A stretch of DNA of 22,080 nucleotides from IMG/VR virus record IMGVR_UViG_2713896773_000024. The stretch is one strand, 5' to 3'. Made by a program: the position numbers and the translations under genes. Source of the DNA: a virus (lineage: Duplodnaviria > Heunggongvirae > Uroviricota > Caudoviricetes). The notes beneath the pieces were generated by a model. That model did not search any database. It was given only the letters and a program-made list of their open reading frames with translations, and was not told the origin of the DNA. Below are positions 1 through 22,080 of this stretch, piece by piece (positions within the stretch are counted from its first letter, which is position 1; each line of letters opens with the position of its first letter).

Positions 1-981
1 TCACACCGCCAGCCCGCCGCCGAGAGGGTTTAACGTTACTGCATGTTGCAGGTAATCGGGGGCAAGGTGAGCATAAACCATCGTCTGTTGTATGCTGGCG
101 TGCCCCAGAATTTGCTGTAACGCAATAATGTTCCCTCCATTCATCATGAACCAGCTTGCGAAAGTATGCCGAAGCACGTGTGTGGCCTGCCCACGTGGTA
201 AATCGGGCTTAACCTGTTTGAGTCGTTCACAGAAGTTTTCATAGTCAACTTTGAACAGTGGCCCAGTGTCGCTGGTCTTGATCTCTTTCTCCAGTTCTTC
301 GGATATCGGAACGGTGCGCTTTTTTCCGTTTTTGGTCTTAAGGAACGTCACGCGCCCGTGATTAACCTGCTCACCTCGCAGCGTGCTACCTTCGCCCCAG
401 CGTGCGCCAGTGCTGAGGCATAGCAGTGCTACACGTCGATCGTCGCCGGTCAGAGTATCCAGCAATCTGCTGATCTCTGATTTTGCTAGATAGGTCATAG
501 CTGGCGGCGCTTCTTTCAGTGGTTCCAGACCCTTGCAGGGGTTTTCCTTCCTGAACTCTTCCAGTTTTATCAACGTGCTGAACATCCCGGATAAGCGGTA
601 AATATCCCGGTTGATCGTTGCTGCGCTGATACCGTCTTCCAGCCGTTGGCCTCGGTGCTGAGCAATCATTCGCTTGTTCAGTCGGTTAACGGCTGGATCG
701 CCCAGTGCCCTGATTGTTTTATTCAGGTGCCGCTTTTCAATCTTGCCATTTTCCTGAGTCTGTCCGTACAGTAGCCACCAGGTATCTAACAACTCGCTTA
801 AGGTGCGGCGGTCAACGCTCGCGCCCAGCCATTCTTTTTTGTCGGCGTTGGCTAATACATAACGCTCAAAAAGAACCGCCTCTTGTTTCTTCTCAAATCG
901 CCTGCGGATACGTTTTCCGTTACGTCCGCGCGGCCATACGTCTACTTCATATTGACCACCTTCGAGCTTCTTAATCGACAT
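1..981 (-). CDS. int: Tyrosine recombinase / phage integrase, P2 Int-like, complete (stop codon at window positions 1-3)
   Basis: 326-aa ORF; N-terminus MSIKKLEGGQYEVDV...GRNGKRIRRRF, catalytic region LCLSTGARWGE, HVLRHTFAS (H-x-x-R) and QTMVYAHL (Tyr), closely matching P2 Int as I recall it. Confidence 0.93.
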   Translation of the reverse strand: MSIKKLEGGQYEVDVWPRGRNGKRIRRRFEKKQEAVLFERYVLANADKKEWLGASVDRRTLSELLDTWWLLYGQTQENGKIEKRHLNKTIRALGDPAVNRLNKRMIAQHRGQRLEDGISAATINRDIYRLSGMFSTLIKLEEFRKENPCKGLEPLKEAPPAMTYLAKSEISRLLDTLTGDDRRVALLCLSTGARWGEGSTLRGEQVNHGRVTFLKTKNGKKRTVPISEELEKEIKTSDTGPLFKVDYENFCERLKQVKPDLPRGQATHVLRHTFASWFMMNGGNIIALQQILGHASIQQTMVYAHLAPDYLQHAVTLNPLGGGLAV

Positions 982-1050
982 AAGAAAGCCCTCCGGCGTT
1001 TATTTCCCCATCTTGGTAACAGATAGTGAAAATGTAATGTTTATAGATGG

Positions 1051-1371
1051 TTAACCAGTTTGTGTCTCTGAGCGGTCTGATCCAGTTGACTCTGGCCCAA
1101 TGTGTGCGAGGGCCGGTGCGATTTGACCAGCTTGAGGGGCGGTCTTATCAGTCATTAGCCAGAGCGTATATTTTGCAAAACGGGGGTGTTGTGTGATCTT
1201 CAACAAAATTTCACTACCAACTCCTTCTCTTCTCCCCATCTCGTAATGCTTTTGAGTACCTGCCGGAATACCTGTCAATTCAAAGAATTGAGTTCTGGAT
1301 AGCCCTTCAGCATCCCTAATTGCTCGAATTTTTTCCCCAATCCCGCTTGACTGGGTCTCATTTGATACCAT
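1051..1371 (-). CDS. C: Immunity repressor, P2 C-type (small HTH protein); start moved to internal ATG with strong RBS
   Basis: HTH-like segment LSRTQFFELTGIPAGTQKHYEMGRR and C-terminal KYTLWLMTD...GQIAPALAH resembling P2 C as I recall it; ATG at 1369-1371 (minus) preceded by AAGGAG 6 nt upstream; lies between int and cox. Confidence 0.72.
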   Translation of the reverse strand: MVSNETQSSGIGEKIRAIRDAEGLSRTQFFELTGIPAGTQKHYEMGRREGVGSEILLKITQHPRFAKYTLWLMTDKTAPQAGQIAPALAHIGPESTGSDRSETQTG

Positions 1372-1405
1372 ATCCTTCTCCTTAGTGGGTCTCAATTGAT
1401 ACCAT
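1352..1405. promoter_or_regulatory. Two 20-bp direct repeats (TGGGTCTCATTTGATACCAT at 1352-1371, TGGGTCTCAATTGATACCAT at 1386-1405), candidate repressor operators; first copy overlaps the C start codon
   Basis: 19/20 identity read directly from the sequence, 34 bp apart; P2 C is known to bind directly repeated operators in the switch region. Confidence 0.5.
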
Positions 1406-1434
1406 TGCAACGAAAAGGCAACCGCCAATATAAG
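1405..1434 (+). promoter_or_regulatory. Candidate sigma70 promoter firing rightward (TTGCAA, 17-18 bp spacer, ATATAA/TATAAG), -35 overlapping repeat copy 2
   Basis: Hexamers read from sequence only; no experimental support. Confidence 0.3.
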
Positions 1435-1587
1435 CAGTTACAAGCCGAAATAAGCGCCTAGCGCTAATGCGGAGATTAGCACAAATGAGTGGAAGACTTG
1501 AGCAGGGCAACAGAAGTGACGGAATCCATGTTGCTGAATTCCGCCGTAGTTATTTCCCAAATGGACGTTATGCAGGGACGGTTAAAA

Positions 1588-1824
1588 CTAGTGGCTCCGT
1601 TTCGGGGCCAGTGAAGAAGCAAGTTCAGCTTTAGCAATGTATTGCTGGAGGAAGGTTACGGTGTCTTTTGCTTGCTCAATGGTTAAACCAGTAAACAACT
1701 CGCCTGCTTCGGGCAGTTTTGTCGGTGTAGCTAAGTGGTAGTGGAAGCGTAAGCAAGCCAGGTCATTAGCAACGAGGTATTCAAGTTCAGCAGGAATGTA
1801 GATAGGTACTTCTTTCTGAGACAT
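1588..1824 (-). CDS. Hypothetical 78-aa protein lying between the repressor and cox (no counterpart in the P2 switch region)
   Basis: ATG at 1822-1824 (minus) with AGGAG 6 nt upstream; protein-like composition (MSQKEVPIYIPAELEYLVANDLACLRFHYHLATPTKLPEAGELF...); no family recognised. Confidence 0.55.
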   Translation of the reverse strand: MSQKEVPIYIPAELEYLVANDLACLRFHYHLATPTKLPEAGELFTGLTIEQAKDTVTFLQQYIAKAELASSLAPKRSH

Positions 1825-1920
1825 AAAGATCTCCTTTCTGGTTGTGTGGAAACTCCAGAATACCACGCGCCGGGCGTGGCTAAAAATCCCGGCATATCTT
1901 CAATGAGAGGTGATAACGCT

Positions 1921-2202
1921 ATGACAGACAAAGAGTTAGAGGGGTTCATTGAAGTGCGTCATGCCGTTGACGCGGTTCCATACCCTAAATTTGCCGAGTT
2001 AATCGGTAAGAAGCCCGCCACGGTTAAGAGCATGATTGAAGACGGTAAGTTGCCGATCATCCCGTGGAAGAACCCGGAAAGCCTGGGCGCCCGTGCTGAG
2101 AACTGGATCTATATTCCTGAGTTCAACCGCGCAATGCGTGACGCCTACTACAACCGTCCGAGAGAGCAGCGCGACGCTTGGTTGCTGTGGATCGGTCTTT
2201 GA
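1921..2202 (+). CDS. cox: Cox-like excisionase / early-switch DNA-binding protein
   Basis: 93-aa product; ...PYPKFAELIGKKPATVKSMIEDGKLPII...ENWIYIPEFN...RDAWLLWIGL resembles P2 Cox as I recall it (C-terminal GWLMWLGL); GAGG upstream of ATG 1921; divergent from C. Confidence 0.72.
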   Translation: MTDKELEGFIEVRHAVDAVPYPKFAELIGKKPATVKSMIEDGKLPIIPWKNPESLGARAENWIYIPEFNRAMRDAYYNRPREQRDAWLLWIGL

Positions 2203-2212
2203 GGTTATCGCG

Positions 2213-2416
2213 ATGAGCCAGAAAACAGCCAACCACGAAAACCGGGTGCGTGAATGCAACAACATTCTGGACACCCATTTAAAAGATATGCAAACGGGCT
2301 TCATGATTCGCACCAATAGCGGCGAATTTATGATCAGGGATAAAAAGCTGATTAAGAAAATAACCAAAGACGTGGCCCGCCATGTTGATGGTGAATTGCT
2401 TAAATTGGGAATGTGA
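2213..2416 (+). CDS. Hypothetical 67-aa early protein
   Basis: ATG 2213 with GAGG 8 nt upstream; starts 10 nt after the cox stop; no recognisable motif. Confidence 0.5.
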   Translation: MSQKTANHENRVRECNNILDTHLKDMQTGFMIRTNSGEFMIRDKKLIKKITKDVARHVDGELLKLGM

Positions 2417-2634
2417 GGGGGGCTTTTGTGGCTGTGCAATTAATACAGTTAAGTCGTCATTCATATTTATATCGTGGCTTCACGATTCAAAAGTGCCCGC
2501 GTAATCCATTTACGTTTAAGCACTCTTATCGTATTTCCAGCAATGGCGATTATTACGGGCGTGACTTTGCTTTAGCGGAAGCCATGCGCACGGTTGATCA
2601 GATGTATAAGCAAGGGGGCAGTAATGCACGATGA
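2413..2634 (+). CDS. Hypothetical 73-aa protein (GTG start overlapping previous stop, ATGTGA)
   Basis: ORF in AT-rich island; start codon uncertain (GTG 2413 or downstream). Confidence 0.35.
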   Translation: MRGAFVAVQLIQLSRHSYLYRGFTIQKCPRNPFTFKHSYRISSNGDYYGRDFALAEAMRTVDQMYKQGGSNAR

Positions 2635-2854
2635 AGGCCCATCACTGGCAAGCCTGCTTAAGCACGGGTGCCAGTTTACACACTTCAAAAACTCACGCGG
2701 CTGGCTGGAAACACCAGACGGGCAATTCTTTAAACCTGAGCCTAGCAAGGTTCAATTTATTAAGGGAATGAGTAAGCCCTTTGTTTATACGAAGAAGATA
2801 AACAAAGGATTGCTTTTTAACCTTGTTAATTCTTTGAGAGATTTAATCGGCTAA
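2624..2854 (+). CDS. Hypothetical 76-aa protein
   Basis: ATG 2624 preceded by AGGGGG; overlaps upstream ORF by 11 nt; AT-rich codon usage unlike the phage backbone. Confidence 0.45.
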   Translation: MHDEGPSLASLLKHGCQFTHFKNSRGWLETPDGQFFKPEPSKVQFIKGMSKPFVYTKKINKGLLFNLVNSLRDLIG

Positions 2855-2897
2855 CAACGTCAGTTAAATAGTAATTAAAAAACAGTCTTCACTGTCG

Positions 2898-2913
2898 TCA
2901 CTTAATTAAGTGA
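2898..2913. promoter_or_regulatory. Perfect 16-bp palindrome TCACTTAATTAAGTGA about 35 bp upstream of the TerB-like gene; candidate operator
   Basis: Read directly; sits in a 94-bp AT-rich non-coding spacer (2855-2948). Confidence 0.35.
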
Positions 2914-2948
2914 TGGCGCTTTCACTCATCCTAAAAAGGATAAATAGC

Positions 2949-3383
2949 ATGTTTAATAAACTGTTTGGAAAAAAAGTAGCAGCGGCAAAAGTTGAACTTA
3001 AGAAAGTGGAAAATCGCGATCTTATGGAAGCTATTGTCGGCGGTTGTCTTTTGGTATCTGCCGCCGATGGCGAGATCGAAAAAGAAGAAACCAGCAAGCT
3101 GGATCAGCTTATCCGCTCTAACCCGCGCCTTGCGCATTTCGGCAATGAAATTACATCCACCATCAACCGCTATACGGAACAGCTTGAAGCTGGCTTCCGC
3201 GTTGGCCGCATGAACATTTTGCGCGAAATCGACGACATCAAAAACGATCCGAAAGAAGCCGAAGAAGTCTTCGTCAACATGCTGACTATCGCCGAAGCGG
3301 ACGGCCAGATCGAACCAGAAGAACAGAAGGTGCTGGAAGAGGTCGGGCGCCGTCTGGGGCTGCGTGTTGAGGATTATCTCTGA
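2949..3383 (+). CDS. TerB-family (tellurite-resistance TerB-like) domain protein, 144 aa
   Basis: Two repeats of the TerB-type acidic motif: AIVGGCLLVSAADGEIEKEE and MLTIAEADGQIEPEEQKVLEEVGRRLGL; overall pattern similar to E. coli TerB as I recall it; ATG 2949 with AAGGA 9 nt upstream. Confidence 0.7.
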   Translation: MFNKLFGKKVAAAKVELKKVENRDLMEAIVGGCLLVSAADGEIEKEETSKLDQLIRSNPRLAHFGNEITSTINRYTEQLEAGFRVGRMNILREIDDIKNDPKEAEEVFVNMLTIAEADGQIEPEEQKVLEEVGRRLGLRVEDYL

Positions 3384-3565
3384 TGCTGCGCGTGCTGGAT
3401 TCACTACGTCCGGCGCTGGCCCTGCTGTTGGCCTTCATGGTCGTAGCAGTGGATTTCACCAGCTACCTGCTTTCGGTGATTGGCGACGCCTTCTTCGTTG
3501 GCGCTCTTCTTCTCCTTGTCTGGCCTGCCATCAAGTCAGCTAACCAATCAGCGGATCACCAGTAA
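3383..3565 (+). CDS. Small membrane protein, 60 aa, two predicted TM helices; translationally coupled to the TerB-like gene (TGATG overlap)
   Basis: Hydrophobic stretches ALALLLAFMVVAV and FFVGALLLLVW; start overlaps upstream stop by 1 nt. Confidence 0.6.
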   Translation: MLRVLDSLRPALALLLAFMVVAVDFTSYLLSVIGDAFFVGALLLLVWPAIKSANQSADHQ

Positions 3566-3568
3566 CAG

Positions 3569-3595
3569 ATTGCCGGGGAAACCCGGCAATTTCTG
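3569..3595 (+). terminator. Candidate intrinsic terminator / stem-loop (ATTGCCGGG-GAAA-CCCGGCAAT followed by TTTCT)
   Basis: Perfect 9-bp stem with GAAA loop immediately after the membrane-protein stop; U-tract is short, so may be partial. Confidence 0.45.
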
Positions 3596-3607
3596 AGGCT
3601 TCGAATC

Positions 3608-3820
3608 ATGACTAAACGCGATCAATATAACTTCATCCTGCACGTTCTCTTACCTGCTGTTGAGCGTGAAGGGCTGACGATTAAAACCCGCCGCGATGGT
3701 GAGTTAACCCTTTCTTCTGACGATCCCTCTGTTTCCTGCTTTATCGACGACATGCGCCAGCGCCTTACCACGGCGTTGCAGCGTCCGGCTGTTCCATCTT
3801 CCCCTTACGGAGTCCTGTAA
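3608..3820 (+). CDS. Hypothetical 70-aa protein
   Basis: ATG 3608 with GAGG upstream; no recognisable motif. Confidence 0.55.
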   Translation: MTKRDQYNFILHVLLPAVEREGLTIKTRRDGELTLSSDDPSVSCFIDDMRQRLTTALQRPAVPSSPYGVL

Positions 3821-3821
3821 A

Positions 3822-4793
3822 ATGATCCGCCCGTTCATCAAATGGGCAGGGGGTAAAACCCGTGTCCTTCCTGACCTGCTGCCGCACCTTCCTAAAGCCG
3901 ACTGCCTGATCGAACCGTTCGTAGGCGGCGCATCGGTATTTCTGGCGACTGAGTACCGCCGCTATGTGCTGGCTGATATCAACCCGGATCTTATTAACCT
4001 TTATCGGAAAGTCACCCGTTACCCGGACTTAGTGATCGATGCGGCCCGCGAACTGTTCAACAGCAAGAACAGCCCGCAGGGGTACAACGAAGTCCGCGCC
4101 GCGTTCAATAAGCAGGTATGTACGGTAAAAAGCTGTGGGTTGCGTTATGGCGTCGAAATGGCGCGCATCATGCGTGCTGCTCAATTCCTGTATCTGAACC
4201 GCCACGGTTATAACGGCTTATGCCGTTACAGCCGTAAGACCGGCTTTAACGTGCCGTTTGGCAAGTATAAGAGCGTCTACTTTCCTGAAAATGAAATCCG
4301 CCTGTTTGCCGAAAAGGCCAACGATACAAAGGCAATATTTCTTTGCGCGCCGTTCCAGCGTTCTCTACAGGTCGTCACGGGTGGCGATGTTCTCGTTTAC
4401 TGCGATCCGCCTTACCTGCCTGAAAGCAAAACAGCCGATTTTACCCAATACCACACCGAACCATTCACGGAAGACAACCACCGCCAGTTAGTCCAGGCAC
4501 TGCTGGAAGTTAACCGTAAGCATGGCGTGAAGGTTGTCATTTCCAACAGCGACACCGAAGCCACCCGCGCGATTTATCAGCCTTTCAAGATGCACGAAAT
4601 CAGCGTGCAACGTTCCGTCAGCACTGACAAAGACAACCGCCAGAAGGCCAAAGAAGTGATCGGCGTGCTGCCTGTCTGCGACTGCTGCGGGCGTTACGGC
4701 GGCGGTTGCCCTGATTGTGGCGCCGTGATGGGTGATGCGACTTACAACGCGATGGTTGCGGCAGGCACGTTTGACGATATGGAGGCGTTTTAA
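3822..4793 (+). CDS. dam: DNA adenine methyltransferase, Dam family, with about 45-aa Cys-rich C-terminal extension
   Basis: KWAGGK, EPFVGGASVF (motif I), DPPY (motif IV), LYLNRHGYNGLCRYS, ISNSD; clearly collinear with E. coli Dam as I recall it; extra tail ...PVCDCCGRYGGGCPDCG.... Confidence 0.9.
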   Translation: MIRPFIKWAGGKTRVLPDLLPHLPKADCLIEPFVGGASVFLATEYRRYVLADINPDLINLYRKVTRYPDLVIDAARELFNSKNSPQGYNEVRAAFNKQVCTVKSCGLRYGVEMARIMRAAQFLYLNRHGYNGLCRYSRKTGFNVPFGKYKSVYFPENEIRLFAEKANDTKAIFLCAPFQRSLQVVTGGDVLVYCDPPYLPESKTADFTQYHTEPFTEDNHRQLVQALLEVNRKHGVKVVISNSDTEATRAIYQPFKMHEISVQRSVSTDKDNRQKAKEVIGVLPVCDCCGRYGGGCPDCGAVMGDATYNAMVAAGTFDDMEAF

Positions 4794-4972
4794 TGAATCT
4801 TGTAGACGCCTGGATCGTTGAAATCATAAGCGTGAGTCGTGGCGAGATTGTGCCGTATTGGTTGGTTGAGGCGAAAGTAACAGCTTATGGAAGGGAGTCA
4901 ATAACCACAATTCTGAAGAAATCAGAAGAGGAAGCCAAAGCCGTTAAAGTAGGGGATGTAGTTCAAATATGA
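4793..4972 (+). CDS. Hypothetical 59-aa protein (below the ORF-track size cutoff), coupled to both neighbours (TAATG upstream, ATGA downstream)
   Basis: Uninterrupted frame MNLVDAWIVEIISVSRGEIVPYWLVEAKVTAYGRESITTILKKSEEEAKAVKVGDVVQI; GGAGG 7 nt upstream of ATG 4793. Confidence 0.5.
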   Translation: MNLVDAWIVEIISVSRGEIVPYWLVEAKVTAYGRESITTILKKSEEEAKAVKVGDVVQI

Positions 4973-7326
4973 CCACGGCAACCCGTGGCCGTCGCGCCCC
5001 TTCTCCACCTCCACCGTATCCGGGTAGCACTGACAATGCTATCCCTTACGCTTATGGCGGGAACAAACCATACCAGCCGATTGGCGTTGATGTAGCGCCG
5101 GGGCTGGATGGTTTCGACTATCTCATGCCGGACGGCACGCGTAAGCATATTGCGTTCAGTGAACTGGTAGCGGAGGACGAAAAGCCGGAACGCAGTAAGC
5201 TGCTGCGTCGCCGTCTGGCTTCTCTTCCGCAATATGTCCGCCGCCACTTTGCAGCGAAGCTTGATGCGCTGGATGTGAAAGACCGCAAAGCGGCAGATCA
5301 CTGGCTGCTTAACACCTTTGAGCGCCACGTATTAACGCGTATTGATAGCGTGAACAGTGTTTACCAGCCTGATACTGTGATGCCCGGCATTCTGCTGCCA
5401 ATTCGCGATCAGCTTTTCCGTATGCTCTGGGCAGGGAAAAAAGAGTTAAAAAGACTGGCTTATACGCTTGCCGATATCTTTACGAGCGAGTTTATACGCG
5501 AGTCCGATCACCAGTTGGTGCGCACCGGCGATCCTGAGTTCGCGGCGCTTTCTGGCTATGGCCGTATTGCATCGCTGGCAGTGCATCTGAAAACGCCGAT
5601 CCCCGGTTGGACAGCTTATTGCAATGAAGAACTTGAAGCGGAGGACGCGTTACGCGCAGTTCTCCGTCTTGAGTCACCGCAGTGGTGGTTAAACCGCCTG
5701 CGCCGTATCCATGCCCGGTGGCGTGAGCATTTGATGATCGCAGCGGGATACGTCCAGAAAAAATCCTCCCCATACAGTAGCGCCCCGTGCCTTACGGAAT
5801 GGCTGGCCCAGAAAAAAGCTAACCGTGAATACCTCAAGGCTATGGAACTGGAAGACCAGGACACGGGCGAGCGCATTTCGCTGATCGATAAAGTCGCCGG
5901 CAGTGTTGCCAATCCGGCCAACCGTCGCCGCGAACTCATGACGAGAATGCGCGGATTTGAAGATCTGGCGAAGCTGGAAGGGCTGGCCGGTGACTTCTAC
6001 ACGCTGACAGCGCCTTCCCGCTATCACGCTATGCAGCATAACGGGCGCCGTAATAACAAATACTGTGGCGCGTCGCCGCGTGAGACACAGCAATATCTTT
6101 GCAAAGTCTGGGCGAGAACCCGCGCCGCATGGAAGAGAAAAGGGATCCGCGTCTTTGGTTTCCGCGTGGTCGAACCGCACCACGATGCAACGCCACACTG
6201 GCATTTGCTTCTTTTTATGCGCCCGGAATGCGTCGAGCAGGCGCGCGAAATCTTCCGTAAATATGCCCTGAAAGAAGACGGCAACGAACCGGGAGCGCAG
6301 GAAAACCGCTTTCAGGTCGTGCCGATCGACGATGCCCACGGCAGCGCAACTGGCTACATAGCGAAATACATTTCGAAGAATATCGACGGCTTCGCGCTGG
6401 ATGGTGAGAAGGACGACGAAACCGGGGAAGACCTGAAAGAAATGTCACTCCGCGTTAGCGCGTGGGCATCGCGCTGGGCTATTCGCCAGTTTCAGCAAAT
6501 CGGCGGTGCGCCGGTCACGGTATATCGCGAACTTCGCCGCCTGGGCGATCGCGAACTGGTGTTACACCCTGAACTGGAAACCGCCCGGCAGGCCGCTAAC
6601 GGTGGCGAATGGGATAACTACGTATTAGCCCAGGGTGGCCCGTTGGTTGAGCGCGATAAGCTGCGCATCCGTCTGAATTATGAAACCACTGAAAACGGTA
6701 ACGCCTACGGCGATAACGTCCAGCGAATCACTGGTATTTACTGCCCGATTACGGGCAATGACTCTTTGATCTTCACCCGCACCACTCAATACAAAATCGT
6801 GCCGAAGCGCCAGAGCGCTGACGGTGTGGCCGTTGACGTTGGTTTTTCAGGCGGCAACGCCGCCCCTCGGAGTTCTGTCAATAACTGTACGCGGGATCCC
6901 GCGACAGGTGCTGACGGTCTTGAACATGCCGATCACGAAGTGGGCGAGACGGTGAATTTTGATGCTCTTTCACGGCAGGAAAAGCGGGAACTGGCACAGA
7001 GGCTAAGTGACGATGTGCGAAGTAAGCGGAAAAAACGGCCACCGGAACGGGAAGACGGGGCCGGGATATCCGTGAAAGAGCAGCAGATCAGTGAACTGCT
7101 GGCGCTGCGTGGGATTGATGCCAGCGCCGGAATGGTCAGATCGATGATGGCCGGTGCGTCAGTGGCGTGCGGCGATCTTGTTATGACAGTGCAGGATGGG
7201 CGGCTGGTATCGCGCAACCGCGCCGCGTCGGGGCTGGATAAGCTGCCGTCGCAGGTGATGGCGGCGAAGCAACAGACAAATAGTCTTATTAACCGAATGA
7301 AAAAAGCCTTTAACGGTGCGTCATAA
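4969..7326 (+). CDS. A: Rolling-circle replication initiation endonuclease, P2 A-like
   Basis: 785 aa; HUH-type motif PHWHLLLF and paired tyrosines GYIAKYISK (Y-x3-Y) typical of the phiX174 gpA / P2 A superfamily; position after early genes and before cos. Confidence 0.9.
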   Translation: MTTATRGRRAPSPPPPYPGSTDNAIPYAYGGNKPYQPIGVDVAPGLDGFDYLMPDGTRKHIAFSELVAEDEKPERSKLLRRRLASLPQYVRRHFAAKLDALDVKDRKAADHWLLNTFERHVLTRIDSVNSVYQPDTVMPGILLPIRDQLFRMLWAGKKELKRLAYTLADIFTSEFIRESDHQLVRTGDPEFAALSGYGRIASLAVHLKTPIPGWTAYCNEELEAEDALRAVLRLESPQWWLNRLRRIHARWREHLMIAAGYVQKKSSPYSSAPCLTEWLAQKKANREYLKAMELEDQDTGERISLIDKVAGSVANPANRRRELMTRMRGFEDLAKLEGLAGDFYTLTAPSRYHAMQHNGRRNNKYCGASPRETQQYLCKVWARTRAAWKRKGIRVFGFRVVEPHHDATPHWHLLLFMRPECVEQAREIFRKYALKEDGNEPGAQENRFQVVPIDDAHGSATGYIAKYISKNIDGFALDGEKDDETGEDLKEMSLRVSAWASRWAIRQFQQIGGAPVTVYRELRRLGDRELVLHPELETARQAANGGEWDNYVLAQGGPLVERDKLRIRLNYETTENGNAYGDNVQRITGIYCPITGNDSLIFTRTTQYKIVPKRQSADGVAVDVGFSGGNAAPRSSVNNCTRDPATGADGLEHADHEVGETVNFDALSRQEKRELAQRLSDDVRSKRKKRPPEREDGAGISVKEQQISELLALRGIDASAGMVRSMMAGASVACGDLVMTVQDGRLVSRNRAASGLDKLPSQVMAAKQQTNSLINRMKKAFNGAS
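6865..6881 (+). other. Candidate origin nick site inside gene A (CCTCGGAGTTCTGTCAA)
   Basis: Resembles the P2-type ori motif I recall (CCTCGGAGTCCTGTCAA-like) and lies in the 3-prime third of A where P2 ori is located; recollection not verified. Confidence 0.35.
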
Positions 7327-7378
7327 CAGCGTGCCGGGGCTTCGCTTATTCATTTTCAGAAGAAACAGGAGTGACAGC

Positions 7379-8095
7379 ATGAGCAAAATTACCAGAGAAC
7401 GCGCAGCAAAAATTGCAGCAGGCGGCGGATATAACTTTGATGAGGTGGAGGAGCTGGCGCGTATCGCGCTGGCATCGCTCGAAGCGGAGGAGTCAGGGCG
7501 AAATCCCGTGCTGGCCTATGCAGACAGTTACCGCGATATGGCTAAGCAGGGTGTTGAATCTATTCCTGTATGGAGCGTAATTACCGATCTGGAAAGAAAT
7601 ATCGCCCCGCTATACTCCGCCACGCCAGCGCCGGTAGTTCCGGCAGAGCTTCATCCTGATACGCTGAAACTGGTGACCGACTTCAGCTCCGCCCTGGCTG
7701 AGAAGTTGTACAAGGCTCAATTAAAATATGGCTATGACGCGGACTGGAAACAAGATGGTTGGCCAAGCCAATGCCAGGCAGACTTTCAACAGCATATAGC
7801 TAAGGGAGACCCCCGGGATGTTGCCGCTTACTGTGCATTTATGTGGTATCACGGCTGGAAAACTGAGCCAGCGCCGGTATCGCTGCCGGACGAGCAACAT
7901 AGCGAACGCTTCAACTGGACACTTGGGCAGTGGGCTGAACATGTTGGGGGTCATTACCAGGGAAATGATCCGGCAAACTATTACGAGTTCGGCTCATTCA
8001 TGGCGGTCGCTGCAATGCTGTGCCAATTCGGCACCGTTCAGCAAAAAATTGGATGGAACGCCTGCCGCGCCGCCATGGTTAACGCAGGCCAGTGA
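7379..8095 (+). CDS. Hypothetical 238-aa protein in the accessory slot between A and cos
   Basis: ATG 7379 with AGGAG 7 nt upstream; acidic N-terminal part, Trp/His/Tyr/Cys-rich C-terminal half; no catalytic motif recognised. Confidence 0.7.
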   Translation: MSKITRERAAKIAAGGGYNFDEVEELARIALASLEAEESGRNPVLAYADSYRDMAKQGVESIPVWSVITDLERNIAPLYSATPAPVVPAELHPDTLKLVTDFSSALAEKLYKAQLKYGYDADWKQDGWPSQCQADFQQHIAKGDPRDVAAYCAFMWYHGWKTEPAPVSLPDEQHSERFNWTLGQWAEHVGGHYQGNDPANYYEFGSFMAVAAMLCQFGTVQQKIGWNACRAAMVNAGQ

Positions 8096-8244
8096 ATGGC
8101 TTTGCGGGAGTGCTGAAAATCAGTGCAAAATTTCGCGCAAAACCGCACAAATTTTATGATGGTGATTTTTCAGGAGCAGACCAGACGGGGCGGGCCTTCC
8201 GCTGGTCTGCACATTTGCACAAAAAAGCGGGGTTTCTGCGTGCG

Positions 8245-8263
8245 GGCGAGGCGGGGGAATGAG
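8245..8263. other. cos cohesive-end site (GGCGAGGCGGGGGAATGAG)
   Basis: First 12 nt identical to the P2 19-nt cohesive end as I recall it (GGCGAGGCGGGGAAAGCAC); sits in non-coding DNA just beyond the portal gene, as in P2. Confidence 0.55.
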
Positions 8264-8361
8264 CGCGCGCTGAGGGGTGGGATAGGGTCGGTATTATCTG
8301 CGCCGATTTTCGCGCCGCTGCGCCTCGCTGCTACGTCGTTTTCGGTTCGCCGTGGTGGGTT

Positions 8362-8404
8362 GAGGAAAAAGAAAAGCCCCTGCCAGCAGGCTGCTGAGGG
8401 GCTT
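8362..8404 (-). terminator. Intrinsic terminator for the leftward P-Q operon
   Basis: 8-bp stem AAGCCCCT/AGGGGCTT with inner CAGCAG/CTGCTG pairing; on the minus strand it is followed by UUUUCUUUUUCC; 70 nt beyond the Q stop. Confidence 0.55.
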
Positions 8405-8473
8405 ACGTGCGGTGTGGTCAGTTATGGCCGTGTAGGCCTTTGCGCGGTGGTGGTGGGTGTGTCCGGGCTGGCG

Positions 8474-9523
8474 TCAGATTGCTGCCTGCAACAGTGCGTA
8501 AGGGTTGAAGCGCACCACGTCGATCCCCAGCCAGTCGTTTAACTCTTTCAGGCTTTCTTGTATCGGGGCCAGTTCGTTGATGGAAAACACCTTCGCCGCT
8601 TTCTCTACGTCGCCGAAGCCACCGGAGTTATTCGGCATTACCCCCATCAGAACGGGCGGCACGCGGTGCGCGGCTAACAGGTCGTCGCGGGTGGCGTCTT
8701 TGATGCCGGTAAACTCATCCTTCGCCGCCACCTGGCTGAACGGCATAATTTGCAGGCCGTCTTTTTTCCCGCCCGCCGCGTAGACAAACAGGTTTTTAAA
8801 AGCACCGTTGCCGCGTGCATCTTTCAGCGACTTCTTAAGCTTTTCCACATCGTTATTATTCGCCACCGGGTCAGTGAGGTAGACGATCACACCCGCATGA
8901 CTGCCGTTAATGTAGTAGTTGCGGCGGAACACCGTTGCTTCACCGTTCAGCATGGCGCTTTGTAGCGCGGCCAGATATTCCGGCGCACCGTAGATCTCCT
9001 GGTGCGGGCTGGGGTTCTTGATCTGGCAGACGCTGCCCGGTTCGAACGCGTGATCGTCAACGTAGCGCGGAACAAACCAGAATTGCGCCGGGTCTATGCC
9101 GCGCCGCGTATATTTTGCCTGGCTGTGCCGCAGCTCGATCGGCTGGCCGAGTCGGTTGCGGCGGCATTCCATGTAACAGTTACCGAAAATTAAATAATCC
9201 TGCACCCAGGCGGTGAACTCCTGCCGGGTCAACAGCGGGTGCGGTATGTAGCAACTGGCGATAACATTGCGTTTAAATATCAGCGGTGACTGGTGATAGG
9301 CGGCAACGTCGAACATGCGCGCCAGCCCGTAGGGGCTGATCGGTGGTTCATACCAGCGGCCATTGTTATGGCATTCGAGGCACTCCATAAGAGACGCGCG
9401 ATCGTTGACTGCGATCGGGTCGCCAAAGCTGAAAGATTCCACGCTTTCCAGCGGGGTGGCTGCGTTGCTGGCCGTGCTGGCTGGCGCAGCAGTTGGCGCC
9501 CTGAATTTTTTTTTGCCGCTCAA
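8474..9523 (-). CDS. Q: Portal protein, P2 Q-like
   Basis: 349 aa, correct size and position next to the large terminase and facing cos. Confidence 0.88.
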   Translation of the reverse strand: MSGKKKFRAPTAAPASTASNAATPLESVESFSFGDPIAVNDRASLMECLECHNNGRWYEPPISPYGLARMFDVAAYHQSPLIFKRNVIASCYIPHPLLTRQEFTAWVQDYLIFGNCYMECRRNRLGQPIELRHSQAKYTRRGIDPAQFWFVPRYVDDHAFEPGSVCQIKNPSPHQEIYGAPEYLAALQSAMLNGEATVFRRNYYINGSHAGVIVYLTDPVANNNDVEKLKKSLKDARGNGAFKNLFVYAAGGKKDGLQIMPFSQVAAKDEFTGIKDATRDDLLAAHRVPPVLMGVMPNNSGGFGDVEKAAKVFSINELAPIQESLKELNDWLGIDVVRFNPYALLQAAI

Positions 9524-11236
9524 TTAAAACTCCTCCACAAAACTGCCGTTATCGCCGGTCACTTCCGCGCCGATCGGTTCGTTGTAAATGCCCTGCATAG
9601 TTGCCCATGCCAGATCGCCGTGATTGCTGCCACGGGCCCGATCGGACTGGTAGGTAATAACGCCGCCTGCGGTGACTTTACGCACGGTCATAAACGACTG
9701 TGCGAGATCCATCATTCCGGCGTCGAACTCAAAGCGCCCGGCACGAATGACCATCAACATTTTGAGCACCATCGACCGCTTAAGAACCGGTGAATAGTTG
9801 TATTTAACCGCCTGCGGGAAGAACTTGATCACCAGTTGATAAACCGCATCGCCGATCCCTGTGCCGTCGATAGCAATGTGCTGCACGTTGTAGCGGGTGG
9901 TGATCTCTTTAATAAATTTGGCCTGCTCTTCGTACTCCATGCCGCGTAACTGGTGGCGTTCTACCGCGCGGAACTTGCCACCCGGCACGGCTGGCGGGGC
10001 CAGCACAACCAGCCCGGCGCTGTCGCCTTTGCCGCTGCTGCCGTTGGGGTCATAGCTAACCCAGACAGGGCGATTACCCAGCGGGCGAGGTGCAAACGGG
10101 TTCCAGTCCGGCCACGCGTCCGGCATGTAGCCATCAACGCCGCAGCCCAAAATTGTGTTGTAGTCGAAGGCGCGTTCCCCTGCTTTAACGAAGGTACATC
10201 CGTACAGGTTGGCGTATTCGTCAAGGGAGTTTTCGCTACGGATTTCATCAATATCAACCAGATCGAAACCGAGCTTCATGGCGTCTTCCAGCGTGACTAT
10301 CTGGCGCCAGATGTTATCCCCGCATAGCTTGCCGTTTTTCAGTGCCTTATAACTGGTGTCGATATCCACCCGATCGGATCGGCGGCGGCTTTCATTGAAC
10401 TGATCGCCAGTCCAGAAGGGATAGGCTTCATGTTCTTCACTGGAAGGCGTCGAAAAGTAGGTGCGGCGCAGTCCTTTTTGTGTCGCCATGCCTGCGGCCA
10501 CCGAGCGCAGTTTGATGAAATTACTGATCCAGAAGGCTTCATCAAGGTACAGATCGCCGGTGTAGCTCTGGGCCGTCGCGGCGGAGGTGCCGAGAAAATA
10601 CAGGATCGCACCGTTGCTTAACTCAATGGCATCACCGCCCTTAAGTTCTACTCCTATTTCCCTTGCCAGCTTCTGAATGAACCGCTTGAACTGGAACGCC
10701 TGGGCGCGGCTGGCTGACAGGAATATCTGATTATTTCCGGTTTCCAGCGCACGCAACAGCGCTTCGCGGGCAAAGTACCAGGTGGCACCAATCTGGCGCG
10801 ATTTGAGGATAAAGCGGTTACGCCGGTTCCACTGTTTGAACCAGCGTTTTTGATGCTCGTATAGCGAATCAAAGATCAGGGCGCGAAGCTGAGTTATCTG
10901 TTCTTCGGTGAAATGGTTTTTCGGGGTCTTCGCCTTCTTCTCTTTCTCCTGGTCGCGTCGCTCATGCCGTTCAAAGCGGTCAAGCTGGCGCGCCAGCAGG
11001 TCAATTTCTTTAAAGTCCTTCGGGGTTTTGTCGTCCTTTTCCACCAGGCGCAGGTAACGAACGTGCGTGCGATCCTGCACCCGCTGCATGGGGGTAGCTT
11101 TATCCCATTCATAGCGGCGGCGCCAACTGTAGATCGTGTTAATGCTCACCCCGATTTCCTTAGAAATCTGAGTGATGCTAAACGCCTGCCAGTAGAGGCT
11201 TTTGGCTTTTGTGCTGAGGTCTTCGGCTGTATTCAT
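9524..11236 (-). CDS. P: Terminase large (ATPase) subunit, P2 P-like
   Basis: 570 aa; N-terminal HTH-like region, Walker-type segment FILKSRQIGATWYFAREAL; directly upstream of portal on the same strand. Confidence 0.88.
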   Translation of the reverse strand: MNTAEDLSTKAKSLYWQAFSITQISKEIGVSINTIYSWRRRYEWDKATPMQRVQDRTHVRYLRLVEKDDKTPKDFKEIDLLARQLDRFERHERRDQEKEKKAKTPKNHFTEEQITQLRALIFDSLYEHQKRWFKQWNRRNRFILKSRQIGATWYFAREALLRALETGNNQIFLSASRAQAFQFKRFIQKLAREIGVELKGGDAIELSNGAILYFLGTSAATAQSYTGDLYLDEAFWISNFIKLRSVAAGMATQKGLRRTYFSTPSSEEHEAYPFWTGDQFNESRRRSDRVDIDTSYKALKNGKLCGDNIWRQIVTLEDAMKLGFDLVDIDEIRSENSLDEYANLYGCTFVKAGERAFDYNTILGCGVDGYMPDAWPDWNPFAPRPLGNRPVWVSYDPNGSSGKGDSAGLVVLAPPAVPGGKFRAVERHQLRGMEYEEQAKFIKEITTRYNVQHIAIDGTGIGDAVYQLVIKFFPQAVKYNYSPVLKRSMVLKMLMVIRAGRFEFDAGMMDLAQSFMTVRKVTAGGVITYQSDRARGSNHGDLAWATMQGIYNEPIGAEVTGDNGSFVEEF

Positions 11237-11282
11237 GGCAACAGGCTATCGCGCTCGCGCGCGCAACAATATCGCCGCTGGT

Positions 11283-11300
11283 TGTCGCCTGAGTCCGACA
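11283..11300. promoter_or_regulatory. TGT-N12-ACA dyad (TGTCGCCTGAGTCCGACA), candidate Ogr-type late-activator site in the divergent P/O promoter region
   Basis: Exact TGT-12nt-ACA pattern in the 153-bp P-O intergenic region; P2 late promoters are known to carry this element near -55. Confidence 0.5.
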
Positions 11301-11389
11301 AAGTGAAGGCTTTGCGCCTTCCGGCCGCAAAGGGAATGATTGGGGCACTGGTTAATATCAATCGCTTACCAACCCGGAGCTTTGTCACC

Positions 11390-12235
11390 ATGCCAATGAC
11401 AAATTTTTTCCGCGCCGCAGTAGAGGGCGCAACCTGTGACGGTCGAGTACTGGAACGTCAGCACATCACCGAAATGGCCGAACAGTACGATCCCCAGGTA
11501 TATGGCGCCCGCGTCAATCTGGAGCACATTTTAGGCTGGTCGCCGACAAGCGATTTCCGCGCGTATGGTGACGTGGTTGAAGCCAAAGCAGAAGAGATTG
11601 CCGAGGGCCCGCTAAAGGGCAAACTGGCGCTTCTGGTGAAGGTGGACGCCACGGACGAACTGGTAGAACTGAAAGGCAAACGCCAGAAAATCTACCATAG
11701 CATTGAGGTGCATCCGTCCTTTGCCGACACCGGAAAAGCCTACCTTATGGGGCTGGCCTGTACCGATAACCCGGCGAGCCTGGGCACCGAAATGATGAAG
11801 TTTTGCACCCAGAACGCCAGCGCCAACCCACTGGCTGCGCGTCACTACGCACCTGAATGCTTCTTCACTGAAACCCTGGAATCATCCCTCGAATTTGCGC
11901 AGGAAGAGCCGCCAGCGTCCGACACCGGGAAGAATTTCTTTTCCCGTATCAAGGAAATGCTGACCGGAACCCGCCAGCACTTCGATCGTGAAAATGGCGA
12001 TATCCGCCAGGCGGTTGAACTGGTAGCGGAAAGTCAGGGTGAATTGCTGGACAAGATGGAAAAACTGAGCGCAGGGCAGCTTAAGAACAAGCAGACCGCC
12101 GAAGCGGTGGATAAGTTGCGCTCTGAGTTCGACGAGATGAAAGCGCAGCTTTCTACCCAGGACGCCAGTAAATACCGCCGCCCGGAAGCGACCGGCGCAA
12201 CTGAAAACTCTAACGCCCAGCTTGCTGACTGCTGA
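11390..12235 (+). CDS. O: Capsid scaffolding protein, P2 O-like
   Basis: N-terminus ...FFRAAVEGATCDGRVLERQHITEMAEQYDP resembles P2 O; GGAG 10 nt upstream of ATG 11390; the ORF-track upstream extension overlaps P and is rejected. Confidence 0.82.
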   Translation: MPMTNFFRAAVEGATCDGRVLERQHITEMAEQYDPQVYGARVNLEHILGWSPTSDFRAYGDVVEAKAEEIAEGPLKGKLALLVKVDATDELVELKGKRQKIYHSIEVHPSFADTGKAYLMGLACTDNPASLGTEMMKFCTQNASANPLAARHYAPECFFTETLESSLEFAQEEPPASDTGKNFFSRIKEMLTGTRQHFDRENGDIRQAVELVAESQGELLDKMEKLSAGQLKNKQTAEAVDKLRSEFDEMKAQLSTQDASKYRRPEATGATENSNAQLADC

Positions 12236-12275
12236 TCGCCGCCAGTAACGAAGGAACAGTACAGGAAATATAACT

Positions 12276-13322
12276 ATGCGTAATTCTACCCGTGAATTGT
12301 TTGATGCGTATCTTGAGCGACAAGCTGAACTGAATCACATCAATAAGTCCCACGTAACAAAGGCGTTCAGCATTGATCCGAGCGTTGAGCAGACGCTTGA
12401 AGACAAGGTGCAGCAGTCTTCCGAAATGTTGAAGAAGATTAATATCTACGGCGTTAACGATCAGTCCGGTGAAAAAATCGGTCTGGGTGTGAGCGGCCCG
12501 ATCTCCAGCACCAACAATTCCACCACCGATCGCCGCCAGCCTGTTTCCGTCACGGCGCTGGATTCAAACAAGTACACCTGTAATAAGGTGAACGCGGATA
12601 CTTTCGCCTCTTATGCGCAGCTTGATGCCTGGGCTAAATTCCACGATTTCCAGCAGCGTCTGAGCAATCAGATCATCCAGCGTATCGCGCTTGATCGCAT
12701 CATGATCGGCTTTAACGGAACCAGCTACGCGGATAAGTCAGACCGCAACGCCAACCCGCTTTTGCAGGATTGTGGCATCGGCTGGCTGCAACAGTACCGC
12801 GCAAACGCGCCGCAACGTGTAATGAAAGATATCACCGTGACCAGCCGCGACGATTCCAACCAGGTGATCGCTAAAGGTGATTACGGTAACTACGACTCGC
12901 TGGTTTATGACGCGGTTAACTCACTGATGGACGAGTGGTACAAAGATTCGCCCAATCTGGTGGTGATCACCGGTCGTAACCTGACGGTTAGCCGTTCGTT
13001 CCCGATCATCAACGCTGTCAGCACCAATAACCCGAACTCCGAAGCGCTGGCCGGTCAGTTGATCGCATCGCGTAAGACGATCGGCAACCTGCCTTCGTTC
13101 ATCGCGCCTTTCTTCCCTGATGGCAGCATGTTTATCACTTCGTGGGAAAACCTGTCGATTTACTGGCAGGAAGGTGCGCACCGTCGCCGCATTGTGGAAG
13201 AGCCGGAATATAACCGCGTCTCTACTTACAGTTCGTCAAATGATGCCTATGTTGTTGAAGATTACGGCTTCGGCTGTCTGATCGAAGGCATTACCGCCGC
13301 CGAACCAGCACCGGCACCATAA
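12276..13322 (+). CDS. N: Major capsid protein, P2 N-like
   Basis: 348 aa; N-terminal ...KINIYGVNDQSGEKIGLGVSGPISST similar to P2 N; follows scaffold. Confidence 0.9.
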   Translation: MRNSTRELFDAYLERQAELNHINKSHVTKAFSIDPSVEQTLEDKVQQSSEMLKKINIYGVNDQSGEKIGLGVSGPISSTNNSTTDRRQPVSVTALDSNKYTCNKVNADTFASYAQLDAWAKFHDFQQRLSNQIIQRIALDRIMIGFNGTSYADKSDRNANPLLQDCGIGWLQQYRANAPQRVMKDITVTSRDDSNQVIAKGDYGNYDSLVYDAVNSLMDEWYKDSPNLVVITGRNLTVSRSFPIINAVSTNNPNSEALAGQLIASRKTIGNLPSFIAPFFPDGSMFITSWENLSIYWQEGAHRRRIVEEPEYNRVSTYSSSNDAYVVEDYGFGCLIEGITAAEPAPAP

Positions 13323-13331
13323 ATCAGCGCA

Positions 13332-13350
13332 GGCCAGCTAACTGCTGGCC
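13332..13350 (+). other. Stem-loop GGCCAGC-TAACT-GCTGGCC after the major capsid gene (possible attenuator)
   Basis: Perfect 7-bp stem read from sequence, followed by GCTTT; weak U-tract. Confidence 0.3.
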
Positions 13351-13364
13351 GCTTTGGGGGCATC

Positions 13365-14213
13365 ATGTTGACACCTGCTCAACAACATTTTAACCGCGTG
13401 ATGGCTGAACGCCGCCACGCCAGCCGTGAGCCGTCGCAGCTTGAAATGACGGCCTACGAAACCATGCTTCACCGCCTGCGACTGGATAAAGCCCGTTTAA
13501 GCCGTGTCCAGTCCCAGAAGGCTAAAGCGGATTTAAAACGCGAACTGCTGCCGGACTACCAGCCGTGGATCGAAGGCGTACTTACGGCAGATTCCGGCCA
13601 GTCTGACGACGTGTTAACCACCGTCATGATCTGGTGCTGTGACTGCGGAAACATCGCTGAAGCCCTGCGCATTGGTCAGTATGTCTTGCGCCATAAGTTG
13701 CCGATGCCGGATCAGTATCGCCGCACCACTGCCACCGTACTGGTGGAAGAAATTTGCGATCCCGTCCTGGCTGCATTCAAAGCTAACCCGGCTGTTGCGC
13801 CGGTCGCCGCTGACCTGCTGGAAGCGTTACGGGGCTTAACCCTGAACGAAGATATGCCGGATGAGGTGCGCTCAAAGCTGCTTAAGGCGCTGGGGTATAC
13901 GCTGCGCCTGACTGACAACGTTGAATCGCTTACCGCTGCGGTTGAATACCTGCGCCAGGCGGCAGTGTTGAACCCGAAAAAAGCAGGCGTAACCCGTGAT
14001 ATTGAGCTTCTGCAACGTGCGCTTAAGAAGTCCGGGCAACCTGCTGACGGTGAGGGCGCAGACGGCAAGCCAGAAGCAAACAACACCGAAACCCAGACGG
14101 CAACGCCGCCAGCCCAGCCAAAAGCGAAGCGGGAAACCAAAAAGCCCGCCGCTAAAAGCAAGCCGGCAGCGAAGAAAAGAACCACGACAGCCCGCCAGAA
14201 GGCGGCGTCATAA
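13365..14213 (+). CDS. M: Terminase small (endonuclease) subunit, P2 M-like, with basic Lys/Pro/Ala-rich C-terminal tail
   Basis: N-terminal ...LLPDYQPWIEGVL...DDVLTTVMIWCCDCGNIAEALRIGQYVLRHKLPMP resembles P2 M; C-terminus PKAKRETKKPAAKSKPAAKKRTTTARQKAAS. Confidence 0.82.
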   Translation: MLTPAQQHFNRVMAERRHASREPSQLEMTAYETMLHRLRLDKARLSRVQSQKAKADLKRELLPDYQPWIEGVLTADSGQSDDVLTTVMIWCCDCGNIAEALRIGQYVLRHKLPMPDQYRRTTATVLVEEICDPVLAAFKANPAVAPVAADLLEALRGLTLNEDMPDEVRSKLLKALGYTLRLTDNVESLTAAVEYLRQAAVLNPKKAGVTRDIELLQRALKKSGQPADGEGADGKPEANNTETQTATPPAQPKAKRETKKPAAKSKPAAKKRTTTARQKAAS

Positions 14214-14315
14214 CCGAACGTGCCCCCGCGCACCCAGGCGGCACGGCAGGCGAAAACAGGCAACGCCGCGTCTTCGTCCTGCCGTCCACCGCCTGACTTA
14301 TACGGAGTAGAGATC

Positions 14316-14804
14316 ATGAGTCTGGTAGCCACTGAGCCAGTACGGCCACCATCCGATCCAGTGCCTGATGATGGCGGCGCGAAGGTTGAAAGCCTGCCAT
14401 TCTGGCCGGTCATTTCGCTGGCTGAACTACGCCGCGCGATGCGTCTTGATGGGCAGGTGACAACCGATCGCCTGATGTCGCGAACGGTGGAAGCGGTGGC
14501 CCATGTTAATGATCAGCTTTTCCTGTGGCGCCAGGTGCAGATTGATGCGGGCTATGAGTCATTGGCAGAAATTCCGGCCAGTCCGGTGAATGGCACTTCC
14601 GTGAAGGTATGGCGCTATAAAAACGCCGTGTATTCACTCACTAAGGCGCTGTTGATTGAAGGCTACCGCGATATTGACACCACCAGTAAAGGCGAAGACC
14701 ACGCGGCGGCATTGAGCACGCAGATCGATACGCTGTGGCGGGATGTGCGCTGGTCAATCCGTGATATCCAGGACGAAAGCCGGGGCCTGGCGGAGTTGGT
14801 GTAA
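14316..14804 (+). CDS. L: Head completion/stabilisation protein, P2 L-like
   Basis: 162 aa; position after M; GGAG 8 nt upstream of ATG 14316. Confidence 0.78.
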   Translation: MSLVATEPVRPPSDPVPDDGGAKVESLPFWPVISLAELRRAMRLDGQVTTDRLMSRTVEAVAHVNDQLFLWRQVQIDAGYESLAEIPASPVNGTSVKVWRYKNAVYSLTKALLIEGYRDIDTTSKGEDHAAALSTQIDTLWRDVRWSIRDIQDESRGLAELV

Positions 14805-15004
14805 TGAACGTTCAGGCGCAGCAAAACGACACGATCGACCTGCTTTGCTGGCGCTATTACGGCAGAACAGCAGGCGTTACCGAGGCGGTGATCGATGCCA
14901 ATAAGGGCATTTCCGCCGCCACTGAGTTGCAGGCCGGGCAGATTGTCTACCTGCCAGAGATCCAGCCGCCAGCCCAGCGGGAAACCGTGCAGCTATGGGA
15001 TTAA
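14804..15004 (+). CDS. X: Tail protein X (LysM-like), P2 X-like
   Basis: 66 aa; DTIDLLCWRYYGRTAGVTEAVIDANKG pattern as in P2 X; TAATG coupling to L. Confidence 0.8.
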   Translation: MNVQAQQNDTIDLLCWRYYGRTAGVTEAVIDANKGISAATELQAGQIVYLPEIQPPAQRETVQLWD

Positions 15005-15014
15005 GGGGGAGGGT

Positions 15015-15350
15015 ATGCACGACACACCACCGGGATTACTCGAACAAACAATGAAATGGATCGCTACTTGTCTGCCGACACTGTTTGCGGCTGGTGCGGC
15101 GCTGAGTATTTCGGCGCTAATGAGCCTTTACGATGGGCAGTCTTTGCTTAAAACCGCCACCGGATCGCTGGTATGTGGGATTGTCACGCTTGCTGTGGCC
15201 GGTTCGCTGGAATATCTGGGGCTTCCGTCCAACGCAGTAACGTTCGTGGGCGCCTCAATCGGATTTATGGGAGCGGATAAAGTCCGCAACAAAGTTACCG
15301 GGTTTATCGAAAACCGAATCGGAGGGATGAAAGGTGGAGATGAGCAATAA
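15015..15350 (+). CDS. Y: Holin (three predicted TM segments), P2 Y position
   Basis: Hydrophobic segments WIATCLPTLFAAGAALSISALMSL, GSLVCGIVTLAVAGSL, AVTFVGASIGFMGA; immediately upstream of the endolysin. Confidence 0.68.
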   Translation: MHDTPPGLLEQTMKWIATCLPTLFAAGAALSISALMSLYDGQSLLKTATGSLVCGIVTLAVAGSLEYLGLPSNAVTFVGASIGFMGADKVRNKVTGFIENRIGGMKGGDEQ

Positions 15351-15774
15351 CGGCATCAACATGCTGAAAGGCTTTGAAGGGTGCAGGCTGGCCGCTTATC
15401 AGGATTCTGTAGGCGTCTGGACGATCGGTTATGGATGGACTCAACCCGTCAACGGCGTGCCGGTTGGCAAGGGCATGACCATCACGCAGGAAACTGCCGA
15501 TAGCCTGTTGCGTAGCGGTCTGGTGCAGTATGAAAAAGGCGTTACGGGGCTGGTTAAAGTCACTATCAATCAAAATCAGTTCGATGCGCTGGTTGATTTT
15601 GCCTACAACCTGGGCGTAAAGGCGCTGGAAGGTTCCACACTGCTGAAAAAACTGAATGCTGGCGATTTTGCCGGGGCTGCGGCTGAGTTTCCGAAATGGA
15701 ATAAAGCAGGCGGCAAGGTGTTGACGGGTCTGGTTAAGCGCCGGGAAGCCGAGCGCACGTTATTTCTGGCCTGA
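15340..15774 (+). CDS. K: Endolysin, T4-lysozyme-like (glycoside hydrolase family 24) muramidase
   Basis: GFEGCRLAAYQDSVGVWTIGYGWT catalytic motif; start could alternatively be GTG 15334. Confidence 0.9.
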   Translation: MSNNGINMLKGFEGCRLAAYQDSVGVWTIGYGWTQPVNGVPVGKGMTITQETADSLLRSGLVQYEKGVTGLVKVTINQNQFDALVDFAYNLGVKALEGSTLLKKLNAGDFAGAAAEFPKWNKAGGKVLTGLVKRREAERTLFLA

Positions 15775-15862
15775 CATTTTTAACTGTGCTGGCCGTGCGT
15801 ATCGAGCGCGGTCATTTTTGACAGTGCTCCAGCACGTCCGGTAATGACAGTGCGAGCTGGCG
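15773..15862. repeat. Three imperfect direct repeats (core ACTGTGC / ACAGTGC with CATTTTT prefix) in the endolysin-lysB spacer
   Basis: GACATTTTTAACTGTGCTGGCC, GTCATTTTTGACAGTGCTCCAGC and GTAATGACAGTGCGAGCTGGCG read from sequence; function unknown. Confidence 0.3.
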
Positions 15863-15874
15863 AGAGGTTTAGAG

Positions 15875-16399
15875 ATGGGGTTGTCACGCTGGAAAGTGAT
15901 CGTTTGTCTTGTGCTGGCCGCTGCTGCTGTTTGGGGTTTTAGCCACTGGCGTTACAGCGCCGGTTATGGTGATGCCGATCAGCACTGGCGTGGAGAGTGG
16001 GCGCAACGTGATGCACGCGACGCCACCGCGCTGGCGCAAAGGCAGGCTGAGGCCAGGGCAGAAGAACAACGCCGACAAGGTGAAATTGATGCGATCAGAA
16101 AACAAGCCAGCCAGCAGCTTGCTGGCGTACAGGCTGATGCCGATCGTGCCCGTGCTGCTTCTCGTGGGCTGCACGACAGGGCCGACAAACTCGCCAGGCG
16201 ACTGGCAGACCGTGAACGCGCCTGCGGTGCCGGAACTCCCGGCAGAAGCGAGGCAGAAACCAGCGGCGCCGTACTGCTCGCCGACCTGTTCCGCCGCGCT
16301 GACGATCGAGCGGGACAACTGGCAAAAGATGCTGACGAGGCAAGAGCCAGAGGGTTAGCCTGTGAAGCTGCTTATTATTCAATTAGCAGGGGGAAATAA
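15875..16399 (+). CDS. lysB: i-spanin (Rz / LysB-like): N-terminal TM helix plus Ala/Arg-rich coiled coil
   Basis: MGLSRWKVIVCLVLAAAAVWGF then AQRQAEARAEEQRRQGEIDAIRKQ...; GAGAGG 7 nt upstream of ATG 15875. Confidence 0.75.
   Translation: MGLSRWKVIVCLVLAAAAVWGFSHWRYSAGYGDADQHWRGEWAQRDARDATALAQRQAEARAEEQRRQGEIDAIRKQASQQLAGVQADADRARAASRGLHDRADKLARRLADRERACGAGTPGRSEAETSGAVLLADLFRRADDRAGQLAKDADEARARGLACEAAYYSISRGK
16089..16358 (+). CDS. lysC: o-spanin (Rz1 / LysC-like) lipoprotein embedded in the +1 frame of lysB
   Basis: Signal/lipobox ...MPIVPVLLLVGC followed by Pro-rich mature part; AAGGTGA upstream of ATG 16089; start may instead be the internal ATG at 16137. Confidence 0.6.
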   Translation: MRSENKPASSLLAYRLMPIVPVLLLVGCTTGPTNSPGDWQTVNAPAVPELPAEARQKPAAPYCSPTCSAALTIERDNWQKMLTRQEPEG

Positions 16400-16581
16400 T
16401 GGATTTTATTTTGTGTGTTCGTCGTCCAACGCAAGAAGAGTTAAACGGTATTCACGCTGAACTCATGATCGAATATGCAGACAGGCCATTTACCGCTGAA
16501 TTAAGACAGGAAGTTGCCGAAGCGGCAAGGCAGCGTATTTGTCAGATTATTAGCGTAGAAGTATTGCCGAAAGTGGGTTAG
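16399..16581 (+). CDS. Hypothetical 60-aa protein between the spanins and tail-completion gene R
   Basis: ATAATG coupling to the lysB stop; no motif recognised. Confidence 0.45.
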   Translation: MDFILCVRRPTQEELNGIHAELMIEYADRPFTAELRQEVAEAARQRICQIISVEVLPKVG

Positions 16582-16585
16582 TGCC

Positions 16586-17080
16586 ATGCTTAAACCCGAT
16601 TTACTGCGCCAGATGATAAGCCAGCATGTGCCCTGGCTGCGTGAGAATCCCGATAATCTGGCTGTTTATCTGCGAAAAGGTCGTATGGTCAGCACCGGCC
16701 AGCGTGCTGCTGCGTTTGAGTACCGCTATACGCTGGAAGTGCTGGTGATGGATTACCCTGAATCTCTGGATACTATCAGCGTGCCGGTGCTGGCATGGGC
16801 GCGCTTATATCAGCCTGATCTGTTGTTTAACCCGGACAGGCAGCAGAACGGCATAACATTTGAAGCCGATATTCTGAGTAACAGCACGATGGACGTGCTG
16901 ATCCAGATTCAGGCTGATGAAGCAGTGATAGTTACCCGTGAAGATGGCGAGATCGTCACCCGTCACCGTGCTGACCCTGCACCGGGGCCAGAAATTGGCG
17001 CGTGGTCACTGGTATTTGTTGATGAGGTCAGCGGCGAAACATGGCAGGACAACAAACCGATCCCCTCTTCCAGCAGTTAG
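16586..17080 (+). CDS. R: Tail completion protein, P2 R-like
   Basis: MLKPDLLRQ...VPWLRENPDNLAVYL...FEYRYTLEVLVMDYP pattern matches P2 R as I recall it. Confidence 0.85.
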   Translation: MLKPDLLRQMISQHVPWLRENPDNLAVYLRKGRMVSTGQRAAAFEYRYTLEVLVMDYPESLDTISVPVLAWARLYQPDLLFNPDRQQNGITFEADILSNSTMDVLIQIQADEAVIVTREDGEIVTRHRADPAPGPEIGAWSLVFVDEVSGETWQDNKPIPSSSS

Positions 17081-17685
17081 ACGACTGGCTAGCCAGCGTG
17101 GCCGCGCAGCTTTCGCCGGGGCACCGTCGCAAGCTGACGCGCGACGTTGCGATCGGGCTGCGTAAGCGCCAGCAAAAGCGTATCGCCAGCCAGAAGAACC
17201 CCAGCGGTGAAAGCTATCCGGCCCGCCGCCGCAAAATCCTGCGCACCCAGGGCGGGATAAAGTTCATATGGAATGATGAGGCCAGGGAGTTACGCAACTG
17301 GCGAACCACGGGCAGGGGTGAGCACCGCGCAATCACCGGCTATGACGTGGATCGCGGTGCCCTGCGCACGTTCTATAAGCGCGATATCCAGCGCTATATT
17401 GAAATCAATCTCAACCAGTCCAAGCAGAACCGCACCAGAAAGGATCCGATGTTCCGCAAGCTGCGCACCGCACGCTTTCTTAAGGCTTACGGTACGGGCG
17501 GCATGGCAGTGGTTGGCTTTCAGGGGCATACCGCCGAAATCGCCAGCGTTCACCAGTACGGTGAAGTCGATAACGTGGTGCCGGGTGCCCGTGCACGCTA
17601 CCCGGTGCGTGAACTCCTGGGCATGACCGAGGGTGATTTAGACTGGCTGGCCGATACTGTTGTCGCCTTCATGCAAGAGATTTGA
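17041..17685 (+). CDS. S: Tail completion protein, P2 S-like (longer than I recall for P2 S; start uncertain)
   Basis: N-terminal ...LFQQLDDWLASVAAQL...RKRQQKRIASQKNP resembles P2 S; overlaps R by 40 nt. Confidence 0.78.
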   Translation: MAGQQTDPLFQQLDDWLASVAAQLSPGHRRKLTRDVAIGLRKRQQKRIASQKNPSGESYPARRRKILRTQGGIKFIWNDEARELRNWRTTGRGEHRAITGYDVDRGALRTFYKRDIQRYIEINLNQSKQNRTRKDPMFRKLRTARFLKAYGTGGMAVVGFQGHTAEIASVHQYGEVDNVVPGARARYPVRELLGMTEGDLDWLADTVVAFMQEI

Positions 17686-17686
17686 T

Positions 17687-17704
17687 TGTCACCAACCTGC
17701 CACA
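17687..17704. promoter_or_regulatory. TGT-N12-ACA dyad (TGTCACCAACCTGCCACA), candidate late-activator site for the V-operon promoter
   Basis: Exact pattern in the 157-bp S-V intergenic region, about 140 bp upstream of the V start. Confidence 0.5.
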
Positions 17705-17842
17705 ATGGCGCCGCGTTGTTTGCGCGCGCGCGACTCCTGATACTGACTGCATAACCCAAAAGCCGAAACGGTCGTAAAGCCTGCTACCGGGCGGAAGCGA
17801 CGCCGGACAGCGTAACCGGCACCACGGGAAACAGTCAGCACT

Positions 17843-18472
17843 ATGAATTTAAACGAACTCTATCGCCTTATCTGCAATCTCGCCCGCATTGGCACCGTGC
17901 TGGAAGTGGACACGAAAAAGTATCTTGCACGCGTCGAAACCGGCGAGAACAAAACCGACTGGATCCGCTGGGCAGTGCCGCGCGCCGGTGAAGCCGTGAC
18001 GTGGTGGGCGCCGACAGTGGGCGAACAGGTTTATATTTTGTGCCCCTGCGGTGAGATGGAAACGGCATTCATTGCCGGAAGCCTTTACAGCGAAGACGCA
18101 CCGCCGCCAGATGCTGGCGCTACCACCTGCGTGATCCTGCACCCGGATGGCGCCCGTATCTCATATGACCCGGAGGCCAGCGCGCTGGTTGTCAGCGGGG
18201 TGAAAACGGCAAGCGTCACCGCGTCGGAATCCATTACCGCCACCGTGCCGGTGGTAACGGTCAAGGCAGATACGCGCGTTACCCTGGACACGCCGGAAGT
18301 GGTCTGCACCAACAAGCTGATCACCGCCACGCTGGAAGTGCAAAAGGGCGGGGAAATGAAGGGCAATATTACCCATTCAGGTGGATCGCTTTCGTCTAAT
18401 GGTGTCGTTGTCCATTCTCACAAACATAGCGGCGTCCAGTCCGGTGGTAGTAATACAGGTGGCCCGGTATGA
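17843..18472 (+). CDS. V: Baseplate spike / assembly protein, P2 V-like
   Basis: 209 aa, position and size as P2 V; Gly/Ser-rich C-terminal tip. Confidence 0.88.
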   Translation: MNLNELYRLICNLARIGTVLEVDTKKYLARVETGENKTDWIRWAVPRAGEAVTWWAPTVGEQVYILCPCGEMETAFIAGSLYSEDAPPPDAGATTCVILHPDGARISYDPEASALVVSGVKTASVTASESITATVPVVTVKADTRVTLDTPEVVCTNKLITATLEVQKGGEMKGNITHSGGSLSSNGVVVHSHKHSGVQSGGSNTGGPV

Positions 18473-18831
18473 GTACAGTCCGTTACAGCGGCATGAATGC
18501 CAGTTCAGGCCATGCCATCACCGACAACGAGCATATAGCGCAGTCTATCGGCGATATTCTGTTAACGCCGATCGGTTCCCGTGTAATGCGCCGCGCTTAC
18601 GGTTCACAGCTTTTCAACCTGATAGATCAGCCGGTCGATAACGCCATAACGAAGCTGCGCGTTATGTCTGCCATCTACAGCGCCCTGTATTTATGGGAAC
18701 CGCGGATCTCTCTGACCAGTATCACCCTGAGCGCGCCGGGTGCCGGTCGGCTGGTTGCCACTATCCAGGCCAATCGCACCGACAATCAGACGCCATTTAA
18801 CGCCGATATCACATTGAGGGGCCAGGCATGA
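18469..18831 (+). CDS. W: Baseplate wedge protein (gp25-like), P2 W-like
   Basis: 120 aa; ATGA overlap with V; size and position as P2 W. Confidence 0.85.
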   Translation: MSTVRYSGMNASSGHAITDNEHIAQSIGDILLTPIGSRVMRRAYGSQLFNLIDQPVDNAITKLRVMSAIYSALYLWEPRISLTSITLSAPGAGRLVATIQANRTDNQTPFNADITLRGQA

Positions 18832-19739
18832 GCGGCACGATCGATTTATCGCAGCTACCGCCGCCCGTGGTGGTTGAACCGCTGGACTTCGAAACGCTTT
18901 TCGCGCAGCGCAAGGCCGCATTTATTGCGATGTACCCGGAAGATGAGCAGGAAGAGATCGCCCGCACGCTTGAGCTTGAATCGGAGCCGATCACCATGCA
19001 GCTGGAAGAGAATTGCTATCGCGAATTGCTGTTGCGCCAGCGGGTGAATGAAGCGGCCCGCGCGGTGATGCTGGCTTATTCCACGGATAGCGATTTGGAT
19101 AATCTGACGGTCAATTTCAACGTTGAACGTCTGACCATTCAGGAAGAAGACGACAGCGTTACCCCGCCAATTGAAGCCGTGATGGAGTCAGACGCGGATT
19201 TACGCACGCGTACCCAGCAGGCTTTTGAAGGTCTGAGCGTGGCAGGGCCAACGGCGGCATATGAGTTTTGGGGGCGTTCGGCTGACGGGCGCGTAGCTGA
19301 TATTTCGGCGGTCAGTCCTACGCCTGCCTGCGTCACCATTTCGGTGCTGTCGCGTGAGGGTGACGGAACGGCCAGCGATGATCTGCTTTCTGTGGTCGCT
19401 GCTGCCCTGAACGATGAAGAGGTGCGCCCGGTGGCCGACAGGGTAACGGTGCAGTCTGCGGAGATCGTGCCGTACCAGATTGATGCAACGCTTTACATCT
19501 ATCCGGGGCCGGAAGCGGAACCCGTCCGGCAGGCATCGGAACAGCAGTTACAGGCGTATATTGCCGCGCAGAATCGCTTAGGTCGTGATATCCGCCTTTC
19601 GGCTATCTATGCCGCCCTGCACGTCGAAGGCGTCCAGCGCGTTGAACTGGCGCAGCCTGTTGCGGATATCGTGCTGAGTGACTACCAGGCATCGCACTGC
19701 ACCGAATACACCATAACGGTGGGTGGTTACGATGAGTAA
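18828..19739 (+). CDS. J: Baseplate protein, P2 J-like
   Basis: 303 aa; ATGA overlap with W; size and position as P2 J. Confidence 0.88.
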   Translation: MSGTIDLSQLPPPVVVEPLDFETLFAQRKAAFIAMYPEDEQEEIARTLELESEPITMQLEENCYRELLLRQRVNEAARAVMLAYSTDSDLDNLTVNFNVERLTIQEEDDSVTPPIEAVMESDADLRTRTQQAFEGLSVAGPTAAYEFWGRSADGRVADISAVSPTPACVTISVLSREGDGTASDDLLSVVAAALNDEEVRPVADRVTVQSAEIVPYQIDATLYIYPGPEAEPVRQASEQQLQAYIAAQNRLGRDIRLSAIYAALHVEGVQRVELAQPVADIVLSDYQASHCTEYTITVGGYDE

Positions 19740-20346
19740 TGACCTGTTACCACCCAGCGCCAGCCGAATGGAGCGAGTCGCCGCGCGCGTCTGTGCGTCG
19801 TTGGGTGAAGTGCCTGTGCCGCTGCGCCAGTTGTGGAACCCGTGGACGTGTCGGGCTGATCTGCTGCCCTATCTGGCGTGGGCCTTCTCCGTTGATCGAT
19901 GGGATGAGGCCTGGCCGATTAGCACGAAGCGTAAGGCGGTGGCCGATGCGTTCTACCTGCATAAGTATAAGGGTACAACGGGCGCCATGCGCCGGGTTGT
20001 GGAGCCGTTCGGCTTCTTCATCCGGGTTAACGAGTGGTGGAACATCGACACCGCACCGGGCACCTTCACGCTGGATATTGGCGTGGAAGGCCAGGGCATT
20101 AGTGAAGAAACCTATCAGGAACTTGAACGCCTGATCGCCGATGTGAAGCCGTGCAGCCGTCATATGCTGGGAATGTCTCTTCACCTGCAAACAACCGGCG
20201 ATCTGTATATCGGCGCGGGCAGTTATTCCGGCGATACGCTAACCGTGTACCCGTATTTTCCTGAAACCATAGCCGTGGGCGGTGATGATTACACCGGGGC
20301 GGCAATCCATTTAATTGACACCGTGGAGATCGCAAGTGGCGACTAA
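19732..20346 (+). CDS. I: Baseplate protein, P2 I-like
   Basis: Start ATG 19732 overlapping J stop (ATGAGTAATG); size and position as P2 I. Confidence 0.82.
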   Translation: MSNDLLPPSASRMERVAARVCASLGEVPVPLRQLWNPWTCRADLLPYLAWAFSVDRWDEAWPISTKRKAVADAFYLHKYKGTTGAMRRVVEPFGFFIRVNEWWNIDTAPGTFTLDIGVEGQGISEETYQELERLIADVKPCSRHMLGMSLHLQTTGDLYIGAGSYSGDTLTVYPYFPETIAVGGDDYTGAAIHLIDTVEIASGD

Positions 20347-21841
20347 ATATTATGCCGTGCTAACCAATGTGGGCGCGGCGAAACTGGCAAATGCCACGGC
20401 ATTGGGTGTGCAGGTTGAGATCACCCAGATGGCTGTAGGCGATGGTAACGGCGCATTGCCGACACCGAACAAGGCACAAACGGCGCTGGTTCATGAGTTG
20501 CGCCGCGCGCCACTCAATACCCTGAGCATTGATCCGAACAACGCCAACCAGATTATTGCCGAACAGGTGATCCCCGAAGACGTGGGCGGGTGGTGGATCC
20601 GTGAAATCGGTTTGTTTGATAAAGACGGCGATATGATTGCCGTCGCTAACTGCGCGGAAACCTATAAGCCGCAGTTACAGGAGGGAAGCGGGCGCGTGCA
20701 GGTCGTGCGCATGATCCTGATTGTCAGCAGCACCGCCGCCGTGACGCTGAAAATTGACCCTTCGGTAGTACTGGCGACTCGTCAGTATGTTGATGACCAG
20801 ATAATCCAGGTTAAAGCCTTCGTAGATCAGCAACTGGCGGCGCACATCGCAGCGGCAGACCCTCATAAACAATATGCACCAAAGGCAAGCCCGGCCCTGA
20901 CGGGAACGCCTACAGCGCCGACTGCTACGGCTGGTAATAACTCCACACAGCTGGCGAATACCGCATTTGTTCAGGCGGCGTTGGTTGCTGTGATTGGAGG
21001 TGCGCCCGCCACGTTGGATACACTGAAAGAAATTGCTACTGCAATCAACAATGATCCTAATTTCAGTGCAACCATTAACAACGCTCTTGCGTTGAAAGCT
21101 CCGCTGGCAAGCCCAGCTATGACCGGAACACCCACCGCACCTACTGCGGCGCAGACAGTGAATAATACGCAGATTGCCACAACGGAATTTGTGAAATCAG
21201 CAATTGCTGCACTGGTAGCATCATCCCCGGCTGCACTGGACACGCTGAATGAATTGGCGGCAGCGCTGGGAAATGATCCAAACTTTGCCACCACTGTAAC
21301 GAATGCGCTGGCGGGTAAGCAGCCGCTTGATAGCACTTTAACTGATTTATCGGGAAAGACAGTTAACGGCATTCTCCAATACCTTGGTTTGGGAGAAGGC
21401 TCAGCGTTACCCGTTGGTGTACCTGTTCCGTGGCCTTCAGCCACTCCGCCAACAGGCTGGCTGAAATGCAATGGTGCGCCTTTTTCTGCCGAAGAGTATC
21501 CGGAACTGGCAAAAGTTTATCCGACAAATGAATTGCCAGATTTACGTGGTGAGTTTATTCGTGGCTGGGATGATGGGCGAGGAGTTGATACGGGGCGCAG
21601 AATTCTGTCTGCTCAGGGGGATGCTATTAGAAATATTACAGGCTGGTTTGGTGCGCACGCCACAGTGGTGGCTAAACCTCCGTTTGTTAAATTTTCTGCG
21701 CCGGAAATAGCAGAAAATGTCGGGGTTGGAGGGGGGAGTACGCGAGACGCTGTCAAACTTGATTTATCGTTATCGGTCCCCACGGCAAGCGAAAACCGCC
21801 CACGCAGTATCGCATTTAACTATATCGTGAGGGCTGCATAA
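20336..21841 (+). CDS. H: Tail fibre protein, P2 H-like N-terminus with different C-terminal receptor-binding (tail-collar-like) domain
   Basis: Conserved N-terminal ...VGAAKLANATALGVQVEITQMAVGDGNG...; GTG 20336 with GGAG 7 nt upstream; C-terminal WLKCNGAPFSAEEYPELAKVYP...LPDLRGEFIRGWDDGRG. Confidence 0.85.
   Translation: MATKYYAVLTNVGAAKLANATALGVQVEITQMAVGDGNGALPTPNKAQTALVHELRRAPLNTLSIDPNNANQIIAEQVIPEDVGGWWIREIGLFDKDGDMIAVANCAETYKPQLQEGSGRVQVVRMILIVSSTAAVTLKIDPSVVLATRQYVDDQIIQVKAFVDQQLAAHIAAADPHKQYAPKASPALTGTPTAPTATAGNNSTQLANTAFVQAALVAVIGGAPATLDTLKEIATAINNDPNFSATINNALALKAPLASPAMTGTPTAPTAAQTVNNTQIATTEFVKSAIAALVASSPAALDTLNELAAALGNDPNFATTVTNALAGKQPLDSTLTDLSGKTVNGILQYLGLGEGSALPVGVPVPWPSATPPTGWLKCNGAPFSAEEYPELAKVYPTNELPDLRGEFIRGWDDGRGVDTGRRILSAQGDAIRNITGWFGAHATVVAKPPFVKFSAPEIAENVGVGGGSTRDAVKLDLSLSVPTASENRPRSIAFNYIVRAA
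20885..21328 (+). repeat. Tandem duplication of a 222-bp (74-aa) unit inside the tail-fibre gene
   Basis: ASPALTGTPTAPTATAGNNSTQLANTAFVQAA...NDPNFSATINNALALKAPL followed by ASPAMTGTPTAPTAAQTVNNTQIATTEFVKSA...NDPNFATTVTNALAGKQPL. Confidence 0.6.
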
Positions 21842-22080
21842 TGACACAGGCAAAATTAAACAGTGAATTTATTGCCACAGTAGCGGGTGATATTACCGTC
21901 TATAACTATGACAACACGACACGGGAATACATTTCATCATCAACAGAATATCTTGCCGTTGGCGTCGGTATCCCGGCATGTTCTTGTTTAGATGCACCAG
22001 TTACACATAAAGCTGGTTATGCAATCTGCCGTTCTGCAGATTTTAACTCATGGGAATATGTGCCAGACCATCGCGGTGAA
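21841..22080 (+). CDS. G: Tail fibre assembly protein (P2 G / Tfa-like), 5-prime partial at window end
   Basis: TAATG coupling to H; ...YDNTTREYI...PDHRGE consistent with tail-fibre assembly chaperone N-termini; truncated by window edge. Confidence 0.7.
   Translation, partial: MTQAKLNSEFIATVAGDITVYNYDNTTREYISSSTEYLAVGVGIPACSCLDAPVTHKAGYAICRSADFNSWEYVPDHRGE

Follow-up and report, generated by a model that had tools for sequence, protein, structure and literature searches.

How a recognisable P2-type lysis/lysogeny switch comes to have its two divergent genes so far apart is the question raised by the immunity region of the window, by which we mean the whole stretch of 22,080 nucleotides analysed here (Caudoviricetes, IMG/VR record IMGVR_UViG_2713896773_000024). 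The integrase and C genes (int-C) lie on the minus strand and cox on the plus strand, which is the P2-type C/Cox arrangement, and the start codons of C and cox are separated by 549 bp, in agreement with the distance of about 550 bp given in a previous reading of this DNA made from the sequence alone. That reading had proposed an expanded immunity switch in which an extra 78-aa gene located in the gap, hereafter p78, could act as a third component. Our comparison with related phages and prophages leads to a different view, namely that of an ordinary P2/Wphi switch to which a 438-bp moron cassette has been added at the ancestral cox start, with p78 as an accessory gene, and to which we attach a probability of approximately 0.78. 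The features on which the argument is built are collected in Table 1.

Table 1. Features of the C-cox region, with positions counted from the first nucleotide of the window
Feature	Position	Strand	Evidence and remarks
C immunity repressor, 106 aa, HTH	1051..1371	-	PHROG phrog_147 2e-36; weak Pfam HTH_31; ATG start codon at 1371-1369
Candidate early promoter Pe	1347..1376	+	-35 TTGACT 1347-1352, 18-bp spacer, -10 TATCCT 1371-1376; consensus scan
Putative operator half-site O1 (direct repeat 1), TGGGTCTCATTTGATACCAT	1352..1371	+	In Pe spacer; overlaps C start codon
Putative operator half-site O2 (direct repeat 2), TGGGTCTCAATTGATACCAT	1386..1405	+	Shortly 3' of Pe -10
Remaining switch up to ancestral cox RBS and ATG (GGAGATTAGCACAAATGA)	1406..1488		Conservation among relatives
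orfS, 49-aa ORF on ancestral cox start	1485..1634	+	Converges on p78; 47-nt overlap with p78 3' end
Intrinsic-terminator-like hairpin for p78, GGCGGAAUUCA...UGGAUUCCGUC then ACUUCUGUUG	1518..1545	-	Consensus scan
p78, 78-aa cargo gene	1588..1824	-	AGGAG (complement of 1831-1835) upstream of ATG
Conserved two-hairpin element	1817..1899	+	Covariance model 71.6 bits; sole copy in window
Hairpin A of the element	1836-1841 and 1855-1860		TTCTGG pairs with CCAGAA
Possible extended -10 promoter of p78, TGgTATTCT	1857..1865	-	Read by eye
Hairpin B of the element	1863-1868 and 1874-1879		CCACGC, loop GCCGG, GCGTGG
3' end of the element, CTAAAAAT and CCCGGCA	1888-1894 (CCCGGCA)		
cox RBS, GAGAGG	1905-1910		Contributed by right end of cassette
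cox, 93 aa	1921..2202	+	Pfam PF10743 2e-23; PHROG phrog_272 8e-39

The two near-identical 20-bp repeats described previously, 34 bp apart from start to start and the first of them over the start of C, were confirmed. They are identical at 19 of 20 positions, and a search of the entire 22 kb allowing up to three mismatches retrieved just these two matches, against a chance expectation of 0. They accompany this C allele in eight viral contigs and in E. coli ECONIH5, whether the insert is present or absent, and were found with it in every relative examined. A spacing of 34 bp has been experimentally defined for the operator half-sites of phage Wphi (PMC1904268). As in the immunity regions of Wphi and P2, C and cox are divergent here and two putative direct-repeat half-sites surround the -10 box of the candidate Pe; by contrast with Wphi, the half-site has a different sequence and the repeat measures 20 bp instead of 10 bp, and, in contrast with both phages, a cassette stands between the switch and cox. 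On these sequence grounds, the two repeats most likely constitute a P2/Wphi-type operator bound by the C repressor, which, sitting on two half-sites around the Pe -10, would keep rightward transcription off. The C protein shares 86% identity with that of phiT5282H, with the differences concentrated in the N-terminal HTH region, and, as this allele differs from those of Wphi and P2, the immunity type is therefore different too. The switch represents a further P2-type immunity class with a putative operator that can be read straight from the sequence.

The best candidate for the early promoter itself is TTGACT-N18-TATCCT, whose -10 is flanked by the half-sites in the manner of P2 and Wphi. All the phages of the same immunity type retain it, and its -35 is kept also in phiT5282H and SEN5. 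The rightward promoter proposed by the sequence-only reading does exist as a motif (TTGCAA at 1404-1409, followed by TATAAG), but its -35 is not conserved among same-immunity phages and so it is probably not Pe. Downstream of the second repeat, the 13 bases at positions 1406-1418 are variable or deleted among relatives, and from position 1419 on (GCAACCGCCAATATAAGCAGTTACAAGCCGAAATAAGCGCCTAGCGC) the sequence hardly varies among relatives, whether or not they have the insert, apart from a small number of substitutions in SEN5 and L146. The interval 1406-1488 presumably holds the putative leftward promoter Pc.

Comparison of the C-cox junction among relatives indicates that this switch is of normal size, because identical repeats occur without any insert, with the same insert, and with other cargo. 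Where the insert is missing, the cox ATG is found just 130 nt after repeat 1 (L141 and L148; L144 and L147 also have an empty-type junction over the shorter sequence examined), as compared with 568 nt in the presence of this insert, which is also found in L142 and L111, and 982 nt in the presence of a different cargo gene (L146). The idea of an expanded switch therefore had to be abandoned. Among phages with other C alleles, the site is empty in phiT5282H and carries a three-ORF insert in SEN5, and further cargo occupies the C-cox spot in E. coli prophages (e.g., LT883142 and L012). The left junction is common to all the filled sites examined and corresponds to the truncated 5' end of an older cox. 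From this pattern of sequence conservation, we read positions 1340-1488 as a switch of normal size and positions ~1489-1920 as a separate, swappable cassette placed at the ancestral cox start codon, which contains in order orfS, a minus-strand terminator hairpin, the leftward p78 gene and a two-hairpin element. The C-cox junction is, in that sense, a recurrent cargo slot.

These distributions also bear on the possibility that p78, alone or together with orfS, belongs to the lysis/lysogeny switch as a third component and, for example, modulates C or Cox or allows convergent transcription to set the dose of cox. Because p78 lies between C and cox, Pe transcripts have to cross it, and any leftward promoter in the cassette would interfere with cox expression; in fact, the antisense passage of a rightward transcript through p78 up to cox, already anticipated in the sequence-only reading, is required. 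A consensus scan detected no additional promoter in front of cox. Nevertheless, such a regulatory role appears highly improbable to us, given that p78 is absent or replaced by other cargo at that very spot in same-immunity phages and that model searches revealed no recognisable DNA-binding domain in it. Moreover, its homologues in other P2-like prophages occupy a different slot, after cox and one further ORF, where they are always antisense to the early operon, a behaviour unlike that of a switch component.

The 78-aa ORF with its AGGAG ribosome-binding site is nonetheless present as first described and, judging from its conservation, p78 is a real gene: it has 17 homologous clusters in Enterobacterales, and dN/dS values of 0.10-0.21 among homologues denote purifying selection. 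It is probably a divergent relative of the BssS/YceP biofilm regulator family (PF13991). Its own match to the Pfam BssS model (14.9 bits, E 0.03) does not reach the gathering threshold of 27 bits, and weak BssS matches were obtained for 7 of the 18 members of the p78 family (best E 0.004). Using hhalign, the comparison of p78 with chromosomal BssS was weak (probability 15%, E 0.0017), and that of the p78 profile with a phage BssS member, which itself passes Pfam at 2e-16, gave a probability of 93% (E 3e-7). Both families are similar in protein size and have in common a predicted beta-hairpin followed by a C-terminal helix, the motifs LR(F/L)HY and LT-x-(E/D)-x-A, and a C-terminal His; in addition, a clear phage-borne BssS member sits behind the same two-hairpin element as p78. 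By contrast, chromosomal bssS has dinI on one side and a gene for a DAO-family oxidase (solA in E. coli K-12) on the other, and its upstream region is devoid of the element. The AlphaFold model of p78 (pLDDT 72) had no significant match in BFVD, and neither a profile search of the PDB nor NCBIfam provided any match (in the latter case, any meaningful one). A profile scan of 1.8 billion representative proteins returned just 13 at E ≤0.001, approximately half of them small and of similar size and the rest long with several partial matches, and did not reach BssS directly. Concerning expression, the consensus scan called no canonical promoter for p78. The extended -10 motif listed in Table 1 is a possible promoter of this gene, and analogous TGnTAnnnT motifs occur in other classes of the element at differing offsets.

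Facing p78 in the cassette, orfS would be translated from the ancestral cox start. Its motif RRxYFxxGxxxG is kept in all the p78 cassettes examined (the window, L003, L007, L104/L050, and L131) and has been retained through synonymous and conservative codon changes, with a total ORF length of between 17 and about 50 aa. We found orfS in 7 of 102 element contexts and in none of the control frames; L146 has it beside another cargo gene, and L016 likewise carries it with unrelated cargo. The possibility that orfS is a by-product of the terminator hairpin was discarded because conservative codon changes (e.g., AAA to CGT) fall outside the stem. The hairpin itself, with its U-rich tail on the minus strand, folds better as minus-strand RNA (-16.3 kcal/mol, z -3.7) than as plus-strand RNA (-9.9 kcal/mol, z -1.1), and comparable GGCGGA...TCCGCC hairpins are found in L007 and LT883142.

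Such a convergent pair, with overlapping 3' ends in every p78 cassette examined and a conserved motif in orfS, might suggest a two-gene conflict module (toxin/antidote, exclusion, or anti-defence). The opposite orientations of the two genes would imply expression in opposite phases, p78 being produced in the lysogen and orfS only from the lytic promoter, as a neutralising or replacing partner. We consider this unlikely. No PADLOC, Pfam, or NCBIfam model gave a defence or toxin-antitoxin match for p78 or orfS (PADLOC had no match for the SEN5 cargo proteins either), neither of the two proteins resembles a membrane toxin, and orfS varies in length and also accompanies the unrelated cargo mentioned above. 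Even so, being conserved and present beside a different cargo gene in L146, orfS may serve a separate function that the cassette model we favour does not cover.

The right-hand part of the cassette is occupied by the two-hairpin element. Its second hairpin had previously been noticed as a palindrome, CCACGC-GCCGG-GCGTGG, between p78 and cox; the palindrome is real, although it lies at 1863-1879 instead of ~1856-1872 and is not specific to the switch: the element of which it forms the core turns up in many phage contexts unrelated to one another. The consensus comprises hairpin A, CCAyGC-GCCGG-GCrTGG, an AAA-rich segment, and CCCGGCA. A covariance model recovered 99 copies, spread over 93 sequences (the window and 92 loci), and the element occurs in at least 120 viral contigs, from P2-like and lambdoid phages alike, as well as in HK225, HK639, SopEPhi, and an O157:H7 prophage. 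In annotated contexts it is embedded in a lytic operon read rightward, most often 5' of a cargo gene that points leftward, and the cargo proteins encoded next to it fall into 44 clusters. The same conserved, structured boundary element is shared by dozens of unrelated small genes of prophages, the BssS-like ones included. Covariation statistics on the covariance-model alignment showed that its stems covary. RNAalifold applied to a MAFFT alignment recovered only an alternative GCCGGG/CCCGGC stem and missed hairpin A because its two arms stood out of register in that alignment, a problem that was fixed by realignment with the covariance model. Rfam 15 at gathering thresholds had no match for the window or for twelve other element loci, and the copy in the window had none even at E ≤10. 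Literature searches on the element sequence returned two unrelated chance matches or nothing, and no description of it. By eye, we found no convincing match with P2 late-promoter TGT-N12-ACA dyads, with LexA, FNR, or IHF sites, or with CsrA sites and the RfaH ops element. Read as a sigma-70 promoter on either strand, the element showed no consistent -35/-10 pair across classes, but only extended -10-like motifs at differing offsets.

One interpretation is that the rightward lytic transcript contains the element as a structured RNA, which would stabilise or process the mRNA beyond the antisense stretch or insulate the downstream lytic genes, as opposed to being a signal for cargo expression. 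Several observations point in this direction. G-U pairs favour the plus strand, with 15 versus 6 among distinct stems and 14 versus 0 in hairpin B, as well as 72 versus 41 in the model alignment, which is itself biased towards plus-strand pairs. This G-U bias makes the element a poor fit to a mere 5' leader of the cargo gene. The plus strand also folds better than the minus strand (z -2.2 and -1.4, respectively), and in many contexts the RBS of the next rightward gene follows immediately after the element. Plus-strand terminators are enriched after it: of 98 distinct right flanks, 27 have one within 110 nt, as compared with 5 of 101 control windows, none of these 27 flanks belonging to a cox-adjacent (P2-like) copy. 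Furthermore, a solo copy without a cargo gene exists upstream of fil in L025. On the other hand, in each element class the core lies at a tightly fixed distance from the start codon of the cargo gene, and hairpin A overlaps the complement of the Shine-Dalgarno sequence of the cargo gene, which ties the element to that gene. Taking these arguments together, we regard a role purely in the lytic transcript as possible but doubtful.

The element might also be a recombination site, a landing pad for site-specific cassette exchange that would make the C-cox gap one of several integron-like slots. Its core is invariant beside a hypervariable left side, its stem covariation suits a folded single-strand site equally well as an RNA, and in one element class a TTAsCACAAA box is found both at the left junction and beside the core, although the similarity of this box is short and in the window only partial. 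With respect to integron cassettes, tandem arrays as well as the solo copy are seen, but no recombinase dedicated to the element was seen to accompany it, and no fixed crossover point emerged. In addition, all the filled C-cox slots have a single ancient left junction, the truncated cox, which fits one insertion followed by homologous exchange. Site-specific exchange thus seems rather improbable to us; were it to operate, the slots C-cox, cII-fil, Q-holin, and pL operon would be exchangeable cassette sites. Under either interpretation, the element is common to P2-like and lambdoid phages. We put forward only as a tentative proposal that it constitutes a new functional class in phages, either a structured RNA that lets lytic transcripts tolerate or control antisense cargo or a folded recombination site.

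In the model of an ordinary switch plus a moron cassette, p78 would be active in the lysogen, where its product would have an accessory role in modifying the host instead of taking part in the switch. Upon induction, the transcript initiated at Pe would first allow the translation of orfS from the old cox RBS and would then cross p78 in antisense and the two-hairpin element to reach cox, now endowed with a new RBS; about 290 nt of this transcript make up the untranslated antisense stretch before cox. We know of no antitermination in P2-like early operons, and readthrough from Pe to cox is therefore only proposed. Convergent transcription upon induction would silence the cargo gene. The element, in turn, is the right-hand boundary that leftward cargo genes have in common in lytic operons across many temperate phages, and a boundary of this kind could facilitate cargo exchange by recombination.

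The cassette resembles the morons of temperate phages, reportedly defined for HK97 and HK022 by Juhala et al. (2000), in being a self-contained extra gene between genes that are adjacent in relatives (the empty sites of phiT5282H, L141, and L148), with its own terminator and an orientation suited to prophage expression. In contrast with them, it is antisense and lies immediately upstream of the excision/switch gene cox, and it includes a convergent micro-ORF and a boundary element that it has in common with dozens of unrelated cargo genes. P2-like phages have cargo hotspots at old/tin, Z/fun, and tail-to-CI (Rousset et al. 2022; bioRxiv 2024.10.15.618418), and the C-cox gap is missing from the hotspots in those two studies. 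Like these hotspots, it is a variable slot with diverse, small, mostly uncharacterised cargo between conserved genes; by contrast, its cargo genes are very small and leftward, with a conserved structured element at their boundary, and no known defence system was detected in it. The locus offers a tractable case for the question of how a lytic operon reads through a convergent gene directly before its excision/switch gene, and the element provides a sequence handle for antisense-embedded lysogeny genes that annotation often misses. Examples of such leftward genes are found in SopEPhi and HK639.

The window is a P2-like prophage of the family Peduoviridae, 100% identical to the prophage adjoining cpxP in E. 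coli strains 0H15 to 0H26. All features named in the sequence-only reading are there. The two direct repeats, TGGGTCTCA(T/A)TTGATACCAT, lie where the sequence-only reading had placed them, and the repeat pattern has no further match in the window with up to 3 mismatches (0 expected by chance). The C repressors of P2-like phages bind two direct-repeat half-sites, which in Wphi are 34 bp apart and flank the -10 of the early promoter Pe (PMC1904268). A consensus scan found TTGACT-N18-TATCCT; with this sequence as the promoter, repeat 1 occupies the spacer and repeat 2 closely follows the -10, the same layout around the -10 as in P2 and Wphi. This promoter is kept in all phages with the same repeats; several of them have TTAAGA in place of TTGCAA, the -35 favoured by the earlier reading. 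The C protein of phiT5282H is 86% identical to that of the window, with substitutions concentrated in the helix-turn-helix region, and its repeats have the same positions and a different sequence, a pattern expected for heteroimmune relatives. These sequences point to an ordinary switch of the P2 type with the repeats as its probable operator; within the known P2/Wphi kind, it is predicted to represent a new immunity type. A hairpin within the switch (GCAACCGCCAATATAAGCAGTTAC), conserved in all relatives compared and terminator-like on the minus strand by consensus scan, may belong to the C transcript's leader.

Features of the C-cox region and neighbouring genes (window coordinates)
Feature	Position	Strand	Remark
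int	1-981	minus	left end
C repressor	1051-1371	minus	left end
TTGACT-N18-TATCCT promoter	1347-1376		candidate
Repeat 1	1352-1371		candidate operator
Repeat 2	1386-1405		candidate operator
Switch proper	1372-1488		about 115 bp
Hairpin GCAACCGCCAATATAAGCAGTTAC	1418-1441		conserved
orfS	1485-1634	plus	starts at ancestral cox ATG; overlaps 3' end of 78-aa gene
Cassette	~1489-1920
Hairpin with U-rich tail	1545-1518	minus	-16.3 kcal/mol (z -3.7); likely terminator
78-aa gene	1588-1824	minus	AGGAG Shine-Dalgarno
Two-hairpin element	1817-1899
cox	1921-2202	plus
Early operon		plus	67-aa ORF, DUF4761 protein, Fil, others
Second variable slot	2950-3565	plus	TerB-family and DUF3927 genes
D12-class adenine methylase ORF	3822-4793		323 aa, intact

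We searched viral contigs for exact copies of the repeat sequence and determined how far downstream of repeat 1 cox starts. This distance is 130 nt in L141 and E. coli ECONIH5, 567-568 nt in L142 and L111, like the window, and 982 nt in L146; L144 and L147 also have an empty-type junction, with an incomplete match to one repeat or to the start of cox in the available sequence. L146 shares the left junction and the small rightward ORF orfS with the window and carries a different leftward cargo gene, whose 159-aa product has hydrophobic stretches that suggest a membrane protein. Among phages with other C alleles, the site is empty in phiT5282H, holds three other ORFs in SEN5, and in E. coli prophages contains an unrelated 79-aa gene or an ECs1072-family gene with a 153-aa ORF. 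L025, a P2-like prophage, has a tandem pair of cassettes in this slot. Since insert-free, same-insert and other-cargo sites all exist, the switch proper is of normal size, and what had been read as an expanded switch is a net insertion of 438 bp. A role of the 78-aa gene as a third switch component is not supported, and the convergent transcription that the sequence-only reading described still holds, as an inference.

The left junction common to all filled sites, GGAG(A/G)TTAGCACAAATG..., represents the ribosome-binding site and opening codons of an earlier cox allele; in SEN5 it still reads ...GTTCATTGAAGT. The right end of the cassette supplies a new ribosome-binding site to the intact cox. 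The simplest history would be that the 5' end of cox received an insertion once, long ago, and that cargo was then exchanged between conserved flanks. The cassette qualifies as a moron, apart from its promoter, which is a candidate only. The C-cox junction is not among the published P2 hotspots, namely old/tin, Z/fun and tail-to-CI (Rousset et al. 2022; bioRxiv 2024.10.15.618418), and an earlier survey considered C-cox spacer sizes too variable for alignment (PMC3448106).

The 78-aa ORF and its Shine-Dalgarno sequence are present as first described. Its product has 17 homologous clusters (58-95% identity) in Escherichia, Salmonella, Enterobacter, Yersinia, Serratia, Rahnella and Photorhabdus, with invariant ACLRFHY and FTxLTxEQAxD motifs; synonymous sites are saturated and dN/dS is 0.10-0.21, so this is a real gene. 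Homologues in other P2-like prophages lie past cox and one small ORF, just ahead of the DUF4761 or Fil gene, and are likewise antisense to the early operon. The protein matches Pfam BssS below threshold, and direct comparison of its profile with chromosomal BssS is weak. A clear BssS-family protein (2e-16) is encoded behind the same two-hairpin element in L076/L089, and the 78-aa family profile aligns with it over its full length (probability 93%, E 3e-7), so that the 78-aa protein is probably a diverged relative of BssS. Its AlphaFold model (pLDDT 72) is a beta-hairpin followed by a long helix, with no structural neighbour in BFVD. The downstream hairpin with a U-rich tail is strongly strand-asymmetric (-9.9 kcal/mol on the plus strand) and is likely the terminator of the gene, where it would stop the transcript from entering the switch.

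All homologues of the 78-aa gene examined face a convergent small rightward ORF, 17 to about 50 aa long, that encodes the motif RRxYFxxGxxxG; the motif also occurs beside other cargo genes (L146 and L016). It is kept despite synonymous and conservative codon changes, and orfS is probably a real micro-protein. Its translation across the terminator hairpin might help Pe transcripts through.

The element bounding the cassette is the part of the finding that deserves follow-up. The pattern GCGCCGGGCRTGG-N4-9-CCCGGCA occurs in at least 120 viral contigs; about 6 of the matches listed are GC-rich false positives. In all, 102 distinct versions were collected. A covariance model built from 48 copies found 99 copies in 93 sequences (92 loci and the window, with one copy), including tandem arrays and copies missed by the pattern. 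On the window plus strand, the leftward gene's start codon and Shine-Dalgarno complement are followed by hairpin A, which has a variable stem and a loop of roughly TTGWSTGTGGAAAS. After 0-2 nt come hairpin B (CCAyGC GCCGG GCrTGG), a run rich in A and CCCGGCA; a second class is without hairpin A. The palindrome CCACGC-GCCGG-GCGTGG noticed earlier is present; it lies at 1863-1879, a little rightward of the original estimate. Copies of hairpin A show 30 distinct stems, comprising 198 Watson-Crick pairs. In the model alignment 9 of 13 pairs change on both sides, and one hairpin B pair is C-G in 62 sequences, U-A in 34 and mismatched in none. No Rfam 15 family matches the element, and a literature search for its sequence found no paper containing it.

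Its contexts are diverse. In HK225 it is located between the holin gene and Q with its terminator, rightward of the leftward gene gp66; in HK639 it is within the pL operon; in SopEPhi it is in a cII-fil gap that lacks annotation and contains a 91-aa leftward ORF; and in E. coli O157:H7 it is in a Rac-like early operon. The adjoining leftward ORFs form 44 protein clusters, nearly all small and uncharacterised. Published records do not annotate the small leftward gene beside the element in SopEPhi (AY319521, 2189-2464, minus) or HK639 (about 2138-2553, annotated instead as a rightward ORF). Many cargo proteins start with Met-Ser, and some (e.g. L037, L014, L018) show weak similarity to GhoS (E 7e-4), Lar-like or other zinc-ribbon proteins.

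Three alternative roles are possible. The element may act in the rightward transcript: the plus strand folds better and is favoured by G-U pairs (15 versus 6; 72 versus 41; 14 versus 0 in hairpin B), a solo copy exists without a cargo gene, and 27 of 98 distinct right flanks have a canonical plus-strand terminator within 110 nt, versus 5 of 101 control windows. None of these 27 belongs to a cox-adjacent, P2-like copy; possibly, lambdoid antitermination tolerates a terminator that would block cox in a P2-like phage. Alternatively, it may act in cargo gene expression, as the distance from core to cargo ATG is fixed per element class (41-43, 72-75 or 79-85 nt), hairpin A and the Shine-Dalgarno complement overlap, motifs resembling an extended -10 (TGnTAnnnT) occur immediately to the left of hairpin B and, on the cargo strand, hairpin B with the U-rich tract after it resembles a terminator. 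Tandem and solo copies, together with an invariant core abutting a hypervariable side, would fit a role in recombination.

The flank terminators (e.g. L024 744-790 and HK225 1880-1905) are strong, intrinsic and plus-strand, typically AGGCTGCC...GGCGGCCTTTTT, and mostly begin 9-22 nt past CCCGGCA; element and terminator together resemble an sRNA 3' end. L025 has three element copies on the minus strand of the locus (2468-2532, 3061-3156 and 3789-3872), the solo one directly after the DUF4761 gene and ahead of a fil-like gene. Where copies precede fil-like genes (e.g. L041, L108, L110, L119, L122, L131 and L025 2440-2470), there is an extra conserved hairpin, CAACCGTCTATCCGTGGGCGGTTACC, between the element and the ribosome-binding site of the next rightward gene. 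C4 antisense RNA and isrK RNA (Rfam matches, L016 4658-4855) lie about 2.3 kb from an element copy on the same viral contig. The second variable slot, downstream of fil, has its gene pair in the window and some E. coli relatives, and lacks it in phiT5282H, SEN5 and L012. At the site of the intact methylase ORF, the RefSeq annotation of the identical 0H26 prophage (L010 6824-7780) gives two partial pseudogene pieces.

Follow-up and report, generated by a model that had tools for sequence, protein, structure and literature searches.

A conserved three-gene early block including a Fil homologue between cox and a stem-loop in a P2-like Escherichia coli prophage

The AT-rich stretch at positions 2213-2854 of the analysed DNA, a 22,080-nucleotide viral sequence from the class Caudoviricetes (the whole of which is referred to here as the window), very probably represents the promoter-proximal part of the early lytic operon of a P2-like (Peduoviridae) Escherichia coli prophage, a conserved three-gene block that has cox on one side and, on the other, the stem-loop with which the first segment of the operon ends; the probability of this reading was estimated at roughly 0.85. 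The three genes (ORF1, ORF2 and ORF3) constitute an ordinary, conserved and already annotated early block of a known P2-like prophage group, in which one member, the fil homologue ORF3, has a known function and the other two are uncharacterised. The block is already present in RefSeq under the same names: positions 1400-3700 are 100% identical to several E. coli chromosomes, on which the products are named by PGAP/RefSeq as Cox family protein, hypothetical protein, DUF4761 family protein, phage filamentation protein Fil family protein and TerB family protein. The surrounding genes are int, C, cox, dam and the A replication gene (Table 1), and five of the six close relatives have a Cox protein 99-100% identical to that of the window, the sixth, a Citrobacter prophage, having one with 73% identity. 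The discovery value of the locus is small, with a modest value as a pointer towards the target of Fil, the DUF4761 family and ORF1.

Table 1. Features of the regulatory and early region of the prophage, in window coordinates
Feature	Position	Strand	Description
Integrase gene	1-981	minus	opens the regulatory/early region of the P2-like prophage
C-type repressor gene	1051-1371	minus	
78-aa ORF	1588-1824	minus	between the switch region and cox
cox	1921-2202	plus	PF10743, 82 bits (cut-off 27.5); phrog_272; Cox-family excisionase/repressor; gene 1 of the early operon
ORF1, 67 aa	2213-2416	plus	ATG start; phrog_29148
Shine-Dalgarno-like sequence for ORF2	2415-2422	plus	GAGGGGGG; contains the variable-length G-run
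ORF2, 68 aa	2428-2634	plus	GTG start; PF15958 (DUF4761); phrog_2492
ORF3, 76 aa	2624-2854	plus	ATG start; PF10893 (Fil); phrog_816
Spacer after fil, 94 nt	2855-2948		34% GC
Stem-loop	2894-2917	plus	10-bp stem; in the AT-rich spacer after fil
TerB-family gene	2949-3383	plus	PF05099, 54 bits
DUF3927/TciB-like gene	3383-3565	plus	PF13064, 30.8 bits
70-aa ORF, Dam methylase gene, 59-aa ORF			in that order, after the DUF3927/TciB-like gene and before A
A replication gene	4969-7326		

The compositional contrast that had drawn attention to this region in a first-pass annotation of the sequence was confirmed by windowed GC analysis, and the dip proved to be the deepest in the window. The GC content of 2213-2854 is 43.5% compared with 54.3% for the window (approximately 11 points lower), which places it about 2.9 standard deviations under the average for all windows of 642 nt. 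Just 2.2% of these windows reach so low a value, and the GC content at the next independent minimum is 45.0%. The true minimum is centred further to the right, at 2394-3035 (40.3%), because AT-richness is greater still in the spacer following fil (34% GC) and at the 5' end of the TerB gene than in the three genes themselves. The suggestion of independent acquisition that had been drawn from this contrast was not upheld, as the same trio occurs after cox in the same order and with a similarly low GC content (41-44%, against 48-52% for the fetched loci) in six close relatives and one divergent relative. The order cox-ORF1-DUF4761-fil was found in the Salmonella phages SEN4/SEN5, the Enterobacter phage phiT5282H and prophages of Salmonella, Kosakonia, Citrobacter and Erwinia, and also in the divergent relative, a metagenome sequence whose proteins are 63% (Cox), 42% (ORF1), 65% (ORF2) and 63% (Fil) identical to those of the window; gene order was constant in every examined relative carrying ORF1. 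The AT-richness was therefore inherited with an old, shared module and is not the mark of a recent arrival in this prophage. The first-pass annotation had named, as an observation that would count against its own proposal, clear homology to ordinary P2 early proteins together with matching GC in related phages, and this is essentially what was found.

The best-surviving of the competing explanations is that the trio is a moron or anti-defence island acquired horizontally from a low-GC donor, with products that inhibit restriction or other host defences. Its appeal lies in the position of the trio as the lowest-GC stretch of the window, some 11 points under the mean, and in the fact that ORF1 and DUF4761 are without known function, but it was judged improbable on several grounds. 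The module has the same composition and order in all examined relatives, including the one with a Cox protein only 63% identical, so any acquisition must have been ancient and shared; DUF4761 is a fixture beside Cox-like genes in many types of prophage; and ORF3 belongs to the Fil family of division inhibitors. The anti-defence role put forward in the first-pass annotation also failed to find support, as PADLOC returned no matches, comparison of the trio with known anti-defence proteins (Acr, Acb and others) gave no significant similarity of sequence or fold, the resemblances to AcrIF24 and Acb4 being at chance level, and the Rfam and PADLOC searches yielded nothing relevant. Further, the segments in which the relatives truly differ are those at 1465-1920 and 2949-3565, both of them outside the trio.

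These two segments, comprising the TerB/DUF3927 cassette and the minus-strand 78-aa ORF, are the real local insertions, and they lie next to the trio. The cassette, with PHROG matches to phrog_632 and phrog_1470, was not detected by tblastn in any of the six close relatives, while the 456-nt segment carrying the 78-aa ORF occurs in the Erwinia prophage but not in phiT5282H. There is also evidence of recombination at the right-hand edge of the trio, with a breakpoint inside fil: DNA similarity to the relatives falls off from about position 2700 onwards, and synonymous divergence (dS) against most relatives is 0.05-0.26 for ORF1 and ORF2 compared with approximately 1.0 for fil, the 3' part of which is a divergent allele. 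This pattern is apparent in SEN4/SEN5 and phiT5282H, in which the order and spacing of cox-ORF1-DUF4761-fil are identical to those of the window, with the same low GC, and the ORF1 and ORF2 proteins are 96-97% and 97-99% identical, respectively, but the Fil proteins are only 75-77% identical. These phages differ further in being without the TerB/DUF3927 cassette and, in the case of phiT5282H, without the 78-aa ORF.

The three small open reading frames following cox were present as first described, apart from the start of ORF2. This had been placed at a GTG at position 2413 inside the sequence ATGTGA, giving a protein of 73 aa, but that codon is in the ORF2 frame only in this window because the run of G between the ORF1 stop codon and the next GTG is variable in length, comprising 6 G in the window, 5 in five of the relatives and 4 in the Citrobacter prophage. 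An otherwise identical E. coli genome is longer by one base, most simply a seventh G, somewhere in the interval separating ORF1 from the DUF4761 gene. The conserved start is the GTG at 2428, giving 68 aa and located 5 nt past the Shine-Dalgarno-like sequence GAGGGGGG; it is the start annotated by RefSeq in the identical E. coli sequence, SEN5 and phiT5282H, and it agrees with the N-termini of DUF4761 proteins generally. The requirement of ORF2 for a GTG start, as originally remarked, was borne out, this codon being retained by all six of the close relatives compared. Once ORF2 is taken to begin at 2428, it and ORF1 are separated by a gap of 11 nt and do not overlap, and the description of the trio as small, coupled early proteins consequently stands for their small size, their tight packing and the 11-nt overlap of ORF2 with ORF3, but not for the proposed overlap of ORF1 with ORF2.

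The first-pass annotation had recognised no motif in any of the three proteins; however, two of the three score above curated cut-offs, ORF3 as Fil (PF10893) and ORF2 as DUF4761 (PF15958). ORF3 matched PF10893 (Phage_186_Fil) over residues 6-63 with 77 bits (cut-off 25, E 8.7e-22) and phrog_816, described as 'cell division inhibitor', with E 1.3e-20. An alignment of seven Fil proteins, including that of phage 186, contained invariant residues at M1, P6, S7, A9, S10, L11, L12, H20, G26, W27, D32, G33, P38 and K47, such that the shared residues occupy the N-terminal two-thirds of the protein and the C-terminal 25 or so residues vary freely. On the basis of these matches, ORF3 is a clear homologue of Fil and, by analogy, a predicted inhibitor of cell division, the phage 186 record stating of fil that 'overexpression blocks cell division'. 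The earlier suggestion of a host-takeover role for the trio can thus be carried forward for ORF3 only, as a member of the family whose 186 representative blocks division when overexpressed.

The correspondence with 186 extends to size (76 aa against 75 aa), to the conserved N-terminal residues common to both proteins, and to position, with both genes in the first early lytic segment, 3' of the cox/apl gene and 5' of a stem-loop or terminator. However, identity to 186 Fil is only 34% over 44 aa, and the last 25 or so residues of ORF3 are unrelated to those of 186 Fil and differ even from those of the closest relatives. Gene content also differs, as the order in 186 is apl-cII-fil-dhr-tR1, so that fil has cII and dhr as neighbours there, as opposed to ORF1 and DUF4761 here.

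Small phage proteins that block E. coli division via FtsZ include lambda Kil, P1 Icd and T7 Gp0.4 (PMC3961180, PMC11897509). Fil resembles these as a small early phage protein causing filamentation of E. coli, a functional analogy, and no sequence relationship between Fil and any of the three was detected. No paper identifying the molecular target of Fil, in 186 or elsewhere, was found in the literature searched, nor did the searches turn up an experiment on any of the three proteins of the trio. On the precedent of these FtsZ inhibitors, Fil would most likely act on the divisome, and, as reported for overexpressed 186 Fil, it may block host septation early in lytic growth, such that the infected cell would remain a single undivided compartment while the phage replicates. 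The highest hydrophobic moment was located at the C-terminus in all four of the Fil proteins tested but was unexceptional in comparison with shuffled sequences, for which reason a membrane-targeting helix in Fil remains only an idea.

ORF2 is a member of the DUF4761 family, judging from its matches to PF15958 (42 bits, cut-off 27) and phrog_2492 (E 4.5e-29), and nearly all of its database homologues carry PF15958. The family is widespread in Enterobacterales and has the invariant motifs YRGFTI..CP and DFAL..A, which ORF2 shares along with the typical length of 64-70 aa and a location near a Cox-like gene. The arrangement differs from that of most other prophages in that DUF4761 directly follows the Cox-like gene in those, as in P88 and the Serratia, Klebsiella and Rahnella prophages, whereas ORF1 intervenes here. 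The gene that comes after DUF4761 is fil in the Rahnella prophage and an unrelated small ORF in P88 and in the Serratia and Klebsiella prophages. An AlphaFold model of ORF2, of moderate confidence (pLDDT 76), contains four to five strands and a C-terminal helix; a structural search with this model gave no match, sequence-profile searches of the PDB with DUF4761 and Fil gave nothing significant, and no paper mentioning DUF4761 was found in literature searches. This basic protein, made up of a beta-sheet plus a helix, is most probably an early-acting factor with a target in the host or a part in the lytic switch. DUF4761 merits attention as a strongly constrained and well-conserved small protein that many enterobacterial prophages encode next to the excisionase gene and that has no literature of its own.

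The same comparisons bear on whether DUF4761 and Fil form a toxin-antitoxin-like pair, in which DUF4761 would neutralise the toxicity of Fil, a form of pairing that had been raised in general terms for the trio. The two genes overlap by 11 nt and are also adjacent in the Rahnella prophage and in the divergent relative, and overexpressed Fil is growth-inhibitory according to the 186 record. Against this, each is found in the absence of the other: Fil occurs without DUF4761 in 186 (cII-fil-dhr) and SI7 (cox-fil), no Fil is annotated alongside DUF4761 in P88 or in the Serratia and Klebsiella prophages, and only 6 of 46 phage records matching DUF4761 also match the Fil of the window, at the sensitivity of tblastn. 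Membership of the pair or trio is thus not obligatory, and this speaks against a toxin-antitoxin relationship; no match to a toxin or antitoxin family was obtained in Pfam, NCBIfam or PADLOC. This pairing was considered very unlikely.

ORF1 belongs to a narrow orphan family. It matched phrog_29148, of unknown function, with E 3.9e-49 and had no match in Pfam or NCBIfam, and an indexed search returned 37 clusters that were all at least 79% identical except for one fragment. When 1.8 billion representatives were searched exhaustively with an ORF1 profile, only one further true member emerged, which is distant (39% identical) and located in the same cox-ORF1-DUF4761-fil context; the other matches from this search were rejected as spurious, being long repeat proteins with a DxQTGxxxR beta-hairpin motif in common. 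The family is confined to the lineage of this prophage, where it is placed between cox and DUF4761, and ORF1 is of interest as a rapidly diverging orphan in a fixed position. Its AlphaFold model consists of a helix, a beta-hairpin and a helix, at moderate confidence (pLDDT 71), and a structural search with the model gave no match. Two further candidates for a relationship were discarded. P2 Orf78, encoded next after cox in that phage, has no relationship to ORF1 or ORF2 (hhalign probabilities of 1.5% and 0.1%, respectively), and a 67-aa ORF that precedes DUF4761 in Serratia and Klebsiella prophages and is ORF1-like in size and spacing is a Cox-like excisionase (phrog_575).

A tentative resemblance was noted between ORF1 and Dhr of phage 186, of which the phage record states that it 'inhibits host DNA replication'. 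The two are similar in size (67 aa and 66 aa) and both are encoded in the first segment of the early operon, and a local match spanning the end of the first helix and the beta-hairpin was obtained by pairwise BLASTP (E 4e-4, 23 residues) and by hhalign (E 2.4e-4, with a probability of only 44% and covering 25 of 66 columns), the matched motif being one that also matches unrelated repeat proteins. Set against these likenesses, the two proteins fall in separate PHROGs (29148 and 6069), the CCKEF motif of Dhr is missing from ORF1, and ORF1 lies two genes upstream of fil while dhr in 186 follows fil and overlaps its 3' end. No local alignment was obtained between ORF2 and Dhr, and literature searches on Dhr returned nothing useful. 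That ORF1 may be a distant functional counterpart of Dhr, depressing host DNA replication, is consequently a low-confidence lead rather than a finding. A more ambitious proposal would be that ORF1 is a fast-evolving Dhr-like inhibitor of host DNA replication and DUF4761 a widespread Cox-associated early factor with a target in the host or the switch, the two forming with Fil a three-part module that arrests host replication and division at the onset of lytic growth. This was regarded as speculative and rather doubtful, and, if true, it would supply the first functions for two uncharacterised families. Small early phage proteins of this kind have in the past yielded inhibitors of essential host machinery, and simple expression tests could therefore be informative.

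All three open reading frames are genuine protein-coding genes under purifying selection. In a codon-by-codon comparison with the six close relatives by the Nei-Gojobori method, dN/dS was 0.11-0.40 for ORF1, 0-0.11 for ORF2 and 0.09-0.17 for ORF3, compared with 0-0.15 for cox, and frames, lengths and start codons were all kept. The contrary possibility that one or more of the frames is not a gene and that the AT-rich stretch instead serves as non-coding regulatory or RNA sequence, which could be entertained given the shortness of the ORFs, the need of one for a GTG start and the lack of a curated Pfam or NCBIfam family for ORF1, has a negligible likelihood in view of dN/dS ratios far below 1 for all three, the constancy of frame and length across these relatives, the occurrence of a distant ORF1 homologue in the same position, the absence of any noteworthy Rfam match and the presence of a Shine-Dalgarno sequence at each start.

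ORF1 starts 10 nt past the cox stop codon with a GAGG Shine-Dalgarno sequence 8 nt upstream, and the ATG of ORF3 is preceded by AAGGGGG at a distance of 6 nt; the Shine-Dalgarno sequences and the 11-nt overlap of ORF2 and ORF3 are conserved in relatives. By analogy with P2 and 186, infection or induction would lead to transcription of cox and the trio as one message from an early promoter beside the C repressor gene, after which each gene would be translated from its own Shine-Dalgarno sequence, with ORF3 additionally coupled to ORF2 through the overlap, and the stem-loop after fil would close the first operon segment.

This stem-loop occupies the place of tR1 in 186 and of the putative terminator in P2, and its role as a terminator is likewise putative, there being no adjacent T-run in the window. 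The 101-nt spacer containing it has a folding z of -3.9, and the structure has been retained by all six close relatives and by the Rahnella prophage, the changes being for the most part one-sided and G-U-compatible, with one compensatory pair. At the other end of the operon, a promoter-like site at 1347-1376, the presumed early promoter, has only a 9/12 match, with such sites no more frequent than in shuffled sequences. It is flanked by two 20-nt direct repeats at 1352-1371 and 1386-1405, which are operator-like in appearance.

The TerB/DUF3927 cassette is an insertion; it is missing in all six of the close relatives, which include phages SEN5 and phiT5282H, and is carried by several E. coli prophages. 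Its left recombination junction lies at approximately 2700-2720, within fil, the gene that follows ORF1 and the DUF4761 gene (ORF2) in the early operon, and it is because this junction falls inside fil that the C-terminus of the Fil protein is divergent in the window prophage. In the spacer after fil, a stem-loop is found whose 3' arm is strongly conserved (AAGTGGCGGCGG in relatives versus AAGTGATGGCG in the window) and is followed by ACTCAT. Conservation of this structure reaches a Rahnella prophage with an integrase that is only 51% identical, and the stem-loop is a candidate terminator, processing site or protein-binding site.

Features of the early region and its surroundings (window coordinates unless stated)
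Feature	Position	Details
Direct repeats, two of 20 nt	1352-1371 and 1386-1405	TGGGTCTCA(T/A)TTGATACCAT
Promoter-like site	within 1347-1405	TTGACT, 18 nt, TATCCT
Inserted segment	1465-1920	456 nt; between C/cox switch region and cox
78-aa ORF	1588-1824	minus strand; inside the inserted segment
G-run	2417-2422	ORF1-ORF2 spacer, Shine-Dalgarno region of ORF2
Stem-loop	2894-2917; about 3470-3495 in L015	spacer after fil
TerB-family gene and DUF3927/TciB-like gene	2949-3565	cassette between fil and 70-aa ORF
Dam methylase gene	3822-4793	323 aa; intact in window

Upstream of cox, the inserted segment together with its 78-aa ORF looks like a true moron. The ORF is antisense to the early transcript, within its leader, has a terminator-like hairpin downstream at 1545-1518, and returned no match in searches of Pfam, PHROGs, NCBIfam and PADLOC. 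An Erwinia prophage carries the segment, at 97% amino acid identity, phiT5282H is without it, and other ORFs occupy the site in SEN5. At the neighbouring switch, the -10 element of the promoter-like site is flanked on both sides by the 20-nt direct repeats, an arrangement shared with the O1/O2 operators around Pe in P2. Repeats occur at the same place in phiT5282H, but they differ from those of the window, and its C repressor is only 86% identical; this combination suggests that the two differ in immunity type.

The length of the G-run varies across relatives, at four, five or six G residues, and an E. coli genome that is elsewhere identical to the window has one additional base between ORF1 and ORF2, most simply a seventh G of the run. 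Given the location of the run in the Shine-Dalgarno region, its length could alter translation of ORF2; alternatively, part of the variation may be homopolymer sequencing error. Separately, a single metagenome contig encodes an in-frame ORF1-DUF4761 fusion of 85 aa (P0032), composed of the first ~48 residues of ORF1 and the last ~37 residues of DUF4761; the fusion is either a variant that arose by deletion or an artefact of assembly.

The chromosome of E. coli 0H26 is 100% identical to the window over 1400-3700. Its Dam methylase gene is annotated as a disrupted pseudogene, and the intact gene in the window therefore indicates that the window derives from another strain or another assembly.

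Follow-up and report, generated by a model that had tools for sequence, protein, structure and literature searches.

A stretch of 22,080 nucleotides (IMG/VR virus record IMGVR_UViG_2713896773_000024, hereafter the window) carries, within the early operon of a P2/186-like E. coli prophage, a gene for a TerB-fold protein followed by one for a 60-residue membrane protein. The locus raises the question of what such a pair does in a phage: whether it is an autonomous exclusion or membrane-stress module, as an earlier sequence-only reading had proposed, a divergent replication gene, or a function of another kind. The two genes, which are co-translated, constitute an optional two-gene cassette of about 660 bp, and their surroundings are as follows.

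2594-2854, + strand: fil, cell-division inhibitor of the 186 Fil family, directly upstream of the cassette (PF10893, 76.5 bits; phrog_816)
2949-3383, + strand: tciA-like gene, 144-aa TerB-family protein with a net charge of -8 (PF05099, phrog_632, profile match to 2jxu_A, AF2 model)
3383-3565, + strand: tciB-like gene, 60-aa hydrophobic DUF3927 mini-protein (PF13064, phrog_1470 "TciB-like")
3608-3820, + strand: p70, 70-aa backbone gene, downstream of the cassette and directly after fil where the cassette is absent (phrog_21140)

Identification of the two proteins

The first ORF starts with the ATG at 2949 and ends with the TGA at 3383. Its product matches the Pfam TerB family (PF05099) with 54 bits, against a cutoff of 24.4, over residues 27-143 of 144, and phrog_632 at 4.9e-62. 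A profile built from 10 homologues matches the solved TerB of K. pneumoniae (2jxu_A, E=9.3e-15, residues 16-142 aligned to 22-149), and also 2ou3 (1e-4). The AF2 model (pLDDT 91.4) consists of six helices, and its best PDB fold match, obtained by Foldseek, is 2h5n, with a probability of 1.0 and a TM-score of about 0.5; no PDB match was found at E<=0.001, and the fold assignment rests on the probability, the TM-score and the sequence-profile match. The TerB-like character proposed from the letters alone was thus supported by Pfam, with which profile and fold agree. Two acidic D-G-x-I-x-x-x-E motifs are present, SAADGEIEKEE at residues 37-47 and AEADGQIEPEEQ at residues 115-126, and D40, G41, E47, D118, G119 and E125 show little or no variation in alignments of 10 and of 30 sequences. 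NCBIfam gave only sub-threshold matches, to DjlA and YmfL.

The second ORF overlaps the first, its ATG having one base in common with the TerB stop (cTGATG). A family could be assigned to this protein as well, since PF13064 (DUF3927) is matched with 30.8 bits, against a cutoff of 25, and phrog_1470, "TciB-like", at 2e-19. The core VDFTSYLLS..D is invariant among the aligned sequences, as are D24 and D35. The two TM helices previously predicted are not settled: hydropathy shows a hydrophobic stretch of 41 residues with two maxima, around residues 10-24 and 36-48, whereas a single continuous helix, spanning residues 2-59, is modelled by AF2 (pLDDT 89.5). A tblastn search of the phage collection with the 60-aa protein returned no match, probably because of the low-complexity filter and of the short hydrophobic sequence, and relatives were found instead by profile and pattern searches. 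When genome contigs were scanned with the TciB alignment, 2 of the 78 pattern matches were confirmed, a scan in which the non-viral distribution is poorly sampled.

The dN/dS ratio is 0.02-0.07 for TerB, with dS saturated, and 0.06-0.38 for TciB. The TerB gene is under very strong purifying selection and, given the low ratios and the Pfam scores above cutoff, both ORFs are real genes.

Judged by homology, the cassette is a copy of the phage tciA-tciB module, paired as in phage P1; it is therefore already annotated, and widespread among phages. Names had been given to both proteins in RefSeq and PHROGs, and the P1 genome record already described the pair on the basis of homology. The sequence-only reading had missed this identity. 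The TerB protein shows 91% amino acid identity to TciA of P7, D6 and one P1 record, and only about 33% to the canonical allele of P1; TciB and its P7 counterpart share only 43% identity. The third small gene of P1 and P7, tciC, was not found in the window, where tciB is followed only by a hairpin and then by p70, with no phrog_23152-like ORF; it is likewise missing from the lambdoid version of the module. No other ter gene (TerC, TerD-family or others) was found among the ORFs of the window or in the RefSeq annotation of a near-identical prophage.

Empty sites and the replication hypothesis

Near-identical prophages in which fil is directly followed by p70 were found in E. coli 730V1 and in Salmonella phage SEN5. 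These natural empty sites allowed the extent of the insertion to be delimited.

2933-3590, + strand: putative inserted segment, made up of the Shine-Dalgarno site, terB, tciB and the 3' hairpin

With a slash marking each junction, both empty sites read ...ACTCATTCT / TTTTTTGAGG..ATG(p70), and the window reads ...ACTCATCCT / AAAAAGG..terB..tciB..CCCGGCAAT / TTCTGAGG..ATG(p70). At the BLAST level, the insertion boundaries are 2815-3604. Among complete E. coli genomes, the cassette was found in 17 and the empty site in 13. From these comparisons the cassette is optional, apparently inserted into the leader of the gene which follows fil. In those of the P2-like loci examined that carry Fil, the cassette comes after fil; the Pectobacterium-type loci and L096/L136 gave no Fil match.

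The pair had been placed outside the replication backbone, and this was upheld by the near-identical prophages, which have none of it. A divergent accessory role resembling that of P2 B had nevertheless been left open, because it lies ahead of gene A within the early operon and because the window lacks a B-sized gene. BLASTP against a RepB protein of PF26815 gave E=3.8, and there was no Pfam RepB match. Pectobacterium P2-like prophages carry TerB and DUF3927 together with a bona fide PF26815 RepB. The pair is missing from near-identical prophages, SEN5 among them, and from phage 186, which also lacks B, so that universal conservation in P2-like phages was not seen. Finally, the pair is shared by phages with other modes of replication (P1-like, lambdoid, N4-like, jumbo). 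A B-like function is almost certainly not what the pair provides: the cassette is no replication gene.

Leader, flanking hairpins and transcription

The two TerB motifs, the TGATG overlap, the AT-rich spacer of 94 bp, the perfect 16-bp palindrome and the hairpin with a GAAA loop were all found where they had been placed by the earlier reading. Folding of the regions around the two genes pointed to three RNA structures.

2894-2917, + strand: leader hairpin H1, a 10-bp stem with G·U pairs, having the 16-bp palindrome (2898-2913) as its core (folding, 13 leaders)
2928-2941, + strand: small hairpin H2 (AUCCU-AAAA-AGGAU), which would occlude the terB Shine-Dalgarno site (folding, covariation)
3569-3590, + strand: 3' stem-loop closing the cassette, a 9-bp GC-rich stem with a GAAA tetraloop and no U-tract (ATTGCCGGG-GAAA-CCCGGCAAT)

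The spacer (2855-2948) has a GC content of about 0.33. The palindrome, TCACTTAATTAAGTGA, is perfect; with up to 3 mismatches allowed, the chance expectation for the window is 0.02 matches. In 13 distinct leaders all cells of the H1 helix are paired; two pairs are changed on both sides (G-C to U-A and C-G to U-A), in addition to wobble-type single changes. As judged from this covariation, the palindrome forms the centre of an RNA hairpin that is conserved. A protein operator was also considered and set aside, as the extension of the stem via G·U pairs, the loop of 3-4 nt and the compensatory changes favour an RNA hairpin. No second copy of the palindrome was found in the immunity region, the sole other match in the window being a sequence with 3 mismatches located inside fil (2752-2767). 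A counterpart of H1 is present in SEN5 and 730V1, and because the same leader hairpin precedes p70 in these cassette-less relatives, the palindrome belongs to the backbone and is not specific to the cassette.

The H2 helix is weak, with only 4-5 bp; one of its U-A pairs is replaced by C-G in six relatives (ACCC...GGGU), and an analogous hairpin, predicted to occlude the Shine-Dalgarno site, lies in front of p70 at the empty sites. The 3' hairpin has a folding z-score of -3.65. Its stem covaries among relatives (TTGCCGGG/CCCGGCAA, GGCCGGG/CCCGGCC, GCACCGG/CCGGTGC), with GAAA, GCAA, GAGA or UUCG as the loop. It was rejected as an intrinsic terminator, since a U-tract is missing and the terminator scan made no call. 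An Rfam search of positions 2500-3900 gave only a chance snoRNA match (E=0.14).

A simple consensus scan detected no sigma-70-like site upstream of the cassette, either in 2855-2948 or in P7 and the lambdoid JLK-2012; by its nature such a scan may pass over promoters that are weak or not of the sigma-70 type. With no promoter detected, the cassette would constitute no independent transcription unit. Of the autonomous module previously proposed, the optional insertion stands, but spacer and palindrome are part of the backbone and no promoter was found in front of the two genes.

Pairing and distribution among phages

Pairing of the two genes is obligate in the enterobacterial loci surveyed, where it is kept in 122 out of 122: all 80 viral loci found through TerB contain a DUF3927 ORF that lies at the TerB stop or overlaps it, and all 42 loci found through TciB contain TerB directly upstream. 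The stop/start overlap is TGATG in the window, TAATG in P7 and GTGA in JLK-2012. Co-occurrence outside P2-like phages was confirmed, as the pair was also found in P1-like, lambdoid, N4-like and jumbo phages. TciB-like partners follow TerB in the N4-like FSL SP-058, the jumbo phage Huxley and Pantoea LIET2; in Pseudomonas phages TerB is coupled to a different protein with one TM segment, phrog_27356, and in Vibrio phage D505 it has no adjoining small TM partner. Two apparent TerB-TciB fusions, P0064 (PF05099+PF13064) and P0166 (TciB at 126-174), proved on inspection to be gene calls that are frameshifted or chimeric. Alleles of TerB and of TciB occur in shuffled combinations, which argues against a tightly co-evolving interface between the two proteins.

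This arrangement is relevant to the possibility that TciB is a membrane toxin, holin- or viroporin-like, GhoT-like or a division inhibitor that works together with Fil, and that TerB would restrain or time it. Gene order and stop/start overlap are kept in every lineage, as is typical of antitoxin-toxin pairs, and the invariant D24 and D35 of TciB lie 11 positions apart within the hydrophobic stretch. The cassette comes directly after fil, the P1 operon also holds a dicF-like region, and the homology-based name given by the P1 authors includes "inhibition of cell division", as worded in the P1 GenBank record. The phage, however, has its own holin and lysozyme, the shuffling of alleles between the two genes is tolerated, and TerB is far more conserved than TciB, where a protein dedicated to neutralising a variable toxin would show the reverse. 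A toxin with its regulator is accordingly a rather improbable interpretation.

In P2-like phages the cassette is preceded by cox...fil and in lambdoid phages by Q and a terminator, and in P1 it is part of the ban operon, which C1 represses; judged from these gene contexts, it is always within repressor- or antiterminator-controlled lytic operons. In P1, tciA, tciB and tciC are non-essential by CRISPRi, and loss of tciABC function has no plaque phenotype (PMC10695390).

Location and distribution also bear on prophage defence, exclusion or abortive infection, by which TerB would sense membrane stress and the mini-protein would block entry or kill, so that lysogens would be protected. TerB domains do occur in the validated Shango and Bunzi systems, an association of ter operons with resistance to phages and colicins has been described (P1 annotation; PMC9603915), and the presence of the cassette varies, as that of defence cargo does. 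When the pair and four neighbours were submitted to PADLOC, nothing significant was obtained and no Shango or Bunzi model was matched: TerB gave only a weak match to the candidate PDC-S48 (E=0.003), which would speak for defence, and one to PtuA (0.04), with zero matches for TciB and the neighbours. A helicase, ATPase or other effector partner is absent, no promoter was detected, and the lytic operons in which the pair resides are silent in lysogens. Moreover, N4-like phages (Schitoviridae) and jumbo phages of 240 kb contain homologous pairs; we take these phages to be virulent, leaving no lysogen to protect. On this evidence a defence function is unlikely and is not favoured. Exclusion acting during lytic growth, as by T4 Imm/Sp, overlaps with the explanation preferred below.

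Presence in phages taken as virulent and position in lytic operons would also suit a counter-defence decoy, by which the phage TerB would mimic host TerB domains (Ter, Shango, Bunzi, DjlA) and blind membrane-linked immunity or stress signalling. Conservation of TerB across hosts is extreme, enterobacterial and Pseudomonas versions being 65-76% identical, which suggests a conserved host target. The argument for mimicry is purely inferential, known anti-defence families gave no match, and simple mimicry leaves the obligate membrane partner unexplained. We consider a decoy very improbable.

Proposed role of the cassette

The explanation that best accommodates these data, to which we assign a probability of roughly 0.55, is that of a promoter-less tciA-tciB accessory cassette serving as a lytic-phase inner-membrane module, involved neither in replication nor in a defence expressed by lysogens. 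The cassette would be transcribed within the repressor-controlled early lytic operon, and translational coupling would deliver the two proteins in fixed stoichiometry. The products would be a highly constrained, acidic, all-helical cytoplasmic protein with the TerB fold and an inner-membrane protein of 60 residues. TciB may tether the TerB protein at the inner membrane face, or act there as its partner, in parallel with TerB and TerC in ter operons or with the TerB domain of the membrane-anchored DjlA. The complex would adjust the membrane or cation physiology of the infected cell, its supposed target, during lytic growth, and the benefit to the phage would be that of a dispensable host-takeover or protection function.

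A broader interpretation, which we put forward as tentative, is that TerB with a co-translated mini-membrane protein may form a pan-phage lytic-phase membrane module, spanning temperate phages of the P1, P2 and lambda types as well as N4-like and jumbo phages, with a job in phage-phage or phage-host conflict. The partner would be interchangeable, with phrog_27356 taking in Pseudomonas phages the place that DUF3927 has in enterobacterial ones, and candidate jobs would be the exclusion of superinfecting genomes and the neutralisation of membrane-acting abortive-infection effectors. Were this so, the pair would be the smallest natural TerB system and the simplest handle on the action of the TerB domain.

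As it stands, the cassette matters little, given that its genes are already named and the pair is described in the P1 record. Tellurite-resistance operons have been under study since the 1990s or earlier, and we know of no resolved function for the TerB domain. With its two genes, the cassette offers a TerB system that is minimal and naturally portable; the isogenic "empty-site" controls, the strong purifying selection and the strict, tiny membrane partner make it a convenient experimental entry point. The analysis also corrects a likely misreading, as a prophage TerB should not, without evidence, be counted as a defence system or as tellurite resistance.

Comparison with known systems

The cassette is moron-like, being an add-on gene block between hairpins with an insertion signature; unlike in a classical moron, no promoter was detected by the consensus scan and the 3' hairpin lacks a U-tract. 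The same early-operon slot, directly after fil, is occupied in the fil-dhr-tR1 region of phage 186 by dhr, another non-essential host-directed gene, which is followed by a stem-loop and has no sequence relation to the cassette.

Like the cassette, the anti-phage systems Shango and Bunzi contain a TerB domain, in their case thought to act at the membrane. Shango differs in its helicase or ATPase partner, and Bunzi in having a TM-fused TerB with a lipid-binding domain, none of which is found in the cassette. Weak matches to DjlA and to DUF533/YebE-type proteins cover the second TerB repeat of the 144-aa protein and fall far under the cutoffs (24 against 162 bits for the DjlA equivalog, 23 against 29.6 bits for DUF533). 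The logic in common would be a TerB domain held at the cytoplasmic membrane face; in DjlA, a TerB-like domain lies next to a membrane helix (bioRxiv 2024.08.29.610257). Unlike DjlA, the phage protein has no J domain, and any membrane anchor would be supplied in trans, from a separate gene.

With the TerB of terZABCDE (K. pneumoniae, PDB 2JXU) the phage protein has in common the Pfam family, a near full-length alignment, the all-helical structure and both acidic D-G...E motifs. A partnership between a soluble TerB and a membrane protein, as between TerB and TerC in the ter operon, would also fit the cassette, TerB having been found as an interaction partner of TerC (PMC11003894). Unlike in the ter operon, however, no TerC, TerD, TerZ, TerA or TerE is encoded near the cassette, the partner is a 60-aa DUF3927 protein instead of the multi-pass TerC, and the setting is a phage lytic operon instead of a stress-resistance island.

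The closest correspondence is with tciA-tciB(-tciC) of the Punavirus phages P1, P7 and D6. Unlike P1 and P7, the cassette is without tciC, which encodes a 35-aa protein with one TM segment; its backbone is P2/186-like, with fil and p70 as neighbours in place of the tRNAs and ban of P1, and the flanking RNA hairpins differ. The two families, their order and the stop/start overlap are the same, and in P1, P7 and D6 tciAB likewise lies in a repressor-controlled lytic operon and is both variable and dispensable.

Identity and genomic context of the cassette

The two genes found at 2855-3595 are the phage tciA–tciB module. The prophage that carries them is P2/186-like (Peduoviridae); its left arm, which makes up the window, shares 99.4% identity with a prophage located beside the cpxRAP locus of E. 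coli EC09. The pair sits among the early genes listed below.

Genes of the prophage early region (coordinates in the window, strand, description)
1-981, minus strand, integrase
1051-1428, minus strand, HTH repressor
1846-2202, plus strand, Cox/Apl
2413-2634, plus strand, DUF4761
2594-2854, plus strand, Fil
2855-3595, plus strand, TerB-DUF3927 cassette
3608-3820, plus strand, p70, 70-aa gene (phrog_21140)
3822-4793, plus strand, Dam methylase
4793-4972, plus strand, 59-aa gene
4969-7326, plus strand, replication protein A

The integration site directly adjoins cpxP, cpxR and cpxA, of the envelope-stress regulon (locus L004, 105-2823), and a metagenomic Klebsiella-type relative (L015) has the same junction. 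The Dam-type methylase carries within its C-terminal 40 residues or so a Cys-rich tail, CDCCGRYGGGCPDCG, for which PHROG returns weak matches to 'exonuclease' families; the methylase gene of EC09 is broken into pseudogene fragments. A 259-aa ORF (7316-8095), flanked by replication gene A on one side and the portal gene on the other, had no PADLOC match, and the corresponding EC09 region is annotated as a truncated pseudogene. Defence cargo of P2-like phages was reportedly described at this position by Rousset et al. in 2022.

The two proteins

All elements listed in the sequence-only reading were found in place, including a 144-aa ORF (2949-3383) with both acidic motifs and a 60-aa ORF (3383-3565) which overlaps it by TGATG. 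The larger protein, proposed to be TerB-like, belongs to the TerB family in every test applied. It matches PF05099 with 54 bits, against a cutoff of 24.4; a profile of its homologues matches the solved TerB of K. pneumoniae (2jxu) over nearly the full length (E=9e-15); its AlphaFold2 model (pLDDT 91.4) is all-helical, with TerB-like 2h5n as top PDB fold match; and in both motifs the D-G...E residues vary little or not at all among homologues. The identical RefSeq protein, WP_000482341.1, is named 'tellurite resistance TerB family protein'.

The 60-aa protein scores above threshold for Pfam DUF3927, falls in PHROG 1470 ('TciB-like') and is identical to the RefSeq 'DUF3927 family protein' WP_000946669.1. 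It may have two membrane helices, as its hydropathy profile has two maxima inside a 41-residue hydrophobic stretch, or only one, as AlphaFold2 models a single helix; two Asp residues inside this stretch (D24 and D35) do not vary. Purifying selection acts on both genes, with exceptional force on TerB (dN/dS 0.02-0.07, with dS saturated) and less on TciB (0.06-0.38). The intramembrane Asp residues, together with the gene order, the translational coupling and the neighbourhood of fil, would also suit a membrane toxin with its regulator, or a division inhibitor, a reading which we regard as unlikely.

An optional block after fil

The pair had been supposed to be accessory rather than backbone, and close relatives agree: in Salmonella phage SEN5 and in the prophage of E. 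coli 730V1, 97% identical to the window over the 88% covered, the site is empty and fil is directly followed by p70. Among complete E. coli genomes the site is occupied in 17 and empty in 13; P2-like backbone sequence was found in 1,942 genomes. The empty-site spacer aligns to the window's leader between fil and terB up to and including the palindrome's 3' half and the ...ACTCAT(C/T)CT behind it, past which the empty site continues into the p70 ribosome-binding site and the window into AAAAAGGATAAATAGC-ATG, the start of terB. Because the alignment ends there, the inserted block is placed at approximately 2933-3590 and, on this comparison, comprises terB with a Shine-Dalgarno site of its own, tciB and a GNRA hairpin. 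In phage 186 the slot after fil is occupied by dhr and tR1, the latter annotated among several terminators anti-terminated in early lytic transcription.

These comparisons bear on the suggestion of a role like that of P2 replication gene B, which can practically be discounted: no similarity to RepB was found, Pectobacterium prophages hold the pair and a real RepB together, and neither near-identical prophages nor 186 carry the pair. In the Pectobacterium P2-like prophages (L007) 47-bp direct repeats (4925-4971 and 5616-5662), 96% identical, 691 bp apart and each preceded by a GC-rich hairpin, flank the TerB–DUF3927 pair; they may be a footprint of cassette insertion or a repeated intergenic element.

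RNA structures around the cassette

The 94-bp spacer (GC 0.33), the perfect palindrome TCACTTAATTAAGTGA at 2898-2913 (0.02 chance matches expected even with three mismatches allowed) and the GAAA-capped hairpin at 3569-3590 are as originally described. The palindrome, attributed at first to the cassette, is instead a backbone RNA structure, kept in cassette-less relatives. It forms the core of a 10-bp stem (2894-2917), and is read as an RNA hairpin because the stem extends by G·U pairs, non-palindromic as DNA, every helix cell is paired across 13 distinct leaders, with two pairs altered on both sides and single changes wobble-compatible, and the loop varies from 3 to 4 nt. In cassette-less relatives the equivalent hairpin folds, but is not statistically distinctive (z ~ -0.7 to -1.0).

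A second small hairpin (2928-2941) occludes the terB Shine-Dalgarno site; its single covariation, U-A to C-G, is suggestive, coming from few, related sequences. The same succession of conserved hairpin and small occluding hairpin follows fil in the window (2894-2941) and in the empty sites of 730V1 (L104, 1762-1815) and SEN5 (L001, 3292-3345). Within the P2-like lineage, the occluded site is that of terB when the cassette is present and that of p70 when it is absent, and the two hairpins may together control translation or RNA stability in the early operon.

The 3' hairpin covaries while keeping stable tetraloops (GAAA, GCAA, GAGA, UUCG), but lacks a U-tract and was not called in the terminator scan. 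No sigma-70-like site was detected upstream of terB in the window, P7 or JLK-2012. Lacking a promoter-like site and a U-tract, the cassette is not the autonomous module that had been envisaged.

Distribution in phages

The window TerB shares 91% identity with the 'terB'/TciA of P7, D6 and one P1 record, and about 33% with canonical P1 TciA. In P1 and P7 the TerB gene is followed by tciB (DUF3927) and tciC, all three inside the C1-repressed ban operon, and in the lambdoid phage JLK-2012 the order is Q – tRNAs – terminator – tciA – tciB. There, two strong terminator-like hairpins (L005 2344-2363 and 3356-3374) bracket tciA–tciB downstream of Q, and transcription of the pair would require Q antitermination. 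The pair directly adjoins phage tRNA genes in P1 (L003 2056-3716), JLK-2012 (L005 2099-2332) and Erwinia phage Huxley (L098 526-998), which may reflect a shared accessory-gene hotspot or coincidence.

Co-occurrence outside P2-like phages, which the sequence-only reading had raised, extends to P1-like, lambdoid, N4-like and jumbo phages. A DUF3927 gene starts at or overlaps the TerB stop in all 80 IMG/VR loci recovered via TerB (at least 86% TerB identity; P2-like and P1-like backbones), and TerB is directly upstream in 42 of 42 loci recovered via TciB. A TciB-like gene also follows TerB in N4-like Salmonella phage FSL SP-058, the 240-kb Huxley and Pantoea phage LIET2. An unannotated 51-aa tciB (L102 1563-1718; DUF3927, 56 bits) overlaps the stop of the annotated TciA in Klebsiella phage 1 LV-2017.

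Pseudomonas phages and prophages have a TerB 65-76% identical to that of the window and a different small partner with one TM segment, coupled via a GTGA overlap (phrog_27356; L006 1932-2153, L011 5441-5644, L101 1578-1793) and marked by the motif C-x-W-Y-G-Y-Q-T-[ED]-R...G-C-M-V...G-W-x-P. In phage AF this partner ORF is unannotated; in Vibrio phage D505 TerB is present and a small TM partner of this kind absent. Window-type TciB (65-72% identity) is paired with P1-type TerB (32-35%), and P7-type TerB (91%) with a TciB only 43% identical (L105, L137, L140, L145 and L146 compared with L002, L003 and the window). TerB and TciB alleles reassort; recombination at their boundary is apparently frequent and tolerated.

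Likely role and relation to known systems

A promoter-less, optional two-gene block, with a very strongly constrained TerB component, sits in the lytic operons of three or more kinds of temperate backbone, is carried also by N4-like and jumbo phages, and is dispensable to P1 plaque formation. P1 tciA, tciB and tciC were non-essential in a CRISPRi screen (PMC10695390), and two genomic papers describe tciA-tciB-tciC as variable or moron-like genes (PMC9603915, PMC6799933). No functional test of tciA–tciB is apparent in the literature, and that on DUF3927 is essentially nil.

A lysogen-protective defence or Abi system, brought to mind by the TerB domains of Shango and Bunzi and by ter-operon phenotypes, is a possible but doubtful reading, given the operon context, the missing promoter, the occurrence in N4-like and jumbo phages, which we take to be virulent, and the lack of PADLOC matches. 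A counter-defence decoy, a purely inferential proposal, is improbable. We favour, with a probability of roughly 55%, a lytic-phase TerB/mini-protein membrane module tuning the physiology of the infected cell; the weight lies mostly on its being an accessory membrane module of the lytic phase, and far less on what it targets in the cell's physiology. Such a module might adjust membrane or cation physiology, as a host-takeover or protection function in lytic growth.

The TerB protein would act on the cytoplasmic side of the inner membrane, partnered by the mini-protein. This arrangement is supported by two precedents: TerB interacts with TerC, a membrane protein (PMC11003894), and DjlA has a TerB-like domain beside a membrane helix (bioRxiv 2024.08.29.610257). 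The cassette is a new member, in P2/186-like prophages, of a known phage module, and offers a minimal, well-controlled system to find out what TerB domains do.

What the first reader, a model, noticed from the sequence alone, without database searches (positions are those of the whole stretch)
7327..8244. Single unannotatable 238-aa gene in the A-to-cos accessory slot (the position of P2 tin/old)
In P2 the segment between replication gene A and cos carries the non-essential exclusion genes tin and old, and this slot is a known variable cargo position in P2-like prophages. Here it holds exactly one gene (7379-8095) with a strong RBS, an acidic N-terminal part and an aromatic/Cys-rich C-terminal half (…KYGYDADWKQDGWPSQCQ…FMWYHGWK…) in which I recognise no catalytic motif. 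It is followed by a 9-bp-stem inverted repeat (8176-8210) and then cos. A single-gene cargo at this position is the best candidate in the window for an uncharacterised phage-exclusion or other accessory function, but the location is the only argument for that function.
Basis: partly seen in the sequence, partly recalled or inferred. Interest (0 to 1): 0.7.

Follow-up and report, generated by a model that had tools for sequence, protein, structure and literature searches.

The report
Shuffled lambdoid accessory gene in P2 slot
The single gene between replication gene A and cos of this E. coli P2-like prophage is a real, intact but rare cargo gene. It is stitched together from four modules that normally sit in the early accessory region of lambda/P22-type phages, so it is more likely an early phage helper protein than an old/tin-type exclusion gene. 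Its function is still untested.

Summary
An intact 238-aa ORF (7379-8095, AGGAG RBS) is the only gene between P2 gene A and cos, in the known gpA-gpQ variable hotspot. Only 3 of 5,426 complete E. coli genomes carry it there.

It is not homology-free. It is a mosaic of four modules joined by PAPV-type linkers, all shared with the Ead/Ea22 / DUF550 / DUF551 accessory proteins of lambdoid prophages. Window 7451-7881 is 100% identical in DNA to such a gene in the PL-operon "ea" region of a P22-like phage. Sister prophages carry module-swapped alleles in the same slot.

I found no promoter upstream and no terminator after A, which suggests co-transcription with A. There is no similarity to Old, Tin or any PADLOC model. 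The inverted repeat belongs to the conserved cos flank.

Verdict: a new member of a known, uncharacterised kind. The exclusion role rests on location only.

The parts
7356..7378 (+). Cargo-borne 5' leader with the RBS AGGAG at 7367-7371. The backbone shared with the nearest A allele (strain TOK-001) ends at about 7355 (...ATTCATTTT).
7379..8095 (+). CDS of 238 aa plus stop: the mosaic ea-type accessory protein.
7379..7489 (+). Module N (aa 1-37): leader MSKITRER...ELARIALASLEAE. Its last ~40 nt are 97-100% identical to many E. coli DUF551 genes, which makes it a recombination anchor.
7490..7624 (+). Module M2 (aa 38-82): RNPVLAYADSYRDMAKQGVESIPVWSVITDLERNIAPLY. It is replaced by an unrelated shorter segment in the 220-aa allele of the same slot.
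7637..7873 (+). Module C (aa 87-165): conserved three-helix phage domain LHPDT..KYGY..W..W..C..H..KGDPRDVAAYCAFMWYHGW. The closest solved fold is AF_0060.
7889..8092 (+). Module T (aa 171-238): ...NYYEFGSFMAVA...GWNACRAAMVNAGQ. It is conserved at 65-87% in about 20 other protein clusters, and the ACRAAM tail is a second recombination anchor.
7451..7881 (+). 431 nt that are 100% identical to a DUF551-ending gene in the PL-operon ea region of a P22-like phage. This is the trace of a recent exchange.
8176..8210 (.). 9-bp inverted repeat inside the conserved cos-proximal flank (backbone, not cargo). The arms are imperfect and do not co-vary in relatives, and no T-run follows.
8245..8264 (.). cos: the SEN5 record (a related P2-like phage) starts here (GGCGAGGCGGGGGAATGAGC), so the gene lies at the extreme right end of that numbering, next to the cos-like sequence.

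Best explanation
The gene is an 'ea-type' mosaic early accessory gene imported from lambdoid/P22-like phages into the P2 gpA-gpQ hotspot by recombination at short conserved linker sequences.

It carries only a 23-nt leader with its own RBS. It most probably rides on the early Pe transcript as the gene after A, so it would be made during infection or induction rather than in the quiescent lysogen (inferred).

Its functional core is a small, probably oligomeric, three-helix domain related in fold to the all-alpha NTP pyrophosphohydrolases (AF_0060/MazG type). I infer that this domain binds a nucleoside-polyphosphate-like ligand, or a host factor, to serve phage DNA/nucleotide metabolism or counter-defence.

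In this clade, Gln/Ser replace the Glu/Asp residues that are commonest at four family positions. I therefore expect it to act by binding rather than by hydrolysis (inferred).

The N, M2 and T modules are exchangeable adaptor modules of unknown role.
For: Shown:
- Four independently shuffled modules.
- Among 150 representative proteins sharing modules with it, 15 carry DUF551, 12 carry DUF550 (dATP/dGTP pyrophosphohydrolase) and 5 carry Ead/Ea22.
- P0010, identical over aa 31-168, lies between the Abc2/Ead_Ea22 genes and int in a P22-like PL operon. The shared DNA is 100% identical over 431 nt.
- Alleles in the same P2 slot have M2 swapped or C+T replaced.
- No promoter-like site at 6900-7379. 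The RNA after the A stop folds at only -5.3 kcal/mol, weaker than the shuffle mean and matched or beaten by 172 of 200 shuffles.
- The C domain exists as stand-alone ~90-aa proteins in diverse phages. It lies beside helicase/DNA polymerase (BcepNY3), thymidylate synthase (Dolichospermum phage), DNA polymerase A, and in a nin-like region.
- In Caulobacter phage CcrSC it is fused to a SpoT/RelA-type HD hydrolase.
- Near-invariant K109, K116, H139, K142, D144, D147.
- The intact 238-aa form predominates on hundreds of contigs.
Against: - No biochemical or phenotypic data exist for any family member.
- The fold match is moderate for a three-helix domain. Foldseek against the PDB is not significant.
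- hhalign against DUF550 gives probability 0.6%.
- Pfam MazG and DUF550 models do not hit.
- The canonical EXXE...EXXD metal motif is absent.
- The promoter scan is a crude consensus search, so lysogenic expression is not excluded.
- The hotspot is enriched in defence genes, and many unknown genes there do defend (PMC9122126; bioRxiv 10.64898/2026.02.27.708500).
- M2 and T have no structural or functional lead, and the full-length model is poor (pLDDT 48).
Confidence: 0.45

Rival explanations
1. A prophage-expressed, single-gene anti-phage exclusion system of a new type, like tin/old, that protects the lysogen against other phages.
For: - It sits in the gpA-gpQ hotspot, where old, tin and many validated systems reside (PMC9122126).
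- 19% of P2 elements have only unknown genes at the main defence locus. 15-32% of unknown P2 proteins score as antiviral by machine learning.
- It is rare, variable cargo.
Against: - No PADLOC hit.
- No similarity to P2 Old or Tin; P2 is absent from the tblastn hits.
- No ATPase, nuclease, TIR, SIR2 or membrane module.
- No promoter-like site and only a 23-nt cargo leader after A.
- The core domain is common in virulent phages (Cygsa01, the Caulobacter CcrSC group, several 90-115 kb enterobacterial phages) and in early operons beside replication genes, where exclusion genes are not expected.
- The same slot also holds non-defence cargo such as Dam methylases.
Confidence: 0.22
2. A lysis-lysogeny modulator in the manner of lambda Ea22. 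It would be an oligomeric early protein that binds a host factor and biases development or host survival, with the nucleotide-enzyme-like fold being incidental.
For: - It shares modules and a home locus (the exo-xis/ea region) with Ead/Ea22-family genes.
- Ea22 is modular, with a portable C-terminal domain and a pro-lysogenic effect (PMC10834534, PMC7093339).
Against: - No PF13935 hit in this protein, and no coiled-coil domain was detected.
- The C domain also occurs in strictly virulent phages that make no lysogeny decision.
- P2 already has its own Cox/C switch.
Confidence: 0.15
3. A functionless passenger or decaying remnant left by illegitimate recombination, as the RefSeq pseudogene flag suggests.
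For: - PGAP marks it 'incomplete, missing C-terminus' in all three complete genomes.
- One frameshifted 259-aa variant and truncated variants exist.
- The C+T modules are replaceable in the slot.
- The family-typical acidic residues are lost.
Against: - The full 238-aa frame is intact on 142 + 590 contigs, and most cluster members are 238 aa.
- The supposedly missing C-terminus is a module conserved at 65-87% identity in about 20 other clusters.
- Strong RBS.
- The pseudogene flag is explained by mosaicism relative to longer DUF551-ending references.
Confidence: 0.12

Closest known systems
Mosaic accessory proteins of the lambdoid/P22-like ea (exo-xis) region, annotated Ead/Ea22-like, DUF550, DUF551 or 'Eaa1'
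   Same: - Shares the N leader, M2, C and T modules, the PAPV linkers and the ACRAAM tail with them.
- 431 nt are identical to one such gene in a P22-like PL operon.
- Shows the same module-shuffling behaviour.
   Different: - This protein has no DUF550, DUF551 or Ead_Ea22 Pfam domain itself.
- It sits in a P2-like phage between A and cos rather than between the recombination genes and int.
AF_0060 / MazG-type all-alpha NTP pyrophosphohydrolases (SCOP a.204; PDB 2P06)
   Same: - Similar size, about 88 aa.
- Weak Foldseek matches to viral DUF550 proteins.
- Family members are fused or adjacent to nucleotide pyrophosphohydrolases.
   Different: - No sequence or profile similarity.
- The EXXE...EXXD metal motif is not present. 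Only D144-x2-D147 is invariant.
- The family-typical E114, D130, E131 and E138 are Q, S, Q and Q here.
P2 old and tin (exclusion genes of the same slot)
   Same: - Same genomic position between A and cos.
- Non-essential, variable cargo.
   Different: - No sequence similarity.
- No ATPase/TOPRIM domains.
- No PADLOC model hit.
- No independent promoter detected.

Membership tests
P2 hotspot exclusion genes (old/tin type) | Located between gpA and gpQ next to cos | tested here: met
   PMC9122126
P2 hotspot exclusion genes (old/tin type) | Homology to Old (ABC ATPase + TOPRIM), Tin or any catalogued defence protein | tested here: not met
   Pfam gave 0 hits and PADLOC 0 hits. tblastn against 50,697 phage records gave no P2 hit.
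P2 hotspot exclusion genes (old/tin type) | Expressed from its own promoter in the lysogen | tested here: inconclusive
   No sigma-70-like site at 6900-7379, a 23-nt cargo leader, and no terminator after A. A consensus scan cannot exclude a promoter.
P2 hotspot exclusion genes (old/tin type) | Reduces plating of other phages | not testable with these tools
   Needs cloning and a phage panel.
All-alpha NTP pyrophosphohydrolase superfamily (MazG, HisE, dimeric dUTPase, AF0060) | Helical fold superposable on a superfamily member | tested here: met
   [not shown]
All-alpha NTP pyrophosphohydrolase superfamily (MazG, HisE, dimeric dUTPase, AF0060) | Conserved acidic metal-binding motif (EXXE ... 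EXXD) | tested here: not met
   Only D144-x2-D147 is invariant. Positions 114, 130, 131 and 138 are Q, S, Q and Q in this protein. The residue mapping onto the motif is by inspection only.
All-alpha NTP pyrophosphohydrolase superfamily (MazG, HisE, dimeric dUTPase, AF0060) | Sequence or profile similarity to PF03819 / PF04447 | tested here: not met
   No Pfam hit at E <= 1. hhalign against DUF550 segments gave probability 0.6%. The profile search against PDB sequences gave 0 hits.
All-alpha NTP pyrophosphohydrolase superfamily (MazG, HisE, dimeric dUTPase, AF0060) | Mg-dependent NTP to NMP + PPi activity | not testable with these tools
   Needs an enzyme assay.
Ead/Ea22-like proteins (PF13935) | Ead_Ea22 coiled-coil domain | tested here: not met
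   No Pfam hit. Only 5 of 150 module-sharing proteins carry it.
Ead/Ea22-like proteins (PF13935) | Gene lies in the early-left exo-xis/ea region of a lambdoid phage | tested here: not met
   This copy is in a P2-like prophage. Its closest longer relative P0010 is in that region.
Lambdoid ea-type mosaic accessory proteins (informal class) | Built from modules shared with DUF550/DUF551/Ea22-type proteins and joined by conserved linkers (ELARIALASLEAE, PLY..PAPV, ACRAAM) | tested here: met

The most novel reading that the evidence does not exclude
The core module defines an undescribed, widespread phage domain family. It is AF_0060/MazG-like in fold and is recurrently linked to dNTP and alarmone pyrophosphohydrolases. 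The Gln-substituted clade present here would be a non-catalytic nucleotide or second-messenger binder (a sponge) or a host-factor inhibitor. That would make it a counter-defence or pool-control device traded between lambdoid ea regions and the P2 defence hotspot.
Probability: 0.2. Interest if true: 0.6.

Novelty: new member of a known kind. Interest (0 to 1): 0.33.

Why it matters
- The P2 gpA-gpQ hotspot does not hold only defence islands. It also captures early accessory genes from unrelated lambdoid phages through 40-nt linker homologies, with an exchange recent enough to leave 431 identical nucleotides.
- Three RefSeq pseudogene calls appear to be artefacts of mosaicism.
- A very common but uncurated ~80-aa phage domain now has a testable hypothesis: binding or hydrolysis of nucleoside polyphosphates. 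If confirmed, this would annotate thousands of 'hypothetical' phage proteins.

Tried and rejected
- Pfam, NCBIfam and PADLOC scans of the protein gave nothing. PHROGs gave only unknown-function families.
- PDB sequence searches with the protein, the C-domain profile and the T-module profile gave nothing meaningful.
- The full-length AlphaFold model was too poor to use (pLDDT 48).
- Foldseek against the PDB was not significant. The AFDB library was unavailable.
- hhalign of the C domain against DUF550 found no relationship. The idea that C is a diverged DUF550 is dropped.
- The inverted repeat as a terminator of the gene is rejected. No T-run follows on either strand, it lies in backbone shared by prophages with other cargo, and its arms are imperfect in relatives.
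- Homology to Old or Tin is rejected.
- A Cys2His2 zinc site (C132, H139, C152, H158) was considered. The i+7 and i+6 spacings on single helices make a shared site doubtful, and no coordinates were available to test it.
- The Rfam scan of 7000-8600 was empty.
- One literature search was wasted because 'EAA' matched 'essential amino acids'.
- A search with the CcrSC C-like segment found only 8 relatives. In phage C1 the C-like part is a separate gene, so the HD-C fusion is local.

Full report
**Observation**

The window is a P2-like (Peduoviridae) prophage of E. coli. It is 100% identical to strain EC09 over 6800-8700 and is integrated next to cpxP.

Between replication endonuclease A (4969-7326) and portal Q (8474-9523, minus strand) there is one ORF, 7379-8095. 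It encodes 238 aa, starts with ATG, and has AGGAG 7 nt upstream. Its N half is acidic (pI 4.7), and residues 83-238 are rich in Trp, Tyr, Phe and Cys.

The 9-bp inverted repeat at 8176-8210 exists and can form a stable hairpin. The record of the related phage SEN5 starts at window 8245 (the record is marked circular, so this is the depositors' chosen origin rather than a documented virion end); the sequence there resembles the P2 cohesive end as I recall it, and I take this as the likely cos position.

The exact protein is encoded on 142 public contigs and a near-identical variant on 590. The ORF is therefore real and usually intact.

**The slot**

Sister prophages with nearly the same A and Q genes carry different cargo in this position:
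- a hypothetical gene plus a Dam methylase (TOK-001 and phage SEN5);
- a DUF3800 gene on the opposite strand (SWYHX138);
- ImmA/IrrE plus a hypothetical gene (MS 57-2, 0H26).

Only 3 of 5,426 complete E. coli genomes have this gene here. This is the gpA-gpQ hotspot of Rousset et al. 2022, with 1,650 arrangements in 18,150 loci (PMC9122126).

Relative to the nearest A allele, the cargo begins about 30 nt after the A stop, at about 7356. That leaves a 23-nt leader with the RBS. On the right, backbone homology resumes between 8096 and 8146.

**What the gene is**

Curated libraries are silent: Pfam, NCBIfam and PADLOC. Even so, the protein has 2,779 homologues.

These homologues match it piecewise. 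I distinguish four modules:
- N (aa 1-37);
- M2 (aa 38-82);
- C (aa 87-165);
- T (aa 171-238).

The modules are separated by Pro/Ala-rich linkers and occur in many combinations. Among 237 relatives, 164 have C alone, 20 have T alone, 18 have M2-C, and only 2 have N-M2-C-T.

Relatives add DUF551, DUF550 (the MazZ-type dATP/dGTP pyrophosphohydrolase), Ead/Ea22 or DUF3850/ASCH domains. Among 150 representatives, 15 carry DUF551, 12 DUF550 and 5 Ead_Ea22.

The 311-aa relative P0010 is identical to this protein over aa 31-168 and ends in DUF551. It lies in a P22-like phage, in the PL operon after N, Ral, cIII, Kil, Abc2 and two Ead_Ea22 genes, just before int. Window 7451-7881 is 100% identical to it in DNA.

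The 40 nt encoding ELARIALASLEAE are 97-100% identical to many E. coli DUF551 genes. The ACRAAMVNAGQ tail and the 50 nt after the stop are shared with the methylase cargo of TOK-001. These short conserved stretches are the likely recombination anchors.

The same P2 slot in sister prophages holds other alleles:
- a 220-aa allele with M2 swapped;
- a 158-aa allele with C+T replaced by another module;
- one frameshifted 259-aa variant.

RefSeq marks the gene as a pseudogene 'missing C-terminus' in all three genomes. The allegedly missing part is the conserved T module. I read the flag as an artefact of mosaicism.

**The core domain**

Module C is strongly conserved. Its consensus is LHPDT..LV.RFA.ALA.KL..AE.KYGYSDGW...DW.DECR..L.EH..KGDPRDVAAYCAFLWHHG.

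It occurs as stand-alone proteins of about 80-150 aa in many phages and metagenomes. Its genomic contexts include:
- between helicase and DNA polymerase I in Burkholderia phage BcepNY3;
- next to thymidylate synthase in a Dolichospermum phage;
- next to a helicase in Pseudomonas phage Cygsa01;
- upstream of DNA polymerase A in a metagenomic phage;
- in the nin-like region of a Proteus prophage.

In Caulobacter jumbo phage CcrSC it is the C-terminal part of a protein whose N-terminal part is a SpoT/RelA-type HD (alarmone hydrolase-like) domain. In phage C1 the C-like part is a separate 95-aa protein; whether it sits beside an HD gene there was not examined.

With a diverse alignment, AlphaFold gives a confident three-helix model (pLDDT 92.7).
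- SCOP assigns AF0060 to the all-alpha NTP pyrophosphohydrolase superfamily (PMC2238974).
- Foldseek against viral models gives family members, then the CcrSC HD protein (E 2.7e-3), and weak matches (E about 1) to DUF550 proteins.
- Foldseek against the PDB is not significant.
- Profile comparison with DUF550 finds nothing.

The link to that superfamily is therefore structural and contextual only.

Near-invariant polar residues are K109, K116, Y117, H139, K142, D144, D147, Y151, C132, C152 and H158. Most stand-alone members have E114, D130, E131 and E138. The large clade that includes this protein has Q, S/T, Q and Q instead. This would fit loss of a metal site, but I did not map it in three dimensions.

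**Expression signals**

No sigma-70-like site lies in the 480 nt upstream. The RNA after the A stop folds no better than shuffled sequence. The gene is therefore probably the distal gene of the early operon.

The inverted repeat has no following T-run on either strand. It lies in sequence shared by prophages with other cargo, and its arms are imperfect and do not co-vary there. I assign it to the cos-flanking backbone. Rfam finds nothing in 7000-8600.

**Interpretation**

The best-supported reading (confidence about 0.45) is an imported lambdoid ea-type early accessory protein. Its core would be an AF_0060-like nucleotide- or factor-binding module that serves the phage during lytic growth.

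The steps from fold to ligand, and from missing promoter to early expression, are inferences.

The rivals are:
- an exclusion gene, supported by location and by the high hit rate of unknown hotspot genes: about 0.22;
- an Ea22-like developmental modulator: about 0.15;
- a functionless passenger: about 0.12.

**Novelty**

This is a new member of a known but uncharacterised kind. The location in a P2 hotspot and the uncurated core domain are of moderate interest. Nothing here is categorically new.

Noticed in passing
window 3822-4793: The Dam-type methylase ORF is intact (323 aa) and has a Cys-rich C-terminal extension (...CDCCGRYGGGCPDCG...YNAMVAAG...). RefSeq splits it into two pseudogene fragments in EC09 and relatives. 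This is possibly another mosaicism artefact, and the tail loosely recalls the ACRAAMVNAG tail of the cargo gene.
   Followed up: no
window 8093-8146 and L002 3230-3340: The last codons (..AGQ*) and about 50 nt after the stop are shared with the unrelated Dam methylase cargo of strain TOK-001. The right-hand cargo junction therefore lies inside, or just after, the coding end.
   Followed up: partly
window 7450-7490: About 40 nt encoding ELARIALASLEAE are 97-100% identical to dozens of E. coli genes annotated as DUF551 domain proteins. This short linker looks like a recombination anchor for module shuffling.
   Followed up: partly
window 8374-8404 (minus strand): An 8-bp GC-rich hairpin (AAGCCCCT/AGGGGCTT) followed by a T-run on the minus strand, just downstream of portal gene Q. 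It is the likely terminator of the Q-P transcript.
   Followed up: no
window 7818-8159 (+, alternative frame): A 113-aa overlapping ORF is not a gene. It is the frame that the 259-aa frameshift variant (P0012) reads into.
   Followed up: yes
L023 1856-2656 (Caulobacter phage CcrSC gp295): A SpoT/RelA-type HD (small alarmone hydrolase-like) domain is fused to a diverged copy of the core domain. In phage C1 the C-like part is a separate 95-aa protein; its neighbours there were not examined.
   Followed up: partly
core domain, aa 114, 130, 131, 138 (window 7718-7792): Most stand-alone family members have Glu/Asp at these four positions. 132 of 207 mosaic enterobacterial members, including this one, have Gln/Ser(Thr)/Gln/Gln. 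This clade-wide neutralisation of acidic residues is unexplained.
   Followed up: partly
window about 2950-3565 (L001 14150-14766): The early region of this prophage carries a TerB-family protein and a DUF3927 protein between fil and the methylase. They are absent from some sister prophages (L010, L012), so this is a second small variable spot.
   Followed up: no
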